A stretch of 64,000 nucleotides of DNA from Candidatus Ornithoclostridium faecigallinarum (GTDB lineage Bacteria > Bacillota > Clostridia > Christensenellales > UBA3700), in the NCBI GenBank assembly GCA_018713665.1, contig DVOI01000040.1, positions 1,324-65,323 on the forward strand. Direction: 5' to 3'. A model generated the notes under the pieces. The model had not been told where the DNA came from. It made no database searches and saw nothing but the letters and a program-made list of their open reading frames with translations. Of this stretch, positions 1-64,000 are shown piece by piece. Made by a program: the position numbers and the translations under genes. Numbering within the stretch: position 1 is the stretch's first letter; the number at the start of each line of letters is the position of its first letter.

Positions 1-517
1 TCGCAATGGCCTTGCCCGTAACGGTGTCGTACCGGCTCGCCAAATAAGGCCCTTCTCCACATGAGATCTCCAGCCTGTTCGCCGTCACATAGTCTTGCCA
101 TGTCTTGCCGTCATCAGGAGAAAACTCGATTTTTTTCTTTGTCGCCGTCCACGTCTTTTCGTGCTCGGTATTGAACACGTTTTCTCGCCCAAACCAGGCG
201 TTGTCGATCAAATTGTTCTGCTTGTTGCACACCCATGACGGGGTGAAGACTTCTGCCTTGTCCTTGATGCGGGTCTGTTGTTCTTTCTTTGTCTTTTCGG
301 TTCGCGGTTTGATTATGTTGCCGCATTTGCCGGTGATCAAATGGATCTGGATCTCATCCGATTTGCCGTATCCGTAACCATACTCGGAATATGCATCGGT
401 AGCCCAAATGATGTTTTTGCCGGAATTTTTGTCTTGCAAAAGAATGGCCAGGAGCTCAGAATCCAACTCCATCACCGAATTTTCTTTTACATCAACTTTG
501 TTGTCAATATCTGCCAT
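1..517 (-). CDS. Partial ORF (N-terminal ~172 aa, runs off the left edge): putative DNA methyltransferase / restriction-modification-associated protein in an AT-rich island
   Basis: Absent from the ORF track because no stop lies inside the window. Manual reverse-strand translation from the ATG at 517 reads MADIDNKVDVKENSVMELDSELLAILLQDKNSGKNIIWATDAYSEYGYGYGKSDEIQIHLITGKCGNIIKPRTEKTKKEQQTRIKDKAEVFTPSWVCNKQNNLIDNAWFGRENVFN... and stays open to position 1. AEVFTPxW resembles the xVxTP motif of N6-adenine methyltransferases. The functional call is from memory only. Confidence 0.45.
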   Translation of the reverse strand, partial: MADIDNKVDVKENSVMELDSELLAILLQDKNSGKNIIWATDAYSEYGYGYGKSDEIQIHLITGKCGNIIKPRTEKTKKEQQTRIKDKAEVFTPSWVCNKQNNLIDNAWFGRENVFNTEHEKTWTATKKKIEFSPDDGKTWQDYVTANRLEISCGEGPYLASRYDTVTGKAIA

Positions 518-970
518 TTTGCTTTGACCCTAAGCTGCCCTTCTCGCTCCATAGCCATTTGCCGGTTCGGTAGTAGCTTAAAGCATGTGCTTCAAGCGGC
601 GGATCACGACGCTTTGTCGCCTCGGAACAATACCGTTCCGCTATTGTTTTGCAAGTATATTATACCAAACTCAACATAGATTGTAAAGCCGAAAAACCAT
701 ATCAAAATGTGACACAAAGCCGTTGCGACAAGTGGATTGTCAAGCCGAGTGCAACACTTTTGCAATTCTTGTTCAACAAGTCTGCAGGTGTTTTGCAGTT
801 TAGTACTTTCTTTAGTCTGTTATTTATCTTTGCCGCGTTTTGCGCAAGCGTCTTTTTTTGGAGCTAACTGCATTATACAGTGGTTTTTAACGAACTCTTT
901 TTTGAGTGTTGCACTTGAAAGTATAATCACCAAATAAGAGAAAAACCACAATATCTTGTGGTTTTCCATC

Positions 971-991
971 TGGAGCTGCTAACCGGATTTG
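971..991. repeat. att-like direct repeat: duplicated 3' end of tRNA-Thr
   Basis: Exact 21-nt copy (tggagctgctaaccggatttg) of plus-strand 1114-1134, which is the 3' part of the T-arm, the acceptor 3' strand and CCA of the tRNA. AT-rich DNA starts directly to its left. Confidence 0.85.
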
Positions 992-1064
992 TAAGGAGCG
1001 CAGAGCGCGACGGAATAGGCGAACAGAGTGAGCCGTCACGATTTCGCTGCCGGGTAGCAGCGTC

Positions 1065-1108
1065 AAAAAAAGGACATCCCCGGGGCGTTAGCCTGTTCGG
1101 AGATGTCC
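1065..1108 (-). terminator. Rho-independent terminator of tRNA-Thr
   Basis: On the reverse strand, stem GGACATC.CCG / CGG.GATGTCC is followed by TTTTTTT, starting 5 nt after the tRNA 3' end. Confidence 0.6.
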
Positions 1109-1113
1109 GTAAA

Positions 1114-1189
<76 letters not shown>

Positions 1190-1259
1190 ATATGCGACTC
1201 GGCGCCGATTTTGCAAAACGTGCGACGATTTGCGGATCGGCTCGTTTGATTGCTTAATC

Positions 1260-1288
1260 ATTATAGAAAAAAAGTATCGCCGTGTCAA
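1260..1288 (-). promoter_or_regulatory. Consensus sigma-A type promoter for tRNA-Thr
   Basis: Reverse strand reads TTGACA (1288-1283), a 17-nt spacer, then TATAAT (1265-1260), about 65 nt upstream of the tRNA 5' end. Confidence 0.6.
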
Positions 1289-1431
1289 ATGTTTTGAGAC
1301 AGTTTGTCAAATCGTTTTGAACACATCACGATCTGTTCGCTCCAACGCATTGCTTTGTGAATAGCTGCTGCACACGATCGCACACCTGCCGTCATACGGC
1401 GGAAACGTCGTCTGCGGCAATGTTTTGTCAT

Positions 1432-1640
1432 CAAAAAACGACGCTGCCGCGTCGAATATACTTCAGGGAGCACGATGTGCTCCCTTTTAAGTTAACCGAG
1501 GCGATAGTTTAACCCCGCTGGTAAGCAGGTGGGTACGCTGTGTCGAAGTTCTGTAATCCTCAACGGGGAGGCACGCCATCCCTACGCCAACTCCGCGTTC
1601 CCGTATGATGTTCTGCGGTTACACGCATCGCCTTCGGTCA
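1432..1640 (-). ncRNA. Candidate ~200-nt structured non-coding RNA of unknown class (size is 6S-like; not identified)
   Basis: No plausible ORF. Reverse-strand promoter TTGTAT (1674-1669), 17 nt, TATAAT (1651-1646). A 15-bp long-range closing helix pairs 1491-1505 with 1627-1642. A GGGAGCAC/GTGCTCCC hairpin lies at 1466-1486. A terminal hairpin GACGC..GCGTC plus a U-run lies at 1433-1453. Confidence 0.3.
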
Positions 1641-1718
1641 ACTATATTATAGCGCATATCTCGCAAAAATACAATACCTTTTGCAAAAATTTTACATTTC
1701 TTTTTGAACATCGTTGCG

Positions 1719-1750
1719 AAAAGGCGTATTTTGTTGAAAATACGCCTTTT
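1719..1750. terminator. Bidirectional rho-independent terminator (ends the 1867-2748 gene)
   Basis: aaaaggcgtatttt-gttg-aaaatacgcctttt forms a perfect 14-bp stem with A/T runs on both sides. Confidence 0.7.
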
Positions 1751-1866
1751 GAAATTGTTTTGCTATGGACAATTTTTGATAATTTTTGATTATTTGCGCC
1801 TTTTTTTGCCTCGTTTCGCATCGCGTCGCCGCGTCAACTCACGGAGCTTTGCTCCCCTACTTGTCG

Positions 1867-2748
1867 TCACTCTTCCGCCGAGCCCTTCCCTTTCGGCGCG
1901 TCGGTCGCAGGCTGTTGCGCCGCTTCGCGCGTTTCGGTTTTTGGCTCTTCCGAATTTGACCGCTCATCCGATTTCTGCTCTTCCGCGTTCTTATCTTTCG
2001 ATTTCGGGACGTCTTGCGGCGATTGCCGCTGCGCCGCGTCGTTTGTTTGACCGACCGCTTCGCCCTCGGACGCGTCGTCGCCCTTTTTCACTTTTTTCTT
2101 GCGCGGTTCGGCGTGCTTTTTGGCGTCGCCTTCAAGCGTGGTATAAATTTCGTCGCGTGACGAAAAATCGAGGTCGCCCTTGCCTGCCGCCTCTTTCGCC
2201 TTTTGCTTGCGCGCGAGCTTCTCCTCTTTGGTCAGCATAAATTTCGCCCAACCGTCCGGCGAAGGTTCACTCTCGGCATAGCTGTCTATGATCGCGAGCA
2301 TGCGCTCGACCTCTCTGTCTATCTCCGCGCAATCGACGTCGCCGCCCTTGGCGAGGGCGATTGCCGTCAAGCCGTAATATACGACGCCCATCGCATGCTT
2401 TGACGTGTGTACGGTGGACACCGCCTGAGCGACCGCGCGAGCCGCCGCGCACGCGACGGGGCTGTACGCCGCCCTTGCCGCGGAATGCGCTGCCAAGATT
2501 TTGACGCGCGCCTCAGGCATCTTGATCGTACCCTTCGCCCAAAGTGCGCCCGCTCCGTAGGCGACGCGCACCTTGTCGCTTCGCTTCTCTTCGGCGAGTT
2601 CGTACAATTTGACATACTTGCCGGCGATCGCGTAAGCCGCCGCCGCGGCGCCGCGCCTGCCGCACTTGGCAAACGCCTCGGCTACTTTCGCGACTCGCGG
2701 ATCGGACGCGGAAAACAAGATCTTCTTTTTGGTCTTTTTCTCTTTCAC
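1867..2748 (-). CDS. Hypothetical protein: Ala-rich helical domain (Imm5-like by recollection) plus a Lys/Glu-rich disordered C-terminal tail
   Basis: In-frame part of ORF 1867-2988. The start is taken as the GTG at 2748, which forms a GTGA overlap with the deoC stop. The upstream part of the long ORF overlaps deoC and is discarded. The segment KMPEARVKILAAHSAARAAYSPVACAAARAVAQAVSTVHTSKHAMGVVYYGLTAIA fits the AHxAAR...AAxAxxQAxxTxHxxxHA pattern. The tail is KKHAEPRKKKVKKGDD...KSKDKNAEEQK. Confidence 0.6.
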   Translation of the reverse strand: MKEKKTKKKILFSASDPRVAKVAEAFAKCGRRGAAAAAYAIAGKYVKLYELAEEKRSDKVRVAYGAGALWAKGTIKMPEARVKILAAHSAARAAYSPVACAAARAVAQAVSTVHTSKHAMGVVYYGLTAIALAKGGDVDCAEIDREVERMLAIIDSYAESEPSPDGWAKFMLTKEEKLARKQKAKEAAGKGDLDFSSRDEIYTTLEGDAKKHAEPRKKKVKKGDDASEGEAVGQTNDAAQRQSPQDVPKSKDKNAEEQKSDERSNSEEPKTETREAAQQPATDAPKGKGSAEE

Positions 2749-3365
2749 AATTTTGCGCTGGCGCCTATCCTGGTCGCGCCTGCCTCGATGAATGCGCGCG
2801 CCGTCTCGGCGTCGCGAATGCCGCCTGCGGCTTTGATGCCGAGGTCGCCGCAATTTGCCTTGATGATCTCGACCGCGTGCAGCGTCGCGCCCGCCTTTGA
2901 AAAGCCCGTACTCGTCTTGACGATGTCCGCGCCGGAGCGCACGCATATCTTCGTCGCCTCGGCGATCTGCTCGTCGGTGAGCAGACACTCTTCGATGATG
3001 ACTTTGAGCGTGACTCCGCAGGCGTGCTTGACCGCGGCGATGTCCTTCGCGACATAGTCAAAGTCGCCGCCTTTGAGCGCGCCGACCGCCATCACCATAT
3101 CGATTTCGTCAGCGCCGTCCTCGACCGCCTTGGCAGCCTCGAAAGCCTTGACTTCGGTTGCCGACGCACCGAGCGGAAAGCCGACGACGCACGCGACGCC
3201 CACTCCGCTGCCGCGCAGCAGCTGCCTGCAAAGCGCAACATACGCGCCGTTTACGCACACGTTGGCATAGCCGCGTTCCTTCGCGATCTTGCACAATTCC
3301 TCAATGTCGGCGCGGGTCGCGTCCGGTTTGAGATTGGTAAAGTCTATGTATTGTTCGAGTTGCAT
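2745..3365 (-). CDS. deoC: Deoxyribose-phosphate aldolase
   Basis: Full-length DeoC-like 206 aa with FPLGASATEVK, DEIDMV and the Schiff-base Lys context IVKTSTGF. Confidence 0.93.
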   Translation of the reverse strand: MQLEQYIDFTNLKPDATRADIEELCKIAKERGYANVCVNGAYVALCRQLLRGSGVGVACVVGFPLGASATEVKAFEAAKAVEDGADEIDMVMAVGALKGGDFDYVAKDIAAVKHACGVTLKVIIEECLLTDEQIAEATKICVRSGADIVKTSTGFSKAGATLHAVEIIKANCGDLGIKAAGGIRDAETARAFIEAGATRIGASAKL

Positions 3366-3373
3366 AACTCCTC

Positions 3374-4636
3374 CTATTCAACTTTGCAGACAATCCTGTC
3401 GCGGACAATCGGCTTTTCGTCCGATACGACGAATGCCGAAGCGAGCCTTTGGGCAAATTCTTCGTCGCCGACGCGACTGTAATGCAATGTCGCGAGCGGC
3501 TGACCCTTGTTCACCCTATCGCCGGCGGCGACGTGTAATTTGACGCCGACTTCGGGCAATATCGCATCCTCTTTGACACGCCTTCCACCTCCCGCATCGA
3601 GCGCGACCGAAGCGACCGTCATAGCGTTTATGTCCGATATGTATCCGCCTTTCGGCGCAAAAACCGTCTTTTTGCACTTGCTTTGCGGCAGATTTTGCAA
3701 ACATCCCTGTTTGCCGCCGAGCGCGTATATCATTTGCTCAAACTTTTCATACGCCGCGCCCGAAGATATCGCCCGATCGAACGCTTCGCCGTCCGTGCCG
3801 AGCTGCGCGCAAAGCGCCTTGGCAACCTCGTAGACGTCGCCCCTCTCTCTGCCCGACAGCACGTCGAGCGCGGAGCGCACCTCAATCGCGTTGCCGACCG
3901 CGCTCTCGAGCGGCATGTCCATCGTCGTGACCAACGCCGAAACATTGCGTCCGGCACGCCTGCCGATGTCGACCATCGTCCGCGCAAGCGTCTTTGCGGC
4001 GTCCTCGTCCTTCATGAACGCGCCTCTTCCCGTCTTGACGTCGAGCACGATGTTTTTCGCCCCTGCGGCGAGTTTTTTGCTCATCACCGACGCGGCGATC
4101 AGCGGCATACTGTCCACGGTCGCGGTCACGTCGCGCAATGCGTAAAGATACTTGTCCGCGGGGCACAATTGCGCCGTCTGCCCCGCAATCACTATCCCGA
4201 TGTCGTCGACAATCTCGAAAAATCTCTTCTCGGAAATGTCGGTATGTACGCCGTCAATCGACTCCAACTTGTCGAGCGTGCCGCCGGTATGCCCCAACCC
4301 TCTGCCGCTGAGCTTGGCGCAGATCTTGCCCGTCGCCGCCATCACCGGCATGACGATGAAGCTGGTGCCGTCGCCGACGCCGCCTGTGGAATGCTTGTCG
4401 ACGGTGGCGTCGCCGTAGCGCGACAGGTCGAGCATATCGCCGCTGTGCGCCATCGCGTCGGTCAGCGTCAACGTCTCGCGCGCGTCCATGCCGCCCATCG
4501 CAATCGCCATCAGCAGCGCGGAATTTTGATAGTCGGCAAAATCTTCGAGGTGATCGATCCAAAAACGGATCGCCTCGTCGTCGAGCGAGTTGCCGTGCCT
4601 CTTTTCGGCGATGATGTCGGTGATCTTCATACTCAT
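3374..4636 (-). CDS. pdp: Pyrimidine-nucleoside (thymidine) phosphorylase
   Basis: DKHSTGGVGD motif and family-typical length. The start is set at the ATG at 4636 (MSMKITDII), which forms an ATGA overlap with the upstream stop. Confidence 0.92.
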   Translation of the reverse strand: MSMKITDIIAEKRHGNSLDDEAIRFWIDHLEDFADYQNSALLMAIAMGGMDARETLTLTDAMAHSGDMLDLSRYGDATVDKHSTGGVGDGTSFIVMPVMAATGKICAKLSGRGLGHTGGTLDKLESIDGVHTDISEKRFFEIVDDIGIVIAGQTAQLCPADKYLYALRDVTATVDSMPLIAASVMSKKLAAGAKNIVLDVKTGRGAFMKDEDAAKTLARTMVDIGRRAGRNVSALVTTMDMPLESAVGNAIEVRSALDVLSGRERGDVYEVAKALCAQLGTDGEAFDRAISSGAAYEKFEQMIYALGGKQGCLQNLPQSKCKKTVFAPKGGYISDINAMTVASVALDAGGGRRVKEDAILPEVGVKLHVAAGDRVNKGQPLATLHYSRVGDEEFAQRLASAFVVSDEKPIVRDRIVCKVE

Positions 4637-4959
4637 TTGCGCCGTCTTGCCGCGCTGTCGCACAGCGCGTTTACCGCACCCGGATCCGCCTCATGCCCCG
4701 TCTTGCCAATCTCGTAGACGAGATCGGCGTCGTCGGTGACCTCCGCGCGTGCATAGCCCATCGCGAGCAAACCCTCGCGCACGTCGTCGAAGAACGCGCG
4801 CCTTGCGGTCAGCGTGAACATCGGATCGGTCCTGAGACCGACGATGATCGCGTCTTTGCCCGAGGCGGAATAGGTCCACCCCGTCACGTTTTCAAACGAA
4901 GCGAGAAAACTCTCCACTCCGACATATTGCACTTCTGCGGCACGAATGTCGATATCCAT
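4633..4959 (-). CDS. Hypothetical protein (108 aa)
   Basis: GC3-rich ORF in the operon orientation. Its stop overlaps the pdp start (ATGA). No recognisable motif, and the SD is weak. Confidence 0.55.
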   Translation of the reverse strand: MDIDIRAAEVQYVGVESFLASFENVTGWTYSASGKDAIIVGLRTDPMFTLTARRAFFDDVREGLLAMGYARAEVTDDADLVYEIGKTGHEADPGAVNALCDSAARRRK

Positions 4960-4988
4960 ACCGAAAATATGCCCCTTTGCGACGCAGG

Positions 4989-5360
4989 TTATTCTCCGCT
5001 TTCCTCAAACCGCGCAACGTTGGAACCGTCGCCCCAGAGCTGTTCGAGCGAATAGGTCTTGCGAGTCTCTTCCTCGAAGACGTGGACGATGACGTCGCCG
5101 TAGTCGAGCACGACCCATTTGCCGCCGCTCCTGCCCTCGACGCGCAAAGCGGCGACGCCGAATTGCTTCTCCATGATCTCTTCGAGATTTTCGGCGAGCG
5201 CCTTGACTTGCGTCGTCGAGCGGCCGCTCGCAATCACGAACCAATCGGCGATCGAAGTGAGCCCTTCGAGCGCGACGCAGGTCACGTCGAGCGCCTTTTT
5301 GGAATCGAGCGCCTTGCAAATTTCCTCTTTAAGTTGTGTAGTATCCATATTTCTCCTCAA
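4989..5360 (-). CDS. rsfS: Ribosome silencing factor RsfS (YbeB/iojap family)
   Basis: DVTCVALEGLTSIADWFVIASGRSTTQVKALAENL...VVLDYGDVIVHVF is typical of RsfS. The start is 5360 (ATGA overlap) or 5348 (MDTTQL). Confidence 0.9.
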   Translation of the reverse strand: MRRNMDTTQLKEEICKALDSKKALDVTCVALEGLTSIADWFVIASGRSTTQVKALAENLEEIMEKQFGVAALRVEGRSGGKWVVLDYGDVIVHVFEEETRKTYSLEQLWGDGSNVARFEESGE

Positions 5361-6481
5361 TTGTTTCGATAGTATTCCGCCGCGCGCAGCGTCAGCGGAT
5401 AGATGTCCGCTCCCTTCTCGACGAGATAGTCGTACGAGCGGATAAGACAGGCGCGGAAGCCCTTTTCAAAGTCGCGTCTTATTGTGCGGCGCAGCTCTTC
5501 GACGCCGTCAAAGTCACGCGCCGGCTCGAGCATGTCCGCGCAAAAAATGAGCTTGTCGAGCGTATTCATGTCGGGCTTGCCGGTGCAATGGCAGGCAATC
5601 GCACCGATCACATCGCCGTCCGTCACGCCGTACTCTCTCTCCGCCAAGTAGGCGCCCATAAATTGGTGTTCGACCTCGCTGCCGACACAGTCCGCCGGGA
5701 CGTGCGAGACGTCGTGCGGCTCGCGGCATATCTTCTTCGCGCAGTCGTGCAGCATCGCCGCCAAAAACACCTTGTCGCCGTCAAGCCCCAAACCGCACTC
5801 GAAATCGAGTCCGAGCGCGCAGACGACGGTGCGCTTGATGTGTTCGTACGTCTTCGGCAACACCGCTCCTTTCAGCTTGTCCGCAAGCGGCGTGTACCAA
5901 TCGTAAAGCCCGTGCTCTTGCACGTACGCTGCGACCTCGGGCGAAAGCGCCGAATAGTCGCGCATGGACGCGAGATAGCGCGCCGCGGTCGACGACACAC
6001 CGTCGGGCATGAAGTCGTCGGCATATATCCTCGCCCCTCTGCCGCGCCAAAATTCGAGCGCGGCGGCAAAGCTCTCGTCTCTGTCCTTGCGAGGGAAAGC
6101 GAGCAATGGCACCTCGGCGACGACCTTGTCGGGCTCGCGCCACTTGCCCAAATCTATCAGGCTGTCTCCGCCGATGACAAAGACGCAGTCGCCGTATTTG
6201 TCGACAAGCTTCGGCAGCGTGAGATAACTGTAATGCACCGCCCCGTCGCCGCCCTCGATGGTGTCGACGGACATATCCGCCCTTCCGGCGATCGCCGCCT
6301 CGAGCATTGCGACACGGTCGTGAAAGTCGGCGGTGCACCGCTTGTGCGGAGGATTCGCCGACGGAACGAAGACGACGCGCTCGCAACCGAGCTCCAAAGC
6401 CCTCTCCGCCATTTGAATGTGCGCGGCGTGCGGAGGATCGAATGCGCCTCCGAGCAGCGCCGTCCCGTGCAAAGGTCTCAT
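5357..6481 (-). CDS. nadD: Fusion protein: nicotinate-nucleotide adenylyltransferase (NadD) plus YqeK-type HD phosphohydrolase
   Basis: The N-terminal half has GGAFDPPHAAH (GxFxPxHxxH). The C-terminal half has LAAMLHDCAKK and the AIACHCTGKPDMNTLDKLIFCADMLEP HD-domain pattern. The ORF extends to 6499; the start is placed at the ATG at 6481 because a TATAAT box lies 6 nt upstream. Confidence 0.85.
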   Translation of the reverse strand: MRPLHGTALLGGAFDPPHAAHIQMAERALELGCERVVFVPSANPPHKRCTADFHDRVAMLEAAIAGRADMSVDTIEGGDGAVHYSYLTLPKLVDKYGDCVFVIGGDSLIDLGKWREPDKVVAEVPLLAFPRKDRDESFAAALEFWRGRGARIYADDFMPDGVSSTAARYLASMRDYSALSPEVAAYVQEHGLYDWYTPLADKLKGAVLPKTYEHIKRTVVCALGLDFECGLGLDGDKVFLAAMLHDCAKKICREPHDVSHVPADCVGSEVEHQFMGAYLAEREYGVTDGDVIGAIACHCTGKPDMNTLDKLIFCADMLEPARDFDGVEELRRTIRRDFEKGFRACLIRSYDYLVEKGADIYPLTLRAAEYYRNN

Positions 6482-6487
6482 GGCTCT

Positions 6488-6516
6488 ATTATATAACATT
6501 TCGAGCCGTCAATCAA
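6488..6516 (-). promoter_or_regulatory. Promoter predicted to give a leaderless nadD-yqeK mRNA
   Basis: Reverse strand reads TTGATT (6516-6511), 17 nt, TATAAT (6493-6488), AGAGCC, then ATG (6481). No SD precedes either candidate ATG. Confidence 0.4.
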
Positions 6517-6526
6517 TGATTCGGAC

Positions 6527-6550
6527 AAAAAAACGGCGGCAATGCCGCCG
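6527..6550 (-). terminator. Rho-independent terminator of the 6614-6883 gene
   Basis: On the reverse strand, stem CGGCGGC/GCCGCCG is followed by TTTTTTT. Confidence 0.7.
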
Positions 6551-6613
6551 GTATGCGCCGAAAAAACCTAGTCCGCCGCGCCCAATGCGACGGCGAACGC
6601 ATAGGCGACGCCC

Positions 6614-6883
6614 TCAAATGCTCGCAAGCAACGTCTCGTACACTTCAATCGCTTCGCCGATCTCCTTCTCGCGGCGGCAACACTCGTTGAACCGCCACAC
6701 TTTGGGATGCCTGGGGTCGGTGACCGCGACCATCGCGATGTCCGCGCGATAACGCGGATCGTTCATCTCGTTGCGCGCGACTTTGAGCCGCATCAACCTG
6801 TCTTTGAGATCGTCGCCCTTGAACAGAAAGTCGAGAATCTCGTCAAGCTCCGTCTTGCGGAGCTGCGCCTGTTCGAATGTCAT
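6614..6883 (-). CDS. Hypothetical protein (89 aa)
   Basis: Monocistronic ORF with SD GGGAGG, its own promoter and a terminator. No recognisable domain. Confidence 0.6.
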   Translation of the reverse strand: MTFEQAQLRKTELDEILDFLFKGDDLKDRLMRLKVARNEMNDPRYRADIAMVAVTDPRHPKVWRFNECCRREKEIGEAIEVYETLLASI

Positions 6884-6921
6884 ATGCGCCTCCCGTGCGC
6901 AAGATGCGCTCTTTCAATTCA

Positions 6922-6950
6922 AGCATATTGCGTTATGCGCGCTTTGTCAA
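6922..6950 (-). promoter_or_regulatory. Sigma-A type promoter of the 89-aa gene
   Basis: Reverse strand reads TTGACA (6950-6945), 17 nt, TATGCT (6927-6922). Confidence 0.5.
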
Positions 6951-6983
6951 TGGCAAGAGGCGAAATTTTACACAAATTTTACA

Positions 6984-9698
6984 TTATCTCGCAATGTTGA
7001 AGGTCACCGTCTTTTCGCCCGCCTTTCTGAACTTGAGCGTTTCGCTCTGTCCGGACAGACCGCAGGTGACGACAATCGTCTGCGCCTTTTCGGAAGATAT
7101 CGTCGCGGTGACCGTGCCTGTGGCAAGCGACCACGTCATATCGGTGAGCACCGCATTCGACTTCAATCTGATACCCGAGATCCTTCCGGAGTCGAATCCG
7201 CTGAGCGGCAGCGCGGGCAGCAACTGTACCGCGCCCGGCTTTGCATAGACAAGGCTTTCGTTGATTATGCCTACATAGCCTATCGCAAAGTCGGTGCAAT
7301 AGCCGCTGGACGCGTCGGTGTGGTGATTTGTCATCAAAGAGTCGTAATAGATGTTGCTGTGCATCAATCCCTCGAGAGCCTCGGTGACGATCTCGGCGCT
7401 CTCCAACTTTGCTCCGATCAGCGCGCGGTGGACGAGCGCGTGGCTCGCCTCGTTTTCGGACGCGCGAATGTCGACCGCCTTGAGCGCAGCGTCGCGAAGC
7501 TCGGGATCGTCCTTGGTCATGTCGACCGGCCACGCGCAATAAAGGTGGCTGAGGTGGCGGTGCGAGTTGTTCTCTTCAAAGTCATAGCAAGCCCACTCTT
7601 TGAGCGCGCCGTCCTCGGTCAGGAGGGGCGGCAGCTTTTCGGCAAGCGCGTCCCACCTCGACGTGTCGACGGACGGGTTGATTGACCTTGCGACGTCTTT
7701 GAGCATCTCGATTGCGCTGAGGCATGCGGCAATGTCGACCGCCGAGTTCGCCGCCGCAGGCGAAGGATAGTTCGAAGGAGTGTTCTCGGGCGAATAGGAC
7801 GGGATGATGCAATAGGTCTCCCCCTCGCCGAGCGAAGTCTTGCCCTCCTCGTAGTGTATGTTGCCGTTCGCGTCGGTGTAGTATTCCGGCGTCAGCAATT
7901 GTTCCCAATAGTTGAAGTTCTTGAGCAGGAGCGGATACAAAATCTCCGTCTTGAGGTCGAGATATCCCTTCGATTTTATCGCTTCAATCTGCGCGTCGGT
8001 GAGGTCGGTCGCGCTCGTCGACAGCACCGACTTCAAAGCGTTCAAATCAAACTCTGTCGACACGGGCACGGAAATTTCGCCCCAACTCTGCAACGCCTCG
8101 TAGAGGGGCAGCAGCAGCCATGACGCGCCTGCGTTCCAATAGCGGAAGGGATAGGGATAGCAGCTTTCGGACATCAACGCCATGTCGCCGTCGCTGTTGA
8201 CGGGAGCCTGTATCGCGTCGGTATAGCCGTGCGTCGCCATCGCGTTGCTCTCCCAATCGTCAGCCTGTCGCAAGATGAAGTTGGCGTATCCTATCGGAGC
8301 CTCGGCGATGTTCGACGAATTGAGAGCGGAAACCTGCAAGTTGACGTTGGCGTCCATCGTGTACTTTGACCCCCAAGACGGCGCCCACTCGCCCGTCCAC
8401 ATGCCGTAAAGCCTGGGCGCGGCGCCTGTCGAGCTGCAAATCTGCGCGTATCTGCCCGAATAGTAAGCCTTTTGCGCAAGCGATGAGTCGATGCCGTCGG
8501 CAGGCTTGAGCAAATCCATCGCGCTCGGGAACAGGGACTCGTTTGCCGCGGTCGTGCCGCCGATGTCGAACGTGACCGCGTCGTATTGCGGCGTATAGAT
8601 TTCGGCGTGCGCGACGAGCGCCGCATGATAGTCAAAGCCGTCCTTTGTCGTATATTTGTCCGCAACAGCCTTGACCTTGGCGGCGAGAGACTGCGCCAAG
8701 TCGGTGTTTTCGGGCGCGGAGACGTCGCCCGTCAAGTTGTACGTCCTGTCCGAAACGGTGATGACATAGACGTCGGACGCGCCCTCAATCACGAGATTGA
8801 AATCGTTGTCGTCAACGTATTGGCTCTCGGACGGAGCCGCCTTGGAGACCACCTCTCGCGTGCCGCCCTCTGCAATCACATAGCTGACGGTCGCATAGCC
8901 GCCGTTCTTCAACTCGCTGTCTTCGTAACCCTCGCCGTCTTGGTAGTGAACGACGTAATACATATATTCGCCGTCGCCCGGCGCCGACTTGCCGTATCTC
9001 AAATCGTTTTGCGGCCCCGAGCGATCCATCTCGCCTATCGCGTAGGCGGACAGGTTGTCGTACGAAAGCGTCACGTCGACCGGCGTACCCGTGCTTGACG
9101 AGCCGATGTGAGTGATTGTCACGTCGTCGGCGAACGAAGTGAAAGTCTGCCGCTCCCACTCGCCGCCCGCGTCGGTATAGCGCACCCCGACGCGCGCGCT
9201 GCGATAGTCTGTGTAGCGCATATAGCCGCTCTCGCTGCCCTCGTCGCGCGTGATGCGCAGCGTCGCGGCGGGATGATAGTCGTACACATCGAGATAGGGT
9301 TGATCGTCTGTGATGTCCTTGCCCTCGACGATGTTTTGACGCACCGTCTCAAGCTCGTCCGCGGTGTCGAACGCGTCGTTGCTGCGCGGATTCTTGTTTG
9401 GCAAAATGAAATGTATGTTTTGGAAGATGATCGTGTCCGAATAGGGCGACCCTGCAATGACCGCGCCCTGAACGCCGTTGCCCGTGACCATACCGTCGCG
9501 CCAAAGGCTGCGGTTGCCGTGCGAAGGCGAACCGAGCTGAGTGTATTTGTAAGAATATGACGACGTGGCGTTCGGCTCAAATCTCTTTTCCAAAAACGAC
9601 GAATCGAACTCCTCTTTGTCTCTGCAGCCGGCGGCGGCGAAACACACCACACACAACGTCAATGCGATCAAGACGACCGCCAAAACTTTTTTCCTCAT
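6984..9698 (-). CDS. Glycoside hydrolase family 95-like (alpha-L-fucosidase type) lipoprotein
   Basis: Signal peptide plus lipobox (VCFAAAGC). The GH95 N-terminal pattern is LWRDGMVTGNGVQGAVIAGSPYSDTIIFQN, and HRHLSHLYCAWP is in the catalytic region. Confidence 0.8.
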   Translation of the reverse strand: MRKKVLAVVLIALTLCVVCFAAAGCRDKEEFDSSFLEKRFEPNATSSYSYKYTQLGSPSHGNRSLWRDGMVTGNGVQGAVIAGSPYSDTIIFQNIHFILPNKNPRSNDAFDTADELETVRQNIVEGKDITDDQPYLDVYDYHPAATLRITRDEGSESGYMRYTDYRSARVGVRYTDAGGEWERQTFTSFADDVTITHIGSSSTGTPVDVTLSYDNLSAYAIGEMDRSGPQNDLRYGKSAPGDGEYMYYVVHYQDGEGYEDSELKNGGYATVSYVIAEGGTREVVSKAAPSESQYVDDNDFNLVIEGASDVYVITVSDRTYNLTGDVSAPENTDLAQSLAAKVKAVADKYTTKDGFDYHAALVAHAEIYTPQYDAVTFDIGGTTAANESLFPSAMDLLKPADGIDSSLAQKAYYSGRYAQICSSTGAAPRLYGMWTGEWAPSWGSKYTMDANVNLQVSALNSSNIAEAPIGYANFILRQADDWESNAMATHGYTDAIQAPVNSDGDMALMSESCYPYPFRYWNAGASWLLLPLYEALQSWGEISVPVSTEFDLNALKSVLSTSATDLTDAQIEAIKSKGYLDLKTEILYPLLLKNFNYWEQLLTPEYYTDANGNIHYEEGKTSLGEGETYCIIPSYSPENTPSNYPSPAAANSAVDIAACLSAIEMLKDVARSINPSVDTSRWDALAEKLPPLLTEDGALKEWACYDFEENNSHRHLSHLYCAWPVDMTKDDPELRDAALKAVDIRASENEASHALVHRALIGAKLESAEIVTEALEGLMHSNIYYDSLMTNHHTDASSGYCTDFAIGYVGIINESLVYAKPGAVQLLPALPLSGFDSGRISGIRLKSNAVLTDMTWSLATGTVTATISSEKAQTIVVTCGLSGQSETLKFRKAGEKTVTFNIAR

Positions 9699-9843
9699 AA
9701 TTCCCTCGTTAAGCGTGACAAAGTACGCGGTTTTCCTTGTATTTATGATACCATATCCGCCGCATTGCGGTCAAGCGCCGCGCATATTATTGCGCGCATA
9801 TAAAGAGCGCGCCCGAAGGCGCGCCGCAGCAATGTCATTGCGT

Positions 9844-10872
9844 TCAGAGTTTGTCCGCGACGTCGAGAAGCAATCTCTCCGTCTTTTCCCAGCCGAGACA
9901 CGGATCGGTGACCGACTTGCCGTACTCGCATCCTGTGACGGGCTGGGCGCCGTCCTCGATGTAACTCTCGATGAGAAAGCCGCGGACGTAGCGGCGTATG
10001 CGGTCGTTGTGGCGTATGTTGTCGACGACCTCTTTGACGATGCGAATCTGTTCGATGTAATTTTTGCCGCTGTTGCTGTGATTGGTGTCGACGATGACCG
10101 CAGGATTTTTCAACCCCTGCTTTTTGTACATATCGATGAACCGCATCAAATCCTCATAGTGATAGTTGGGGATGTTGTTGCCGTACACGTCCACGCTGCC
10201 GCGCAAGATTGCGTGCGCATAGGGATTGCCATCGGTGCGGACTTGGCAGGTGCGATACTTGAACTCGTTGGCTATCTGCGCCGCATAAATCGAGTTGAGC
10301 GTGACGGGAAAGCTGCCGTTCATCGGGTTTTTTATGCCGCAGGGGATGTCGACGCCGCTCGCGACCAATCTGTGCTGCTGGTCTTCGGACGAACGCGCGC
10401 CGACCGCAACATAGGTCAAGAGGTCGTCGAGATAGACGTGATTCTCGGGATAGAGCATCTCGTCTGCGGCGGAAAGTCCGCTCTCGGCAATCGCCCTGAT
10501 GTGCATCTTGCGCAGCGCGATGATGCCGGCTTGAATGTCCGTCTCGTTCTTGTGCGGATCGGGATTGTGCAATATCCCCTTGTAGCCCTCGCCCTTTGTG
10601 CGCGGCTTGTTGGTGTATATGCGTGGAATGACAAAAATCTTTTCCTTGATCTTTTCGGCAAGCCCGGCAAGGCGGTGCACATAGTCGCAGACCGCCGGTT
10701 CGTTGTCCGCCGAGCACGGTCCGACGATGACCATCAATCTCTTGTCGTCACCGCGCAGAATCGCCTTCGCCTCTTCGTCGCGGCGCGCCTTGATCGCGGC
10801 AATCTGCGGCGTGACGGGCTCGAGCTGCTTGATCTCCTCGGACGACATAATCTGTTTGACCTTGACGAACAT
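9844..10872 (-). CDS. 3-deoxy-7-phosphoheptulonate (DAHP) synthase, class I
   Basis: LMVIVGPCSADNEP and RIYTNKPRTKGEGYKGI are typical of class I DAHP synthase. The start lies 1 nt after the copA stop, with SD GGAGG inside the copA 3' end. Confidence 0.88.
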   Translation of the reverse strand: MFVKVKQIMSSEEIKQLEPVTPQIAAIKARRDEEAKAILRGDDKRLMVIVGPCSADNEPAVCDYVHRLAGLAEKIKEKIFVIPRIYTNKPRTKGEGYKGILHNPDPHKNETDIQAGIIALRKMHIRAIAESGLSAADEMLYPENHVYLDDLLTYVAVGARSSEDQQHRLVASGVDIPCGIKNPMNGSFPVTLNSIYAAQIANEFKYRTCQVRTDGNPYAHAILRGSVDVYGNNIPNYHYEDLMRFIDMYKKQGLKNPAVIVDTNHSNSGKNYIEQIRIVKEVVDNIRHNDRIRRYVRGFLIESYIEDGAQPVTGCEYGKSVTDPCLGWEKTERLLLDVADKL

Positions 10873-10873
10873 A

Positions 10874-13381
10874 TCACGCCTCCGCTTCGTAACCTGCGTC
10901 CTCGATCGCCTTGACTATGTCTGCAAGCGCAACCTCGCCGCTCAAAGTGACGACGGCAGCGGCGGCGTCCTTGTCCGCCTTGCAATCCGCGACGCCCGGC
11001 AAAGCCTTGACGGCGTCCGCGACGTGCTTTTCGCAATGGGCGCACATCATGCCCTTGACCTTGACTGTAATCGTTTTCATCTCTTCCTCCTCCGCGACGG
11101 GGCATGCGTTGCAGGCGCATGCGGCGCGGTTTTGCGTATCTTTGATTATACTTGTTTTTTCCGCGTTTTTCAACCGTTTGGGCTTGAACAAACTCAATCT
11201 CAGCGCATTGAGCACGACGCTGACCGACGACAGGCTCATCGCGAGCGCCGCAATCATCGGATCGAGCAGCGGACCGCCCAGCGCATAGACGACGCCGGCG
11301 GCGAACGGTATGCCCAAGATGTTGTAGATGAACGCCCAAAACAGGTTCTCCTTGATGTTGCGCACGGTCGCCCTGCCGAGCTCGATTGCATACGCCGCGC
11401 CGCAGACGTCGCCGCCGACAAGCACTACGTCCGCGCTCTCGACCGCGATGTCGCTGCCCTCGCCTATCGCTATGCCCACATCCGCGCTCGTCAACGCCGG
11501 CGCGTCGTTGATGCCGTCACCGACCATCGCGACCTTTGCGCCGCCCTTTATCAACTCGGTCACCTTGTCCGCCTTGTCGCCCGGCAGCACCTCGGCGATC
11601 GTCTCGTCTATCCCCGCCTCGCGCGCGATCGCACGCGCCGTCGCGGCGTTGTCGCCGGTCAGCATGATCGTCTTGACGTGCCCGGCGCGCAAGTCCTCGA
11701 TCAATTCCTTTGCGCCTCTCTTCAAACCGTCGGCGAGCGAAACGACGCCGATCGCCCTGCCGTCGTATGCGGCGGCGACCACGCTCGCCCCGTCCGCGTA
11801 GGCGCGCTCCAAAGCCGCCCTTATCGGCGCGATGTCCACGCCCTCGCTCTCCAAAAACGCCTGCTTGCCGCAAATCAAAGTCTTGCCGTCGACGACAGCC
11901 TTCATGCCGTGTCCTCCTACGTTCTCCGCGCTGTCCGCAACGCGCACTTTCGCGCCGCTCGCGTCCGCATATTCGGTCACCGCCCTGGCGAGCGGATGCG
12001 CGCTCAAACGCTCGGCTGACGCACACAGACTCAAAAATTCGCTCTCGTCGCCGACGGCGAAGACCTCTTTGATTTTGGGTATGCCTTCGGTCACCGTGCC
12101 CGTCTTGTCGAGCACGACGGTGTCGATGTGAGCGCAACGCTCCAACGCCTCCGCACTCTTAAACAATATGCCTATCTTCGCGCCCGCGCCGCTGCCGGTG
12201 ATGATCGCCGTCGGGGTCGCAAGCCCGAGCGCGCACGGGCACGCGATCGTCAATACGGAAACGAACACCTTGATGACGAACGCGCTGTCCTCGCCGACCG
12301 CCGCCCACACTATCGCCGCGAGCACCGCGACCGCCATGACGGACGGGACAAAGACCTTGCTGACCTTGTCGGCGAGTTTGGCGATGGGCGCCTTGCTGTT
12401 CTGCGCGCTCTCGACCAGCTTGATTATCTTGCTGAGCATTGTGTCCGCCCCGACCGACGTCGCGCGGAATTTGAGCGTCCCGTCCCCGTTGACGGTACCG
12501 CCGATCACGCGGTCGCCGACCGTCTTGTCGACGGGCAGGCTCTCGCCTGTCAGCATACTTTCTTGCACCGCGCTCTCGCCCTCTATGACCTCGCCGTCAC
12601 AGCAAAAGCTCTCGCCCGCTCTGACCAGCACGATGTCGCCTGCGACGACCTCCTGTGCGTCCACCTTGACGAAATCGCCGTCCCGTAGCACCGTCGCCTC
12701 TTTGGGCGCGAGCATAGTCAATTTGGAGATCGCCTCGCCCGTCTTGGCGAGCGCGCGGTGTTCGAGATATTTCCCGAGCGAGATCAGCGCGAGTATCACC
12801 GCCGCCGACTCGAAATAGAGGTTGTGCACCGCGTGCGCGTCGCCCATACAGACGAGCGCGAAACCGTATACGCTGTACGCAAACGCCGCGGTCGTGCTGA
12901 GCGCGACGAGCGAATCCATGTTGGGATCGAGACGGAACAGATTGCGATATCCGCGAAAATAGATTTGATAGCTGACAGCCATCACGGGCACGCACAGGCA
13001 GATCTGCACGACCGCGAACACGACCGGATTGCCGTCCGGCGAGATCGCGTCCGGATAGGGCACGCCAATCATCGGCAGCATCGCCCAAAGCAACAATGCG
13101 AGCCCCAAAACGATGCGGACGATCGCGAACACAAGGTCGCGGTCGACCTTGACCGCCGCCCTCTTTTCCTCGGCAAACTCGGCGGCATATCCCGCCTTTT
13201 GGACGGCTTGCGCAAGTGCGGCGACATCCACCTTGGACTCGTCGTACTCGACGACCGCCTTGCCGCTGGCGAAGTTGACGTCCGCCCTGCTCACCCCGTC
13301 GAGTTTGAGCAACGCGCGCTGACAGCTCGCGCTGCACACGACGCAGCTCATGCCCTTGATGTTGAAAATTATGCTCTTCAT
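10874..13381 (-). CDS. copA: Copper-translocating P1B-type ATPase with an N-terminal and an extra C-terminal HMA domain
   Basis: N-terminal GMSCVVC, then CPC ([11 protein letters not shown]), DKTGT and GDGINDAP. The C-terminal 70 aa form a CopZ-like domain ([14 protein letters not shown]) after [11 protein letters not shown]. Confidence 0.92.
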
Positions 13382-13418
13382 GCAATCCCTATCAAAATAG
13401 TAGACTTTGTTTGCTTAT

Positions 13419-13447
13419 ATATTATCACTCGGCTGCGTCTTTGTCAA
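13419..13447 (-). promoter_or_regulatory. Sigma-A type promoter of copA
   Basis: Reverse strand reads TTGACA (13447-13442), 17 nt, TAATAT (13424-13419). Confidence 0.5.
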
Positions 13448-13561
13448 GGATTTGCCCCGGGCGACGACTACATACACTCCTCTTTCGCGCATTTCCATCG
13501 CCGCTTTGACGCGAGGCGTCGCGGCGGCGTTCGGTCGCCTCTCTTCCGCCCGCCGGGCACG

Positions 13562-13588
13562 AAAAAACCGCCGTGTCGCCACGGCGGT
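13562..13588 (-). terminator. Rho-independent terminator ending the long sugar operon
   Basis: On the reverse strand, stem ACCGCCGTG/CACGGCGGT is followed by TTTTTT. Confidence 0.75.
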
Positions 13589-13601
13589 CTTTCGGAAAAC
13601 G

Positions 13602-14852
13602 TCAATCTATGTTCGGCACCGCGAACTCCTCGCCCTCTTCGGGATAGACAAAGTCTATGACGAGATGGGTGTTGTCGAACACGTCCGCTTTGAGCTCGAG
13701 CGTGGCGTCGATCGCGTTCTTTTCGGTGTAGTAAGGCATGATGCGCTCGGTGTAGAAGTCGATCTGCTCAAGCCTCTTGTGCTTGTTGTTGTAGTCGTAG
13801 GTGTAGCGAGCGGTGTCCATCGCGCCGATCTTGTTCCAATTGTAGATGATGTCCTCGCCGAAGCCTTCCCAATAGCCGCCCTTTTCCGCGATGCGGAGCG
13901 AATCGTCAAAGTAGGCATTCAGCTCGCTCTGCCAGATCCAAAGCTCCTCGTCGAGCGCGGACAGGTACTCCTGCACTGCCGCCGGATCTGCGGTGGTCGG
14001 CACCGTGGGAGCGTTGAACTCGGGCGTCGTCTCGGGCAAGCCGTACACCGTCCTGTACTGCGCCTGCATGACGTGGGTGTAGATCTTGTTGCCGTCGGAG
14101 AAGCCGACCAGATCGTCCGAGCTGAACTCGGCGTCGTGCACGCCGTATTGCTCGAGCAGCTCAATGCCGTCGGCGATGAGACCGACCGAAGACGTCTCGC
14201 CGTTGACGCTCATGGCAGTCGCGCCGTCCTTGGTGCGCACCTCGGTCACGGTCACGCCGTCGATGGTCGCCTTGATCGTGTCGTATCTGTACTTGTTCGC
14301 GTCGCTCTCAGCCGCGCTCGTCTCGAGTTCGGCGAGCTTTTCGGAGTCTTCGAGCGCCGCGCGGAAGTCTTCATAGAAGTTCTCCCATACGGGCGCGTAC
14401 ACCGTCATCTCGATGTAGAAGTCGCCGCTGTTGTTCTGGTAGTATTTGACGGTCGCGTATTGGTCGTACCAACCGTTGGACTCCATGCCGAGCGCGTCAA
14501 TCGCCTCCTGCTCCTCGCTCTTGTTGCCGAACAGATCTTCGATGAAGTTGTTGTCGGGAGCGAAGGAGTCGTACAGCTCGTTGTACTCCTTCTCGAACTG
14601 ATCCCAGCCCTTGTCCTCGGTCGTGCCGCGATCCATCGCCGCGTTGAAGTGACGTTCGATCGAGAACTCGGCGGAGAATTGCGCCTTTTTGAGGTTGGCG
14701 AGGATGTCGACGTACTTGGTGTTAAATTCCTCAACGCCGTCTTTGATCTCGGTGAAGAACTCCTCTTCGCTCTGCGAGCAGCCTGCGAACATTGTCGCCA
14801 AAATGCACACGGTCATGACCGTCGCTATGATGATGAGAATTTTCTTTTTCAT
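13602..14852 (-). CDS. Hypothetical lipoprotein (416 aa), last gene of the operon
   Basis: MKKKILIIIATVMTVCILATMFAGC signal peptide and lipobox. Acidic, Tyr/Trp-rich mature part with no recognised domain. Confidence 0.75.
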   Translation of the reverse strand: MKKKILIIIATVMTVCILATMFAGCSQSEEEFFTEIKDGVEEFNTKYVDILANLKKAQFSAEFSIERHFNAAMDRGTTEDKGWDQFEKEYNELYDSFAPDNNFIEDLFGNKSEEQEAIDALGMESNGWYDQYATVKYYQNNSGDFYIEMTVYAPVWENFYEDFRAALEDSEKLAELETSAAESDANKYRYDTIKATIDGVTVTEVRTKDGATAMSVNGETSSVGLIADGIELLEQYGVHDAEFSSDDLVGFSDGNKIYTHVMQAQYRTVYGLPETTPEFNAPTVPTTADPAAVQEYLSALDEELWIWQSELNAYFDDSLRIAEKGGYWEGFGEDIIYNWNKIGAMDTARYTYDYNNKHKRLEQIDFYTERIMPYYTEKNAIDATLELKADVFDNTHLVIDFVYPEEGEEFAVPNID

Positions 14853-14855
14853 GGC

Positions 14856-16469
14856 TCAGTCCTCCGCTCCGTCGATATGCACGGTGTCTATCGCCACCGC
14901 CTCTTTTGTCTCGGTGACGATGTCGCCGTCGATGACGACCTTGCCGTCCTCCGCGACAGCCTCGCCTTCGGCGGGCGCTTCGCCCTGCTCGGCGGCGAGT
15001 TTCGCCTCATACTCCGCCTTGCGCTTGTGCGCGAGACGCAGCTCGATCTCCGCCATCTTCTTGCCCGACAGGTTGTAGAACAGCATCGGGACGATGGAGA
15101 CGAGGTTGGTGATCGCCGGAATAATCGTGAAGATCATGAAGATGCCCATCTTGGTGAACTCCGTCTGCGCCGGGGTGTGGTCGTTGAGGAACGCCAGCGG
15201 CTGCGAGAACAGGAAGAACGCGAGCAGCCAAGACAGGAAGTAGTCCTTGAAGCCGGACGAGACCTTGGAACGAAGGCTCATCAGCGAGAAGGTGATGCCC
15301 TCCAATCTCTCGCCCGTCTTGTCTTCCCAATAGTCGAGCGTGTCGGTCGCCATCAAGTGCGGCACGACGTTGAGCACGCCGACCGGCAGCATCGCGACAA
15401 ACATCAACGCGGCGATCAGTATGAAGTTGGTGCCGCCCATCAGGTAGATGAAGAAGATGATCGCAAGCGCAGCCGAGTGCCAAATCGTCGCGAAGATGAA
15501 CAGCTTTTTGGAATCCATCATCCGCTTCAGCCTGGGCGCGAACATCATGCCTATCATCGACGCGATCGCACCGGGCAGGGCGAACGCAATCTGGAGGGAG
15601 CCGTCGTTGTAGATGTATGCGACGACATACATGATCGCGGCGCTTACCAAGTTGCGGAAGAACGTCAACAGGTTGGACAGAATCAGCAACAGGAACGGCT
15701 TGTTCTTGAACATATACTTGAAGCCTTCGAGCAGACTCGGGGTCGTCTCGGTGGGTTCGCACCTCTCCTTGACCCTGATACCGCCCAGCACCATGAACAG
15801 AGGTCCGAGGATGCCGATGATGATCGCGGTGACCATATAGGTGTTGGTGTAGTCGTCGTTGCTGATGAGCAAGCCGATCGAGATGAGCACCAGCGCGGAC
15901 TGCTCGCCGATCGAGCCGAGGATACGGCTGACCGAGATCATCTTGGAGCGCTCGTCCATGTTGGGCGACGCGACCGCGGGGATGCCGTCGAGCGGAACGC
16001 CGACGATGGTACCGGTGATGTCGTACAGTATGTAGGTGATGTACATCCATGCGATCTTGCCGCCGCTCGAGAAGCTCGTGACCGGCAGGAAGAGCATGAT
16101 TGTGACTATCGCCCACGGCACGGCGCCGAGTACGAGGTAGGGTCTCATCTTGCCCCAACGGGTACGCGTCTTGTCGACGATCATGCCCATGACGGGGTCG
16201 TTGAGGCCGTCAAAGATCTTCGTGATCAGGAACATCAAGCCGACGTCCGTCGGAGAGATGCCCACGCAGACCGTGAAGAAGAACAGCAGGTAGCCCTGAA
16301 CGAGACCGGTGACCGCGCTGCTTGCGAATCTCGCGAGCGCGAACAGCACATAGTCCTTTGTCGTCAGGAACTTTTGGTTGATCAGCTTGCTGTCGTCGGC
16401 AGCGGTGTTGTCACCGCCGTCGGGGACGAGCTGATCCAACTCTTGGGTGTTGTCAATCGTGTTTTCCAA
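14856..16469 (-). CDS. Glycoside-pentoside-hexuronide (GPH) family cation symporter
   Basis: GPH signature DGLNDPVMGMIVDKTRTRWGKMRPY and about 12 TM segments. TTG start with SD GGGAGG 7 nt upstream. Charged C-terminal extension. Confidence 0.85.
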   Translation of the reverse strand: MENTIDNTQELDQLVPDGGDNTAADDSKLINQKFLTTKDYVLFALARFASSAVTGLVQGYLLFFFTVCVGISPTDVGLMFLITKIFDGLNDPVMGMIVDKTRTRWGKMRPYLVLGAVPWAIVTIMLFLPVTSFSSGGKIAWMYITYILYDITGTIVGVPLDGIPAVASPNMDERSKMISVSRILGSIGEQSALVLISIGLLISNDDYTNTYMVTAIIIGILGPLFMVLGGIRVKERCEPTETTPSLLEGFKYMFKNKPFLLLILSNLLTFFRNLVSAAIMYVVAYIYNDGSLQIAFALPGAIASMIGMMFAPRLKRMMDSKKLFIFATIWHSAALAIIFFIYLMGGTNFILIAALMFVAMLPVGVLNVVPHLMATDTLDYWEDKTGERLEGITFSLMSLRSKVSSGFKDYFLSWLLAFFLFSQPLAFLNDHTPAQTEFTKMGIFMIFTIIPAITNLVSIVPMLFYNLSGKKMAEIELRLAHKRKAEYEAKLAAEQGEAPAEGEAVAEDGKVVIDGDIVTETKEAVAIDTVHIDGAED

Positions 16470-16520
16470 TTCATAACCTCCCAGTTATCACTTTCCGTGA
16501 GTTTTTTGTTTTGACTTGCG

Positions 16521-18467
16521 TCACTTTTGCCTCTGTGTGAGCTGCTTGTCGAAGAACTTCCCGTCGGGATAGCTCATCACAAACGCGCCCGTGCTGCTCC
16601 ACGCTTGGAGCAGGCTGCCTTGGCTGTGCAGCGGCGAATAGAACTCGACCGGCGTGTAGTTGCCCTTGTCGAAGTTGTACTCGAACCAGCGCGTCATCGG
16701 ATAGACATAGTCCATGCCGTGCATCAATTTCGCGTATGCGTAGACGCCGGACAGATAGGGCCAGTCTCCGCCGTTGTGATAGTAGTACGGCAGCGACGAC
16801 TTTTGAACGATGTCGGCGGCGCGCTTGTAGAACGGATATACGCTCAAAGTGCCCCAATCGCCGGCGATCTGCTCTTTGTTCTTGTCCGATTCGAGATATC
16901 TCTCCATGTTGGCGAGCACCGACTTCGCCCTGTCGCCCTCGCACAGACCGAACAGCACCATCGGCACGGTGTCGATGGACAGGTTGTCCTCGACAAAATC
17001 GCCGTCTTTATAGTTGACGTACCAGCCCTTGCTCTCGTCCCAAAGCAGGTCGTTGATCGCCTTCTTGACCTTGACGTACTTGGCGTACCAGCCGTCGCCC
17101 GAGACGCCGATGATGTCCGAAAGTTCCGCCATCGCGAACAGCGCGCGTGCGTAGAGCGCCTCATCGTAGGTTACGTAGCCTCCGCGGAAGACGTTGTCGC
17201 ACCAGTCGCGGCGGTTGTATTCTCCGCCCTTGACCAGCAAGCCCGTTTCGTCCGTCTCCTCGGCGAGCCTGTCCAGCACGAGCCTCGCCGCGTCGTAGAC
17301 GGTGCCGCACGCGCACTCCTCTTTGAGCACGGACGTGTCGCCGGTGTGGCGGACGTAGTCGTACAGCATGATCACAAAGAAGGACGGCGAATCGTAGTGA
17401 TTGCCCCAATAGTTGCGGAAGTTGAACTTGACCGCGGACGGGCACTCGCCCTTCTTGCTGATGCCGCCGGCGAGAGTCATGATCTCGTTGCGGACGAGCG
17501 CGGGACGCACCGGAAGCACGGACAATATCGTCCAATATGCGTCGCGGTAGTAAGTCCTTGCCGGGAACTGATAGACGATGCCGGCGAGGAAACCCTTGAA
17601 CTTGCCCAATTCCTTATAGTTGGACAGCGAGCAGTTGAGCAGCGAACGGTAGTAGGCGTCGGCGAACTCCTTGCCCTTGACCTCGGCGACCTTGCCGCCG
17701 TCGGGGCAGGCAAGCTCCTCTATGTATTTGTCCGCCTCGGCGAGCGCTTCGTCAAAGCGGTCGAACGCCTCGTCCACGCTGCTGAACGTATAGTCGTTGC
17801 GCGTGCCCGCGCTGACGACGTAGCGGAACTTCTTGACCTCGCCCTCGGCGAGCTTTGCGCCGTGCGCGAATTGGTTGTGGAAACCTCTCTCGTGTTCGAG
17901 CGCGACCGCGTTGTCGCTGATCGCGAAGTCGATATAGAAATCGCCCAGCACGTCGCCGTGCAGCCTGCTGTGTCCGCCGACGGACGTCAACCCGTTGCGC
18001 TTGCTCCTGACAAAGCCCGCAAGAAGGGTCGCGATCGTCTTTGCGCTGAGCCTGTTGGCGAGCAGCTGCTCAACGTACGAGCTGTAATTGATGCCGAAGT
18101 TGACGGTGTCCGAGAACTCGATCGCCTGCTTCGCCTCGACCTCGGTCTGTACAAAGATCGCGTTGGTCCCCGCGTCGAGGAACTGGGTGATCTTGATGTC
18201 GCACTTGGCGTGTTTGATCTCGGTGACCTGCTTTTTTCCGCACATGTATACGGTTTTCGGCTCCGACCAATCGAGGGGGACGCCGTCGACCGAATAGATG
18301 GAATAGTAGTTGCTGAACACCGAGAACTTGTTCATGACCGCATACTTGGAGATCGCTCCCCTGCCGTCGAACTGCGCGGTGATGCGGTTGTTGCTGACGT
18401 CGTAGTAGGTGATGTCGGCGAGCACGCCGTCGACGACCATCGCTCCGTCTTTGAAAGATCTCTTCAT
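16521..18467 (-). CDS. Glycoside hydrolase with an (alpha/alpha)6-barrel catalytic domain (GDE_C / GH63-like fold); specificity unknown
   Basis: RDWCDNVFRGGYVTYDEALY, YYHNGGDWPY and SLLQAWSSTG resemble the six-hairpin glycosidase family. The start forms an ATGA overlap with the upstream gene. Confidence 0.65.
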   Translation of the reverse strand: MKRSFKDGAMVVDGVLADITYYDVSNNRITAQFDGRGAISKYAVMNKFSVFSNYYSIYSVDGVPLDWSEPKTVYMCGKKQVTEIKHAKCDIKITQFLDAGTNAIFVQTEVEAKQAIEFSDTVNFGINYSSYVEQLLANRLSAKTIATLLAGFVRSKRNGLTSVGGHSRLHGDVLGDFYIDFAISDNAVALEHERGFHNQFAHGAKLAEGEVKKFRYVVSAGTRNDYTFSSVDEAFDRFDEALAEADKYIEELACPDGGKVAEVKGKEFADAYYRSLLNCSLSNYKELGKFKGFLAGIVYQFPARTYYRDAYWTILSVLPVRPALVRNEIMTLAGGISKKGECPSAVKFNFRNYWGNHYDSPSFFVIMLYDYVRHTGDTSVLKEECACGTVYDAARLVLDRLAEETDETGLLVKGGEYNRRDWCDNVFRGGYVTYDEALYARALFAMAELSDIIGVSGDGWYAKYVKVKKAINDLLWDESKGWYVNYKDGDFVEDNLSIDTVPMVLFGLCEGDRAKSVLANMERYLESDKNKEQIAGDWGTLSVYPFYKRAADIVQKSSLPYYYHNGGDWPYLSGVYAYAKLMHGMDYVYPMTRWFEYNFDKGNYTPVEFYSPLHSQGSLLQAWSSTGAFVMSYPDGKFFDKQLTQRQK

Positions 18468-19633
18468 GCCTGTTTCACTCCGCCGTTTTTCTCTTCTTCG
18501 ACGCGCTTGTTGAGTTCGGCTATGTACGCTTCTTCGTCTATCGGATAGACGACCTGCTTGCCCGTCCAGCCGGACAGGTGGATCGCGTTGCTGAACGTCA
18601 AGCCGTTGAGCCCGTCGGCGTACGGCGCGATCAGCTTGTCCTCTTTGCCCAGCACGACGAGCGAGAAGTTGCGGATGACGTTGATGTGCTGCTGCTCGAT
18701 CGCACCTTTGATCATGTCGATGAGGTTGAGCTTGTACCTGTATGTCTTGGTCGGGATCTTGCCCATGAACACCTTGTTCTCGGCAGAGAATTGCGGCTCG
18801 GGCACCAAGTTCTCGACAAAGGTCAGCTTCATCGTGACGTCGCTGCCGCCCTCGATGATCATCTTGCCGCCGTCGCCGGTGATCTCAAGTCTGTTGGTGC
18901 CGGGAGCGTCGTGCGTGGACGTGATGAACACGCCCTCCGCGCCGCCCTCGAACTCGCAGACAGCGGTCACGTCGTTCTCGACGTTGATCTTGCGTCCGAC
19001 CGTCTTGGTCACGCTCCAAACCTTGGTGATCGGCTTGCCGGCAAGCCAGGTGAACAGGTCGAGTTGATGGGGGTCCTGATTGATCAGCACGCCGCCGCCT
19101 TCGCCCGCCCAAGTGCCGCGCCAGCCGCCTTGGTCGTAGTATGCCTGAGGTCTGTACCAATTGGTGATGATCCAGACGATGCGTTTGAGGTTGCCCAGCC
19201 TGCCCGAATCGATGATCTCCTTCGCCTTGACATACACCTTGTTTGTGCGTTGGTTGTAGAGGATGCCGAATTTGAGTTCGGGCTTTGTCTTGCCGTGCTC
19301 CGCCGCCTCGCGGACCGCCTTGGTGAACACGCCCGCCGGCTTGTCGCAAAGCACATGCTTGCCCGCGTCGAGCGCCTCGATCGCGATGCCGGGGTGCGCA
19401 TAGTGCGGAGTGTCGATGATGACCGCGTCGATCGCGTCGCTCGCGAGCATCTCCTTGTAGTCCTCAAAGACCTTGACGCCGGCGAGGTTGTCTGTTGCCC
19501 ACTGTCTGCGGTCCTCTTTGATGTCGCAGACCGCGGCGAGCACGCCGTTCTTGTCCATGCCCTTGAAGAGCCTCTTGGCATAGTTGCTTCCCTGCTTGCC
19601 TATGCCGATGATGCCGTACCTTACTTTGTCCAT
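18464..19633 (-). CDS. Gfo/Idh/MocA family NAD(P)-dependent oxidoreductase (paralog of 20603-21748)
   Basis: Rossmann start MDKVRYGIIGIGKQG. The start is set at 19633 (TAATG overlap). Shares YNQRTN...GRLG...GWRGTWAGEGGGVLINQ..HQLDL with the paralog. Confidence 0.85.
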   Translation of the reverse strand: MDKVRYGIIGIGKQGSNYAKRLFKGMDKNGVLAAVCDIKEDRRQWATDNLAGVKVFEDYKEMLASDAIDAVIIDTPHYAHPGIAIEALDAGKHVLCDKPAGVFTKAVREAAEHGKTKPELKFGILYNQRTNKVYVKAKEIIDSGRLGNLKRIVWIITNWYRPQAYYDQGGWRGTWAGEGGGVLINQDPHQLDLFTWLAGKPITKVWSVTKTVGRKINVENDVTAVCEFEGGAEGVFITSTHDAPGTNRLEITGDGGKMIIEGGSDVTMKLTFVENLVPEPQFSAENKVFMGKIPTKTYRYKLNLIDMIKGAIEQQHINVIRNFSLVVLGKEDKLIAPYADGLNGLTFSNAIHLSGWTGKQVVYPIDEEAYIAELNKRVEEEKNGGVKQA

Positions 19634-20580
19634 TATGCGTTCTCCTTCTCGACCCTGTCGAGGATGTCTTTGAGTCCCTTGTACTGCCATGTGAAGATGT
19701 CCTTGCGCGTGACCTTTTGCATGGGCGCGATGTTCTTTGCCGCGTCGATGCGCTTGAAGATCTTGTTCCACTTGCCGACATACGGCAGCATCCAGGTGAA
19801 CCAGCCGAAGATGTGGAACAGCACTTTGTGGTCGGCGTATTTGCCGGTGTGCGGTTCGAGCGTCATGAAGCCGTCGTAATGCCTGTTGACGACGAGATCG
19901 CGGATCATCTCCTCATAGCCTCCGAGCCCCAGCCCTATCGGCACTTCGACCTTCTCGGGCGAGCAGTCCTTGATGTGGTAGTAGACGACATAGTCCTTGA
20001 GCATCTCGTACGCCTTGGGCGCGTTGACGCCACATTGGATGAAGTTGGACGCGTCGTAAGCGAGCTTGAATTGAGGATCGTTGATCTCGGTGTAGAGTTG
20101 CAGACACCTTTCGGGCGTGTCGCCGTAGATGCGCTTTTCGTTCTCGTGCAGCAAGATGACGTCCTTGCCCTTGACCCTTTCGAGGAAGCCGCGCAATTTC
20201 TTGACGACCTCGGGGAAGTAGGCGTCGTAATCGCCGCCCTGCTTGACCCTGAACGAGAACATGCGGATGTACTTGCAGCCCATCAATTCGCAGATCTTGA
20301 CCAATTCGTCCAGCTTGGCGAGCTGCGACTCGTAAGCCGCGTCGTCGTACAGCCCTATCTTGCCAATCGGCGAACCTATCGACGAGAACTTGATCTCCGC
20401 CGCATCGAGACGCGGTTTGATGTCCCTCGCGAACTCTTCCGCGGTGTAGTCGGCGATGTTCTTGCCGTCGACGACGCGCGGACACAGGTATTGTTCGCCG
20501 AACTCTTTGATCAGCGCAATCTGGTCGTCCAGCTTGGAACTGACCTCGTCGTAAAAACCCGAAATTTTGACTTGTGACAT
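19633..20580 (-). CDS. Xylose-isomerase-like TIM-barrel protein (sugar phosphate isomerase/epimerase family)
   Basis: Start ATG at 20580 preceded by GGAGG. The AP_endonuc_2-like pattern includes IRMFSF, LLHENE, YDASNF and MTLEPH. Confidence 0.75.
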   Translation of the reverse strand: MSQVKISGFYDEVSSKLDDQIALIKEFGEQYLCPRVVDGKNIADYTAEEFARDIKPRLDAAEIKFSSIGSPIGKIGLYDDAAYESQLAKLDELVKICELMGCKYIRMFSFRVKQGGDYDAYFPEVVKKLRGFLERVKGKDVILLHENEKRIYGDTPERCLQLYTEINDPQFKLAYDASNFIQCGVNAPKAYEMLKDYVVYYHIKDCSPEKVEVPIGLGLGGYEEMIRDLVVNRHYDGFMTLEPHTGKYADHKVLFHIFGWFTWMLPYVGKWNKIFKRIDAAKNIAPMQKVTRKDIFTWQYKGLKDILDRVEKENA

Positions 20581-20602
20581 ATTTTCCTCCACCTTTGTTG
20601 CC

Positions 20603-21748
20603 TTATTGTTTGGGGCTTTGCGCCCTCTCTTGTTCGATCTTTTCGGCGAGCGCAGCCGCATACGCGTCCGCGTCTGCGGGAATCGTCTCTCTCTCGCCCG
20701 TCCATGCGGACATGTTCATCGCGTTGATCAGCGACAGCGCGCCCATCCCCTCTTCGCCTCTCGCGACGAGCAGCGACGGGTCTCTCTTTTCCGCCGCGGC
20801 TACGAACGCGCGCAGTACCCTGCATTGCTGCCCGTAAAACGCGTCGCAAAGATAGTTGCCGATGCCGTAGAACTTGCGCACGGTGCGATACTTTTTGTCC
20901 TCTTTGTTGCCGTAGTCGCGGCGTGAGCGCGCGTTGATCTCGCTCTCGTCCATCCTCAGCAGCTTTGCGGTCAGCATCCCTCGCGTCACGGTGAGCAGTC
21001 CCTTTGTGCCGGCGATCTCCAACCTATTGACCCCCGGCAGTTCGTGCGTCGACGCGCGGAACGAACAATCAAAGTCGCCGTAGCCGAACAGCGCGGTCAC
21101 ATCGTTCTCTGTCGTGATGTTCCTGCCGACGGTGCGGCACTTGCACGCCACGTCTTTGGGCATGCCGAGTATCCACTGCAACAGGTCGAGCTGATGCACG
21201 CATTGATTGATCAGCGTGCCGCCGCCCTCTCCCGACCAGCTCGCGCGCCAGCCGTTCATGTCATAGTAGTATTGCGAGCGGTACCAATCGGTGACGGTGA
21301 AGTCGGCGCGGATGATCTTGCCGAGCCGTCCGCTCTCGACGAGGCGCTTCGCCTGCGCGTAAAGCGGATTGGTGCGCTGGTTGTACATGATCGCAAAAAT
21401 TGCGTCCCTGTGTTTGTCTGCTGCGCTTATCAGCTCCGCCGCGTCCTTTGCCGTGACCGCGATTGGCTTTTCGACGAGGGTGTGCAGTCCGTGCTCCAAA
21501 GCGTATTTGCAGATCTCGACGTGCGAATAGTGCGGCGTCGCGACGACGACCGCCTCGGCGTCTCCCGAGTCGATCAGATCGCGGAAGTCGGCATATGCGT
21601 TGACGCGCCATTTGCGCTCCGCCTTGGCTCTGACCTCGGGATCGATGTCGCAGACCGCGCCGAGCTGTGCGCCCGGCACCGCGCCCTTGGCGAAGTTGTC
21701 CGCGTGGCGCGAGCCCATCCTTCCGACCCCGATCACCGCGACTCTCAT
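20603..21748 (-). CDS. Gfo/Idh/MocA family oxidoreductase
   Basis: MRVAVIGVGRMGSRH start at 21748 with SD GGAGGG and an ATGA overlap. The upstream part of ORF 20603-22321 overlaps the GDPD-like gene and is discarded. Confidence 0.85.
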   Translation of the reverse strand: MRVAVIGVGRMGSRHADNFAKGAVPGAQLGAVCDIDPEVRAKAERKWRVNAYADFRDLIDSGDAEAVVVATPHYSHVEICKYALEHGLHTLVEKPIAVTAKDAAELISAADKHRDAIFAIMYNQRTNPLYAQAKRLVESGRLGKIIRADFTVTDWYRSQYYYDMNGWRASWSGEGGGTLINQCVHQLDLLQWILGMPKDVACKCRTVGRNITTENDVTALFGYGDFDCSFRASTHELPGVNRLEIAGTKGLLTVTRGMLTAKLLRMDESEINARSRRDYGNKEDKKYRTVRKFYGIGNYLCDAFYGQQCRVLRAFVAAAEKRDPSLLVARGEEGMGALSLINAMNMSAWTGERETIPADADAYAAALAEKIEQERAQSPKQ

Positions 21749-22395
21749 CTCGTCCCTCCGCTCACTAGCGTCTTGCGACGGATATCTGCGGCGACGGTGG
21801 GAAGGTTGGTCGTCACGTTGGCGACGCCCCAACCTATAAAGCGCGACAGCCGTCTGTGATCGTCGAGCGTGAACACGGACAGTTTGACGCCGTTGTCGCG
21901 GCAGGCGGCGAGAAACTCGTCGGTGCCGTATTTCTTGTTGATGTTGAGCCCCGCGAAGTGGGGATTGCCCGTCTCTTCGAGCGCCTTTTTGATCGCGGGC
22001 ACGTTCGCCGCGGTGTACGGCAGCCCCTCGATCTTGTTGAGCCACGCCTGCCCTTCGGTCAATTGTGCGCTGTCGGACAGCCTGACAGCCCCTGTGAAGA
22101 TGAGGTTGTCCGTCACCCCGACATCTTCGGCGAGCTTGATCACGTCGCCGACGAGTCCGCGCATTTTGAGATCGCAATTGATCTTGTGCCCGGTGCGTTT
22201 GACAAGCTCGAACGCCTCTTCGAGCGTCACCTTCTTGCGATAGCTGAACGGCGCAGGCAAATGACTGAGGTAGAGCAAGCCGTCCTTGCGATAGATGTCC
22301 ACCTCGATCGCGTCGGCGCAATATACGCCGATGTTGTCAAAGTAGAGCCTCGTATTCCTGCCCGTGCCGAGCGCGCCTCCGTGTGCGGTGATCAT
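21745..22395 (-). CDS. Divergent glycerophosphodiester-phosphodiesterase-like (PLC-like TIM barrel) protein
   Basis: ITAHGGALG...AIEVDIYRKDGLLYLSHL aligns to the GDPD pattern AHRG...E.D....DG....HD, but with Arg replaced by Gly and HD replaced by HL. Confidence 0.6.
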   Translation of the reverse strand: MITAHGGALGTGRNTRLYFDNIGVYCADAIEVDIYRKDGLLYLSHLPAPFSYRKKVTLEEAFELVKRTGHKINCDLKMRGLVGDVIKLAEDVGVTDNLIFTGAVRLSDSAQLTEGQAWLNKIEGLPYTAANVPAIKKALEETGNPHFAGLNINKKYGTDEFLAACRDNGVKLSVFTLDDHRRLSRFIGWGVANVTTNLPTVAADIRRKTLVSGGTR

Positions 22396-22402
22396 ATCTT
22401 CC

Positions 22403-23680
22403 TTATCCCTCGATGTCCGGAATCTCGGACATATCTATCTTTTCGCCGCCGCGATGCCTTGACAGCTCCGCCGCCGCGACGATCCTGTGACTCTCGACAG
22501 TGTCGGAGATCCAGGTGTACTGCCCGTTCGGGTCGAGTTTGCCGCGGATGAGGTCCGCGGTCGCCTTGGTGATGCCCTCGTCGCCGCCGTAGTGCCCCTT
22601 GATCACGGGGATGATGTTGACGACGATCTTGCGCTTGCCCTTGTCGAACAGCCTCAACTCGATCACGCTGCCCGTATCGTCGGCGATCAATTCGCCCTTT
22701 GTGCCGCGGATCTCGGTGTGGCGGTGGTCCTTCTCGTTGAACGCGTTGGCGGTCATCACGATCTTGACGCCGTTCTCCATCTCCATGTTGACGGTCTGGC
22801 AGTCGACAACGTCGTTGTCGCAGCCGAACACGCATCTCGACCAGAGCTTGCCGCGCTCGCCGTTCTTCAAAGCGTCGATGACGTCCGCCTTTTTGGGGCT
22901 GACGCTGAACGCATAGGTGCCCCACGGGAACTTGTGCCCCTTGAGCCCTCTGCCGACATATTGATAGGTGCACTCGTAGATGCAGCTGTCTTTGTACTTG
23001 CAGTCAAAGCAGTTGTCCGCCGCGCCCTCGGGCTTGTTGGCGGAGGTGAACCAGCTGAGGTCGCCGTACGACGACAGGCTCTTGCACTTCGCGCCCGCGA
23101 ACCAATAGAGCAAATCCATGTCGTGGCAGCACTTGGCGAGCAGCATCGGAGAGGTCTCCTCTTCGCGGCGCCAATTGCCTCTGACATAGCTGTGGCAGAA
23201 ATGCCACCACGAGATGTGCTCGTCGTGCTTGATCAATTTGACCTGTCCGATCACGCCCGAGTCGAGCAGCTTTTTTATCTTGCGATAGTAGTTTGCATAT
23301 CTCAAAACATGGCAGACAAGCACTTTCCTGCCGTGCTCGCGCGCGTACTTTTCAATCTCGATGCACTCTTTGACGTCGGGGCTGACCGGCTTTTCCATCA
23401 ACAGATCGTACCCGAGCGCGAGCGCCTTCATCGCGTGACCGTAGTGGTCGCGGTCCTGAGTCGCGATCACCATGACGTCGGCGACCTTGCCCTGAGCAAA
23501 GAACTTGTCCTCATCGGTGAAGCAATGAGCGTCGTCCACGCCCCACGCGGTCTTGACGTTGTCTATCTTCGATTGATATTTGTCGCAGATCGAGACGATT
23601 TGCACGTCCGGCATCGCATTGAGGTGTCCGCCGTAATTGCGGCCTCTCGAACCGAGACCGATCACCGCGATCTTGTGCAT
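22403..23680 (-). CDS. Gfo/Idh/MocA family oxidoreductase (third, distinct subfamily)
   Basis: MHKIAVIGLGSRGRNYG Rossmann start, EKP motif (LLMEKPVS) and a Cys-rich insert. Confidence 0.85.
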   Translation of the reverse strand: MHKIAVIGLGSRGRNYGGHLNAMPDVQIVSICDKYQSKIDNVKTAWGVDDAHCFTDEDKFFAQGKVADVMVIATQDRDHYGHAMKALALGYDLLMEKPVSPDVKECIEIEKYAREHGRKVLVCHVLRYANYYRKIKKLLDSGVIGQVKLIKHDEHISWWHFCHSYVRGNWRREEETSPMLLAKCCHDMDLLYWFAGAKCKSLSSYGDLSWFTSANKPEGAADNCFDCKYKDSCIYECTYQYVGRGLKGHKFPWGTYAFSVSPKKADVIDALKNGERGKLWSRCVFGCDNDVVDCQTVNMEMENGVKIVMTANAFNEKDHRHTEIRGTKGELIADDTGSVIELRLFDKGKRKIVVNIIPVIKGHYGGDEGITKATADLIRGKLDPNGQYTWISDTVESHRIVAAAELSRHRGGEKIDMSEIPDIEG

Positions 23681-23681
23681 A

Positions 23682-24515
23682 TCAAACCCCCGAATAGGCG
23701 GAGAAGCCGCCGTCGATCGGCACGACGATGCCGGTGACGAAGCCCGCCTTTGAGTCGTCGGTCAGGAACGTCAGCGTGCCGAGGATCTCCTCCGGCTCGC
23801 CGAACCTGCCCATCGGAGTGCCGGCAAGAATCTTTTGCGCCCTCGCGGTCGGCTTGCCGTCATTGTCGAACAGCAGCCCGTAATTCTGCTTGGTGACAAA
23901 GAAGCCGGGCGCGATCGCGTTGACTCTGATGCCCTCTTTGGCGAAGTGCACCGCGAGCCACTCGGTGAAGTTGCTGACCGCCGCCTTCGCGCCGCTGTAT
24001 GCGGGGATGCGGGTGAGCGGACGGAACGCGTTCATCGACGAGACGTTGACGATGTTGCCGCCCCTGCCGATCATATCCGCCGCAAATACCTGAGTCGTGA
24101 GGAAGGTCGCGAGGAAGTTGAGCTTGAACACAAAGTCCACGCCGCCGCCGTCGAGGTCGAAGAAGCTCTTGACGTCGGGGTCTTTCATGTCTTTGATGTC
24201 AAAGTAGTCGTTGGTGGTCGTGCCCTTGGGGTTGTTGCCGCCCGCGCCGTTGATCAGGATGTCGGTGAGACCGAGCTCCTTGTTGATCAGCTCCTTTGCC
24301 GCCGCCATGCTGTCCTTTTCGAGGCAGTTGACCGCGTACGCCTTGGCGACGCCGCCGTCGGCAACGATCTCGTCCGCAACCTTTTGAGCCGCGTCCTTGT
24401 TGAGGTCGAGCACCGCTACCTTTGCGCCCAGCCTCGCATACTCTTTCGCCATCATGCTGCACAGGATGCCGCCCGCGCCGGTGATGACGACCACTTTGTC
24501 CTTGTAAACTTCCAT
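23682..24515 (-). CDS. uxuB: SDR-family oxidoreductase, probable D-mannonate/fructuronate oxidoreductase (Bacillus UxuB type)
   Basis: TGAGGILC glycine motif, NGAGGNNPKGTT, and YSGAK catalytic Tyr/Lys. Adjacent to uxuA. Confidence 0.65.
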   Translation of the reverse strand: MEVYKDKVVVITGAGGILCSMMAKEYARLGAKVAVLDLNKDAAQKVADEIVADGGVAKAYAVNCLEKDSMAAAKELINKELGLTDILINGAGGNNPKGTTTNDYFDIKDMKDPDVKSFFDLDGGGVDFVFKLNFLATFLTTQVFAADMIGRGGNIVNVSSMNAFRPLTRIPAYSGAKAAVSNFTEWLAVHFAKEGIRVNAIAPGFFVTKQNYGLLFDNDGKPTARAQKILAGTPMGRFGEPEEILGTLTFLTDDSKAGFVTGIVVPIDGGFSAYSGV

Positions 24516-24537
24516 ATTTTCTTCTCCCTTTATAATA

Positions 24538-25608
24538 TCAATATTTAACGGTCGGGACGTACTTGCCGCGAGCCTTGCCCACAGCCTCGATTATCCCGTC
24601 CAAATACATCGCGCCGAGCGCGCGGTCGTACAGACCGTAACCGGCTCTGCCCTTTTCGCCCCAGATCATCCTGCCGTGATCGGGTCTGACGTAGCCGTCG
24701 AAGTCGATGTCGTACAGCGCGTTCACGATGTCGTACATGTCCAGGCTCCCCTTGTCGGAGATGTGTCCGCTCTCCTCAAAGCAACGCTCGCCGGTGATCT
24801 TGACGTTGCGCAGATGCGCAAACGCGATCCTGTCCTTGCACGCGCCGATCATCTCGGGCAGCTTGTTGGCGGGGTCTACGCCCAGCGAACCGGTGCAGAA
24901 AGTGATGCCGTTGTACGGGCTGTCGACGATGGAGAACATGCGCTTGTAGCTCGCGCTGCCTGTGATGATGCGCGGCAGTCCGAAGATGCCCCACGGCGGA
25001 TCGTCGGGGTGGATCGCCATCCTCACGCCGTACTCCTCGGCGACGGGGATGACCTCTTTGAGGAAGGTCGCGAAGTTGCCCCACAGCTGCTCTTCGTCGA
25101 CGTCCTTATATCTGCCCAGCAGCTCTTTGAGCCCGTCTTTTGTGTAGCTCTCGTCCCAGCCGGGCAGGCTGAGCTCGCTCTTGAGCGGATCGAGCGACAG
25201 CACGGTGTCGCGGTCGTACGCGAGCGCGTTGGAGCCGTCGGGCAGCTGCTTGGCAAGGTCGCTGCGCAGCCAGTCGAACACGGGCATGAAGTTGTAGCAA
25301 ATGCACCTCACGCCGGCGTTGCCCAATCTGCGGACGTTCTCCTTGTAATTGTCGATCAGCCTCGCGGCGTCGGGACCGCCCAGCTTGATCTCTTCGTGCA
25401 CGGGCACGCTTTCGACGACTTCGAATTCCAACCCCTTGGCGTTGGCGAGCGACTTGAGCCTGTTGATGCTCTCGTTGCTCCACACCTCGCCGACCGGGGT
25501 GTCGTAGACGGCGGTGACCACGCCCGTCATGCACGGGATCTGCCTGATCGCGTCAAGCGTGATTGCGTCGTTCTCGCCGTACCAGCGGAAAGTCATTTTG
25601 AATGCCAT
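24538..25608 (-). CDS. uxuA: Mannonate dehydratase
   Basis: MTFRWYGENDAITL N-terminus and overall UxuA pattern. SD GGAGGG lies inside the uxaC 3' end. Confidence 0.92.
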   Translation of the reverse strand: MAFKMTFRWYGENDAITLDAIRQIPCMTGVVTAVYDTPVGEVWSNESINRLKSLANAKGLEFEVVESVPVHEEIKLGGPDAARLIDNYKENVRRLGNAGVRCICYNFMPVFDWLRSDLAKQLPDGSNALAYDRDTVLSLDPLKSELSLPGWDESYTKDGLKELLGRYKDVDEEQLWGNFATFLKEVIPVAEEYGVRMAIHPDDPPWGIFGLPRIITGSASYKRMFSIVDSPYNGITFCTGSLGVDPANKLPEMIGACKDRIAFAHLRNVKITGERCFEESGHISDKGSLDMYDIVNALYDIDFDGYVRPDHGRMIWGEKGRAGYGLYDRALGAMYLDGIIEAVGKARGKYVPTVKY

Positions 25609-26979
25609 TTATTTTCCCTCCGTAAGAGCTTTCGCATTGCCGTAGCAGAGCGCCCTTGCGACCGTCTCCGCCCTGCGAAGATCGCCGCCTGCGGTCTTTG
25701 CCAGCCAATTGCAGACGATCTGCCTGTAATAGTCGTGACGCGTATAGGACAAGAAGCTGCGGCTGTCGGTCAGCATGCCCACCATGGACATGATGTGCCC
25801 CAGCTCGCCCAGCGTGTCGAGCGTGTCTTCCATCCCGCGTCTGTGGTCGCAGAACCACCAGCTGATGCCGATGTGCACCCCTCTGAACGCACCCGCCAAA
25901 GTGACCAGCGGATAGTATGCGGTCGGATTGAGCGAATAGAGTATCGTCTCGGGCAGCGCGTCCGCATCGTTCATCGCGTCGAGCATGCGCGCGACTCGCG
26001 CGGTCGGCACAGGGTCGGCGGCGCAGTCGAAGCCCGCGTCCGCGCCTATCTCGGCAAACGCCTTGCCGTTGCAGTTGCGCGCAACGGACAGATGCATCTG
26101 CATCACCATGCCGCGCGCCTTGTATCCCTTCGCAAGGAAGAGGTAGAGCGCGCCCTTGTAGGCGTCGACCTCCTCCGCCGAGACCGCCTCGCCGGCGATC
26201 AACTTGTCAAAAATCTTTGCCGCCTCGGCGTCGTCGGCTATGCTTGCCGGGAAGCCCTCGACGCCTATGTCCGAGAACTTGCAGCCGTGCGACTTAAAGT
26301 AGTCCATGCGCGCGAGGATCGCCTTTTTGAAACCGTCGAAGTCGTCGGCCTCGACGCCTGCCGCCTTCGCGAGCGCGCGGACGTACTCCGCGTAGCCCGG
26401 CTTGTCCGCCGAAACCAGTTTGTCCGTGCGGAAAGAGGGCGCGACCTTGATGTCAAAACCCTTGTCGGCGGCGATCGCCTCGTGCCAACGCAGATCGTCG
26501 CACGGGTCGTCTGTCGTCGCGACGTACTCGACGTCCGCCATCTTCATCAGCTTGCGGGGCGAAAGCCTGCGCGCGGCAATGACCGCGTTTGCCTCGTCCC
26601 AGATCTTTTGCGCATTCTCCGCATTGAGCGGAAGATCTATCCCGAAAAAGAAGCCCAGCTCCGACTGCACCCAATCTTTGATGGGGTTGCCGAACGCATA
26701 GCCCGTCGCCTCGGCAAACGCGACAAACTTGTCCTTCATCGGCGCGTCGCCGGTGATCAGCCTCTCGTCGACGCCGAAGCCGCGCATCAGGCGCCACTTG
26801 TAGTGGTCGCCGCCGAGCCACATTGCGCCGATGTCCTCGAAAGGCTTGTCCTCAAAGATCTCCTGCGGCGACAGGTGGCAGTGATAGTCCACAATCGGCA
26901 AGCCCTCGACCTTGTCGTAGAGCGCCCTTGCCGCGTCGCTTGCAAGCAAACCGACCGTCTTACCTCTGTACTCTGCCAC
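25609..26979 (-). CDS. uxaC: Glucuronate isomerase
   Basis: PIVDYHCHLSPQEI and GGDHYKWRLMR are UxaC hallmarks. Confidence 0.93.
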   Translation of the reverse strand: MAEYRGKTVGLLASDAARALYDKVEGLPIVDYHCHLSPQEIFEDKPFEDIGAMWLGGDHYKWRLMRGFGVDERLITGDAPMKDKFVAFAEATGYAFGNPIKDWVQSELGFFFGIDLPLNAENAQKIWDEANAVIAARRLSPRKLMKMADVEYVATTDDPCDDLRWHEAIAADKGFDIKVAPSFRTDKLVSADKPGYAEYVRALAKAAGVEADDFDGFKKAILARMDYFKSHGCKFSDIGVEGFPASIADDAEAAKIFDKLIAGEAVSAEEVDAYKGALYLFLAKGYKARGMVMQMHLSVARNCNGKAFAEIGADAGFDCAADPVPTARVARMLDAMNDADALPETILYSLNPTAYYPLVTLAGAFRGVHIGISWWFCDHRRGMEDTLDTLGELGHIMSMVGMLTDSRSFLSYTRHDYYRQIVCNWLAKTAGGDLRRAETVARALCYGNAKALTEGK

Positions 26980-27985
26980 TTCCGTCTCCTTGCATGAGTT
27001 TGAGGACCTCGTCCTCGCTCACAGCGTTGAAATCGCCTTCTATCGTGTGTTTGAGACAGGACGCCGCGACCGCGAATTCAAGCGCTTTCGCCTCGTCCCA
27101 ACCGTTGACAAGCCCGTGAATGAGTCCTGCGCCGAAGCTGTCGCCGCCGCCCACTCTGTCGATGATGTCGACGTCATAATGCTTGCTCGCAAACACCTTG
27201 TCCGCGGTCACGAGGATCGCCGACCAGCCGTTGCGCCCCGCGCTGTAACTCTCGCGCAGCGTGAATGCGACCGCCTTCATCGACGGGAACATCCCGAGCA
27301 CCTTGCGCCCGATCTCGGCATAGCCGTCCGCGGACAGCTTGCCACCCTCTATCGAACTGCCCTTCGCCTCGATGCCGAACACGTCCTTGCAGTCCTCTTC
27401 GTTGCTGATCAAATAGGTGACGCCGTCGAGCAGCGAACTCATGACCTTGTTCGCCTTTTCGCGGCTCCAGAGTTTTTTGCGGAAGTTGAGGTCGCACGAC
27501 ACCGCAATGCCGCGCGTTTTCGCCTCTTTCATCAAAGCGGCGACCATATCGGCGGCTTTGTCCGAGATCGCCGGAGTGATGCCCGTCCAATGCAGCCAAT
27601 CGACGCCGTCCAAAAGCGCGGCGGCGTCATAATCTTTCGCCTCGATCTCGCTGATCGCGCTGTGCGCCCTGTCATAGATGACCTGCGACGCACGCTGCGA
27701 ATATCCCTTTTCGCAAAAATAGATGCCCATCCTGTCGCCGCCGCGGACAATCTTGCCCACGTCGACGCCCCTGCCGCGCAACGTGTTGACGCATGCGTCC
27801 GCGATGGGATTGAGCGGCAGCTTGGTGAAGAACTCCGCATTGTCGCCGAATTGCGCAAGCGACACCGCAACGTTCGCCTCGCCTCCGCCGTACACCGCCT
27901 CGTAGCTGTCCGTCTGGATGATGCGCTTGTACCCTGGCGGCTGAAGCCTGAGCATGATCTCCCCTGCGGTCAAGACCTTTTTCAT
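26960..27985 (-). CDS. kdgK: 2-dehydro-3-deoxygluconokinase (PfkB family)
   Basis: GEIMLRLQPPG, GGGEANVAVSL and the GGGDSFGAGLI C-terminal motif. Confidence 0.9.
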   Translation of the reverse strand: MKKVLTAGEIMLRLQPPGYKRIIQTDSYEAVYGGGEANVAVSLAQFGDNAEFFTKLPLNPIADACVNTLRGRGVDVGKIVRGGDRMGIYFCEKGYSQRASQVIYDRAHSAISEIEAKDYDAAALLDGVDWLHWTGITPAISDKAADMVAALMKEAKTRGIAVSCDLNFRKKLWSREKANKVMSSLLDGVTYLISNEEDCKDVFGIEAKGSSIEGGKLSADGYAEIGRKVLGMFPSMKAVAFTLRESYSAGRNGWSAILVTADKVFASKHYDVDIIDRVGGGDSFGAGLIHGLVNGWDEAKALEFAVAASCLKHTIEGDFNAVSEDEVLKLMQGDGSGRVQR

Positions 27986-28641
27986 GCCTTACCTCCCCTG
28001 ACGGCGGCGATCTTTGCGACAAGTTCGCGCGCGGTGTTCTCGACCGCGCCGAAATCGCCGCTCGCCGCGCCCTTTGTCAAAAAGCTGCCTGCGCCGACCG
28101 CATAGGCTCCCGCCTTGAACCAATCGGCGATGTTGTCGAGATTGACCCCGCCGGTGGGCATGATGTCCAGCTGCGGCAAAGGACCTTTGAGCGCCTTGAG
28201 CCCCTTGGGACCCGCGACGTCGCCGGGGAACAACTTGACCAAGTTCACTCCCGCTTCGAGCGCCGCGACCGCCTCTGTAGGACTGAAGACGCCCGGCACG
28301 ACCGCGACCGCATATCTGTTGCAAAGTTTGATTGTATCGAGATTGAGCGCGGGCGAGAACACGAACTTCGCCCCGGCGAGAATCGCCGCGCGAGCGGTCT
28401 CGGGATCGAGCACGCTGCCCGCCCCCACGATGACGTCGTCGCCGTATCGGGAGCAAAGCTCCGCGATCAGCCTGTCCGCCCCGGGCACGGTGAACGTGAC
28501 CTCGATCAGCTTGACGCCGCCGCGCACGCATGCGTCGACGGAGGCAAGCGCCTTTTCGAACCCGTCGCCTCTGATGACGGCGACGACTCCGCACTCTCCG
28601 ATCTTTTGCAAAACCTGTTGTCTGTTCATATCCATCCTCAT
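27982..28641 (-). CDS. eda: KDPG / 4-hydroxy-2-oxoglutarate aldolase
   Basis: VIRGD, IEVTF and VKLFPG patterns. The true start may be the ATG at 28629 (SD GAGGA 5 nt upstream). Confidence 0.88.
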   Translation of the reverse strand: MRMDMNRQQVLQKIGECGVVAVIRGDGFEKALASVDACVRGGVKLIEVTFTVPGADRLIAELCSRYGDDVIVGAGSVLDPETARAAILAGAKFVFSPALNLDTIKLCNRYAVAVVPGVFSPTEAVAALEAGVNLVKLFPGDVAGPKGLKALKGPLPQLDIMPTGGVNLDNIADWFKAGAYAVGAGSFLTKGAASGDFGAVENTARELVAKIAAVRGGKA

Positions 28642-28718
28642 CTTTCGGGCACGATTGCGCCCCGATGTCTTGCGCTCGATGTCGGACGCGCATGCGCCCG
28701 CAATTCGGGTACATTCTT

Positions 28719-28747
28719 ATTATAAAATATTTGTCACCGAATTTCAA
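28719..28747 (-). promoter_or_regulatory. Sigma-A type promoter of the eda-to-lipoprotein operon
   Basis: Reverse strand reads TTGAAA (28747-28742), 17 nt, TATAAT (28724-28719). Confidence 0.55.
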
Positions 28748-28767
28748 GTAATAACTTCTCAAAATTA

Positions 28768-28796
28768 TGGACAAAACGGTTGAGTTCTGCTATAAT
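28768..28796 (+). promoter_or_regulatory. Sigma-A type promoter of the AraC-family regulator
   Basis: TGGACA (28768-28773), 17 nt, TATAAT (28791-28796). Confidence 0.5.
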
Positions 28797-28815
28797 CAAA
28801 TCAAGGAGGTGCGAC

Positions 28816-29583
28816 ATGCCCATCATCAATTATATCGGAAAGAACATGAAGACCTACAACGTCTCGCGTCACCAGCACGACTATTGGGAGATCATCTACT
28901 GCACCGGCGGCGACGGCAAGATCGAGTTTTTCGACGGCAATCCGCCCATCGAGTACTCGCGCAATCAGATCGTCATCATTCCGCCGCACACACTGCATGC
29001 CAACAGCTCCGAGTCGGGCTTCCGCAACATCTACCTGACCATCGCCAATTGGACCCCGTCCTTCAAAAAGGCGCTGCTCGTGTCCGACAATCAGCAAAAA
29101 GATATCTACAACGTCCTCAACCTTTGCTATCGCTATTTCAACACGGAGACGAGAAATCAAGCCAACATCATCCTCTCGTTCACCGAGCTTGTCATCAACA
29201 TTTTGACCGCGTTCGCCGGCACCAACAACTGCTCGCGGCAGGTCGAGATCATCGCGTCCGCGATCGTCGAAAACTTCTCCGACCCGACCTTCTCGCTGGA
29301 CGACGTCTACAAGACGTTTGCGCTCAGCAAGGACTATATCCGCCGTCAATTCATCAAGGAGAAGGGCATCTCGCCCCTTCAATTCCTCAACAATACGCGC
29401 ATCGCGTTCGCGCAAAAGCTGTTGCTCAGCAAGAACGTCAACAACTACAAGATCTACGAGATCGCCGAGATGTGCGGCTTCTCCGACCAGCTGTACTTTT
29501 CGCGCGTGTTCAAGAAAATCACGGGGATCAGTCCCAAAGAATACACCTGCATCCCTAAAAGTAACAAATATAATTCAGACTGA
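28816..29583 (+). CDS. AraC-family transcriptional regulator (cupin sensor plus HTH), divergent from the sugar operon
   Basis: ATG at 28816 preceded by AAGGAGG. The C-terminal AraC HTH is EIAEMCGFSDQLYFSRVFKKITGISPKEY. Confidence 0.88.
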   Translation: MPIINYIGKNMKTYNVSRHQHDYWEIIYCTGGDGKIEFFDGNPPIEYSRNQIVIIPPHTLHANSSESGFRNIYLTIANWTPSFKKALLVSDNQQKDIYNVLNLCYRYFNTETRNQANIILSFTELVINILTAFAGTNNCSRQVEIIASAIVENFSDPTFSLDDVYKTFALSKDYIRRQFIKEKGISPLQFLNNTRIAFAQKLLLSKNVNNYKIYEIAEMCGFSDQLYFSRVFKKITGISPKEYTCIPKSNKYNSD

Positions 29584-29866
29584 CCGCGCATAACGGCACA
29601 CCTTCGCGGCGCGCAGAACGGTTTTGTTCCGCGCTCGCTTTGCGGCGCGGCACTTTTCGCCGTCTTGGGCGGCTCGTTTGCGCGCTTTTGCGTTTCAGAG
29701 AACGCCCGCGTACCATTGAGGTACAGCGGACAACCTCTTCACCGCAAAATCATCGCAAGTCACTCGCCCAATACTACACGGTTCTGTTGATCTAATTGTT
29801 TCGCAGCCTACATAAAATGCGGATGAGACTACCAATTTGATAGAAATATAAAAATAATTGACACCG

Positions 29867-30026
29867 TCTCTTGACAAAACTTACACGAAACTTAAAGTCT
29901 GATAAGAGGATAAGGGCAACTCACCCCAACTCCGCCGCCGGTCGCACCGGCACGAAACTTAAAGCCTTGATGAGAGGGTAAAAACATCTCATCCCAACTT
30001 TGCCGCCGACAATTTTTGTCAAGAGA
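29867..30026. repeat. Composite repeat: 30-nt element, two 67-bp tandem units (29884-29950, 29951-30010), and an inverted 16-nt partial copy (30011-30026)
   Basis: tctcttgacaaaacttacacgaaacttaaa (29867-29896) matches the reverse complement of 47863-47892 at 29 of 30 positions. Both units start with cacgaaacttaaag and are about 75% identical. aatttttgtcaagaga at 30011-30026 is the inverted 5' part. Confidence 0.8.
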
Positions 30027-30084
30027 CAGAGCACATATTTTTCAAAATACTTGCCTCTCAAACCGGCATATGCCGAAATTGCAT

Positions 30085-30114
30085 AAAAAAACGCGCCTTG
30101 TGCGGCGCGTTTTC
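30085..30114. terminator. Bidirectional rho-independent terminator (ends the GH38 gene)
   Basis: aaaaaaa-acgcgcc-ttgtgc-ggcgcgt-tttt. Confidence 0.75.
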
Positions 30115-30116
30115 GA

Positions 30117-33062
30117 TCATATCTCAAAGTACAGAGTCTTGATCTCGTATGGTCGGAAAGTCAGCGTTGAGCCGATGAGTTTTTCGCGCTCCTCTTCAAG
30201 CATATTGCAGGTGCACACAGACTTGTAGCGGAAGCCGGCTTTGAGGACCGTCTCCCCGCCCTCTCCGTAGCGGTCGTAAAGGCGCGCGACGACGCCTTTG
30301 CCGTCCTGCGACGGCTTGATTGTCTCGATCAAAATGTCGTCGTTGTCGCACTCGAGCAACGCCGGAATGTCGGGAGTGAAGTCGCACGAAATGAGCGGCG
30401 CGTTGAAACGGTATCCGTCTGCGACGACCTCGCTCTGCTGCCAAGTGCCGCGGTGGGGACGAAGCATATAGCCGATCACGTGCCTGCCCATGTCGCAGTC
30501 GGGGTCGGGATTTTTGGGGCTGCGCAGCAGGTTGAGCGAGATCAGCCCTTCCTTGACGCGGTGCCCGTATTTGCAGTCGTTGATCAGCGCGACGCCGCGC
30601 TCGCCGTCGTCGGAGTCGACGTTGACGAACTTGTGCGCGCAGATCTCGAATTGAGCTTTTTGCACAGAGGTATCGTCGGCGGTGTCGCGGTCGACGTTGC
30701 CGAACTGAATGTCGCAATTGACCTTTGAGCCGAACACCGACGGCTTGAACTCGACGCGCAGCATCTTGAAATCCTCGTGCCAATCGACCTCGGTGTCGAA
30801 ACGTATCGCCTCTTCGCCGGCGATGAGCGAGATCTTTTGCACAAGAGAGGACTTTTCGCCGATTGCGAACTTCTGCTCCATCACCGCCGCCGGTCCGTCG
30901 ACGTAGCTGTTGCGTGCAACGAGACGCACGGTGTGGCGGCGCAGTTTGCGGTAGTCGTCGCGGATGTCCCATGCGTTGTAGTAGAGTTTGGGGTCGGTGA
31001 ACAGCTCGAACTTGTTAAGATATTCGCCGCAATAATCAAAGTTTTCGTCCTTCGCGACCGCGCTCTTTATGCTTCCGTCCGGGGCAAAGACGACTTTGAG
31101 TTTGTCGTTTTCGATCGAGTCGGCGGTGCACTTGGGCTCGGGATAGCCCTGCGCCTCGACAAGCGGCACGCAGGAATACGCTTCGGCGTCGACCTTGTAC
31201 CACTTGCCATCATCGAGCACAAATTGCTTGCGCGCGACGGGCGCGGCGTTGACAAAACAGGGCTCGCCGCCCTTTTTCATTGCGGTCAGCAGCTTTGCGC
31301 GAATGTCGCGCAGCTTGCCGCGAAGCACGTCAAAGCGCGCGTTCGCCTCGTCATAGACCCTGCCGACCGAACTGCCGGGCAGAATGTCGTGGAATTGATA
31401 GAGCAATATCTCGCGCCAGATTTCGTCCATGTCTTTTTGCGGATAGGCGATGCCTTTAAGGCGCGCGATCGCCCCCAGCCACTCGACCTCGTGCAGCTCG
31501 CGCTCCGCCTGACGATTGTTGAGTTTTAGCTTCGCCTGCGAGGTGTAAGTACCCTGGTGTTTTTCGAGATACAGCTCCCCTCTCCAAGTCGGATATTGCT
31601 GTATTTTTGTCGATATGTGTTCGAAAAAGCTCTGCGCGGTACCGCTCTTTACGCGTGGAAGCCCCTGCTCGTCGCGCATACGCGCCAACATCTCGAGCGG
31701 CGCTTCGCCCGGACCTCCGCCGCCGTCGCCTATGCCGTAAACGAGCAAGCCCTCGTGCACGCCCTTGTCGTTGCCGCGCTCGGACTTGACGACCGCGAAC
31801 GGCGTCGCAGTCGAACAGTATGTGCCCTGCGGAGCCATATGCGCAAGCACCTCGGTGCCGTCTATCCCCTGCCAGACGAATGTCTTGTACGGAAACTTGT
31901 TGTGCGTATTCCACGTCAATTTGATCGTCATAAAATAGTCTTTGCCGCACCCCTTGAAGATCTGCGGCAGCGACGCGGGATAGCCGAACACGTCGGGGAG
32001 CCACACCATCCGCGACGTCTTGCCGAACTCGCGACGGAAGAATTCTTCGCCGTAGACGAATTGACGTATTATACTCTCGCCCGACGGCAGATTGCAGTCG
32101 TTCTCCGTCCACATCGCGCCCTGGAGTTCTACCCTCCCGTCCGCGACCGCCTTTTTGAAACCGTCGTATATGCTCGGGTAACCCGTCTTGATCCAATCCA
32201 TCAGCTGCGCCTGCGACGCGCCGAAGATATAGTCGGGGAACTTGGTTATGTTTGCGAGCGCGGTCGCATAGGTGCGCGCGCCCTTGCGTTTGGTCTCCCT
32301 GATTGGCCACAGCCAACCGAGATCGATGTGCGCGTGTCCGATCGCGGTATATTCTCCCGCATCCGCCGAAGTCGGCGAAGCCGCCGCCGCTCCGAGCAGC
32401 TTGCGCGCCATCGCGATGTCGCCCTTGCGGTATTGTACGCGCGCCTCATAGAGCACGTTGTCTATCTCATCCTCTCTCTCGCGCGTCAACGTCTGATTTT
32501 TGCCGGAGGTCAAAAGCAACGAAAAAAGTTGCAAAAAATCATAGTAAAGCCCTGCGGTCTCATCGTCTCTGATTGCGAGCACCGCCCTTTTGAACCGTGC
32601 CTTACAGCCCGCCTTGTTGCGCTTGCCGTTGAAGCCGCAGTCGACGAGAAGCCTCACCTTTTCGCCGCCCTCGGCGCAGTCGAACAAATCGACCTGCTGC
32701 TTGCCCGGCGCAGGCGCGATCCAGTCGAGCGAGTCCTGTTTGTGAGTGATGCCGACGACGGGCGCGCCGTCGATATAGACGAGCCCCTCGCCGTCCACAT
32801 CGATGAGAGCAACGACCTTTTTGCCCTTTGCCGCCGCCGGGACTTCGCCCTCGAAATCAAACCACGCGCAGTCGAAGCCGCTCCCCCACACCGTCCCAGG
32901 CGAGATCGGCTCGAACTTTTTGTCTTCGAGCCTCGCATACGGTATCGGTTCGCGGCTGAGCGCCGCCTTCGCGGACAGCGGTGCGACGACGGTATAGACC
33001 TTGCTCCTCAATTTGAGCAAGAAGTGAAGATACTTGGGATAAAGCGCGGCTCTCTCGATCAT
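30117..33062 (-). CDS. Glycoside hydrolase family 38 alpha-mannosidase
   Basis: GHAHIDLGWLWP metal-binding motif and about 980 aa. The start is taken as MIERAALYPKY (ATG at 33062); the ORF extends to 33131. Confidence 0.88.
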   Translation of the reverse strand: MIERAALYPKYLHFLLKLRSKVYTVVAPLSAKAALSREPIPYARLEDKKFEPISPGTVWGSGFDCAWFDFEGEVPAAAKGKKVVALIDVDGEGLVYIDGAPVVGITHKQDSLDWIAPAPGKQQVDLFDCAEGGEKVRLLVDCGFNGKRNKAGCKARFKRAVLAIRDDETAGLYYDFLQLFSLLLTSGKNQTLTREREDEIDNVLYEARVQYRKGDIAMARKLLGAAAASPTSADAGEYTAIGHAHIDLGWLWPIRETKRKGARTYATALANITKFPDYIFGASQAQLMDWIKTGYPSIYDGFKKAVADGRVELQGAMWTENDCNLPSGESIIRQFVYGEEFFRREFGKTSRMVWLPDVFGYPASLPQIFKGCGKDYFMTIKLTWNTHNKFPYKTFVWQGIDGTEVLAHMAPQGTYCSTATPFAVVKSERGNDKGVHEGLLVYGIGDGGGGPGEAPLEMLARMRDEQGLPRVKSGTAQSFFEHISTKIQQYPTWRGELYLEKHQGTYTSQAKLKLNNRQAERELHEVEWLGAIARLKGIAYPQKDMDEIWREILLYQFHDILPGSSVGRVYDEANARFDVLRGKLRDIRAKLLTAMKKGGEPCFVNAAPVARKQFVLDDGKWYKVDAEAYSCVPLVEAQGYPEPKCTADSIENDKLKVVFAPDGSIKSAVAKDENFDYCGEYLNKFELFTDPKLYYNAWDIRDDYRKLRRHTVRLVARNSYVDGPAAVMEQKFAIGEKSSLVQKISLIAGEEAIRFDTEVDWHEDFKMLRVEFKPSVFGSKVNCDIQFGNVDRDTADDTSVQKAQFEICAHKFVNVDSDDGERGVALINDCKYGHRVKEGLISLNLLRSPKNPDPDCDMGRHVIGYMLRPHRGTWQQSEVVADGYRFNAPLISCDFTPDIPALLECDNDDILIETIKPSQDGKGVVARLYDRYGEGGETVLKAGFRYKSVCTCNMLEEEREKLIGSTLTFRPYEIKTLYFEI

Positions 33063-33188
33063 TTTCCACCCGAAAAAGTTTTCTTTATCAAAATTATATA
33101 ACGCCTGCGCGCAATATGTCAAGGCGGACAAAAAATTTTTTACACACTCTTTTGACCGTTTTGTCCATATTTTTGAACGTCAATGCAA

Positions 33189-33218
33189 TTGACAGCGCGC
33201 GCAAAATTATCTTATAAT
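33189..33218 (+). promoter_or_regulatory. Sigma-A type promoter of the 33261 lipoprotein gene
   Basis: TTGACA (33189-33194), 18 nt, TATAAT (33213-33218). Confidence 0.5.
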
Positions 33219-33260
33219 TGACTTGAACAACAAACAGGGCTTACCGCCCGAGGGGTTATT

Positions 33261-34280
33261 ATGAAAACAGATCTCATCAAAAAAATCATCACCGCGATGT
33301 GCATCGCGGTCATCGTCGCGACATTCGGCGCGATGCTTGTGGGATGCGGCGAAGACTCCCTTGTCGCCGACATTCCGGACAACATTCCCAACAAATTGCT
33401 TGACAGCGAAGTCGCTCCCGACGACGTCGTCGCCGCGACTGCCAAAGTGAGCATAGTCGACATCGTCAACGACACCGCTTTGACCAATGCGCAAAAGATT
33501 CAAAAGATTATGTCCGCGACCGAACAGAACGAGATCACCGCGGAGAGGTTCAACTACTTCCAATACAAGACCGGTTCCACCGAGCTCAGCGGCAAATCGG
33601 GCACATTGATCTATCAGCGCCACCGCAAACAGAATCAGGAATGCAAGGATGACACCACCCTCAAGCGCGCGATCAACGCCAACTTCGGCTCCTTCGAACT
33701 GGAATTTGTACAAGACGCGATGATCCGCCTTGTCTACAATGACGCGATCTACCGCATAAAGGGCAATGTCGCGGACGTGAACTATGACAGCGCGACCGGA
33801 CTTTTGGTCGTCTCGGACGACGCCAAGTGGGACAAGGGCAAGGACTTTGGTAAATACGAATCTGTCGAATGGAGTCAAAACCTCGACGAAACCAAAAAGA
33901 CCTGCGCCAACTGGGAGTGCGAGGGCATTGTCAGTGAAGAGGGCGCGACCATCAAACGCGTCGAGCAGGATGGCACCGGCGACGTCTACTACGAACTCAA
34001 ATTCACCGTCGACACCGCCGTCGCAAACGCCGACTCCGCAACCATCGCCAGACTGGAAAACGACAACGGAGGCAGCGACATGTCTTTGGGCAAGCTTGAA
34101 GTCACCGCTCAGGTTTGGGAATGCGGCTTGATGAAGTTCTATCAGACCAACGAGACTTGGAGCGGCAAGATCGCTTGGTACGAAGGCTCTGCCGATTCTC
34201 AATCCTACACTTGGTACTCCTACACCGAACGCGACAACGACATGAGCGAATCCATTGCGATCCTCGACACCTTGCTGTGA
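33261..34280 (+). CDS. Hypothetical lipoprotein (339 aa)
   Basis: Signal peptide plus lipobox (GAMLVGC), SD GAGGGG and a terminator downstream. The antisense ORF 33207-34202 was judged spurious. Confidence 0.75.
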   Translation: MKTDLIKKIITAMCIAVIVATFGAMLVGCGEDSLVADIPDNIPNKLLDSEVAPDDVVAATAKVSIVDIVNDTALTNAQKIQKIMSATEQNEITAERFNYFQYKTGSTELSGKSGTLIYQRHRKQNQECKDDTTLKRAINANFGSFELEFVQDAMIRLVYNDAIYRIKGNVADVNYDSATGLLVVSDDAKWDKGKDFGKYESVEWSQNLDETKKTCANWECEGIVSEEGATIKRVEQDGTGDVYYELKFTVDTAVANADSATIARLENDNGGSDMSLGKLEVTAQVWECGLMKFYQTNETWSGKIAWYEGSADSQSYTWYSYTERDNDMSESIAILDTLL

Positions 34281-34296
34281 TCGTAAGATAAAGATG

Positions 34297-34325
34297 CGGC
34301 GCCTCCTTTCGGGGGCGCCGTTTTT
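34297..34325 (+). terminator. Rho-independent terminator
   Basis: cggcgcc-tcctttcggg-ggcgccg followed by ttttt. Confidence 0.7.
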
Positions 34326-34368
34326 ATGCTTTGTTTCGATTTTGCGGACGGAAAAACCGCCGCGCAGA

Positions 34369-36267
34369 TCACTTCAAGTCGTCAAGCCATGCCGCGGGGC
34401 ACGCGTCGGACGGCATCTTCCAATCCCCTCTCGGCGACAGAGCGACCGAACCGACCTTGGGCGCGTCGGGCGTGCAGCTGCGCTTGAATTGCTGCGAAAA
34501 GAAGCGGCGGTAGAACTTGGCGAGCGCCGCTTTGAGCGCCCCCTCGTCGACGTCGTCGAACGCGAGTTTTGCCAGCCGCAGCACCTTGCGCGGACGGAAC
34601 CCGTAGCGCATCGCATAATAGAGGAAAAAGTCGTTGAGCTCGTACGAGCCGACGATCTCTTCCGTCTTTTGGACGATCTCGCCGTCCTTTGCCGGGATGA
34701 GCTCGGGACTGATCGGTGTGTCGAGGATGTCGTTGAGCGCACGGCTCGCCGCGGCGTTGCCGCACGTCTCGGCATAGTAGCGGACGACATATCTGATCAG
34801 CGTCTTGGGCACGGACGCGTTGACGCCGTACATCGACATGTGGTCGCCGTTGTAGGTCGCCCAGCCCAGCGCGACTTCGGACAGGTCGCCTGTGCCGACG
34901 ACTATGCCGCCGCACATATTGGCGATGTCCATCAGCACCTGCGTGCGCTCTCGCGCCTGTGCATTCTCGTATGTCACGTCGGTCAGGTCGATGGGATGAT
35001 CGATGTCCGCAAGGTGGACCTTGACCGCCTCGCCTATCTTGACCTCTTTGAAGTCGGCGCCCAGCCCCTCTGCGAGCGTCTCGGCGTTGGAGCGAGTACG
35101 CGACGTCGTACCGAAACACGGCATCGTCACCGCAAGCACGTCTTTGGGCGCAAGCCCGGATATCTTCGCCGCGTCTACGGCGACCAAAAGCGCAAGCGCG
35201 CTGTCAAGCCCTCCCGAAAGCCCGACGACCACTTTTTTGGCGCCCGTGTGCGTTATCCGCTTTGCAAGCGCATTGGCTTGAATCGCGAGGATCAGTTTGC
35301 ACCGCCCCTCTCTGCCCTCGTTGTCGACGGGCACGAACGGCGTACGCGACGGCTTGCGACCGAGCTCGGTCTCGGTGAGTTTGCACTCAAATTCGACCTC
35401 TCGCATTCCGACCGCCGCGCCGAAGGTATTGCGCGCTCTCCTCTCTCTTGCCAATTTGAACACGTCGATGACCGCAACCGCCGCACCTTTGCCGAAAGGC
35501 GCGCTCTCGGCGAGCACCGCCGCGTCCTCGGCAATGATGTCGTGGCCTGCAAACACCGCGTCCGTCGTGCTCTCGCCGACGCCGGCGTCCGCATAGACAT
35601 AACCGCACAGTCCCTTGCCCGACGCCGCGCGCACGAGCAGGCGGCGATATTCCGCCTTGCCGACGATCTCGTCGCTCGCGGACGGGTTGCACACAATCGT
35701 CGCGCCCGCCGCACACAGCTCGGACGACGGCGACTTCGCGCCCCACATATCCTCGCAGATCTCGACGCCGAAACAGAACTCGGACATGCCCTTGCAACGG
35801 AACAGAAGGTCGGCGCCGAACGGAACGACTTGCGCTCCGACGCGCGCCTCTTTCGCGACCGCGTCCTTTGCCGACGCGAAATATCTGCCCTCATAGAATT
35901 CGCCGTAATTGGGGATCGAGGTCTTGGGAACGACGCCGACCACCCTGCCGCCGTTCAGAACGGCCGCGCAATCGTACAGCTTGCCGTCCGCCCTGACGGG
36001 CGCGCCTACGACGACGGCGCAATCGCTCTTCGCCGTCTTTTGCGCGATTGAGAGCAACGCCGCGTCCGACGCGTCGAGCAACGCGTCCTGCGTGAGCAGG
36101 TCCGCAACGGTATAGCCGGTCACCGCCATCTCGGGGAACACGATCAATTTGCAGCCCTTCGCCGCATATTCGGCGGCAAGCGCGGCGATCGCGTCCGCGT
36201 TGAACGCGGTATCGGCGACTTTGCACGGCGGAGTGAGCGCCGCGACTTTGACGAATCCGTCTTTCAT
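34369..36267 (-). CDS. nadE: Glutamine-dependent NAD+ synthetase (CN-hydrolase plus NAD synthetase domains)
   Basis: Start MKDGFVKVAALTP at 36267. The CN-hydrolase part has FPEMAVTGY and GVEICEDMW. The synthetase P-loop is GLSGGLDS. Confidence 0.9.
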   Translation of the reverse strand: MKDGFVKVAALTPPCKVADTAFNADAIAALAAEYAAKGCKLIVFPEMAVTGYTVADLLTQDALLDASDAALLSIAQKTAKSDCAVVVGAPVRADGKLYDCAAVLNGGRVVGVVPKTSIPNYGEFYEGRYFASAKDAVAKEARVGAQVVPFGADLLFRCKGMSEFCFGVEICEDMWGAKSPSSELCAAGATIVCNPSASDEIVGKAEYRRLLVRAASGKGLCGYVYADAGVGESTTDAVFAGHDIIAEDAAVLAESAPFGKGAAVAVIDVFKLARERRARNTFGAAVGMREVEFECKLTETELGRKPSRTPFVPVDNEGREGRCKLILAIQANALAKRITHTGAKKVVVGLSGGLDSALALLVAVDAAKISGLAPKDVLAVTMPCFGTTSRTRSNAETLAEGLGADFKEVKIGEAVKVHLADIDHPIDLTDVTYENAQARERTQVLMDIANMCGGIVVGTGDLSEVALGWATYNGDHMSMYGVNASVPKTLIRYVVRYYAETCGNAAASRALNDILDTPISPELIPAKDGEIVQKTEEIVGSYELNDFFLYYAMRYGFRPRKVLRLAKLAFDDVDEGALKAALAKFYRRFFSQQFKRSCTPDAPKVGSVALSPRGDWKMPSDACPAAWLDDLK

Positions 36268-36418
36268 ATCCACTCCCTGCCGCATATGCGGCGAAACGTT
36301 TGCATTTGCGCGCACGATGTAGTATATTATTATAGCCTTTGAGGCAATAACCCTTCGGCACGCCGTTCATTGATATTTTATTTTATTTGGCGCGGCTTGT
36401 CAATTGCACGGATAACAA

Positions 36419-38149
36419 ATGCGTAAATTGGTCAGGTATTTGAAGAATTACAAGCTCAATCTCACCTTGGGTCCGCTCGCAAAGCTGACGGAGGCGATCT
36501 TTGAGCTGATCGTCCCCCTCGTGATGTCCGACATCATCGACAACGGCATCGACGGCGACGGCGGCATCGAATATGTGCTCTCGCACGGCGCGATCATGGT
36601 CGCTCTCGGCGTGATGGGGCTTGCGTGCGCGCTCACCTGCCAATACCTTGCGGCAAAGTGCTCGCAGGGCTTCGGCACCGAGCTGCGCAACGACCTTTTC
36701 CGCCACATCAACACACTGTCGTTCAAGGAGCTGGACAAGTTCGGCACGCCGTCCATCGTCAACCGCCTGTCCTCGGACGTCAATCAATTGCAATATATGG
36801 TCGCGATGCTGATTCGTCTCGTCATTCGCGCGCCCTTCCTCGTGATCGGCGCGGCGGTCATGGCGATGACGATCAACCTCAAGCTGTCGCTGGTGTTCAT
36901 CGCGGCGGCGCCGCTCATCGCTGTCGCGCTCTACTTCATCATGTCGCGCAGCATCCCCCTCTACAAGAACGTACAGCAAAAGCTGGACAAAGTCGCGCAG
37001 ATCACGCGCGAAAACCTCTCCGGCGTGCGCGTCGTCCGCGCCTTCTCCGAACAGGAATACGAAAAAGACCGCTTTGACAAGTCGGCGGACGAATTGACGC
37101 GCGGCGCGATCGTCGTCGGACGCATCTCCGCGCTGCTCAACCCCGCGACCTTCGTCATCATCAACGCAGCGATCATCGCGATCCTTTGGTTCGGAGGCGG
37201 ACTTGTCAACACCGGCGAAATGACGCAGGGCGAGGTGTTCGCGTTCGTCAACTATATGACGCAAATCTCGCTCGCGCTCGTCGTCGTCGCCCAACTCGTC
37301 GTCACCGTCACCAAAGCGATCGCGTCGGGCACGCGCGTCGTCGAACTGCTCGACGCGACTCCCTCGATCACCGACGACGGCAACACCGAGGTCGACACCT
37401 CCGTCGACTCCCCTGCGGTCAAATTCGACCATGTCTCCTTTGGCTACAACGAGGGCAAATACACGCTGACCGACCTCACTCTGACCGTACCGCGCGGCGC
37501 GAGCGTGGGCGTCATCGGCGGCACAGGCAGCGGCAAGTCGACGCTGGTCAACCTGCTTGCGCGCTTTTACGACGTGTCCGAAGGCAGCGTCGAGCTGTTC
37601 GGGACGGACGTCAAAAAATATCCGCTCAAACAATTGCGCCGCACCGTCGCGTATGTGCCGCAAAACACGATGCTCTTTTCGGGCACGATACGCTCCAATC
37701 TGCTGATGGGCGGACGCGACGCGGACGACGAGACGCTGTGGAAGTGCCTCGAAACAGCGCAGGCGGCGTCCTTTGTCCGCGAAAAGGAAAAGGGCTTGGA
37801 TTCGGTCGTGATGCAGGGCGGCAAGAACTTCTCGGGAGGGCAGCGCCAACGCCTTGCGGTCGCGCGCGCTCTCGCCGCTAACTCCGACATCCTTGTCCTC
37901 GACGACTCGTCGTCCGCGCTCGACTTTGCGACCGACCTCAACATGCGCACCGCGATCAACGCGACTCGCGGCGACACGACGCTCTTCCTCGTCTCGCAGC
38001 GCGCGACTTCGCTCAAAGACTGCGACGTCATTGTCGTCCTCGACGGCGGACTCGTCGCCGGCATTGGCAAACACGACGACTTGCTCAAAACTTGCGACGT
38101 GTATCGCGAAATTTACCTCTCTCAAACGGACGGAGGTGCCAAGCAATGA
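36419..38149 (+). CDS. ABC exporter, fused permease/ATPase (heterodimer subunit 1)
   Basis: Six-TM N-terminal half, Walker A GGTGSGKST, signature FSGGQRQR and Walker B ILVLDD. Confidence 0.9.
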   Translation: MRKLVRYLKNYKLNLTLGPLAKLTEAIFELIVPLVMSDIIDNGIDGDGGIEYVLSHGAIMVALGVMGLACALTCQYLAAKCSQGFGTELRNDLFRHINTLSFKELDKFGTPSIVNRLSSDVNQLQYMVAMLIRLVIRAPFLVIGAAVMAMTINLKLSLVFIAAAPLIAVALYFIMSRSIPLYKNVQQKLDKVAQITRENLSGVRVVRAFSEQEYEKDRFDKSADELTRGAIVVGRISALLNPATFVIINAAIIAILWFGGGLVNTGEMTQGEVFAFVNYMTQISLALVVVAQLVVTVTKAIASGTRVVELLDATPSITDDGNTEVDTSVDSPAVKFDHVSFGYNEGKYTLTDLTLTVPRGASVGVIGGTGSGKSTLVNLLARFYDVSEGSVELFGTDVKKYPLKQLRRTVAYVPQNTMLFSGTIRSNLLMGGRDADDETLWKCLETAQAASFVREKEKGLDSVVMQGGKNFSGGQRQRLAVARALAANSDILVLDDSSSALDFATDLNMRTAINATRGDTTLFLVSQRATSLKDCDVIVVLDGGLVAGIGKHDDLLKTCDVYREIYLSQTDGGAKQ

Positions 38150-39891
38150 AGACAAAAGAGACATTGAAACGCATCGTCGGCTACATCTCCCCCTACAAGG
38201 GCTATGTCGCGCTGTCGCTGATCTCGGCAATCCTGTCGGTCGCGGCTACGCTGGCGGCGCCCGTCTGCATTGGCAAGGCGATCGACTATATCATCGGCCC
38301 CGGCAACGTCGACTTCACAACGGTCGGCAAGTATATCGCGCTGATCGGCGGCACGATCGTCGTCGGCGGCGTCTTCCAATGGACGCTGTCGCTTGCGACC
38401 AACAAGCTCGCGTTCCTCGCAGTCAACGAGATGCGCAAACAGCTGTTCGCCCACATCGACCGCCTGCCGCTGTCGTACATCGACTCGCACGCGCACGGCG
38501 ACCTCATCACCCGCATGGCAAGCGACATCGAGCAGATCTCCAACGGCATATTGCAGGGCTTCTCACAGCTCTTGACGGGCGTGTTCACGATCGCCGGCAC
38601 GCTGGGCATCATGCTCGCGATCCAATGGCAGGTCGCGCTGGTCGTCATCGTCATCACTCCCCTTTCGCTGTTCGTCGCGACATTCGTCGCCAAGCACTCC
38701 AACGCGATGTTCCGCAAGCAGTCGGACACGCAGGGCAAGCTGGGCGGTTACAGCGAAGAGATGCTCGAAGGACAGCGCATCGTCGCCGCGTTCGGCTATG
38801 AAGAAGAGGCGCAAAAGACGTTTGAGGAGATCGACGCCGTCCTCTACAAATACGGCGTAAAATCGCAATTTTACAGCTCGCTGACCAACCCGTGCACCCG
38901 CTTTGTAAACAACCTCGTCTATGCGGCGGTCGGCATCATAGGCGCGGTGATTGCGATCCTCTACGGCACGATGAGCGCGGGCACGCTGTCCACTTTCCTC
39001 ATCTACGCCAACCAATACACCAAGCCGTTCAACGAGATCACCGGCGTCATCACCGAACTGCAAACCGCGTTTGCGTGCGCAAGGCGCGTGTTCGCCGTCT
39101 TGGACGAGCCCGAAGAGAGCCCCGACGACGACTTGCCCGAGATCGAAGAGTGCCTCGGCACCGTCGAGTTCGACGACGTCTGCTTCGGCTACTCGCCCGA
39201 CAAGCCGCTGTTGCAACACATCGACGTAAAGGCGGATAAAGGCAAAAAGATCGCAATCGTCGGCCCCACCGGCTGCGGCAAGACGACAATGATCAATCTG
39301 CTGATGCGCTTCTATGACGTGGACAGCGGCGAGATCCGCGTGTCCGACGCGCCCGTCAAATCGGTCAAACGCAACTCGTTGCGCGGTCAATTCGGAATGG
39401 TGCTCCAAGACACTTGGCTGTTCGAAGGCACCGTCCGCGACAACATCGCCTACGGCAGACGCGGCGCGACCGACGAAGAAGTCATCGCCGCCGCACAAGC
39501 CGCACACGCGCACCGCTTCATCAGCAAGCTCGCAGACGGCTACGACACCGTGATCACCGAAAGCGGCGGCAACCTGTCGCAAGGACAGCGGCAATTGCTG
39601 TGTATCGCGCGTATCATGCTCACACATCCGCCCATGCTCATCCTCGACGAGGCGACGTCCAACATCGATACCCGCACCGAGATCCGCATCCAAAAGGCGT
39701 TCGCCGAGATCATGAAGGGGCGCACCAGCTTCATCATCGCCCACCGCCTGTCCACAATCCGCGACGCCGACCTCATCCTCGTGATGAAAGACGGCAACAT
39801 CATCGAACAGGGCACGCACGAACAATTGCTCGACAAGGGCGGATTCTACAAAGAGCTTTACGAGAGTCAGTTCAAAAAAGCTGCGCTTTGA
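38146..39891 (+). CDS. ABC exporter, fused permease/ATPase (heterodimer subunit 2)
   Basis: Start at 38146 (ATGA overlap). Walker A GPTGCGKTT, signature LSQGQRQL and Walker B MLILDEATS. Confidence 0.9.
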   Translation: MKTKETLKRIVGYISPYKGYVALSLISAILSVAATLAAPVCIGKAIDYIIGPGNVDFTTVGKYIALIGGTIVVGGVFQWTLSLATNKLAFLAVNEMRKQLFAHIDRLPLSYIDSHAHGDLITRMASDIEQISNGILQGFSQLLTGVFTIAGTLGIMLAIQWQVALVVIVITPLSLFVATFVAKHSNAMFRKQSDTQGKLGGYSEEMLEGQRIVAAFGYEEEAQKTFEEIDAVLYKYGVKSQFYSSLTNPCTRFVNNLVYAAVGIIGAVIAILYGTMSAGTLSTFLIYANQYTKPFNEITGVITELQTAFACARRVFAVLDEPEESPDDDLPEIEECLGTVEFDDVCFGYSPDKPLLQHIDVKADKGKKIAIVGPTGCGKTTMINLLMRFYDVDSGEIRVSDAPVKSVKRNSLRGQFGMVLQDTWLFEGTVRDNIAYGRRGATDEEVIAAAQAAHAHRFISKLADGYDTVITESGGNLSQGQRQLLCIARIMLTHPPMLILDEATSNIDTRTEIRIQKAFAEIMKGRTSFIIAHRLSTIRDADLILVMKDGNIIEQGTHEQLLDKGGFYKELYESQFKKAAL

Positions 39892-39957
39892 GAGGGCACC
39901 ATTGCGCTGTCCTGCTCAATCGGCTTACGCCTCATATACGCAGGCGCAATGGTTCCC

Positions 39958-40087
39958 GGGGGTACTCACCCTCCACGGGACAAGCGCTCGCTCACCGCTC
40001 GCGGTCCCGTAAGGTGAAGTCCCCGAAGAGCGCGGTCATTCGGGGACTTCGCTATCAAGTCGCGCGAGAAGCGCGGTTTCGCGCGAC
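39958..40087 (+). repeat. Structured element copy 1 (sense to the ABC exporter 3' end): conserved 18-mer plus hairpins H1 and H2
   Basis: The 18-mer gctcgctcaccgctcgcg lies at 39986-40003. H1 (40016-40050) is gaagtccccgaa-GAGCGCGGTCA-ttcggggacttc. H2 (40059-40087) is gtcgcgcga-GAAGCGCGGTT-tcgcgcgac. It is preceded by hairpin 39894-39957. Confidence 0.8.
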
Positions 40088-40160
40088 AAGTGTCGTCATT
40101 TATTCCGCTGTATAAAAGTCAAAACGAACAGTTGCCTTTTACGAACAAGGTTGCGTTCAC

Positions 40161-40282
40161 ATCTCGCCCAACCGCGCTTGGGCGAGATACGATAACGCGG
40201 CTGTCAAATGACCGCGCTCTTTGACAGCCGCCCCTAGCGCGGTCGCGAGCGGTGAGCGAGCGTGCCGCGTGGGAAGGGGTAT
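40161..40282 (-). repeat. Structured element copy 2 (sense to the ilvN-like 3' end): the same 18-mer plus hairpins H4 and H3
   Basis: The reverse complement of 40244-40261 is identical to the 18-mer. H4 (40199-40229) is ggctgtcaaa-TGACCGCGCTC-tttgacagcc. H3 (40161-40188) is atctcgccca-ACCGCGCT-tgggcgagat. The loops are exact reverse complements of the H1 and H2 loops, while the stems are unrelated. Confidence 0.8.
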
Positions 40283-40385
40283 TTTAGGGGAAAACCGAAA
40301 ATAGCGAGTATGAGAAACGGCGACGATTGCATTTGCAATCATCGCCGTTGCGATTCGATGCGTCATTTTCGGGTTGCCCCTAAAA
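40283..40385 (-). other. ~100-nt extended hairpin immediately downstream of the ilvN-like gene
   Basis: The outer helix pairs ttttaggggaaaaccgaaaat (40283-40303) with attttcgggttgcccctaaaa (40365-40385). The inner 14-bp helix pairs 40319-40332 with 40335-40348. Confidence 0.7.
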
Positions 40386-40394
40386 GCGAAGCCG

Positions 40395-40892
40395 TTAAAC
40401 TCCCCTATCTATCGCCGTAATACCCGTGCGGCACACGTTCTTGACGCGCATTCCTTCGCGCGACTTGCAAAGGTCGGAGATTGCGGCGGCGAAGTTGTCT
40501 ATCTTGCGGCTGGTGCCTGTGAGCTCCAAGATCATCGACTTGGACGTGATGTCGAGGATGAGCGCGCCGAATTCGTCGGCGAGCTGAACGATCGAGTTGT
40601 CGAATTGACCGGTCGTGACCACCTTGACAAGGATGAGTTCGCGGCACACGCTGTCCTCTTCTTTGAGGGCGGTGACGTTGATCGTCTCCTCAAGTTTGGA
40701 CGTCTGTTTGATGATCTGATCGAGAGTATTCTCGTCACCTCTCGCGGTGATCGTGATGCGCGAGATCTTGGGGTCGTCCGTCGTCGCGACCGAGAGAGAA
40801 TCGATGTTGAAGCCTCTCCTGCCGAACAGACTGCTGACCCTTGAGAGCACGCCCGAATTGTTGTAAACCACTACCGATACGATATGTTTCAT
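40395..40892 (-). CDS. ilvN: Acetolactate synthase small (regulatory, ACT-domain) subunit-like protein, with no large subunit nearby
   Basis: MKHIVSVVVYNNSGVLSRVSSLFGRRGFNIDSLSV...ELILVKV is the classic IlvN/IlvH pattern. The start at 40892 has SD AGGTGG. Confidence 0.85.
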   Translation of the reverse strand: MKHIVSVVVYNNSGVLSRVSSLFGRRGFNIDSLSVATTDDPKISRITITARGDENTLDQIIKQTSKLEETINVTALKEEDSVCRELILVKVVTTGQFDNSIVQLADEFGALILDITSKSMILELTGTSRKIDNFAAAISDLCKSREGMRVKNVCRTGITAIDRGV

Positions 40893-41023
40893 AATCCACC
40901 TACTCGAGTTGTTTACAACCATTATACACGCTCGCGCGAAGATTGGCAAGAATTTTGGCAATCAACTTGTCGCAATATAAAATATGCGGCGGAAAATTCC
41001 GCCGTATATCGGGATGATTTGCT

Positions 41024-41836
41024 TCAATCAATAAAATCGATCGGCGTGACCTCTGTTTGATCGATGTATGCGTATGTCGCCGCGCCGAATTCTATTTTGC
41101 CTCCGTCGCCGATGCGCGCGGACGCCTCGCCGCTCACTGCCTTGTGACCGTATGCATAATAGAGCCTCAAGATTTCTTCGGTATAGACATAGCCGCCGAA
41201 AACGATCGTTGCGGATTCATACTTCTTACCGCCGTCATTTGACGGCAAGTCGACATACATGCCGACCGGGACATACCCGTTGTCGAACAATACCGCACCC
41301 TCTTCGTCTCCTTGCATTCGGAAGGTATCGACGCCTTCGGCATGACGGAACGCCGCCTCGCCGAATTCGTACTCCGCCTTTCCGTAAACGGCGCCGTTAG
41401 CGACCGAATACAGCACGGTATCCGTGAGGCGATAGCCGGGCATTTTGCTCCAATGCGCCCAAATCTGCACCGTCCATCTCGTGTACTTTTCTTCGACAAT
41501 CTCGCCGTCGGTCGACATCACGCAATACATCTCGAGCCCGTCGTCATATTCTATCATATCGACAAACAGCGCGTCGGACTGCGCAAGCCTGTCTATCACT
41601 TCGTCCGACAGGTCGGCGACGACTTGTTCGTCTACGCCGAGCGAGACCAGCTCCGCCTTCACCACGTCTCTTCCCGAGGCGTCACCGCCCGAGGTCGCGA
41701 CTTTTGCGGACAGATCGAACAAACTTTGCGGATCGTAAAAATCGGATCGTCCCTCGCCGACGGAACATGCGGCAAAAACCGCCGTCATGCACATCAACGC
41801 AACTGCGATTGCCGCAATCAAAGCCTTTGTCTTCAT
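41024..41836 (-). CDS. Hypothetical lipoprotein (270 aa)
   Basis: MKTKALIAAIAVALMCMTAVFAAC lipobox and SD GGAGGTG 5 nt upstream of the ATG at 41836. Confidence 0.75.
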   Translation of the reverse strand: MKTKALIAAIAVALMCMTAVFAACSVGEGRSDFYDPQSLFDLSAKVATSGGDASGRDVVKAELVSLGVDEQVVADLSDEVIDRLAQSDALFVDMIEYDDGLEMYCVMSTDGEIVEEKYTRWTVQIWAHWSKMPGYRLTDTVLYSVANGAVYGKAEYEFGEAAFRHAEGVDTFRMQGDEEGAVLFDNGYVPVGMYVDLPSNDGGKKYESATIVFGGYVYTEEILRLYYAYGHKAVSGEASARIGDGGKIEFGAATYAYIDQTEVTPIDFID

Positions 41837-41978
41837 AAGCACCTCCACAGCTCAACCATATACTAACACAATATTATAAATTTGTCAATACCACTTTTTC
41901 GAAGAAAACCGCAAGACGACACGGGCACAAATTTTCGTGCCCGTGTCGGTTATACACACTTCTTTGCGCATGCCGCTC

Positions 41979-42623
41979 TCAAAAGTATTTGTCCAAAAGC
42001 CGCCTCAATTCGTCCTTTTCATCGAGCGGACGGACGGCGCGTTTACGCGCCTTTTTCTCCTCGACCGCGCGTCGCAGGTCTTCGCCGATCTCCTTCATCC
42101 TGTCGTCGTCGAGCGGCTCTATGCCGGTATAGGGCAAGAACTCGTCGACCGCGCTCTCCCTCTCCTCTTCGGGCGCAAGGTCGATCGGCTCGGGGGCGGC
42201 TTCGTCCTCTTGCGGCAAGTTCTTGGCAAGCACGACCACGCCGTCGCACTTGTCCTCGTACATCGTGCCGCTCTCGCAGCCGAGATACACTTTTTTGCCC
42301 TGTCTTCGCAGCGCATTGAGCAGCGGCAGGCAGTCCACTTCCGCCGCGACCAAAAAGATCGCGTCGACAGGTTCCAGACACGCGACCGCGACCGCGTCGA
42401 TGACTTGGCGAATGTCTATCCTCGTCTTTTTGCGGTTGTGGAGCGGCAGCGACACCTCGGCGCCGTACTCCTTGATGAAGGCGTTGAGCGCGCCGTTCCT
42501 CTTGGCGTTGTAGCCGTAAAATTTGACTTGACAAAAGCGCGCGCCGAGCGTCCGCTCGGCGTCGTAGAGCGCGTCGGCGTTGACCTTGGCCGCGCCCAGA
42601 TCGATCAATGCGGCACAGTTCAT
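41979..42623 (-). CDS. NYN/LabA-like domain protein with an acidic C-terminal tail
   Basis: MNCAALIDLGAAKVN...DAIFLVAAEVDCLPLLNALRRQGKKVY fits the NYN (PIN-like) fold pattern. Confidence 0.65.
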   Translation of the reverse strand: MNCAALIDLGAAKVNADALYDAERTLGARFCQVKFYGYNAKRNGALNAFIKEYGAEVSLPLHNRKKTRIDIRQVIDAVAVACLEPVDAIFLVAAEVDCLPLLNALRRQGKKVYLGCESGTMYEDKCDGVVVLAKNLPQEDEAAPEPIDLAPEEERESAVDEFLPYTGIEPLDDDRMKEIGEDLRRAVEEKKARKRAVRPLDEKDELRRLLDKYF

Positions 42624-42671
42624 AACTCTCCGTGGCAAAACTCGTCTGTGCACCGCGCCGCGCGGTCAATG

Positions 42672-43490
42672 TTACCGCCCCGACGTTTCTCGCTTGTAAA
42701 AAAACAGATATTGCTGGGCGATGCCGGCGTACCTGCCGTACATCTCGCACAACTTTTTGCGCATTTGAGCGTTGGTCGCGTCGCCGCCGACGATGTCGGA
42801 ATAGACCTTGCGTATCCATGTGTCGACCGGAAAGACGTCGTACTTGCGGAACGCGAACAGCAATATGCAATCCGCGACCTTTGGACCCACGCCTTTGAGG
42901 CGGCACAGATACCTGTTCGCCTCGTCGGACGGCATGCCGAACACCCCGTCCAGATCGAAACCGTCCGCGATCCGGCGCGCGGTGTCGGCGAGATATTCCG
43001 CGCGATATCCTGCGCCGAGCGACGCATAAAACGCCTCGTCCTTCGCCGCCATCGCCTCGGGCGACGGGAACGCATATCTGCCCTCGCCGATCTCTTCTCC
43101 GAGCCGCTCGCAGATCCTGTTCAAAATGCCCTTGATCCGCGGTATGTGATTGTTGGCGGAGACGATGAAGCTCATCAGCGTCTCAAACGGCTGTTGGCGC
43201 AAAATGCGGATCCCTCTGCCGTATTCGACCGCCTCGCGCATAAACGGCTTGTCTTGCAGTTCTCCGCGGATCGCGCTGTAATCGGCGCCAAGGTCGAAGT
43301 AGTCGGCGAAATAGTCGGGATCGTCCGAAGAGATGACCGCGCGCGACTCGTCTTGGGTCACGCGGCACAGCTTGTCGCCCGAGATCACGGTGTAGCCGCC
43401 CTCTTCGGGGAAGTAGCGGAACACCTGTCCGCAGTCGAGGATGCGCCTGATGTCAAAGTCTTCTCTCGATACGATGATATCACTTTTCAT
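42672..43490 (-). CDS. ogg: HhH-GPD DNA glycosylase (8-oxoguanine DNA glycosylase type)
   Basis: LDCGQVFRY N-terminal domain. The HhH-GPD loop is LKGVGPKVADCILLFAF followed by FPVDTW. Confidence 0.8.
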   Translation of the reverse strand: MKSDIIVSREDFDIRRILDCGQVFRYFPEEGGYTVISGDKLCRVTQDESRAVISSDDPDYFADYFDLGADYSAIRGELQDKPFMREAVEYGRGIRILRQQPFETLMSFIVSANNHIPRIKGILNRICERLGEEIGEGRYAFPSPEAMAAKDEAFYASLGAGYRAEYLADTARRIADGFDLDGVFGMPSDEANRYLCRLKGVGPKVADCILLFAFRKYDVFPVDTWIRKVYSDIVGGDATNAQMRKKLCEMYGRYAGIAQQYLFFYKRETSGR

Positions 43491-43653
43491 ATCGTCTTTC
43501 TCCGCCTGTTTTGCCGAAATCAAACGAATTATAGCACAGATTTGCGACAAAATCAATGCGAAAGCATTCTAAAACCATTTTCTTGTTGAAAATGCGCGCG
43601 CGTTATGATATCATAGTAGAGGCAAATACTTCGGGCCACACAAGGAGAGAATT

Positions 43654-46600
43654 ATGAAAAACTTCGCCAAACTATCCGTTTACAACGTCAATTCGCTCAA
43701 ACGCAGCGCGGCGGGCTTCCCGCTGGACAAGGACGGCAAGTCCACCGCCGTCTGTCTTGACGGCAAATGGAAGTTCAAATTCGTGCCGTCCATCGACCGC
43801 ATCCCCCAAGGATATGAAGCTGACGGCGTCGCCCCTGTCGGCTTTGACGAGATCGACGTCCCGTCCGAATGGCAGATCAAGGGCTTTGACACCCCCATCT
43901 ACACCAACTACATGTACCCCTACGCGCTCGCGCAGTTCAACCTGCTCGCAGTGCCAAAGGTCAAGGAGCGCAAGACGAGCGCCGGTTGCTATGTCACCGA
44001 GTTCGAATTCGACGGCGCCGACCGCGACGTCTTCCTGCGCTTCGACGGCATAAATTGCTGCGGCGACATCTATGTCAACGGCAAGTTCGTCGGCTACTCC
44101 GAGGACACGTTCAGCCCTCAGGAATACGACATCACCTCCGTCGTCCGCAAAGGCTCCAACAAGCTGGCGGTCACCGTCTATCGCTATTGCACCGGCAGCT
44201 ATCTCGAAGATCAGGACATGTGGCGCCTTTCGGGCATCTTCCGCAGCGTTTGGCTGATCGCGAAACCGCACACCGAGGTCATCGACTGCTTCTCGCTGTC
44301 GACGCTCAAAAACGACTACAAAGACGCCGATTTCGAGACCACCGTCACCCTCGCGTCGCGCAAAGACGAAGGCGCTTCATACGAGGTCAGGCTGACGTTG
44401 AGCGACGGCGACAAGGTCGTCGCCGAGCTGTCCGAGAACGTCGGCAAGCTCGCGGTCGGCAACAAGGACGTCAAATTGACCGCCGCGCTCAAAGACGTCA
44501 AGCTGTGGTCGGACGAATATCCCAACCTCTACCGCGTGCGTATAATTTTGCTTGCGGACGGCAAAGAGGTCGACAGACGCGAATACGACTTCGGCTTCCG
44601 CGAAGTGCGCATCCAAGGCATGAAGGACGGCAGAGGTCCGTTCATCTTGCTCAACGGCAGACCGATCAAGATCTACGGCGTCAACCGCCACGAGTTCCAC
44701 CCCTACCACGGGCACGCGGTGCCGCACGAGCTGATCGAGAAAGATCTGCTGCTGTGCAAAGCCAACAACATCACCGCGATCCGCAACTCGCACTACCCCA
44801 ATTGCGACGCATTCTATGAGATGTGCGACCGCATCGGCATCTTGGTCATGGCGGAGACAAATCTCGAGAGCCACGGGCTGGCGGCGTTCTTGCCGGCAAG
44901 CAGCAAAAAGTGGGTCGACCAATGCGTCTACCGTGCGATGAACATGGTTGAACGACTCAAAAACCACCCCTGCATAATCAGCTGGTCGCTGGGCAACGAG
45001 GCGGGCTTCGGCAAAGACTTTTTCGTAATGCGCGAGGCGGTCCTTGCGCGCGACACTTCGCGCTTCATCCACTACGAACCTGACCAATCGGGCAAGGTCG
45101 GCGACGTGCTGAGCGAGATGTACTCCCACGTCGAAAAGATGCCGGTCATCGGCGAAAACAAACCGATGCGCCACTGCCTTGCGCTCTGGTCGCCGCTCGG
45201 CAGCAAATACACGCCCGACATGTACCGCGACCTGCCCTTCATACAATGCGAATATGCGCATTGCATGGGCAACGCTCTCGGCGACTTCTCCGACTATTGG
45301 GACATGTTCCGCAAATACGACCGCCTCGCCGGCGGCTTCATCTGGGACTTCGCCGACCAGGCGATCCACCGCGAGATCGACGGCAAGGACGCGTGGCTGT
45401 ACGGCGGCGACTTCGGCGACAAGCCAAATGCAGGCAGGTTTGCGTTCAACGGCATCGTCCGCGGCGACCGCTCCCCCAACCCTGCGCTTTATGAAGTCAA
45501 GTATCAATACGCGAAGGCGGGCTTTGAGTATGAAGACGGCAAATTGACCGTCACCAACCGGCACAACTTCACCGACCTCGACGAGTATGAGACGGTCGTC
45601 TCCTATGTCGCCGAAGGTGAGGAATTGGCAAGCAAGACGAGCGTCGTCAAGTGCGCTCCCGGCGAGAAGGCGCAAGTGCCGCTCCCCGAAAAGTGCGATT
45701 TCCCGGAGGGGAAAGAGGTCGTCCTCAACGTCCGCCTGCTGACGACAAAGGACATGCCCTACGCCAAGGCGGGGCACGTCGCAGCGACGGGTCAATTCGT
45801 CGTCAAGCCGTTCGATTTTTCGGCGCCCGTGTTTACAAAAGGCGTTCAATGCACCTCGGTCAGCGGCGGCTGGACGATCACTGCGGGCGACGTCTCCTAT
45901 TCGCTCGGCAGCAACGGCTACATCACCTCGGCGGTCGCCGGCGGCAAAGAATTGCTCTCCGCGCCGATACGCCCCAACTTCGCTCGCGCGACGATCGACA
46001 ACGACGCTCTGCCCCAAGTGCCGAGCATCATCTCCACGCTTTTCATGGGCAAAGACAAGGGCATCCGCGCTCAAAAGAGACTGCGCGCAAAGAGCGTCAA
46101 CGTCTTTGAGAACGACGGCGTCGTCACCGCGGAGATCTGCTGGTCGATGCCGCACACCAAACATCTCAAGACCACCTACACCTTCTCGGGTGACGGCTCC
46201 GTCCGCCTCGCGATGTCGCTGAACGTCAAGTGCAGCATGGAACGCTACGGCTTCACCTTCCGTCTCGCCGAGGGCATCGACGGCGTGTCGCTGTACGGCA
46301 AAGGTCCGCACGAGAATTATTGCGACCGCGCGACGGGTGCGGAACTCGGCGTTTGGTCGGGCAAGGCGGAAGAGATGATCCACGACTATCTCTACCCCCA
46401 AGAGAACGGCAACCACACCGGCGTGAGATACGCCTCGATCGGCGGCAAAGAGGGAGTGACGCTCCGCGCGGTCGGCAAGCCGTTCGAGATGACCGTCCAC
46501 CCCTACACCTATGAGATGTTGCAAAACGCACAGCATCTGCACGAACTCGGAAGAGAAAACGCGCTCACCGTCTGCGTGGACGGCAAACAGCGCGGCGTCG

Positions 46601-46698
46601 GCGGCGACACCCCGGCGATGGCGTGCACAAAGCCGCAATACGACATCTTGCCCGGCAAGATCCACACGTTGGACTTCACTCTCAAATTCAACGCCTGA
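43654..46698 (+). CDS. lacZ: Beta-galactosidase, glycoside hydrolase family 2
   Basis: GVNRHEFHP, WSLGNEAG (acid/base Glu), CEYAHCMGN (nucleophile Glu) and a C-terminal small-chain domain. Length 1014 aa. Confidence 0.9.
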   Translation: MKNFAKLSVYNVNSLKRSAAGFPLDKDGKSTAVCLDGKWKFKFVPSIDRIPQGYEADGVAPVGFDEIDVPSEWQIKGFDTPIYTNYMYPYALAQFNLLAVPKVKERKTSAGCYVTEFEFDGADRDVFLRFDGINCCGDIYVNGKFVGYSEDTFSPQEYDITSVVRKGSNKLAVTVYRYCTGSYLEDQDMWRLSGIFRSVWLIAKPHTEVIDCFSLSTLKNDYKDADFETTVTLASRKDEGASYEVRLTLSDGDKVVAELSENVGKLAVGNKDVKLTAALKDVKLWSDEYPNLYRVRIILLADGKEVDRREYDFGFREVRIQGMKDGRGPFILLNGRPIKIYGVNRHEFHPYHGHAVPHELIEKDLLLCKANNITAIRNSHYPNCDAFYEMCDRIGILVMAETNLESHGLAAFLPASSKKWVDQCVYRAMNMVERLKNHPCIISWSLGNEAGFGKDFFVMREAVLARDTSRFIHYEPDQSGKVGDVLSEMYSHVEKMPVIGENKPMRHCLALWSPLGSKYTPDMYRDLPFIQCEYAHCMGNALGDFSDYWDMFRKYDRLAGGFIWDFADQAIHREIDGKDAWLYGGDFGDKPNAGRFAFNGIVRGDRSPNPALYEVKYQYAKAGFEYEDGKLTVTNRHNFTDLDEYETVVSYVAEGEELASKTSVVKCAPGEKAQVPLPEKCDFPEGKEVVLNVRLLTTKDMPYAKAGHVAATGQFVVKPFDFSAPVFTKGVQCTSVSGGWTITAGDVSYSLGSNGYITSAVAGGKELLSAPIRPNFARATIDNDALPQVPSIISTLFMGKDKGIRAQKRLRAKSVNVFENDGVVTAEICWSMPHTKHLKTTYTFSGDGSVRLAMSLNVKCSMERYGFTFRLAEGIDGVSLYGKGPHENYCDRATGAELGVWSGKAEEMIHDYLYPQENGNHTGVRYASIGGKEGVTLRAVGKPFEMTVHPYTYEMLQNAQHLHELGRENALTVCVDGKQRGVGGDTPAMACTKPQYDILPGKIHTLDFTLKFNA

Positions 46699-46712
46699 CG
46701 CGACAAAATGCA

Positions 46713-46746
46713 ATCGCCGCTCCGATTGGAGCGGCGATATTTTTTG
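46713..46746 (+). terminator. Rho-independent terminator of the GH2 gene
   Basis: atcgccgctcc-gatt-ggagcggcgat followed by atttttt. Confidence 0.8.
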
Positions 46747-46756
46747 CTTTGAGCAT

Positions 46757-46780
46757 AAAAAAGGAGCGGATGACCGCTCC
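46757..46780 (-). terminator. Rho-independent terminator of the rplU-prp-rpmA operon
   Basis: On the reverse strand, stem GGAGCGG/CCGCTCC is followed by TTTTTT. Confidence 0.75.
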
Positions 46781-46799
46781 TCGATTTGTTTGCGTGAAC

Positions 46800-47081
46800 T
46801 TACTCCGCCTTTGCGTAAACGCTCACTTGCTTCTTGTCCTTGCCCTTGCGCTCGAACCTGACGACGCCGTCGATCAGCGCATAGAGAGTGTCGTCACCGC
46901 CCTTGCCGACGTTGTTGCCGTCGTGGAACTTGGTGCCTCTCTGTCTGACAAGGATGCTGCCTGCGGTGACAAATTGACCGTCCGACCTCTTGACGCCGAG
47001 ACGCTTCGCCTCGGAGTCTCTGCCGTTACGGGTGGAGCCGCCGCCTTTCTTGTGCGCGAAAAGCTGTATATTGATGAACAT
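46800..47081 (-). CDS. rpmA: 50S ribosomal protein L27 with a cleavable N-terminal extension
   Basis: [23 protein letters not shown]: the Firmicutes-type propeptide precedes the conserved HKKG. Confidence 0.95.
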
Positions 47082-47082
47082 C

Positions 47083-47409
47083 TTATTTTACCTCCAATTC
47101 GATGAAGTCCGAATAGCCTTGGTTGAGATCCGCGACCCCCAAGAGCATTGTCTCGAGGACGATGTCGCAGTCGTGACGGACCTTTTCGTCAAGGTCGTCG
47201 GGGAGTGCCATTTTGAGGTATCCCCTCTCGTCCGTGCGGTAGTCGAGCTTGACCCCGACCACTTGAAGCAACCCGAGCGCCGCCGTCTGGACAATCGACG
47301 AGAGCGCCGCGCAGACGATGTCTTCGCCCTGCTCTCCGTACCCGGTGTGACCTGTGCACTCGACCGAAACTATTCTGTTGTTGCGTCTTGTGACGGCAAC
47401 GTGTGTCAT
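47083..47409 (-). CDS. prp: Ribosomal-processing cysteine protease Prp (YsxB family)
   Basis: ECTGHTGYG...DIVCAALS His/Cys dyad context. The gene sits between rplU and rpmA. Confidence 0.9.
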
Positions 47410-47714
47410 TATGCCTTGATCTCGGCGATCTTGAGCGCGGTGTACGGCTGTCTGTGGCCCTGACGCTTGCGCTCGTTCTTCTTCGCCTTGTACTTGAAGA
47501 CGATGATCTTCTTCGCCTTGTCCTGCGCGACGACTTCGGCGACAACGCTCGCCTTGGCTGCGTCTGCGCCAATGACCACGTTGCCCTCATCGCACAGCAT
47601 GACGACGGGAAGTTCGACCTTGTCTCCGACGTTCGCGTCAAGCTTTTCGACCTTCACGATCTGGTCCTTTTCGACCTTGTACTGCTTGCCGCCGCTGGTA
47701 ACGATTGCGTACAT
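47409..47714 (-). CDS. rplU: 50S ribosomal protein L21
   Basis: MYAIVTSGGKQYKVEKDQIVKVEKL...KKNERKRQGHRQPYT. Confidence 0.95.
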   Translation of the reverse strand: MYAIVTSGGKQYKVEKDQIVKVEKLDANVGDKVELPVVMLCDEGNVVIGADAAKASVVAEVVAQDKAKKIIVFKYKAKKNERKRQGHRQPYTALKIAEIKA

Positions 47715-47824
47715 TGATTTACCTCCTCTTTCCAGTCTCGCTGACTCGGGTGTTGCGAAGCAAACTTGAGACCCTTCTCATGCGGCTCGACGTATATATT
47801 AGCATAACGCGCGCGACGTGTCAA
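47715..47824 (-). promoter_or_regulatory. rplU promoter and ~75-nt 5' leader (possible L21-type ribosomal leader)
   Basis: Reverse strand reads TTGACA (47824-47819), 17 nt, TAATAT (47801-47796). The leader contains a GGTCTC...GAGACT helix before SD GAGGAGG. Assignment to the L21 leader family was not verified. Confidence 0.4.
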
Positions 47825-47862
47825 ACAAAAAATGCACTTTGTTCGCAAAAACGCATTTTTCA

Positions 47863-47892
47863 TTTAAGTTTCGTGTAATTTTTGTCAAGAGA
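47863..47892 (-). repeat. Second copy of the 30-nt element (tctcttgacaaaaattacacgaaacttaaa on the reverse strand)
   Basis: Matches 29867-29896 at 29 of 30 positions. It lies about 40 nt upstream of the rplU -35 box. Confidence 0.8.
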
Positions 47893-48003
47893 TGCGCGCA
47901 GACTTTTTTGCGATATTTACGAACATATGCCTCGTGATCGCCTCGTTTGACCTCGCATATTCGGTTTGCAACGCAAACGGAACAGGCAAAGCGTCGGCTG
48001 TCG

Positions 48004-49827
48004 TCACGGATGAAAATGCTTATACACCGCCTGCGCCGCCGGCAAGTTCATCCCTTTGACCGCGGCGAGCTGTTCGACGCTCGCGCTCTTGATCGCGGCG
48101 ACCGTGCCGAAATGCTTGTAGAGTGCTTTGACCCTGCCCTCGCCCACGCCGGGGACGGACAGCAATTCGCTGACGGTCTGCGACTTTTTGCGCAGCTGAC
48201 GGTGGAACGTGATTGCAAAACGGTGCGCCTCGTCGCGTATGCGCTGCAAAAGTTTGAGCGCATAGCTGTTTCGCGGCAAAATGACCGGCTCGCTTTGCCC
48301 GGGCAAAAACACCTCTTCTTCCCGCTTGGCGAGGCTGATGAATGGGATGTCCGTGACGCCGAGCGCGGTCACGATCTCCATGACCGAAGACAGCTGTCCC
48401 TTGCCTCCGTCGATGACGATGAGGTCGGGACGCGCGCCGAGGCTGTCATCCTCGCTGCCCTCTTTGAGCTCGGTCAGCCGCCTTGTCAGCGTCTCCTGCA
48501 AAGAGGCGAAATCGTCGTTGCCCTCGACGGTCTTGATGCGGAATTTGCGATATGCCGCCTTGTCGGGTTCGCCGTTGGTGAACACGACCATCGACGCGAC
48601 CTTGTTCGTGCCGCTGATGTGTGAGATGTCATAGCACTCCATGCGCGCCGGCATGCGTTCGAGATGCAGATATTCCGCCAATTGCATCACCGCGCCAATC
48701 GTCATGTTGTCCTGCCTCTCCTTGATTGAAAGCGACTTTTCGAGATAGTCGCGCGCGTTGGACGACGCCATGTCGCACAGCTGCCGCCTCACTCCCTGGC
48801 GAGGGGTGATGACGTTGATCTTTTTGCCGAATTTTTCGGACAGATATTGTTGCAAGACGTCCGCGTCCTCGATGTCAACGGACAACACCGCCTCGTCGGG
48901 CGCGAGTACGTCGCCGTCATAAAAGCGCATCACAAAATTGGACAAAGTGATCGCGTCGCTCAAGCCGTAATCGTTGACGACGAATTTGTCGCCGCCGACC
49001 ACCTTGCCTGCGCGGACAAACAGCAGCGCGACGACGGTATTGAGCCCGTTGCTCTCAATCGCGAACACGTCGAGGTCGAAATCTTTGGGAAGCGCGCCGA
49101 CCTGCCTGCGGACGAGCTTGTCGAGCACCTGCAATTTTTGCCTGTAATTGAGCGCAAGCTCATACTCTTCCCTCTCCGCCGCCTCGTTCATCTTGTCGGT
49201 CAGCAGCTTGGCGACCGACTTGTCGTTGCCGGACAAAAAGGCTATCACCTCTTTGATGATGGCGCCGTACTCCTCTTTGGTTATCTTGCCGGCGCAGGGT
49301 GCGTAGCAGCGCTTGATGTGATAGTTGAGGCACGGACGATGTCCCGCCGGGACGCGCTTCATGTCCAGCTTGCAGTCTCGCAGACAAAACGCGCTGTTGA
49401 TGAGGTCGGTGATCTCCTTCGCCGTGATGCCGATCATGTACGGACCGAAATATTTGGACCCGTCGCTCTTCAGCTTGCGCACGACCTCGACGCGCGGAAA
49501 GTCCGCCTTGACGTCAATCTTGACAAAGGGATAGCTCTTGTCGTCTTTGAGCAAAATGTTGTAGGGCGGCTTGTGCTTTTTGATGAGATTGTTCTCGAGC
49601 ACGAGCGCCTCGACTTCGCTCCGCGTGATGATGTATTTGATGTCGTCGACTTTGGCGACAAGTTTGAGCACCTTTTCGGTGCGGTTTGCCTTGTTGCCGA
49701 AATATTGATGCACGCGCTTGAACAGATCTTTCGCCTTGCCGACGTACAAGATCTGTCCGCTCGCTCCGTACATGATGTAGACGCCGCTGCTGTGCGGCAA
49801 ATCTTTGAGTATCGACGCTATGTCCAT
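48004..49827 (-). CDS. uvrC: Excinuclease ABC subunit C
   Basis: GIY-YIG (SGVYIMYGASGQILYVGKAKDL), a UvrBC-interaction region, an endonuclease domain and a C-terminal (HhH)2. Confidence 0.95.
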   Translation of the reverse strand: MDIASILKDLPHSSGVYIMYGASGQILYVGKAKDLFKRVHQYFGNKANRTEKVLKLVAKVDDIKYIITRSEVEALVLENNLIKKHKPPYNILLKDDKSYPFVKIDVKADFPRVEVVRKLKSDGSKYFGPYMIGITAKEITDLINSAFCLRDCKLDMKRVPAGHRPCLNYHIKRCYAPCAGKITKEEYGAIIKEVIAFLSGNDKSVAKLLTDKMNEAAEREEYELALNYRQKLQVLDKLVRRQVGALPKDFDLDVFAIESNGLNTVVALLFVRAGKVVGGDKFVVNDYGLSDAITLSNFVMRFYDGDVLAPDEAVLSVDIEDADVLQQYLSEKFGKKINVITPRQGVRRQLCDMASSNARDYLEKSLSIKERQDNMTIGAVMQLAEYLHLERMPARMECYDISHISGTNKVASMVVFTNGEPDKAAYRKFRIKTVEGNDDFASLQETLTRRLTELKEGSEDDSLGARPDLIVIDGGKGQLSSVMEIVTALGVTDIPFISLAKREEEVFLPGQSEPVILPRNSYALKLLQRIRDEAHRFAITFHRQLRKKSQTVSELLSVPGVGEGRVKALYKHFGTVAAIKSASVEQLAAVKGMNLPAAQAVYKHFHP

Positions 49828-49869
49828 ACCGAAATGATACCACAATCGCGCGCGTTTTGCAAGCGCAAG

Positions 49870-50220
49870 CTATCTGCGCCGCAACCGCCTCGCCCCGGTC
49901 AGCATCACCTCTGAAACGTACGGATCGACGATTGTGTAGAGCGTCAGCCGACCCGCTCTTCTCGACGCGACGATGCCTGCGTCCTTGAGCAGGCGCAATT
50001 GATGGGACACCGTGCTTTGCTCGCTCGCCAGAAAAAAGCAAAGATCGGCGACGCAGAGATCTTTCATCGACAGCGCGGACAAGATCTTGAGCCTCGTCTC
50101 GTCCGAAAACACCGCAAAAAATCTCGCTATGCCGCCAAGCGAGCGGCTCGGCGGCATGCTCTCCAAAATGTTGCGCTCCTGACGCTCATCCACCGTCAAA
50201 CAGCCTCTGTACATAGTCAT
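49870..50220 (-). CDS. ArsR/SmtB-family metalloregulatory transcription factor
   Basis: FAVFSDETRLKILSAL...DLCVADLC...STVSHQLRLLKDAGIV is a winged HTH with a partial alpha3 Cys site (compare ELCVCDL). Confidence 0.85.
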   Translation of the reverse strand: MTMYRGCLTVDERQERNILESMPPSRSLGGIARFFAVFSDETRLKILSALSMKDLCVADLCFFLASEQSTVSHQLRLLKDAGIVASRRAGRLTLYTIVDPYVSEVMLTGARRLRRR

Positions 50221-50355
50221 AGCAAACTCCTTGCGCGCGGACCGAATTGCATAACCGCGTCCGCATACGCGTCGTCATATGAGCATATTATATAGCGACC
50301 GATGCGGCGCAAAGTGGCGCGTTGAGTCGAAATTTAGCTTTTTTCGGAGGACAAG

Positions 50356-50529
50356 ATGAACTCAAACTTTTTGCTGTTGCTGCTGCTCGCGATGAACAAC
50401 AACGGCGGCGGTCAGACCAACTCGTGCGATCCGCTGTCTCTGATCTTCTGCTGCCTGTCGTTCGCCAACTGTCTCGGCTGCCGCGCCGCCGACATAGGTC
50501 AAAGCGTTTGTCCGGGGCAAAACAATTGA
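50356..50529 (+). CDS. Unannotated small ORF: 57-aa hydrophobic, six-cysteine peptide
   Basis: Below the ORF-track size cutoff. SD GGAGGA lies 5 nt upstream of the ATG. Sequence MNSNFLLLLLLAMNNNGGGQTNSCDPLSLIFCCLSFANCLGCRAADIGQSVCPGQNN. GC3-rich codons; the stop lies a few nt upstream of a strong terminator. Confidence 0.6.
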   Translation: MNSNFLLLLLLAMNNNGGGQTNSCDPLSLIFCCLSFANCLGCRAADIGQSVCPGQNN

Positions 50530-50530
50530 C

Positions 50531-50563
50531 AAAAGGACGCACCGAAAGGCGCGTCCCTTTTTT
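50531..50563. terminator. Bidirectional rho-independent terminator shared by the two convergent mini-ORFs
   Basis: aaaa-ggacgcacc-gaaa-ggcgcgtcc-cttttttt. Confidence 0.8.
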
Positions 50564-50693
50564 AGGCGTACCATCCGCACGGATTCATCCAATAGGGGTA
50601 CGTCCACATACAATTGCAGGCGCGAGTCGAAGCGTTGCAGCACGGCGGACTGTCGCACGGCAACATATATCCGTATTGACTGTACAAGTACAC
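50562..50693 (-). CDS. Unannotated small ORF: ~43-aa Cys/Tyr/Trp/Pro-rich peptide
   Basis: C-terminal part of ORF 50562-50822. SD GAGGAGG lies 7 nt upstream of the GTG at 50693. Alternative starts are 50696 and the ATG at 50666. Sequence (V/M)YLYSQYGYMLPCDSPPCCNASTRACNCMWTYPYWMNPCGWYA. The stop abuts the shared terminator. Confidence 0.5.
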   Translation of the reverse strand: MYLYSQYGYMLPCDSPPCCNASTRACNCMWTYPYWMNPCGWYA

Positions 50694-50777
50694 CACCTCA
50701 CCTCCTCGTTGAAATCGATGATGTAACCCACGCCCCGTTATCATGATATGCACGCAAATACGGATGCGTTCACCACA

Positions 50778-50808
50778 CAAAATGCGGCGGAGTGGCAAAC
50801 TCCGCCGC
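50778..50808 (-). terminator. Rho-independent terminator of spoIVA
   Basis: On the reverse strand, stem GCGGCGGAGT/ACTCCGCCGC is followed by ATTTTG. Confidence 0.7.
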
Positions 50809-50868
50809 GCGATTAGTATCAATTATTTTCAATTAGTATTAATTATTTTATAGACAATAGTACCGCCG

Positions 50869-52347
50869 TCACAACAATATACACAGCACTCCGCCCCTGC
50901 CTTCGTTGACGATGCGCGTCACTGTCTTGCGCAGCTTCGCTCTCGCCTCTTCGGGCATCGACGACAGCTTGCCGGTCAAGCCGTCGCGCGCAAGCACGTT
51001 GAGCGACTTGCCGAGCATGTTGGTCTGCCATATCCCCTCGGTGTCGTCCCCGAACGTGTCCAGCCAATCCTTGACCATATCCTCATCCTGCGCCTCGGTG
51101 CCGAGAATGGGATTGACCTCTGTCTCGACGTCGACTTTGAGAATGTGGTATGACGGCGCGCTCGCCCTCATCTTTATGCCGAATCGCGAGCCCTTGTGGA
51201 CGATCTCGGGACGCTCAAACTCCATATCTTCGAGTTCGGGCGCGGTCACACCGTAGCCGTAGTTGTCCGCGTCCTCGATCGCCGCGGCGAGCTTGTCGTA
51301 ACGGCGCTTCGCCTCGCTCATCTCGCGGATTGCACCGACCAGCTTAAATTCGTCGCCTATGTCCACCCCGCATTGACGCGACAGCACGCGATAGAACAAG
51401 TCCTTTTTGGGGCACACGTCGAGCACTATCCTTCCCTTTGCGTAGTCCGCTTCAATGCCCGACAGCTTTTCGATGTCGCCGCTGTCGTCGAACATGGACG
51501 AAAAGACGCTGTAATCTGCCATCACGTTCGCCTTTGCCGCATATCCTGCGACGCGCGCCGTGATGTCGGCGATGATCGGATCGTCCGCAGGCAGCGCCCT
51601 CAGCCAATCGGGCAGTTTCGCTCCGACCGACTCTATCGGGAACGCTCCGAGCACGCATTCTATGATTGCGACAAGCGCGTCTCTGTCCATATGCGCGACG
51701 TTTTGAATAACTACGGGGACGTTGTAGACGCCGCGCATCGCCTCGGCGAGCTTTTTGGTCTCGGCGTCACGTTCGTGCCGCGTGTTGAGCACGATGACGT
51801 ACGGCTTGCCTATCGCGGCGAGTTCCGCCGCCACGCGGCGTTCGGCGTCGACGTATTCGGCGCGCGGCGCTTCGGTGACGCTGCCATCGCTGGTCACCAA
51901 AATTCCGATCGTCGAGTGGTCGCGGATCACCTTGCGCGTGCCCGTCTCCGCCGCCTCGTCGAACGGCATCTTTTCTTCGCTCCACGGCGTATCGACCATC
52001 CTTGTCTTGCCGTCGCCGTCCGCCGTCGCCGCCGACGGAATCATATATCCGACGCAATCGATCAGTCTGACGTTCGCCTTTTTGCCGTCGCCGAGATCGA
52101 TTGTCTCGCCGCCGTCGGGCACAAACTTGGGCTGCGTGGTCATCACAGCCTTGCCGTCCGCCGACTGCGGCAGCTCGTCCGTGACGCGCTTGCGGCGGTG
52201 TTTGTCCTCGATACCGTCGAGCAATGCAAGCTCGGCAAACTTTTTGATGAAGGTCGACTTGCCCGTCCTCACGGGCCCGACCACTCCTATATAGATGTCG
52301 CCGCCCGTCCTCTCGGCGATGTCCTTGTATAAATCGAATTGCTGCAT
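50869..52347 (-). CDS. spoIVA: Stage IV sporulation protein A (spore coat morphogenetic ATPase)
   Basis: MQQFDLYKDIAERTGGDIYIGVVGPVRTGKSTFIKKF (Walker A) and 492 aa, collinear with SpoIVA. Upstream GCATATT-N18-CATATAT resembles a sigma-E promoter. Confidence 0.95.
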   Translation of the reverse strand: MQQFDLYKDIAERTGGDIYIGVVGPVRTGKSTFIKKFAELALLDGIEDKHRRKRVTDELPQSADGKAVMTTQPKFVPDGGETIDLGDGKKANVRLIDCVGYMIPSAATADGDGKTRMVDTPWSEEKMPFDEAAETGTRKVIRDHSTIGILVTSDGSVTEAPRAEYVDAERRVAAELAAIGKPYVIVLNTRHERDAETKKLAEAMRGVYNVPVVIQNVAHMDRDALVAIIECVLGAFPIESVGAKLPDWLRALPADDPIIADITARVAGYAAKANVMADYSVFSSMFDDSGDIEKLSGIEADYAKGRIVLDVCPKKDLFYRVLSRQCGVDIGDEFKLVGAIREMSEAKRRYDKLAAAIEDADNYGYGVTAPELEDMEFERPEIVHKGSRFGIKMRASAPSYHILKVDVETEVNPILGTEAQDEDMVKDWLDTFGDDTEGIWQTNMLGKSLNVLARDGLTGKLSSMPEEARAKLRKTVTRIVNEGRGGVLCILL

Positions 52348-52473
52348 GGTTACCTCCGGGGCTTTGTTCGATATATGATATTCGCCGCCGCAGCGAATAT
52401 GCCGAAGCGGTCGGATATTTCGGCGACAAAAAACGGCTCCGCCTTCGCGAAGCCGCCGTTTTGCCGCTCGGAT

Positions 52474-52725
52474 TCAGCCCTTGAGCCCGTTCTCCTGCCG
52501 CGCCATATTCTCTACGACGACGTCGTAAATGTCGCCGAGATCGGAACAATATTCCAGCACCCTCCACGGCGTGTCCGTGTGGTAGTGGATTTTGATCAAC
52601 TCGTCGTCGCCGACGACAAGCAGGCAATCGCCCTTGATGTGCGTCTCGATGTACGCCTTGATCTCGTCGGCGTCGAGTTCCTCTCCGTCGATGAGCAATT
52701 GTGTGTCAAAAGTGTATTCTGTCAT
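52474..52725 (-). CDS. Small protein (83 aa) resembling the central domain of DAK2-fusion proteins (YloV/FakA type)
   Basis: GDCLLVVGDDELIKIHYHTDTPWRVLEYCSDLGDIYDVVVENMARQ parallels GDSLLVV.DD...KVH.HT..P..VL.....G.L..I.IENM..Q of YloV-like proteins. Assignment is from memory. Confidence 0.55.
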   Translation of the reverse strand: MTEYTFDTQLLIDGEELDADEIKAYIETHIKGDCLLVVGDDELIKIHYHTDTPWRVLEYCSDLGDIYDVVVENMARQENGLKG

Positions 52726-52786
52726 TTCTCTCTCCGCAGTTGAGCCCCGCCGAGCCCGGAAACGGACTCGGCGAGGCGATGTTTTG

Positions 52787-54241
52787 TCACAGATTTACGC
52801 CGTTGTCTTTGCCCGCCTCGAGACTGTGTTCGTATCTCTTGACGCTGCTTTCGATGTCCTTGTTGGACGCGGCGTTGCCGTATTTGTCGATGTCGACGAC
52901 GCAGCGCTGTTCGTGGTGCAGGCTGAGCGCGCCGTTGAGGCAGCCGCCCTCGCACGCCATGCCCTCGAAGAAGTTCTCCGCCGCTCTGCCCAATTTGAGT
53001 TTGAGCAAATTGATCTTGCACTCTTCGAGACCGCTCATCGAGATGGGTTTGAGATTGTCTACGCCCATCGACTTCGCGACGTTGACGACGCCCTGTGTTA
53101 TGCCGCCCGACTTGGCGAAGATGCGGCCGTAATAGGACGCCTCGTCGATCGGGCAATCCTCGAGCGATTGAAGATCGATATCGCGCGCGTCGAAGAATGC
53201 CTGCAGCTCCTCGAACGACAGCACGCAGTCGATGCCTCCCTTTGTCTTGGGCATGCGATACTCGAGTTTCTTGCTGGTGCAAGGTCCGATGAAGATACAC
53301 TTCGCTGTCGGATCCTCGCGCTTGATGATGAACGCCGTTTCGACCATCGGCGAGACGGACGACGAGATGTACTTGGTCAATTCGGGGAAGTTCTTCTCAA
53401 TGAACATCACGAACGACGGACAGCAGGAGGTGGTCAAAATACCCCTCTCCTTGAACTCCTTTGCCTCATGCCAAAGGGTGACGTCCGCGCCCATTGCCGC
53501 CTCGGCAATGTCATAAAAGCCGAGCATCTTCAATCCGCTCGCAACCTTGGGGAGCGGCACGCCGGTGAATTGGCTCGCGATGGACGGAGCGACGATTGCG
53601 TAGACGTGATACTTGGTGTTGTTCTCGGACTTCTTCATGATGTCGAGCGCGTCCATGATGAACGACTTGTCGACGATTGCGCCGAACGGGCATTGATAGA
53701 CGCATGCGCCGCAGGAAACGCACTTCTCGTTGTCGATGACCGCCTTTTTATTCTCGTCCATCTTGATTGCGCCCACCTTGCAGCTGCGGACGCACGGCCT
53801 GCGCTGTTCGATGATCGCGCTGTACGGGCAAGCCTTCGCGCATCTGCCGCACTCGACGCATTTCTCCTTGTCGATGACCGGCTTGTTGTTGACGATCGTA
53901 ATTGCGTTCTTGGGGCAGGCGCGCTGACACTTGTGAACGATGCAGCCGCGGCACGCCGGCGTGATATACATACCCTCGATCGGGCATGCGTCGCACGCCG
54001 CGTCGATGACCTCGACGCTGTTGGGATTGCTCTTGTCGCCGCCGAGCGCCATCTTGATGCGCTCTTGGACGATCGCGCGCTCCTTGTAGATGCAGCAGCG
54101 CATCGTCGGCTTGGGTCCCGGCGAAATTAGTTTGGGGATGTCGAGGTAGATGTTGCTCATGTCCCCTTTGTCCGCCGCCTTGATGACCTCGCGGAGCACG
54201 TCGTATTTTAGCTCTTGAACTCTCGTATCGAAAATCTTCAT
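52787..54241 (-). CDS. [FeFe]-hydrogenase-like protein (group B type), with N-terminal 4Fe-4S ferredoxin domains
   Basis: H-cluster motifs TSCCPSF, GPCTSKKLE and EGMACEGGCLNG. Ferredoxin motifs CVECGRCAKACP and CVSCGACVYQCP. Start at 54241 (ATGA overlap); the upstream part of the 651-aa ORF is discarded. Confidence 0.85.
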   Translation of the reverse strand: MKIFDTRVQELKYDVLREVIKAADKGDMSNIYLDIPKLISPGPKPTMRCCIYKERAIVQERIKMALGGDKSNPNSVEVIDAACDACPIEGMYITPACRGCIVHKCQRACPKNAITIVNNKPVIDKEKCVECGRCAKACPYSAIIEQRRPCVRSCKVGAIKMDENKKAVIDNEKCVSCGACVYQCPFGAIVDKSFIMDALDIMKKSENNTKYHVYAIVAPSIASQFTGVPLPKVASGLKMLGFYDIAEAAMGADVTLWHEAKEFKERGILTTSCCPSFVMFIEKNFPELTKYISSSVSPMVETAFIIKREDPTAKCIFIGPCTSKKLEYRMPKTKGGIDCVLSFEELQAFFDARDIDLQSLEDCPIDEASYYGRIFAKSGGITQGVVNVAKSMGVDNLKPISMSGLEECKINLLKLKLGRAAENFFEGMACEGGCLNGALSLHHEQRCVVDIDKYGNAASNKDIESSVKRYEHSLEAGKDNGVNL

Positions 54242-54783
54242 TGTTTTGCGACCTCTTTTTCTATGATGCGGCGGTCCTTGAGATCTTTGAGCAGGACCTC
54301 GCCGTTTTCGATGATGATGTAGCTGTGAGCGGTGCCCTCTTTCGGCAGAGACACCGAACCGGGATTGGCGATGACCATCCCGTCCTTTTTGAATGCAAAC
54401 CCCGTATGGAAGTGTCCGTACAACAGCACGTCGCCGGCGTTCTTGGGCAGCGAGTCCTTGTTGAACACATGCCCGTGCGTGAGCGTCATTTTGACGCCGT
54501 CGGCATAGATCTGCGCGATGTCGACAAACTCGAACGGCGCGACCATCGCGTCGACTTCGCTGTCGCAATTGCCCTTGACGACGATCAGCCTGTCCTTGAC
54601 CGTATCGAGCATCTTCGCGACCTCGAGCGGCGCGTACTCGTCGGGCAGCGGATTGCGCGGTCCGTGATAGAACACGTCGCCGAGCAGCGCGATCTGGTCG
54701 GCCTTTTCCTCTTCGGCGACCTGCAACAGACGGCGCGTCCAAAACGCCGAGCCGTGGATGTCGGACGCGACGAGCAGCCTCAT
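54238..54783 (-). CDS. yfcE: YfcE-type metallophosphoesterase (MJ0936 family)
   Basis: MRLLVASDIHG, GDVFYHG, GNCD and GHFH motifs. Start at 54783 (ATGA overlap). Confidence 0.85.
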   Translation of the reverse strand: MRLLVASDIHGSAFWTRRLLQVAEEEKADQIALLGDVFYHGPRNPLPDEYAPLEVAKMLDTVKDRLIVVKGNCDSEVDAMVAPFEFVDIAQIYADGVKMTLTHGHVFNKDSLPKNAGDVLLYGHFHTGFAFKKDGMVIANPGSVSLPKEGTAHSYIIIENGEVLLKDLKDRRIIEKEVAKQ

Positions 54784-56048
54784 TTCTTCTCCTCCGCGAG
54801 CTTTGCGGTGCAAGCCAACTTGACGCTGGCGATCAAGATCTCGATCGCCGCCGGCAGATCGTCGGCATTGGTGAATGTCGGCGCGATACGCAGATTGCGG
54901 TCGGCGTCGTCCCTGCCGTACGGATAGGTAGCGCCTGCGCCTGTCAGCGTCAGCCCCGCCGCCTTGCAGAGCTTCGCGACTTCGCGCGCGCAGCCGTCAA
55001 GCACGTCGAGACTGATGAAGTAGCCGCCCTTGGGATCCGTCCACTTTGCGATGTCGCAGTCGTCGCCGAAGCTGCGCTCGAGTGCGTCGACGATCGCCCT
55101 GAACTTGGGCGCGATGATAGCGCGCTGTTTGTCCATGATCTCGGCGATGTGCTCGGGGGACTTGAGATAGACAAAATGCCTGTATTGATTGACCTTGTCG
55201 TAGCCGATCGTCTGGAATGTGATGTGCGAAAGCGCCTCTTTGAGATTTGCCTCGCTCATGCCCATACACGCGACGCCGCCGCCGGCAAAAGTGATCTTGG
55301 ACGTCGAAGAGAACTCGAACAGGCGGTCTTCGGTGCCCGCCTTCTTCGCATATGCCATGATGTTGGCGAGCTTGCCCGGAGTGTCGGTCAGCTCGTGCAC
55401 GCAGTACGCGTTGTCCCAGAAGATGCGGAAGTCCTTGGCGGCGACGGGCATCGTCGCAAGCCTTTCGACGACGCGGTCGGAATAGATCTCTCCGGTCGGG
55501 TTGGAATACTTGGGCACACACCAAATGCCCTTGATCGACGGGTCGTTCGCGACATAGTTCTCGACCAAGTCCATGTTGGGACCCTCGCCGGTCAACGGCA
55601 CATTGATCATCTCGATGCCGAAGTGCTCGGTGATCGCGAAATGGCGATCATACCCCGGAACGGGACAGATGAACTTGATCTTGGACTTGCCCCACGGCTC
55701 GCAGCCGCCGAAGCCGAACTGCATGCCCCTCTGGATGGTGTCGTACATCAAATTGAGCGAGCTGTTGCCGCCGACAAAGACCTCGGAGGGATCGAGACCG
55801 AGGATCTCGGCGAACAACTTGCGCATCTCGGGGACGCCCTCGAGACCGCCGTAGTTGAAGACGGACTTGGGGAATTCTTCCGGACGCGGCTCTTCGAGCA
55901 TGCCGAACGCGATCTGAGCCTGCTCAAAGCAGGGCTTGCCGCGCGCGATGTCGACCTTGTAGCCCTTGGCGGCAACTTCTTCGTACTCTTTGAGATGAGT
56001 CTCGTGCAGCGCCTCAAGCTGTTCTTTGGTGAGTTCTGCGTACTTCAT
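54780..56048 (-). CDS. PLP-dependent aminotransferase, class I/II fold
   Basis: NPTG, DNAY and SSTSKITFAGGG (PLP lysine) motifs; 422 aa. Confidence 0.8.
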   Translation of the reverse strand: MKYAELTKEQLEALHETHLKEYEEVAAKGYKVDIARGKPCFEQAQIAFGMLEEPRPEEFPKSVFNYGGLEGVPEMRKLFAEILGLDPSEVFVGGNSSLNLMYDTIQRGMQFGFGGCEPWGKSKIKFICPVPGYDRHFAITEHFGIEMINVPLTGEGPNMDLVENYVANDPSIKGIWCVPKYSNPTGEIYSDRVVERLATMPVAAKDFRIFWDNAYCVHELTDTPGKLANIMAYAKKAGTEDRLFEFSSTSKITFAGGGVACMGMSEANLKEALSHITFQTIGYDKVNQYRHFVYLKSPEHIAEIMDKQRAIIAPKFRAIVDALERSFGDDCDIAKWTDPKGGYFISLDVLDGCAREVAKLCKAAGLTLTGAGATYPYGRDDADRNLRIAPTFTNADDLPAAIEILIASVKLACTAKLAEEKK

Positions 56049-56105
56049 ATTTTATCTCCTGACAAAACTTTTATCTGTGATTTTGCGTGTCCGTGTCGAT
56101 GTTCG

Positions 56106-57431
56106 CTATTCTGCGAAGTCGTCGCGGCGGTTGCGGAACACCAATCTTATCGGCGTGCCGCGGAACTCGAACGCCTTGCGGAGCGAGTTCTCCAAATATC
56201 TGCGATAGCTGAAATGCACCAGCTTTTCGTCATTGACGAAGAAGACGAACGTCGGCGGACATATGTCGCTTTGCGTCGCGTACAGCACCTTGAGTCTTCT
56301 GCCGTTGTCAGACGGCGGCTCGACCGCGAGAATCGCGTCGCGAACGACGTCGTTGAGCACGGACGTGGTGACGCGGCGGCTCGCCTGTTCGTAGACGTTG
56401 CGCGCCTCGGCGAGCAGCTTCTCCACCCTCTGTCCGGTCATCGCCGACACGTAGACGGCGACGAAATAGTCCATGAATTTGAGCTGCGCCGCCAGCTGTT
56501 TGGTCATGATCGCGGAGGTGTGGGTGTCCTTTTCGACCGCGTCCCACTTGTTCATCACGATGACGGACGGCTTGCCCTGCTCGTGGACGTAGCCGCAGAT
56601 CTTGACATCCTGTTCGGTCACGCCGTCCGCGCTGTCGATGACGACGAAGACCACGTCCGCGCGCCTGACTGCGGCGAGCGCGCGCAACACGCTGTATTGC
56701 TCCACGCCCCTGTCCACGCTCGACTTCTTGCGAATGCCTGCGGTATCGATGAGATTGTATCTGACCCCGTCCCTCTCGAACGGAGTGTCGATTGCGTCGC
56801 GCGTCGTGCCGGCGATGTTGCTGACAATCACGCGGTCGTACCCCAAGATCTTGTTGGTCAAAGAGGACTTGCCGGCGTTCGGCTTGCCGACGATCGCGAT
56901 GTCGAGCACATCGTCCTCCCCCTCGCCGTCGCACTCCGGAAGATGCTCGGCCACAGCGTCGAGCAAATCTCCCAGCCCCATGCCTTGGACGGCGGAAACG
57001 GCAAACGGCTCGCCTATGCCCAGCTCGTAAAAATCATAAGTCTTGTCGACCTCGTTGTTGTCCAGCTTGTTGACGGCGAGCACGATGGGCTTGCCGCTGC
57101 GGCGCAAAAACGACGCGACTTCGCGGTCGTTGGAGGTCACGCCCGCCCTGCCGTCGACGACGAACAATATGCAGTCTGCGATGTCGACCGCGACCTTTGC
57201 CTGCTCGCGGATATGCGAAAGCATCTCGTCGTCGCTGCGCACATCGAGACCTCCGGTGTCAATCAGAGTGAACGCCTTGCCGCACCAATCGGTATCGCAA
57301 TAGAGCCTGTCGCGGGTCACGCCCTCCACGTCCTCGACGATGGAGACGCGCTTGCCTACAAGCTTGTTGAACAGCGTCGACTTGCCCACATTGGGTCTGC
57401 CGACGACGGCGACGAGCGGTCTTGCGTTCAT
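56106..57431 (-). CDS. der: Ribosome biogenesis GTPase Der (EngA)
   Basis: Two G domains (GRPNVGKST, GKPNAGKSS) and a KH-like C-terminus. The start at 57431 has SD AAGGAGG. Confidence 0.95.
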   Translation of the reverse strand: MNARPLVAVVGRPNVGKSTLFNKLVGKRVSIVEDVEGVTRDRLYCDTDWCGKAFTLIDTGGLDVRSDDEMLSHIREQAKVAVDIADCILFVVDGRAGVTSNDREVASFLRRSGKPIVLAVNKLDNNEVDKTYDFYELGIGEPFAVSAVQGMGLGDLLDAVAEHLPECDGEGEDDVLDIAIVGKPNAGKSSLTNKILGYDRVIVSNIAGTTRDAIDTPFERDGVRYNLIDTAGIRKKSSVDRGVEQYSVLRALAAVRRADVVFVVIDSADGVTEQDVKICGYVHEQGKPSVIVMNKWDAVEKDTHTSAIMTKQLAAQLKFMDYFVAVYVSAMTGQRVEKLLAEARNVYEQASRRVTTSVLNDVVRDAILAVEPPSDNGRRLKVLYATQSDICPPTFVFFVNDEKLVHFSYRRYLENSLRKAFEFRGTPIRLVFRNRRDDFAE

Positions 57432-57512
57432 ATGTCCTCCTTTGCACCGCAATTATACATTATTCCGCACGCAAAGTAAAGCGATAAACACCACAAAACG
57501 CGCAGGCGCGCC

Positions 57513-58124
57513 TTACACGCGCACACGACTCGACGAGAAAACTTCGCCGGCGCGCATATATTTGGGGCGAAAATCCGCCGATTCGCTCATTCCCGACGGA
57601 CGAGCGGCGCGCCGAATCAGGTCAAATATCGCCGCGGCAAACGCCGCAAATATCAAGTAGTATGCGGTGTGCATCCCCATCGCAGTACAGCGCAAAAAGC
57701 CGCCCTTTGACGCGAAAAGCGAATACATATCCGCAATTACACTGCCCGTAATCACTCTCCCGAGCAATTCTGCGCCGCATGACGAAAACGCCGCGGAAAA
57801 CGATACGGACAGTGCGAGCGACGCTACGGAAGAGTAGTCGAAAGCAGCCTCTCCCCCCAGCGCAAAAACGCACGCGCATGCCGCCGCTCCGAGAAGCGCT
57901 CCATGCGAACGCGAGACGAACAGCGCGTACATTCCTATCGCCGCCGCGACGAAAAAGGGCGCGCATACTCTGCCCGTCGGCACACACATCGACAGCGCGA
58001 GCGCCGCCGAACACGCGCTCCCCTCGGGCAGCTTGCCGTCGGCAATGCCGCGCATCGCGCAATATATCAAATGCGAAAAGAGCAAAAAAACGGCGGCATA
58101 CTCCATACCGGTAGTATGCCGCAA
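57513..58124 (-). CDS. Hypothetical integral membrane protein (Ala/Cys/Phe-rich)
   Basis: Several hydrophobic segments and no recognised motif. The start is uncertain (58124 or 58106). Confidence 0.55.
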   Translation of the reverse strand: MRHTTGMEYAAVFLLFSHLIYCAMRGIADGKLPEGSACSAALALSMCVPTGRVCAPFFVAAAIGMYALFVSRSHGALLGAAACACVFALGGEAAFDYSSVASLALSVSFSAAFSSCGAELLGRVITGSVIADMYSLFASKGGFLRCTAMGMHTAYYLIFAAFAAAIFDLIRRAARPSGMSESADFRPKYMRAGEVFSSSRVRV

Positions 58125-58138
58125 CGCCGACTTTGTTT

Positions 58139-58634
58139 TCAGTCCTCTATCTCAATCGTATCGATGACGACGGGATCGACCGGCACGTCGTCGAACCAAC
58201 CGCGGCGCGTCGTGCGCACCTTGGAAATCGCGACCGCGACGTCCTCGCTCGCCTTGTCGCACAGCTTGCCGAACGCCGCATACGCGCCGTCCAAATGCGG
58301 GCAATCCTCTACGCATACGAAAAATTGAGAACTCCCGCTGTCGGGATTCATTGCGCGCGCCATCGAAAGCACGCCCAAGGTGTGCTTGACGGGATTGTTC
58401 ACGCCGTTGGCGGCGAACTCGCCCTTGATGCAGTCCGCATTTTTTGGGGCGCAGATCCTCGTACATGCCGCCGCCCTGGATCATAAATCCAGGGATGACG
58501 CGGTGAAAGATCAGCCCGTCGTAAAAACCGCTCTTTGCCAGCTTGACAAAGTTGCGCACCGAGATCGGCGCGACGTCCTCATACAGCTCCGCGGACATTT
58601 GCGAGCCGTCTTTGAGCTTGATGATCGCCTTCAT
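58139..58634 (-). pseudogene. ppiB: Peptidyl-prolyl cis-trans isomerase (cyclophilin type) interrupted by a +1 frameshift in an A6 run
   Basis: The N-terminal part (ORF 58152-58712) reads [23 protein letters not shown]. The C-terminal part (ORF 58139-58402) reads [27 protein letters not shown]...LDGAYAAFG in another frame. Removing one A from CCCCAAAAAATGCGG (plus-strand T6 at 58439-58444) joins them as ...[22 protein letters not shown]... Confidence 0.85.
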
Positions 58635-59863
58635 TGTCCATCCTCCTTTTGTTCGATTGCAGGGTGTTTGAGCGCGTATATCGACTCCGCACCGTCGTGG
58701 ATTAGCTTGCACATCGCGCCCATCGCCGCCCTGTCGTAAAATTTGCGTTGATTGTAGAGATACTCCTGTTTGAGCATGTTGTTGTTGAGGAAGCCGAGCA
58801 CCGCGGTGACCAGCTGTTCGTCTTTGACTCCGCGCTGCGCAAGCTGCCCTGCGGCGATGTATTCCGCATTCTCGGCGTCATGCACATTTATCGGTTTTAT
58901 CAACACACACGGGATATTTTTGACGCACGCCTCATAGATTGTGACAATCGTAGGCGCGGTGACGAGCACGTCGGTGATGTCATAGATTTTCCACATATCG
59001 GTGACCTCTTCGACGACGTAGACGTTCTTGTCGATGCCCTTGGCTTTGACGTAAGACTTGACAAAGTCGAGTATCGTCTTGCTGCCGCCGGTGAGCACGA
59101 CGAGATTGAGCCTGTCGCAATAGTCGGCGAGCGCGGCGAACGCGTCTTTGAGCGTCGCGACTCCGTATCTGCCGCCGTTCAAAGTGACGGTCGGAATGGA
59201 CGTATCTATACCCATTGCCTCGGCGACCTCTTCGCGGTCGTACTCGAGCACGCGCGCACTGTCGAACGGCATGCCGACGACGTGAATCTTGCCCTCGACG
59301 ACGTTGTTGGCGAGCAGCTCTCCCCTGACGTTGTCGTTCTGCACCAAGTAGCCGTCCGATTGATAGTTGATGTACGCCTTGTTGAGCGCGTAGTCGGTGA
59401 TCACCGCATAGACGGCGGTCTCCTTCATGCCGAGCCGCTGTTTCGCCTCGATCGCCTTGTTGTGCGCCTTGGGTGTGAAGCAGAGGACGATGTCGGGATC
59501 GAACCGCGTGAGAATGTTGTCCACTTTGCGGAAGCGTATCCTCGTCTTTGCGGAGAGCGAGTCGGGGTTTTGCGCCTTGACCGCCGCGCTGTACGGCGCG
59601 ACCGTCTTGTCTATCTTTTGAGGGACGAGCTTGTTGCGGATCGCCACGACCAGCTTGTTGAGCCACGGCGCGACGCGTGCGGTCGCGATGTAGAGACGGC
59701 GCGTAAAGCGCGACGAAAACGCGTTGCTGTACTTGTCCTCGTCAATCGCGATGACTTCGCAGTCGGGATAGTCGCGGCGAAGGCGCGCGGTCAAATCGAG
59801 CGCTACCGTGTCGTAGAACCCTTTCGAATAGAGGATGACAATCGTCTTTTTGTCCGTGTTCAT
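58631..59863 (-). CDS. Glycosyltransferase, MGDG-synthase / UgtP-like (tentative)
   Basis: 410 aa with an N-terminal Rossmann-like region (KTIVILYS) and a C-terminal GT-B pattern ([10 protein letters not shown]...[24 protein letters not shown]). Confidence 0.55.
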
Positions 59864-61086
59864 ACCTTCTTTCTCCTCAATATGTCGTACGCCTGCATGT
59901 GGCAGGGCACGGGCATTGTCAAATGTTGTTGGACGAGCTTCGCCCTCTGCACGGGCGCGCCCTCGTCGTCGCGCAGGTCGCGTACCTCGACCGCCGCGCC
60001 GTTGACCGCCTCGTCGGCGGCGAGCAATTGCAGCGTGTCGCCCTCGGCGAAGGCGTTGCGCTGTTCGACGAGCGCTCTGCCCGAGGTCTCGTCATAGCCG
60101 AGAACGAGCGCGACAAATTCGCTTTCGCCCTCCGTCTGATTGACGTCGCCGCTGACCTTCGCGCCCTCCGCGCCGAAATAGAAGCCCGTCGTGTACGCGC
60201 GGTGCGCGGTCTGTTCGAGCTCTCCGATGATGTCCTCGCCGGGCACGAAATCGTCGTCCGCCGCAAAGCCGTCCATAGCGCGGCGATATGCCGACACTGT
60301 CGACGCGACGTAGTATTGCGACTTCATCCGCCCCTCTATCTTGAACGACTTCACTCCTGCGTCCGCGAGCTCGCGCAGATGTCGGATCATGTTGAGGTCG
60401 CCGCTGTTGAGTATGTAGGTGCCCCTGCCGTCCTCAAACACCGGATAGTGCGCGCCGCCTCTGCCCGCCTCGGTCAACTCGAAGTTCCAGCGGCACGGCT
60501 GGGCGCAGTTGCCGCGGTTGGCGCTCCTGCCGCTCATCGCCGCGGACAACAGGCATCTGCCGCTGTACGACACGCACATCGCGCCGTGAACAAAAGCCTC
60601 AATCTCGACGTCGTCGCCGAGGAAATCGCAGATCTCCGCGATCTCGTCGAGGCGCGTCTCGCGCGCGAGAACGACCCTCTTTACGCCCATATCGGCATAG
60701 ACCTTGGCGGCGTACTTGTTGGTGACGTTCGCCTGCGTGGAGACGTGCACGTCGAGCGTGGGCGCGACCTTGCGGCACAGCTCGATTGCGCCGAGGTCGG
60801 TGACGATCGCCGCGTCGACGCCGCACTCGCTCAGAAAGCAGAAGTGGTCGGCAAGCGCGCCAAAGTCGTCGTTGCGGGCAAACACATTGACCGCGGTGTA
60901 CAACTTTTTACCGCGCTTATGCGCGTATGCGACAGCCTCGGGCATCTCCTTTGCCCCGAAATTTGCCGCGCCTGCCCTCAACCCGAAATCGCTGCCACCG
61001 ACATAGACTGCGTCCGCTCCGAAGTGGAACGCGGTGACGAGTTTGGACATGTCGCCCGCAGGCGCGAGCAGCTCTACGCGGCTCAT
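59860..61086 (-). CDS. Peptidase U32 family protein (YrrN/YrrO-like, the family implicated in tRNA/rRNA hydroxylation)
   Basis: MSRVELLAPAGD start at 61086 (ATGA overlap). DAVYVGG and a Cys-rich CVSYSGRC...CAQPCR segment are typical of U32. Confidence 0.85.
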   Translation of the reverse strand: MSRVELLAPAGDMSKLVTAFHFGADAVYVGGSDFGLRAGAANFGAKEMPEAVAYAHKRGKKLYTAVNVFARNDDFGALADHFCFLSECGVDAAIVTDLGAIELCRKVAPTLDVHVSTQANVTNKYAAKVYADMGVKRVVLARETRLDEIAEICDFLGDDVEIEAFVHGAMCVSYSGRCLLSAAMSGRSANRGNCAQPCRWNFELTEAGRGGAHYPVFEDGRGTYILNSGDLNMIRHLRELADAGVKSFKIEGRMKSQYYVASTVSAYRRAMDGFAADDDFVPGEDIIGELEQTAHRAYTTGFYFGAEGAKVSGDVNQTEGESEFVALVLGYDETSGRALVEQRNAFAEGDTLQLLAADEAVNGAAVEVRDLRDDEGAPVQRAKLVQQHLTMPVPCHMQAYDILRRKKV

Positions 61087-61676
61087 ATCTTTGTGCATAC
61101 GGCAATACCTCCGCCGACGTCGCTCATCGTGCATTCAAAGCGCGACGCGTCGGTAATCGCGCGCACGAATCGTCTCATCCCGGTGACAATCGTGCGGTGT
61201 TTGTGAGGGGGATATCCGTCCCCTTTCACCAGTCCCAAAAAGTTGACGTCGTCGGCGACAATTACGGTGCCCGTGTCGATAAAGTCATATATCGCGTCGA
61301 GATAGCCGCAATATTTGCTCTTTGCCGCGTCGATGAAGACGAAGTCGTATTTGTGTCTTTTGACCAGCTCGGGAACGACGCGTTCGGCGTCGCCGAGATA
61401 GGCGGTTATGTTGTTCGAAGCGCCGCAAGCCGCCCACAATTTTTTCGCGACGTCCAGCTTGCCTGCATCCCTTTCGACGGTGTCGACGTGCGCGCCTGTC
61501 GCGGTCGCGAGACACAGCGCCGAATAGCCGACCGACGTGCCTATCTCCAAAATGCGCTTGCGCGGAGCGGCAACGGCAGCCTCAATCAAGACCTCGAGCC
61601 CGTCGCGCGGAATGATGTCAAAGCCGTACTTTTCGCGCAGCGCCTCTGCGCGCGCGTCGGGCACGAACTCAGGCAT
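61083..61676 (-). CDS. Class I SAM-dependent O-methyltransferase, family 3 (YrrM/TrmR-like)
   Basis: ILEIGTSVGYSALCLA (SAM motif I) and DFVFIDAAKSKY. The start MPEFVPD at 61676 overlaps the rnj 3' end by 8 nt. Confidence 0.85.
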   Translation of the reverse strand: MPEFVPDARAEALREKYGFDIIPRDGLEVLIEAAVAAPRKRILEIGTSVGYSALCLATATGAHVDTVERDAGKLDVAKKLWAACGASNNITAYLGDAERVVPELVKRHKYDFVFIDAAKSKYCGYLDAIYDFIDTGTVIVADDVNFLGLVKGDGYPPHKHRTIVTGMRRFVRAITDASRFECTMSDVGGGIAVCTKI

Positions 61677-63336
61677 TGTCCACCTCGGTGATGATGGGCA
61701 GCACCATCGGCTTTTGTTTGAGCTTGTTGGCGACATACTTGATCACTTGACGCCGTATCGACGCTTTGAGGCGTCCTCTGTCCCTCGCGCCGCGGTAGTT
61801 GACCTTGTCAATCGCCTCGGCGACGACGTCCCTGATCGGCTCGATGAAGTCCTCGCCGATCGTAATGCCCCGGGTGATGACCTCGGGCGGCGCGATTGCG
61901 GACTTGGTCTCCAAGCCCATCGTGACCAGCACGACGACCATGCCGTCGCGGCTGAGCTGCTGGCGGTCCTGCAAGACGAGGTCGTCGACGTCGTTGAGCC
62001 CGTCGACGTAGATGTTGCCGGCGTTGACGTTGTCGCGGCGAACGAGCGAACGCGGTTTGAGTTCGAACACCGCGCCGATCTCGGGGATCGCGATGTTCGA
62101 TTGCGGTATGCCCAATCTTACCGCCAACTCCTCGTGCTGTTTGAGGTGGCGGTATTCGCCGTGCACGGGGATGAAGAATTGCGGTCTGATCAATCGCAGC
62201 ATCAATTTGAGCTCTTCCTTGCACGCGTGCCCGGAGACGTGCAGCTCGGCGAGCGAGCCGTACATCACCCTTGCGCCGCGGCGGTAGAGGTTGTTGATGA
62301 CGGTGTAGATCAACTTCTCGTTGCCGGGTATCGGCGAGGACGAGATGACGATGAGGTCTTTGGGACCGATCGCGACCTTGTCGTCGCCGGACGCCATGCG
62401 CGTCAGCGCGCTCATTGGCTCACCCTGCGACCCCGTCGTGATGATGCAGAGCTCCCCGGGCGCGAACTTGCGGATGTCCTCGATGTCGACGATCGTGCCG
62501 TTGTCCGCCTTCATGATGCCCAGCTTTACGGCGATCTCGCTGATGTTCTTCATGCTTCTGCCGTTGAACGCGACCTTGCGGCGGTACTTTTGGCAGATGT
62601 TGATGATCTGTTGGATGCGGTTGACGTTGGACGCGAACGTGGCTATGATGATTCGGCTGTCGGCATTGCTCTCGACGATGCGTTCAATCGTCTCGCCGAC
62701 CTTGCGTTCGGACATAGTAAAGCCTTCGCGCTCGATGTTGGTCGACTCGCCCAGCATCAGCTTGACTCCCTCGTCGCCAATCTGCGCGAGGCGCGGCAGA
62801 TCTATGCTCTCGCCGTCGATCGGCGTATAGTCCACCTTGAAGTCGCCGGTGAAAAAGATCACCCCGACAGGCGTGCGCACCGCGATTGCATACGCGCCCG
62901 AGATGCTGTGCGTGACGGTGACGAACTCCACCTCAAAGCACCCTATCGTGCGCGTTTCGCCGCCCTTGACGGGGACAAACTTGGGCGAATCGATGCCGTG
63001 TTCTTTGAACTTGTGCTTGACAAGGGCGAGAGTGAGGTCGCTGCCGTAAATCTTGACCTTGTCCAGCCTGTCCTTGACCAAATAGGGCAAGCCGCCGATG
63101 TGGTCCTCGTGGCCGTGCGTGAGCACGACGCCCTTGACCTTGTCGGCGTTTTCGTCGATGTAAGAAAAGTCCGGCGTAATCAGGTCGACGCCCGGCGTCT
63201 CGTATGTCGCGAACATCCCGCCGCAATCGACGATAAGAATGTTGTCGCCATACTCGATCGCGGTCATATTCTTGCCTATCTCCCCCACTCCGCCCAAAAA
63301 GACGACTTTGAGCTGTTTGTTGTTTCTTCTTGACAT
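61669..63336 (-). CDS. rnj: Ribonuclease J
   Basis: Beta-CASP metallo-beta-lactamase with LTHGHEDHIGGL. The start MSRRNNKQLKVVFLGG at 63336 has SD GGAGG. Confidence 0.93.
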   Translation of the reverse strand: MSRRNNKQLKVVFLGGVGEIGKNMTAIEYGDNILIVDCGGMFATYETPGVDLITPDFSYIDENADKVKGVVLTHGHEDHIGGLPYLVKDRLDKVKIYGSDLTLALVKHKFKEHGIDSPKFVPVKGGETRTIGCFEVEFVTVTHSISGAYAIAVRTPVGVIFFTGDFKVDYTPIDGESIDLPRLAQIGDEGVKLMLGESTNIEREGFTMSERKVGETIERIVESNADSRIIIATFASNVNRIQQIINICQKYRRKVAFNGRSMKNISEIAVKLGIMKADNGTIVDIEDIRKFAPGELCIITTGSQGEPMSALTRMASGDDKVAIGPKDLIVISSSPIPGNEKLIYTVINNLYRRGARVMYGSLAELHVSGHACKEELKLMLRLIRPQFFIPVHGEYRHLKQHEELAVRLGIPQSNIAIPEIGAVFELKPRSLVRRDNVNAGNIYVDGLNDVDDLVLQDRQQLSRDGMVVVLVTMGLETKSAIAPPEVITRGITIGEDFIEPIRDVVAEAIDKVNYRGARDRGRLKASIRRQVIKYVANKLKQKPMVLPIITEVDNA

Positions 63337-63374
63337 TTGTCCTCCGCTTGCGCGCATATACTTATTCAAGATAT

Positions 63375-63403
63375 ATTATATATATTATTACCGCGGATGT
63401 CAA
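63375..63403 (-). promoter_or_regulatory. Consensus sigma-A promoter of rnj with an upstream A-tract
   Basis: Reverse strand reads AAAAAAA, TTGACA (63403-63398), 17 nt, TATAAT (63380-63375). Confidence 0.6.
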
Positions 63404-63467
63404 TTTTTTTATCCTTTTGCAAGGCAAGCCGCATGCGCCGCGGCAAAGATGAACTCCGTCGGCAGCC

Positions 63468-63508
63468 GAAAACGGAAAGCGGGAGCCTTTGCTCCCGCTT
63501 TCCTTTTC
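63468..63508. terminator. Bidirectional rho-independent terminator (ends the 63642-63962 gene)
   Basis: ggaaagcgggagc-cttt-gctcccgctttcc is flanked by a T-run on the plus strand and by GTTTTCGG on the reverse strand. Confidence 0.7.
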
Positions 63509-63515
63509 ACCGCCT

Positions 63516-63556
63516 GACGGTTGCCTGCGCCTTAAACGGCGCAGCCGTCATTTTTT
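63516..63556 (+). terminator. Second hairpin plus T7 run, in plus-strand orientation
   Basis: gacggttgcctgcgcc-ttaaac-ggcgcagccgtc followed by attttttg. No plus-strand gene lies upstream of it. Confidence 0.5.
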
Positions 63557-63641
63557 GAAAGGCTATGTCACAACAAACAGTTGATAAATAGCCATTTTTA
63601 TAGGGGAGTATCAGAACTCCCCTACAAACTGTTATTTGCAG

Positions 63642-63962
63642 TTATCTATACTCATTTGGAATTTCGATATGAAGTGTCTCACACAATAACTTCACATCAT
63701 GTGCATCATTTTCATCAAACTCGTATCCCAGATGGAACATTACTTGACTATATGGTTCAATACAGGAAACCTCTATTTCCTCAATTCTTCCTTTACCCGA
63801 AAAAGTTTCTACCGGAAAACAATCCCCATCATAAAGAATTTCACCTTCGTCCGTATATTCAAAACAATGCAAATCAATAATTCTGTTTTTCAAATCTTCC
63901 CATACAGTATGGTTCAATGTTGTATATTCCATCTTAATCTCATAAAAGCCATTAGCTTTCAT
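63642..63962 (-). CDS. Hypothetical protein (106 aa) in an AT-rich right-edge segment
   Basis: Clean ORF in roughly 35% GC DNA: MKANGFYEIKMEYTTLNHTVWEDLKNRIIDLHCFEYTDEGEILYDGDCFPVETF.... No motif recognised. It has the size and composition typical of immunity/accessory genes. Confidence 0.6.
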   Translation of the reverse strand: MKANGFYEIKMEYTTLNHTVWEDLKNRIIDLHCFEYTDEGEILYDGDCFPVETFSGKGRIEEIEVSCIEPYSQVMFHLGYEFDENDAHDVKLLCETLHIEIPNEYR

Positions 63963-64000
63963 TATTTCTATAAAGTTCTGATAATCGTTCTTTTCTACAA

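Follow-up and report, generated by a model that had tools for sequence, protein, structure and literature searches.

Introduction

REPs can act on mRNA 3' ends, and those near stop codons affect translation. The BOX element of Streptococcus pneumoniae has boxA, boxB and boxC modules, and the Correia element (CREE) of Neisseria has terminal inverted repeats and a TA duplication. A REP is an imperfect palindrome, short at about 20-40 nt, that is headed by GT(A/G)G, and REP palindromes preserve their complementarity through compensating mutations (PMC2817692).

Here we analyse the gap between the convergent genes for an ABC exporter (+) and IlvN (-) in the window, that is, the whole 64-kb stretch of DNA that was analysed. 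The region is probably a two-armed array of a lineage-specific, non-autonomous, modular mosaic repeat family of the BIME/BOX kind, in which the module P1 serves as the gene's terminator. The family was found in an uncultured gut Christensenellaceae species and its sister species and is previously undescribed: in the literature we found no description of it, and nothing published on the repeat content of Christensenellaceae.

Results

Architecture of the array

The array spans positions 39880-40397 of the window and consists of two inverted arms, each built from T5, P1, a C-rich linker and the hairpins P2, P3 and P4 (Table 1). Every sequence feature listed by the first-pass annotation, including four perfect hairpins (H1 to H4), an 18-mer and two long hairpins (P1), was found where it had been placed. 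Its description of the region as non-coding and densely structured also held, with both arms folding far better than shuffled sequence (z = -5.3 for the exporter arm and -7.7 for the ilvN arm), as did its view of the two arms as homologous units. The inverted homology continues outward, taking in the final exporter codons with their stop (39880-39893) on one side and running up to the ilvN stop (40386-40397) on the other, and the outer T5/P1 feet form an inverted repeat of the 39880-39893 region with 40372-40392 that is 76% complementary over 21 nt. The exporter T5 encodes the final three codons of the ABC exporter together with its TGA stop (39889-39891), and strain differences in the ilvN T5 run as far as base two of the stop codon, which is TAA or, in L003, TGA.

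Table 1. Modules of the array, with coordinates in the window.
Feature	Arm	Position	Strand	Description
T5	exporter	39880..39893	+	GCTGCGCTTTGAGA; strains show alternative T5/P1 types straight after ...cagttcaaa
P1	exporter	39894..39957	+	outer stem GGGCACCATTGCGC/GCGCAATGGTTCCC, one C.T mismatch
C-rich linker	exporter	39958..39974	+	GGGGGTACTCACCCTCC; conserved columns in alignment A1
P2	exporter	39975..40010	+	stem ACGGGAC/GTCCCGT; conserved loop includes the 18-mer (39986-40003)
P3 (H1)	exporter	40016..40050	+	stem gaagtccccgaa, loop GAGCGCGGTCA; perfect hairpin
P4 (H2)	exporter	40059..40087	+	stem gtcgcgcga, loop GAAGCGCGGTT; perfect hairpin
AT-richer spacer	common to both	40088..40160	unstranded	S-type module
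P4 (H3)	ilvN	40161..40188	-	stem atctcgccca, loop AGCGCGGT (+ strand ACCGCGCT); perfect hairpin
P3 (H4)	ilvN	40197..40231	-	stem gcggctgtcaaa, loop GAGCGCGGTCA (+ strand TGACCGCGCTC); perfect hairpin H4 at 40199-40229
P2	ilvN	40238..40269	-	stem CGCGG/CCGCG enclosing the 18-mer (40244-40261)
Linker	ilvN	40270..40281	-	ATACCCCTTCCCA on the - strand
P1	ilvN	40282..40385	-	21-bp outer stem, two conserved C.T mismatches
T5	ilvN	40386..40397	-	TAACGGCTTCGC; abuts or includes the ilvN stop codon (40395-40397)

The motif AGCGCGGT occurred 15 times in the window against 5.6 expected, a count that none of 100 shuffles reached. Five of its copies fall within 215 bp at the array, and four of these are the only ones in the window that form hairpin loops; the fifth, unpaired copy (40236-40243, ACCGCGCT) is the 3' strand of the ilvN-arm P2. 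Exact copies of the 18-mer GCTCGCTCACCGCTCGCG begin at 39986 (+) and 40244 (-). The spacer between the arms carries a degenerate promoter-like TTGACT...GCGGA(T) box on the - strand and matches its counterpart in the sister species (orthologous locus L051) at 92% identity.

The four hairpins keep their loops as had been claimed, but the accompanying statement that their stems share no sequence did not stand: H2 and H3 can be aligned on a common xTCxCGC/GCGxGAx frame in which the differences are compensated, and the closing AA/TT pairs are the same in H1 and H4. The kissing pairs proposed between the H1 and H4 loops and between the H2 and H3 loops receive no independent support, because this complementarity on the + strand is the trivial outcome of the same motif sitting in inverted arms and adds no further feature.

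Replacement of a canonical terminator and variation among strains

Lineages at 90% and 85% IlvN identity have the same synteny with a gap of 45-155 nt that lacks the modules and holds a canonical bidirectional terminator and no repeats. This comparison shows that the array sits in place of the terminator retained by the sister lineages; relative to their unoccupied gaps, the whole gap and the last exporter codons have been replaced. In the window, a generic terminator scan of the gap found no other credible terminator, its one weak match (40083-40096, 5 pairs, tail CATTTATTCC) being equalled in shuffled sequence.

Among eleven genomes of the species with identical IlvN, the gap varied from 503 to 1021 nt, held 2-4 units and took at least eight architectures, with modules swapped, inverted, duplicated or deleted. 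The ends of the array trade P1 types with each other, a module of roughly 270 nt (Z) is present in both orientations, and chimeric T5/P1 forms are found. The locus is an example of an ordinary terminator replaced wholesale by a composite repeat with its own terminator-like core, and the replacement is a hypervariable site between identical flanking proteins, which makes it a helpful marker for typing strains and possibly a cause of 3'-end expression differences.

A dispersed and lineage-restricted repeat family

The first-pass annotation had treated the element as peculiar to this locus, but it belongs to a dispersed, multi-copy mosaic repeat family. In OZ006985.1 (1.8 Mb, Christensenellaceae), 16 loci held about 20 matches to a loop-pair pattern (P3 loop, 26-38 nt, P4 loop) with flanking hairpins, and nine more loci lay in a second species-level genome, that of the sister species. 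Matches beyond these two genomes were due to chance and lacked hairpins, and the same was true of the 11 matches of a looser pattern in viral contigs. The same stem repertoire was present at 27 further metagenome loci. A covariance model (R1) run on 529 kb of sampled DNA gave 92 matches, of which about 70 were full units; there were none in sister-lineage loci and just 2 in the window. Arrays hold 1-4 units in both orientations at gene 3' ends, and single-armed arrays are known (L043, L068). Each unit is about 210-270 nt long, in the order T5, P1, C-rich linker, P2, P3, P4 and spacer, and has a fuzzy 5' boundary, the conservation of T5 ranging from 2 to 14 nt between loci.

Rfam searches at gathering and permissive thresholds, which covered the region, another gap rich in repeats and four long arrays, returned no relevant match, in line with the earlier view that no named RNA family is involved. 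The gathering-score matches in the window and the four long arrays were only tRNA and TPP riboswitch, located elsewhere, and the sub-threshold matches in the region were noise (E of at least 0.012). The first-pass annotation had named membership of a known REP or MITE family as an outcome that would overturn its reading; the family comes close to this, being REP/MITE-like, yet is no known one.

The longest variant had no blastn match in phage and plasmid collections. No multi-copy ORF adjoins the arrays at the 16 loci of OZ006985.1 (about 190 kb, or about 10% of the genome), and phages, plasmids and the sampled loci yielded neither an autonomous copy nor a transposase or other trans-acting protein of the family. 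Small ORFs within the arrays were rejected, since they are unconserved between copies and the indels between strains are not multiples of three. The only transposase gene seen, an IS1595-like one in locus L048, is an unrelated insertion, with its own 28-bp inverted ends unlike those of the family.

Covariation of the stems around invariant loops

The claim that stems covary while loops stay fixed, originally drawn from four hairpins, is now supported by 85 distinct copies. Cells were paired at 90-92%, against 32-48% when the partners were slid. Double (compensatory) changes affected 17 of the 32 pairs in alignment A1 and 29 of 32 in alignment A2 (85 distinct copies), and the observed covariation values were reached by none of 500 shuffles. 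The P3/P4 loops (AGCGCGGT) are invariant while their stems differ. The P2 stem covaries as well (ACGGGAC/GTCCCGT, ACACGAC/GTCGTGT, CAGGGG/CCCCTG, CGCGG/CCGCG), and both partners of the pairing proposed between the P3 loop (GAGCG) and the P2 loop (CGCUC; CGCTC in the 18-mer) are invariant among copies. Overall, P3 has four to six unrelated stems, P4 and P2 have three or four, and the loops and spacing are the same throughout. The stems have not diverged independently: they are drawn from a small set of recurring, recombining alleles and form a few discrete classes with no continuum. For covariation screens this is a caution that the signal can stem from a recombining repeat family and not from one conserved RNA gene.

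P1 as a probable terminator at gene ends

Arrays begin at the stop codon of a co-oriented gene or at most 15 nt away, and at 28 of the 36 informative array ends the stop codon of a co-oriented long ORF lies -30 to +12 nt from the P1 foot. The GC-rich inner hairpin and U-tract of P1 look like an intrinsic terminator. Read in the sense direction, 53 of 56 distinct P1 variants have a hairpin of -17 to -28 kcal/mol and, right after it, at least 5 U in 8 nt; the P1 core thus has the GC-rich stem-loop and U-rich tract of intrinsic terminators on the gene's 3' side and in its orientation, and the generic terminator scan also recognises some of the variants. In the window, the ilvN-arm P1 qualifies as a terminator-like element of this kind: its inner hairpin of 16 bp (40316-40349) is perfect and GC-rich, and on the - strand UUUCUCAU (about 40308-40317) comes next. 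The exporter-arm P1 is degenerate in its inner hairpin (ggc-ttac-gcc, 39922-39931, then tcatatac), other alleles of this module having a strong hairpin plus U-tract. Judging from these sequence signals, we infer that P1 now ends transcription of the upstream gene, which would account for the position and polarity of the arrays. If P1 terminated efficiently, P2-P4 would rarely be transcribed, and this counts against our favoured reading given the conservation of P2-P4.

Two other roles for P1 were dropped. SECIS or stop-codon recoding disagrees with the stops, which are TAA, TGA or TAG and often lie 5' of T5, and a tRNA-like T-loop disagrees with the TTCGAATC motif being unconserved in A-type P1.

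Discussion

If the region is an array of a mosaic repeat family, its mosaicism would come from gene conversion and from recombination, homologous or at microhomology, between its numerous copies in direct and inverted orientation. P2-P4 would be maintained as folded hairpins, either in ssDNA or in read-through RNA, and the invariant loops would be the recognition site of a putative trans-acting protein that maintains or spreads the element. The loops probably bind such a putative factor.

A more specific proposal, which we hold only tentatively, is that the AGCGCGGT loops on covarying stems (P3/P4, with the conserved P2 loop) are docking sites of a putative loop-specific protein, and that the family is then a hairpin-guided mobile element or a 3'-end regulon. 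A mobile element would be of a new hairpin-guided kind that installs its own terminator at gene ends, and a regulon would be a lineage-specific one that places a few dozen genes under one RNA-protein switch. With either option, quick module shuffling would make strains of a prevalent human-gut bacterium differ in how gene 3' ends are controlled; Christensenellaceae are prevalent in the human gut microbiota and heritable. The family, with its frozen loops on stems that change in compensated fashion in about 85 distinct copies, offers a clean test case for bacterial hairpin-loop recognition, the candidate loop readers being an RNA-binding protein or an ssDNA enzyme.

We consider it unlikely that the units form a 3'-UTR RNA regulon, transcribed as mRNA extensions or from internal S1/S2 promoters, in which a protein reads the P3/P4 (P2) loop AGCGCGGU. 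On this model, patterned on iron-responsive elements or CsrB-type decoys, the predicted sequence-specific RNA-binding protein would act on a few dozen mRNAs, controlling their stability or translation, or would be titrated by them. The strict co-orientation of the units with the upstream genes, beginning at the stop codon, fits such a role, and so do the invariant loops on covarying stems, the presence of the same loop on several hairpins per unit, the promoter-like S1/S2 modules within arrays, and a conservation of arrays between the two species that is at least that of the adjacent codons. The consistent G.U pairs at helix ends favour the sense strand, but they alone do so: G.U versus A.C counts in internal cells were 5 versus 16 in A1, an excess mostly due to P2 misalignment, and 27 versus 18 in A2, and P1 inner hairpins have A.C in some alleles and U.G in others. 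The internal wobble and mismatch counts therefore show no strand bias and do not identify the strand that folds. In nearly every unit the terminator-like hairpin and U-tract stand 5' of P2-P4, which, together with these counts, weakens the 3'-UTR RNA reading of the first-pass annotation. Many copies are also hybrid or half hairpins incapable of folding, the very narrow lineage and the structural instability between strains are more typical of selfish repeats, and no candidate binding protein is known.

A hairpin-guided ssDNA mobile element, quite improbable in our estimate, would have P3/P4 and/or P1 recognised or nicked by a recombinase that is encoded elsewhere and is structure-specific, be it HUH/Y1-type (RAYT/IS200-like) or another, and the putative enzyme would cut in or beside the conserved loop, moving or shuffling modules. 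Structure-reading ssDNA enzymes tolerate a conserved loop on variable, compensated stems, and the family is multi-copy, lineage-restricted and strain-variable. Several junctions fall exactly at the loop, both in hybrid hairpins of the H2 left arm and the H3 right arm and where module Z is joined to the loop plus the right arm of H4 or H1. Such junctions are nevertheless expected from ordinary recombination, because the loop is the sole homology between different stem alleles; breakpoints lie in every conserved stretch (T5, the linker, AAGG, GTTATC and the 8-11-nt loops), so site-specific recombination at loops was rejected as a necessary explanation. Moreover, P3/P4 stand mid-unit and are not terminal, the GT(A/G)G head is absent, no transposase lies near the 16 arrays, and arrays between convergent genes take the polarity of the gene at each end, contrary to what a replication-strand bias would give.

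Finally, it is very improbable that the hairpins are under no selection, with palindromes kept by templated (quasipalindrome) mutation and gene conversion and the loop merely inherited from a young family: the family is indeed young and narrow (two sister species), its stem alleles are few, recombination among copies is rampant, and intrastrand template switching in quasipalindromes can make 'compensatory' changes in one step, but unrelated P2/P3/P4 stems all retain the same loops at the same spacing, P3 alleles are never found at the P4 position nor P4 alleles at that of P3, gene conversion would homogenise the stems too, and drift would alter loops as fast as stems.

Comparison with known systems

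P1 resembles an integron attC: it is an imperfect palindrome of 65-105 nt whose mismatches are conserved and whose central hairpin varies, and it begins at or over the upstream gene's stop codon in fixed orientation. This identity was dropped since the RYYYAAC/GTTRRRY core sites are absent, the P1 feet reading GGGGCAACCC.../...GGTT(TT)CCCC. Also unlike integrons, the neighbourhood is without integrase or attI, and the host genes are core genes, convergent or tandem, with no cassette arrays.

The gap is MITE-like in that it is 0.5-1 kb long, AT-poor, non-coding, multi-copy and strain-variable and looks bounded by imperfect inverted ends (GCTKCGCTTTKAGRGGGCAMCC). In contrast to a MITE, no target-site duplication is seen at the locus against the unoccupied sister gaps, single-armed arrays occur, and no matching insertion sequence was found in phages, plasmids and the sampled loci. 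Given the variable internal composition, what look like 'inverted ends' are no more than a pair of P1 modules that face outward.

As in CsrB/RsmZ (GGA loops) and IREs, hairpins with different stems share one loop, and IRE-like elements likewise occupy the UTRs of many genes. The family differs in that its hairpins lie 3' of a terminator-like signal and its elements act as recombining repeats.

With BOX and Correia, which alter the 3' ends of neighbouring transcripts, the family shares modular or short intergenic non-coding repeats, stable folds, and promoter-like and terminator-like signals. It has no sequence similarity to them, its ends are fuzzy and without duplication, and neither BOX nor Correia is described with a stop-codon terminator inside a longer palindrome plus invariant-loop hairpins.

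REP/BIME elements differ from the family in several respects. No consistent GT(A/G)G precedes P1-P4, the hairpins are 28-105 nt long with heterogeneous stems, and each unit contains four different helices where a REP is a single 20-40-nt palindrome. The invariance of the family lies in its loops and not in its stems, no RAYT (Y1 transposase) gene was seen near the arrays (about 190 kb of OZ006985.1), the copies number in tens and not in the hundreds (>100 is typical of REPs), and the host is a Firmicute lineage. Like REP/BIME, the family consists of dispersed extragenic hairpin repeats in mosaic arrays at gene 3' ends, with alternating unit orientation, strain-variable copy number and composition, and palindromes kept by compensating changes (PMC2817692). 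The hairpins of REP/BIME are kept for a transposase and host proteins, and the loop recognition that we propose may be likened to it.

The exporter/ilvN gap carries copies of a dispersed hairpin repeat

The four hairpins, the repeated 18-mer and the two long hairpins that the first-pass annotation had described were all present in the convergent gap. The loop 8-mer had 15 copies in the window, where 5.6 were expected; five of them fell within the gap, and of the 15 only the H1-H4 copies lay in a hairpin loop. Both arms folded as P1, P2, P3 and P4 much better than shuffled sequences (z = -5.3 and -7.7), and their inverted homology reached outward into the last exporter codons and up to the ilvN stop. 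Hairpins and loops were real, whereas the stems were not wholly different as had been proposed: H2 and H3 have a common xTCxCGC frame, with compensated differences.

Features of the exporter/ilvN gap in window coordinates
Feature	Position	Strand	Remark
ABC-exporter stop codon	39889-39891	+	convergent with ilvN-like gene
Long hairpins	39894-39957 and 40282-40385
18-mer, exact copies	39986 and 40244	+ and -
H1, perfect hairpin	40016-40050		loop core AGCGCGGT
H2, perfect hairpin	40059-40087		loop core AGCGCGGT
H3, perfect hairpin	40161-40188		loop core AGCGCGGT
H4, perfect hairpin	40199-40229		loop core AGCGCGGT
ilvN-like stop codon	40395-40397	-	other border of gap

We searched for the loop pair (P3 loop, 26-38 nt, P4 loop) in a set with one genome for each of 185,579 species. 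OZ006985.1, a complete chromosome (1.8 Mb) from an uncultured Christensenellaceae bacterium of the same species as the window, held 16 loci (about 20 matches), and a second Christensenellaceae MAG held nine; matches in the other genomes of this set lacked the hairpins. Metagenomes yielded 27 further real loci, which draw on the same repertoire of stems. Some sampled loci (L025, L052, L064, L067, L069, L074, L089, L103 and L130) matched the loop pattern by chance, through a roughly 39-nt tandem repeat (..AAGCGCNNNNNAAAAAGCGCGGTTGCNGGTGGGCAAC..) of Hyphomicrobiales/Methyloligella-type Alphaproteobacteria that is unrelated and looks like a repeat family of its own. A covariance model spanning linker-P2-P3-P4 (R1), run on 529 kb of sampled DNA, gave 92 matches, of which about 70 were full-length; it matched only the two ilvN-gap arms in the window and nothing at the sister-lineage loci. 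Rfam had no match, in line with the earlier statement that no named RNA family was recognised, and Rfam, phage, plasmid and literature searches returned no counterpart, so the family appears to be unnamed. The earlier picture, in which two RNA elements form a unique pair and their loops kiss, was unsupported; the units belong to a dispersed repeat family. The feature itself is genuine, a new family of a general kind that is already known.

Modules of a repeat unit, read on the sense strand (the strand on which the loops read AGCGCGGT)
Module	Sequence or alleles
T5	about GCTYCGCTTT
P1 foot	TT[G/T]AGGGG(C)A(A)CC... paired with ...GGTT(TT)CCCC(TCAA/TAAA)
P1, further features	conserved C.T mismatches; inner hairpin fully paired despite its variation
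Linker	TACTCCCCCTCC
P2	conserved loop, about 20 nt long, on stems of four types
P3 stem alleles	gaagtccccgaa, gaagtcaccgaa/ttcggtgacttc, gcagtcccc/ggggactgc, ggctgtcaaa, gcgccttgccaaa, gccctcgtcgaa
P3 loop	GAGCGCGGTCR
Spacer between P3 and P4	GTTATC
P4 stem alleles	gtcgcgcga, gtcgcgcgg, atcgcgcgg, atctcgccca
P4 loop	AAGCGCGGTT
Spacer modules after P4	S1, S2 or Z
S1	TTGACT, 18-19 nt, TATGAT, then CUGCCGCCUCCACGAGGCC
S2	TTGAGT, 18 nt, TATAAT

Loops are kept while stems covary

The earlier claim that loops stay fixed on compensated stems is correct, and covariation across copies now supports it well. In 34 hand-selected units (alignment A1), 92% of cells were paired versus 32-47% when slid, with double changes in 17 of 32 pairs and a covariation score of 0.42 against 0.17 for shuffles; in 85 distinct model-aligned copies (A2), the values were 90% versus 32-48%, 29 of 32, and 0.41 against 0.15. 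In A1 and A2 alike, cell counts overstate independent events, because the copies are paralogues from a limited allele set. None of 500 shuffles reached the observed values in either alignment. Loops and linker were invariant or nearly so, no P3 allele stood at the P4 position, and no P4 allele at the P3 position. Despite the paralogue caveat, the retention of one loop by several unrelated stems is robust.

Strand signals were mixed. Internal cells contained 27 G.U versus 18 A.C, helix-end pairs favoured the sense strand, the P2 boundaries favoured the opposite one, and P1 inner hairpins differed by allele, some having A.C and others U.G. Polarity is no proof that P2-P4 act as RNA, because a terminator in P1 would explain it and P2-P4 lie downstream of P1.

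P1 resembles a terminator placed at stop codons

Among 56 distinct P1 variants, 53 had a GC-rich inner hairpin (-17 to -28 kcal/mol) followed by at least 5 U in 8 nt on the sense strand, with the tracts UUUUCAUA, UUUUUCAU or UUUCUCAU; a generic terminator scan also called some variants. This core was intact in the ilvN arm of the window (40316-40349 plus tail) and degenerate in the exporter arm (ggc-ttac-gcc). A long ORF in the same orientation (GC3 >= 0.6) stopped -30 to +12 nt from the P1 foot at 28 of the 36 array ends that were informative, either at a TAA 7-15 nt upstream or at a TGA/TAG within TTGAGGGG/TTTAGGGG. The window gap had no other credible terminator, its sole weak generic-scan call (40083-40096) being within shuffle level; canonical terminators occur elsewhere in the window, e.g. 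at 46707-46745.

Lineages with 90% and 85% identical IlvN retain the gene order. Their ilvN gap spans only 45 or 119-155 nt, lacks the repeat modules and holds a textbook bidirectional terminator, AAAAAAAGCGCCCC-TTTTC-GGGGCGCGTTTTCG in one sister lineage and AAAAAGACCGCGCC-TGAC-GGCGCGGTCGATTTTT in the other. The invariant loop motif has GCGCGGTC as its core, and this sequence also lies in the terminator stem GACCGCGCC-TGAC-GGCGCGGTC of the 85% lineage (L078-L081, 3999-4153), which may be coincidence or a hint at the motif's origin. The L081 gap also has a 36-nt tandem duplication. A sister species with 97.5% identical IlvN carries an array at the ilvN locus. Together with the terminator-only gaps, this places the arrival of the array after the split from the 90% lineage, when it took the place of the terminator and of the final three codons of the exporter. 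A terminator-like P1 core accounts for the stop-codon placement, the array polarity, the free variation within the inner stem of P1 and the disappearance of the ancestral terminator. P1 would then be a terminator brought by the array, substituting for the ancestral one.

Internal P1 copies follow promoter-like modules, S1 and S2. Judging from these, some arrays might give RNAs of about 95 nt, with the caveat that what lies downstream of S1 varies among several modules.

Arrays are reshuffled within the species

We compared 12.5-kb stretches from ten more genomes encoding an identical IlvN protein. With the window included, the ilvN gap was a mosaic of 503 to 1021 nt with two to four units. Among genomes with identical IlvN, A-type and B-type P1 were swapped between gap ends, P1-P4 alleles occurred in differing combinations, and module Z (roughly 270 nt) took either orientation (L001 vs L006). 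Relative to the window exporter (38092-39891), that of L003 (7486-9252) ends in an A-type T5/B-type P1 chimera with one extra T before TGA; the reading frame runs on through the start of P1 for 7 more residues (588 vs 581 aa). No other intergenic region of these stretches contained the modules. A putative lipoprotein gene of 270 residues (41024-41848, minus strand), between the NYN-domain gene and ilvN, was present in the window and in 4 of 10 related genomes (L001-L010, about 5057-5869) and absent in the other 6 with IlvN identical.

Allele junctions fell in T5, in or beside P1, in the linker, at the AAGG that precedes P3, within GTTATC, and also in loops. The loop cases included H2-left/H3-right hybrids (L048 and L072) and fusions of Z to the loop together with the right arm of H4 or H1. 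Ordinary recombination is expected to give such loop junctions, because the loop is the sole sequence common to different stem alleles; a site-specific enzyme is not needed. No repeated ORF or transposase accompanied the arrays in 16 loci of one genome. The IS1595-like gene beside a repeat array of OZ006985.1 (L048) was rejected as the family's enzyme, being an unrelated insertion with its own ends. That insert (4253-5983) is bounded by 28-bp inverted ends and contains the transposase gene (4338-5381) and a nucleotidyltransferase gene (5336-5899) that looks to be of the lincosamide/aminoglycoside type; both genes look foreign from their low GC3. At the same locus, the last 19 nt and stop of a tryptophan-synthase-beta-like gene (3331-3356) have a 96% inverted copy at 3912-3937, 555 nt downstream and beyond a Z-containing array, which suggests an inversion with an endpoint in the gene's 3' end.

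A second repeat-rich gap (29584-30116) separates convergent AraC-like (+) and alpha-mannosidase (-) genes and had no Rfam match. It contains a Z copy (29620-29800) about 82% identical to Z of the ilvN gap in other strains, and a pair of roughly 55-nt direct repeats (acgaaacttaaag..ccgcc) inside the inverted repeat gacaccgtctcttgacaaaa / ttttgtcaagagacagagc. In L043, the single unit has a comparable CTCTTGACA...TGTCAAGAG pair after it. Ordinary annotations recovered by the Rfam control search were a tRNA gene about 200 nt beyond an array (L029, 2554-2627) and a TPP riboswitch upstream of the gene preceding an array (L068, 11-107).

Comparison with known intergenic repeats

An attC site was rejected for the family. 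The MITE definition did not fit either, given fuzzy ends and no target duplication at the ilvN locus, and REP membership as defined in PMC2817692 was rejected, since a GT(A/G)G head is absent and a RAYT gene was not seen near the arrays. In its workings, the family comes closest to intergenic repeats of the REP/BIME, BOX or Correia type, with which it has in common strain-variable mosaic hairpin arrays at 3' ends that carry promoter-like and terminator-like signals. It is unusual in that the invariant part is the loops and not the stems, that a terminator sits inside a longer palindrome at the stop codon, and that one locus is so extremely reshuffled within a species.

What the first reader, a model, noticed from the sequence alone, without database searches (positions are those of the whole stretch)
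49870..50693. ArsR-family regulator divergent from an unannotated six-Cys 57-aa peptide, plus a convergent paralogous six-Cys 43-aa peptide
**The two mini-ORFs.** Both are too short for, or hidden within, the ORF track.
- Peptide 1 (50356-50529, +) has SD GGAGGA and reads MNSNFLLLLLLAMNNNGGGQTNSCDPLSLIFCCLSFANCLGCRAADIGQSVCPGQNN.
- Peptide 2 (50562-50693, -) has SD GAGGAGG and reads (V/M)YLYSQYGYMLPCDSPPCCNASTRACNCMWTYPYWMNPCGWYA.
- They converge on one bidirectional terminator.

**Shared cysteine framework.**
- Peptide 1 has the spacing C-x7-CC-x5-C-x2-C-x9-C.
- Peptide 2 has the spacing C-x4-CC-x6-C-x1-C-x10-C.
- Both open with C-D-(S)-P, which suggests a small paralogous family.

**Genomic context.** Peptide 1 is divergently transcribed from an ArsR/SmtB regulator that carries a partial alpha3 thiolate site (DLCVADLC). 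This layout echoes the cyanobacterial smtB/smtA pair, in which an ArsR-family repressor lies beside a small Cys-rich metallothionein. The pair also lies directly downstream of spoIVA. Both peptide genes have CATA-type -10 boxes upstream (CATATTATA for peptide 1, CATATCATG for peptide 2), reminiscent of mother-cell sigma-E/sigma-K promoters.

**Competing readings.**
- The locus could be a metal(loid)-responsive Cys-peptide system.
- The peptides could be disulfide-crosslinked spore coat or crust peptides.
- They could be RiPP-like precursors whose maturase lies elsewhere.

None of these is established by the sequence.
Basis: partly seen in the sequence, partly recalled or inferred. Interest (0 to 1): 0.7.

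Follow-up and report, generated by a model that had tools for sequence, protein, structure and literature searches.

The report
Two conserved cysteine-rich microproteins beside spoIVA
Two tiny cysteine-rich protein genes (57 and 43 aa) between the spore-coat gene spoIVA and an ArsR-type regulator are real, selected genes found only in one clade of uncultured gut Christensenellaceae; they match no known family, and their role (most likely in the spore envelope) is inferred, not shown.

Summary
Both mini-ORFs sit at the stated coordinates, with strong Shine-Dalgarno sites, the stated Cys spacings, a shared hairpin between their stop codons, a divergent ArsR gene and spoIVA upstream.

Both ORFs recur in all 15 syntenic loci fetched, from Christensenellaceae MAGs and metagenomes including Ca. 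Ornithoclostridium. The frame and all six Cys are kept. pN/pS is 0.03-0.34 for pep1 and 0.17-0.5 for pep2 in all pairs but one (0.95, window vs L003). GC3 matches real genes. They are coding genes.

No homologue exists outside this clade: Pfam, NCBIfam, 5.8 billion and 1.84 billion protein libraries, PDB and plasmids gave nothing.

Paralogy of the two peptides is not supported at residue level (hhalign probability 0.4%). Only the Cys spacing is alike.

The metallothionein reading fits poorly. The RiPP reading has no local support, since the 64 kb window holds no maturase or C39 exporter.

My best guess (confidence about 0.35) is mother-cell-expressed spore-envelope microproteins. Peptide 1 has a canonical sigma-E-like promoter in a 37-bp near-invariant block. 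That block also carries a TATAAT for arsR and an imperfect palindrome, so ArsR control is a live rival. Ordinary-to-moderate interest.

The parts
49870..50220 (-). ArsR/SmtB-family regulator, 116 aa. Cys7, Cys55 and Cys60 (DLC-V-A-DLC) are conserved and there is no alpha5 site. The gene ends 24 nt before uvrC and is probably co-transcribed with it.
   Evidence: The best solved relatives are SmtB, Lmo1102 and CadC. Cys conservation is seen.
50263..50299 (.). Near-invariant 37-bp control block, GCATACGCGTCGTCATATGAGCATATTATATAGCGAC. On the + strand it reads as a sigma-E-like promoter: -35 GCATACG at 50263-50269, a 14-nt spacer, then -10 CATATTAT at 50284-50291. On the - strand it carries a perfect TATAAT at 50292-50287 for arsR. 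An imperfect 12-5-12 inverted repeat at 50271-50299 is a candidate ArsR operator.
   Evidence: 28 of 37 columns are invariant across 6 lineages, against 0 of 42 and 15 of 46 in the flanking stretches.
50296..50329 (+). Predicted stem-loop in the 5' leader of peptide 1. Its significance is unclear.
   Evidence: The fold is -20.3 kcal/mol with z = -2.0. The stem is kept in relatives, but only 1 of 12 pairs shows a compensatory change.
50346..50350 (+). Shine-Dalgarno GGAGG of peptide 1, 5 nt before the ATG.
   Evidence: Read from the sequence and the alignment.
50356..50529 (+). Peptide 1, 57 aa with six Cys (C24, C32, C33, C39, C42, C52). The N-terminus is a Leu-run (FLLLLLLAM). The core, residues 22-43 (NSCDPLSLIFCCLSFANCLGCR), is unchanged in nearly all variants.
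   Evidence: Sequence and homologues are. pN/pS is 0.03-0.34. GC3 is 0.76.
50535..50556 (.). G+C-rich hairpin between the two convergent stop codons. It is a terminator-like structure usable from both strands.
   Evidence: Fold result and sequence. It is present in the window-like lineages only.
50562..50693 (-). Peptide 2, 43 aa with six Cys (C13, C18, C19, C26, C28, C39) and 10 aromatic residues. The conserved motif is LPC-x-SP-x-CCN-x-ST-x2-C-x-C-x4-PY-x2-NPCGWY. The loop after CxC is hypervariable. Two lineages have eight Cys.
   Evidence: Sequence, start and homologues are. pN/pS is 0.17-0.5 for most pairs. GC3 is 0.70.
50701..50705 (-). Shine-Dalgarno GGAGG of peptide 2 (within GAGGAGGTGAGG), 7 nt before the start codon.
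   Evidence: Read from the sequence and alignments.
50743..50769 (-). Sigma-K-like promoter candidate for peptide 2: AC, a 17-nt spacer, then CATATCAT(GA).
   Evidence: The motif is located. In one search the AC and the -10 box are kept while the spacer varies in most lineages. The motif is absent in the Ornithoclostridium lineage and deleted in L004.
50784..50808 (-). Intrinsic terminator of spoIVA. It makes peptide 2 a separate transcription unit.
   Evidence: Terminator scan; the perfect 10-nt inverted repeat is.
50869..52347 (-). spoIVA, the spore-coat basement-layer ATPase. It is context for the peptide genes.
   Evidence: Family matches.

Best explanation
Peptide 1 and peptide 2 are two unrelated, or only anciently related, lineage-specific cysteine-rich microproteins of a spore-forming Christensenellaceae clade. 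Each is its own monocistronic unit.

My proposed model has five steps.
1. They are made in the mother cell during sporulation. Peptide 1 would come from a sigma-E-type promoter and peptide 2 from a sigma-K-type promoter.
2. They need no signal peptide, because the spore coat assembles in the mother-cell cytoplasm.
3. They become part of the spore envelope that is built on SpoIVA.
4. The very hydrophobic, highly constrained peptide 1 would sit at or in the outer forespore membrane or the basement layer. The aromatic, Pro- and Cys-rich peptide 2, with its hypervariable loop, would be a surface-exposed coat component.
5. Their thiols would form intra- or intermolecular disulfides once the spore meets oxidant.

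Shown: the genes are real, are under purifying selection and are confined to this clade. Their Cys are invariant, and the promoter-like blocks are conserved.

Inferred: the sigma-factor assignment, the timing of expression, the location in the spore and the disulfide chemistry. The ArsR protein may add thiol- or metal-responsive control to peptide 1 through the shared control block. That does not conflict with this model.
For: **The genes are real**
- Synteny, reading frame and Cys are kept in 15 loci.
- pN/pS is well below 1 for all pairs but one.
- GC3 matches real genes.

**Peptide 1 promoter**
- GCATACG-N14-CATATTAT matches the sigma-E consensus. That consensus is kmATATT-N14-CATACAhT in B. 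subtilis (my own knowledge). In C. difficile it has 'ATA' at -35 and a shared CATA-type -10 (PMC3789822).
- The -35 variants seen in relatives (GAATACG, GCATATG) stay within the consensus, while spacer positions vary.
- The block has 28 of 37 invariant columns, although synonymous sites are near saturation.
- GCATA-N14-20-CATAT occurs only twice in the 64 kb window. The other copy is directly upstream of spoIVA. The expected count is 0.17.

**Peptide 2 promoter**
- AC-N17-CATATCATGA is kept with a variable spacer in most lineages. This fits sigma-K, which has 'AC' at -35 and a -10 such as CATATAAT (PMC3789822).

**Composition and variation**
- Neither peptide has a basic N-region or a lipobox, so neither looks Sec-secreted.
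- Peptide 2 is 14% Cys, 23% aromatic and 12% Pro. Tyr- and Cys-rich composition is typical of coat proteins (my own knowledge; CdeC/CdeM in PMC6101409).
- In two lineages peptide 2 gains Cys as a pair, going from 6 to 8. That is what disulfide partners would do.
- One loop residue of peptide 2 is M, V, K or T among otherwise nearly identical strains, and the four-residue loop differs in every lineage. This suggests surface exposure.
- Restriction to one clade is typical of fast-evolving coat proteins.
- The locus abuts spoIVA in every genome.
Against: - There are no expression or proteomic data.
- Pattern matches alone are weak. The sigma-E-like pattern has 7 hits in the window against 2.2 expected. 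The two other hits whose context I checked do not precede plausible sporulation genes. The sigma-K-like pattern has 12 hits against 8.9 expected.
- The spoIVA upstream block has a non-canonical 20-nt ATA-to-CATA spacing, so it does not calibrate the motif.
- The conserved block upstream of peptide 1 can be explained equally well as the arsR(-uvrC) promoter, with TATAAT on the other strand, plus an ArsR operator.
- The peptide 2 motif is missing in the Ornithoclostridium lineage.
- Adjacency to spoIVA is conserved only inside one clade with complete synteny, so it counts as a single observation.
- AlphaFold models are unusable, with pLDDT of 48-51.
Confidence: 0.35

Rival explanations
1. ArsR-controlled thiol peptide. 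The ArsR protein would be a thiol-based sensor of a soft metal(loid) or of oxidants or persulfides, using Cys7, Cys55 and Cys60. It would repress the compact bidirectional control region and so co-regulate arsR-uvrC and peptide 1. Peptide 1 would be a small membrane-associated Cys protein that binds or buffers the inducer. Peptide 2 might be unrelated to this circuit.
For: - The divergent arrangement has only 110-135 bp between the two start codons. The arsR promoter must therefore lie in the same conserved block.
- A perfect, invariant TATAAT sits on the arsR strand, overlapping the -10 of peptide 1.
- An imperfect AT-rich 12-5-12 inverted repeat (9 of 12) at 50271-50299 stays at 8-9 of 12 in the two other lineages I compared by eye. 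It includes the 8-bp palindrome TCATATGA.
- More positions are conserved than two promoter hexamers would need.
- The ArsR aligns best with the metal sensors SmtB, Lmo1102/CadC and NmtR.
- It keeps an alpha3N-like trio of Cys in every homologue.
- Peptide 1 has a vicinal CC pair inside a hydrophobic stretch.
Against: - Peptide 1 is not metallothionein-like. It has a low Cys density and no His, and its non-Cys core residues are invariant.
- No efflux pump, reductase or other resistance gene is linked. The only co-transcribed gene is uvrC.
- Metal-resistance modules are usually widespread and mobile. This one is confined to a single clade at a fixed core-genome position.
- The operator is a weak palindrome and no binding was tested.
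- No -35 element could be found for the arsR-strand TATAAT.
Confidence: 0.2
2. Precursors of exported, post-translationally modified or disulfide-bonded peptides, such as a RiPP, a bacteriocin or a signal. The maturase and exporter would lie elsewhere in the genome. The Leu-rich N-terminus of peptide 1, ending in GGG, would act as a leader.
For: - The peptides have the size and Cys content of such precursors.
- In peptide 1 the conserved N-terminal 17 residues and the core are separated by a variable linker that contains Gly-Gly.
- Peptide 2 has a hypervariable loop and a rapidly changing N-terminus, as seen in antagonistic or signalling peptides.
- Distribution is restricted to one clade.
Against: - Neither peptide matches any NCBIfam or Pfam precursor family, SCIFF and the other Cys-rich clostridial families included.
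- The Pfam survey of the window's larger ORFs found no radical-SAM, lanthipeptide synthetase, YcaO or C39-peptidase transporter. The one ABC transporter seen has no peptidase domain. The genes called within 6 kb in the relatives show the same absence.
- Peptide 2 has only about 10 residues ahead of its first Cys, which is too short for a usual leader.
- The leader of peptide 1 lacks the hydrophobic/acidic pattern of double-glycine leaders (my own knowledge).
- The locus sits in a conserved core-genome position between housekeeping genes.
- The core of peptide 1 is far more conserved than RiPP cores usually are.
Confidence: 0.1
3. Chance ORFs in the untranslated regions of neighbouring genes, or non-coding conserved DNA.
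For: - The ORFs are short, the genome is G+C-rich with many spurious ORFs, and longer ORFs overlap them.
Against: - Substitutions fall at synonymous sites, and the frame, start, stop and Shine-Dalgarno site are kept across lineages whose pS reaches 0.6-0.9.
- GC3 is 0.70-0.76, against 0.41-0.57 for the overlapping ORFs.
- The indels seen are in-frame.
Confidence: 0.02

Closest known systems
SmtB/SmtA of Synechococcus (an ArsR-family repressor divergent from a small metallothionein)
   Same: An ArsR/SmtB-family gene is divergently transcribed from a small Cys-containing ORF across a short shared control region. SmtB is the best solved-structure match of this ArsR (E = 1e-13).
   Different: Peptide 1 is hydrophobic, has 6 Cys in 57 aa and no His, and matches no metallothionein model. 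The ArsR lacks the alpha5 His/Asp site that SmtB uses for Zn. It keeps only Cys7, Cys55, Asp58 and Cys60. There is a second, unlinked peptide gene, and uvrC lies downstream of arsR.
CadC (pI258) and Lmo1102, which are alpha3N thiolate metal sensors
   Same: The ArsR has an N-terminal arm Cys followed by an acidic stretch (C-LTV-DERQER against CadC's C-Y-DEEKV), plus a Cys in the alpha3 'ELCVCDL' position (the CadC sequence is from my own knowledge).
   Different: The CVC motif is CVA here, with a further Cys three residues later. That gives three Cys per monomer, not four. No cadA-type pump is adjacent. The CopA-like ATPase of the window is 37 kb away.
SpoVM and CmpA of Bacillus subtilis (small sigma-E-dependent mother-cell proteins that work with SpoIVA; PMC10730256)
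   Same: They are microproteins. Peptide 1 has a sigma-E-like promoter and a hydrophobic N-terminus, and its gene lies near spoIVA (one gene, peptide 2, in between).
   Different: There is no sequence similarity and no Pfam hit. SpoVM is a basic amphipathic helix without Cys. Neither B. subtilis gene is linked to spoIVA (my own knowledge). An interaction with SpoIVA has not been tested here.
Cysteine-rich spore surface proteins CotY/CotZ (B. subtilis) and CdeC/CdeM (C. difficile; PMC6101409)
   Same: They are Cys-rich, are expressed late in the mother cell and are thought to be cross-linked by disulfides. They are lineage-specific and evolve fast. Peptide 2 has a sigma-K-like promoter and a Cys-, Tyr- and Pro-rich composition.
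   Different: Those proteins are several times larger (my own knowledge) and share no detectable homology with either peptide.
SCIFF (six cysteines in forty-five residues), a ranthipeptide precursor of Clostridia
   Same: It has six Cys in a peptide of about 45 residues from a member of the Clostridia.
   Different: Neither peptide matches any NCBIfam model at E <= 1. I assume from my own knowledge that this library includes the SCIFF model; I did not check. No adjacent radical-SAM maturase exists. The Cys spacing differs (my own knowledge of SCIFF).

Membership tests
ArsR/SmtB metalloregulators | A winged-helix HTH_5 domain that scores above the curated cutoffs | tested here: met
   NF033788 scores 78.2 bits against a cutoff of 55, and PF01022 scores 53.1 against 22.
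ArsR/SmtB metalloregulators | A complete alpha3 (CVC) or alpha3N thiolate site | tested here: inconclusive
   The motif is C55-V-A57-D-L-C60, plus Cys7 in the N-terminal arm. All three Cys are invariant in the homologues. The central Cys of CVC is missing.
ArsR/SmtB metalloregulators | An alpha5 His/Asp/Glu site, as in SmtB and CzrA | tested here: not met
   The C-terminal helix, TIVDPYVSEVMLTGARRLRRR, has no His.
Bacterial metallothionein (SmtA/BmtA type) | A match to the family model, high Cys density with His ligands, and few hydrophobic or aromatic residues | tested here: not met
   There is no Pfam or NCBIfam hit at E <= 1. Cys content is 10.5% and 14%. Peptide 1 has a KD-9 hydropathy maximum of 3.26, and peptide 2 has 10 aromatic residues in 43.
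Bacterial metallothionein (SmtA/BmtA type) | A gene next to, and controlled by, an ArsR/SmtB repressor | tested here: inconclusive
   Adjacency holds for peptide 1 in all loci. Control by the ArsR cannot be tested with these tools.
Radical-SAM-modified Cys-rich RiPP precursors (SCIFF and other clostridial classes) | A match to a precursor family model | tested here: not met
   Neither peptide matches any family in NCBIfam or Pfam.
Radical-SAM-modified Cys-rich RiPP precursors (SCIFF and other clostridial classes) | A maturase or exporter gene in the neighbourhood | tested here: not met
   None was found among the ORFs surveyed in the 64 kb window, nor among the genes called within 6 kb in the relatives. 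The rest of the genome was not searchable.
Mother-cell (sigma-E / sigma-K) regulon genes | A promoter with -35 ATA (sigma-E) or AC (sigma-K) and a CATA-type -10 at canonical spacing | tested here: met
   Peptide 1 has GCATACG-N14-CATATTAT, and peptide 2 has AC-N17-CATATCAT. The first is conserved in all lineages and the second in most. The consensus comes from PMC3789822. The bare pattern is not statistically rare.
Mother-cell (sigma-E / sigma-K) regulon genes | Transcription that depends on sigE or sigK during sporulation | not testable with these tools
   This needs RNA-seq or reporter fusions.
SpoVM/CmpA-type SpoIVA partners | Sequence homology to SpoVM or CmpA | tested here: not met
   There is no Pfam hit at E <= 1.
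A paralogous family that comprises peptide 1 and peptide 2 | Detectable residue-level similarity between the two profiles | tested here: not met
   hhalign gives a probability of 0.4% and E = 0.16 over 5 columns. Neither HMM finds the other ORF. Only the Cys gap vectors are alike, with 0.5% of shuffles as close.

The most novel reading that the evidence does not exclude
Peptide 1 and peptide 2 are previously unrecognised spore-morphogenetic microproteins that act on the SpoIVA basement layer, as functional analogues of SpoVM and CmpA in a Christensenellaceae clade. Peptide 1 would be under dual control: a mother-cell sigma factor and a thiol-sensing ArsR repressor that shares its promoter. Envelope assembly, and uvrC expression with it, would then be coupled to the redox or metal state of the sporulating cell.
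Probability: 0.08. Interest if true: 0.6.

Novelty: new member of a known kind. Interest (0 to 1): 0.3.

Why it matters
Small proteins are routinely missed or left unnamed, and the sporulation machinery of uncultured gut Clostridia outside the model organisms is barely known.

If these peptides are spore-envelope components, they would be clade-specific markers and building blocks of Christensenellaceae spores. That bears on how these health-associated gut bacteria survive oxygen and transmit between hosts.

If peptide 1 is instead an ArsR-controlled thiol peptide, it would be an unusual non-metallothionein partner for an ArsR/SmtB sensor. The sensor would also be oddly coupled to uvrC.

Either way the present evidence makes this a pair of well-supported orphan genes, not a new mechanism.

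Tried and rejected
**Homologue searches that found nothing outside the clade**
- Word-indexed searches of 5.8 billion proteins with each peptide and with a peptide 2 profile.
- A full HMMER scan of 1.84 billion cluster representatives with a peptide 2 profile. The only extra hits were three long proteins. The two I read are repetitive, and their scores are sums over repeats.
- A DNA-level scan of metagenome contigs with a peptide 1 profile, which returned 3 loci from the same clade.
- A spoIVA-anchored scan of GTDB genomes, which returned only 3 loci.
- Sequence searches of the PDB, with best E-values of 0.5-0.8.
- tblastn against plasmids.
- Rfam on the locus, where the only hit was an implausible sub-threshold U4.

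**Other analyses that led nowhere**
- AlphaFold2 on both peptides gave pLDDT of 50.7 and 48.5. That is too low for a fold search, so none was run.
- A six-frame HMM search for extra copies in the window and in all loci found none.
- A look for a third peptide gene in the longer spacers of L001 and L006 found none.
- I tried to calibrate the sigma-E motif on the spoIVA promoter. The conserved block there has a spacing 4 nt longer than canonical, so it is not a usable standard.
- The two other sigma-E-like pattern hits whose context I checked lie at a terminator before an ilvN-like gene and 5 nt before an ATG. The bare pattern therefore has little predictive value.
- The stem-loop in the peptide 1 leader shows almost no covariation.

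**Ideas considered and dropped**
- A type I toxin-antitoxin pair. Peptide 2 is itself a selected coding gene, and the transcripts could overlap only at the terminator.
- An AgrD-like autoinducer. Peptide 2 does end in Cys plus four residues, but there is no AgrB and no acidic tail.
- A lipoprotein or a Sec-secreted protein. Neither peptide has a basic N-region or a lipobox.
- A DUF2892/YgaP-like ArsR partner. There is no Pfam hit.
Full report
**Observation**

The window comes from an uncultured Christensenellaceae bacterium. Its spoIVA is 98% identical to that of MAG chromosome OZ006985.1 and 77% identical to that of Candidatus Ornithoclostridium excrementipullorum.

The local gene order is as follows.
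- uvrC, 48004-49845 (-)
- arsR, 49870-50220 (-)
- a 135-bp intergenic region
- peptide 1, 50356-50529 (+)
- a hairpin, 50535-50556
- peptide 2, 50562-50693 (-)
- the spoIVA terminator, 50784-50808 (-)
- spoIVA, 50869-52347 (-)

Each has a GGAGG Shine-Dalgarno site, 5 nt and 7 nt from its start codon. The Cys gap vectors are [7,0,5,2,9] and [4,0,6,1,10].

**Are they genes?**

Yes, on four lines of evidence.
- Protein searches found peptide 1 in six clusters and peptide 2 in four, all from the same clade.
- In the 15 syntenic loci retrieved (L001-L015), both ORFs are present in the same order. They keep the same start position (ATG in relatives, GTG in the window for peptide 2), the same Shine-Dalgarno site and all six Cys.
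- Nei-Gojobori pN/pS is 0.03-0.34 for peptide 1, with pS up to 0.7. For peptide 2 it is 0.17-0.5 in all pairs but one. That pair, window vs L003, gives 0.95, and I attribute this to the window's divergent N-terminal decapeptide.
- GC3 is 0.76 and 0.70, like arsR, spoIVA and uvrC (0.74-0.79). The three longer ORFs that overlap the peptides have GC3 of 0.41-0.57 and are spurious.

**Anatomy of the peptides**

Peptide 1 is MNSN-FLLLLLLAM-NNNGGGQT-NSCDPLSLIFCCLSFANCLGCR-AADIGQSVCPGQNN.
- It has only three charged residues, and its N-terminus has none. It has no lipobox.
- A nine-residue Leu run gives a KD hydropathy of 3.26.
- A second hydrophobic stretch, residues 27-45, reaches 1.62, which is borderline for a membrane span.
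- Across 18 sequence variants the core, residues 22-43, is unchanged apart from Phe31, which is Leu in the most distant lineage, and one variant (P0002) in which the CC pair is shifted by one residue. The linker (residues 14-21) and the tail vary.

Peptide 2 is M-[aromatic/Gly-rich, variable, about 10 aa]-LPC-x-SP-x-CCN-x-ST-x2-C-x-C-[4 variable]-PY-x2-NPCGWY-x.
- The residue after CxC is M, V, K or T among otherwise near-identical strains.
- The four-residue loop differs in every lineage.
- Two lineages (L006-type and Ornithoclostridium) carry eight Cys. The two extra Cys appear together.

**Are the two peptides paralogues?**

- The profile-profile comparison gives a probability of 0.4%.
- Neither HMM detects the other ORF, and there are no further copies in the window or the loci.
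- Only the Cys scaffold is similar. In a post hoc test, 0.5% of shuffled peptide 2 sequences have a gap vector as close to that of peptide 1.

An ancient duplication that kept only the scaffold cannot be excluded, but it is not shown.

**How wide is the family?**

Nothing was found outside this clade.
- Pfam and NCBIfam gave nothing.
- The 1.84-billion-representative HMMER scan gave only spurious repetitive hits beyond the clade.
- The metagenome DNA scan, the PDB searches and the plasmid searches gave nothing new.

Peptide 1 is already called, without a name, in about 200 public contigs including NCBI nr. Peptide 2 is called less often, and one copy is named 'hypothetical protein'.

**Control regions**

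Between arsR and peptide 1 lies a 37-bp block, 50263-50299. It has 28 of 37 invariant columns across six lineages. That is more conserved than the peptide 1 coding sequence (105 of 174). The flanking intergenic DNA has 0 of 42 and 15 of 46 invariant columns.

The block can be read in three ways.
- On the + strand it reads GCATACG-N14-CATATTAT. This is the canonical spacing and core of a sigma-E promoter. The consensus is kmATATT-N14-CATACAhT in B. subtilis (my own knowledge). C. difficile has -35 ATA and a CATA-type -10 shared with sigma-K (PMC3789822). The -35 variants in relatives (GAATACG, GCATATG) stay within the consensus.
- On the - strand it holds a perfect TATAAT for arsR. The arsR promoter must lie within these 110-135 bp, but I could find no -35 element for it.
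- It also contains an imperfect AT-rich 12-5-12 inverted repeat (9 of 12) at 50271-50299. This is a plausible operator for a dimeric ArsR.

The block is therefore probably a compact bidirectional control region. Its conservation cannot, on its own, decide between sigma-E control and ArsR control.

Upstream of peptide 2, AC-N17-CATATCATGA is kept in most lineages while the spacer varies, which fits sigma-K. It is absent in the Ornithoclostridium lineage, which has a different CATA box nearer the Shine-Dalgarno site. It is deleted in one contig, L004.

As bare patterns these motifs are not rare. The sigma-E-like pattern has 7 hits against 2.2 expected, and the sigma-K-like pattern has 12 against 8.9. 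The two other sigma-E-like hits whose context I checked do not precede plausible sporulation genes. GCATA-N14-20-CATAT occurs only twice in 64 kb, upstream of peptide 1 and upstream of spoIVA. The spoIVA copy has a non-canonical spacing, however.

**The ArsR protein**

It is a clear ArsR/SmtB member and is closest to SmtB, Lmo1102/CadC and NmtR. It lacks alpha5 ligands. It keeps C55-V-A-D-L-C60 and an N-terminal Cys7 followed by an acidic stretch, as in the CadC arm. All three Cys are invariant in the homologues. This fits a thiol-based sensor of a soft metal(loid) or of oxidants. The gene ends 24 nt before uvrC with no terminator between them, so the two are probably co-transcribed.

**Context**

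A Pfam survey of the window's larger ORFs found carbohydrate metabolism genes, a CopA-like ATPase, housekeeping genes and one ABC transporter without a peptidase domain. It found no radical-SAM, lanthipeptide, YcaO or C39 genes. The genes called within 6 kb in the relatives show the same picture.

**Interpretation**

The metallothionein analogy fails on composition and on the invariant hydrophobic core. The RiPP reading has no local support and fits the short N-terminus of peptide 2 poorly.

The most coherent reading is mother-cell-expressed spore-envelope microproteins. It rests on these points.
- There are no export signals.
- The composition is Cys-, Tyr- and Pro-rich.
- Extra Cys are gained as a pair.
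- Peptide 2 has a hypervariable loop.
- Distribution is restricted to one clade.
- CATA-type promoter blocks are conserved.
- The genes sit beside spoIVA.

All of this is indirect, so I give it 0.35. ArsR-controlled thiol chemistry for peptide 1 is a serious rival at 0.2 and is not mutually exclusive with the main model. An exported or modified peptide gets 0.1. The remaining probability is for functions not yet imagined.

**Verdict**

This is a pair of well-supported orphan microprotein genes with a suggestive but unproven link to sporulation, and it is of modest interest.

Noticed in passing
window 50812-50849 (the 3' UTR of spoIVA, between its stop codon and its terminator): An AT-rich direct repeat, ATTAGTATCAATTATTTT, occurs two to three times with a 10/20-nt register. 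It is present just after the spoIVA stop codon in most related lineages, although the surrounding DNA diverges (L006-type included; not visible in the Ornithoclostridium rows of that alignment). Its function is unknown. It could be a protein- or RNA-binding site.
   Followed up: partly
window 49846-49869 and 48004-49845: arsR ends 24 nt before uvrC with no terminator between them, and the pairing is kept in all relatives. An ArsR-type sensor co-transcribed with a nucleotide-excision-repair gene is unusual. A sigma-70-like site (TTGCAA-17-TATCAT with TG) at 49862-49834 may give uvrC its own promoter.
   Followed up: no
window about 50230-50262: A 27-nt G+C-rich insertion lies between the arsR start codon and the conserved block. 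It contains the inverted repeat GCGGAC...GTCCGC. It is present in the window and in L002-L005, and absent in L010, L011, the L006-type loci and the Ornithoclostridium lineage.
   Followed up: no
L004 (ERZ16268161 scaffold_6306), upstream of peptide 2: This contig lacks about 34 nt that include the CATATCATGA box of peptide 2. Its spoIVA gene is also called shorter (467 aa). This is either a natural promoter deletion or an assembly artefact.
   Followed up: no
window 50296-50329 and 50323-50330: The 5' leader of peptide 1 can form a stem-loop (-20 kcal/mol) that is kept in relatives with little covariation. Just after it lies a conserved GTCGAAAT motif. In L011 this motif reads TGTCGAA, a perfect Spo0A-box consensus (my own knowledge), and the window has GAGTCGAA.
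   Followed up: partly
protein P0002 (a 592-bp ENA contig): This peptide 1 variant has the vicinal Cys pair shifted by one residue (LICCWLSF instead of LIFCCLSF). It is the only break in the otherwise invariant core and may be a sequencing error.
   Followed up: no
window 52373-52402 (-), upstream of spoIVA: A strongly conserved block, GGCATA(T/A)(T/A)C-N-GGCGAATATCATATATCGAACAAAGCC, precedes spoIVA in all lineages. It has a perfect sigma-E-type -35 (GCATATT), but the CATAT box lies 18 nt after that heptamer instead of 14. There may be two overlapping promoters.
   Followed up: partly
window 10874-13381 (-) and 1867-2988 (-): The first ORF is a CopA-like P-type ATPase with two HMA domains. The second is a 373-aa protein with an Imm5-like putative immunity domain. 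Neither is linked to the finding.
   Followed up: no
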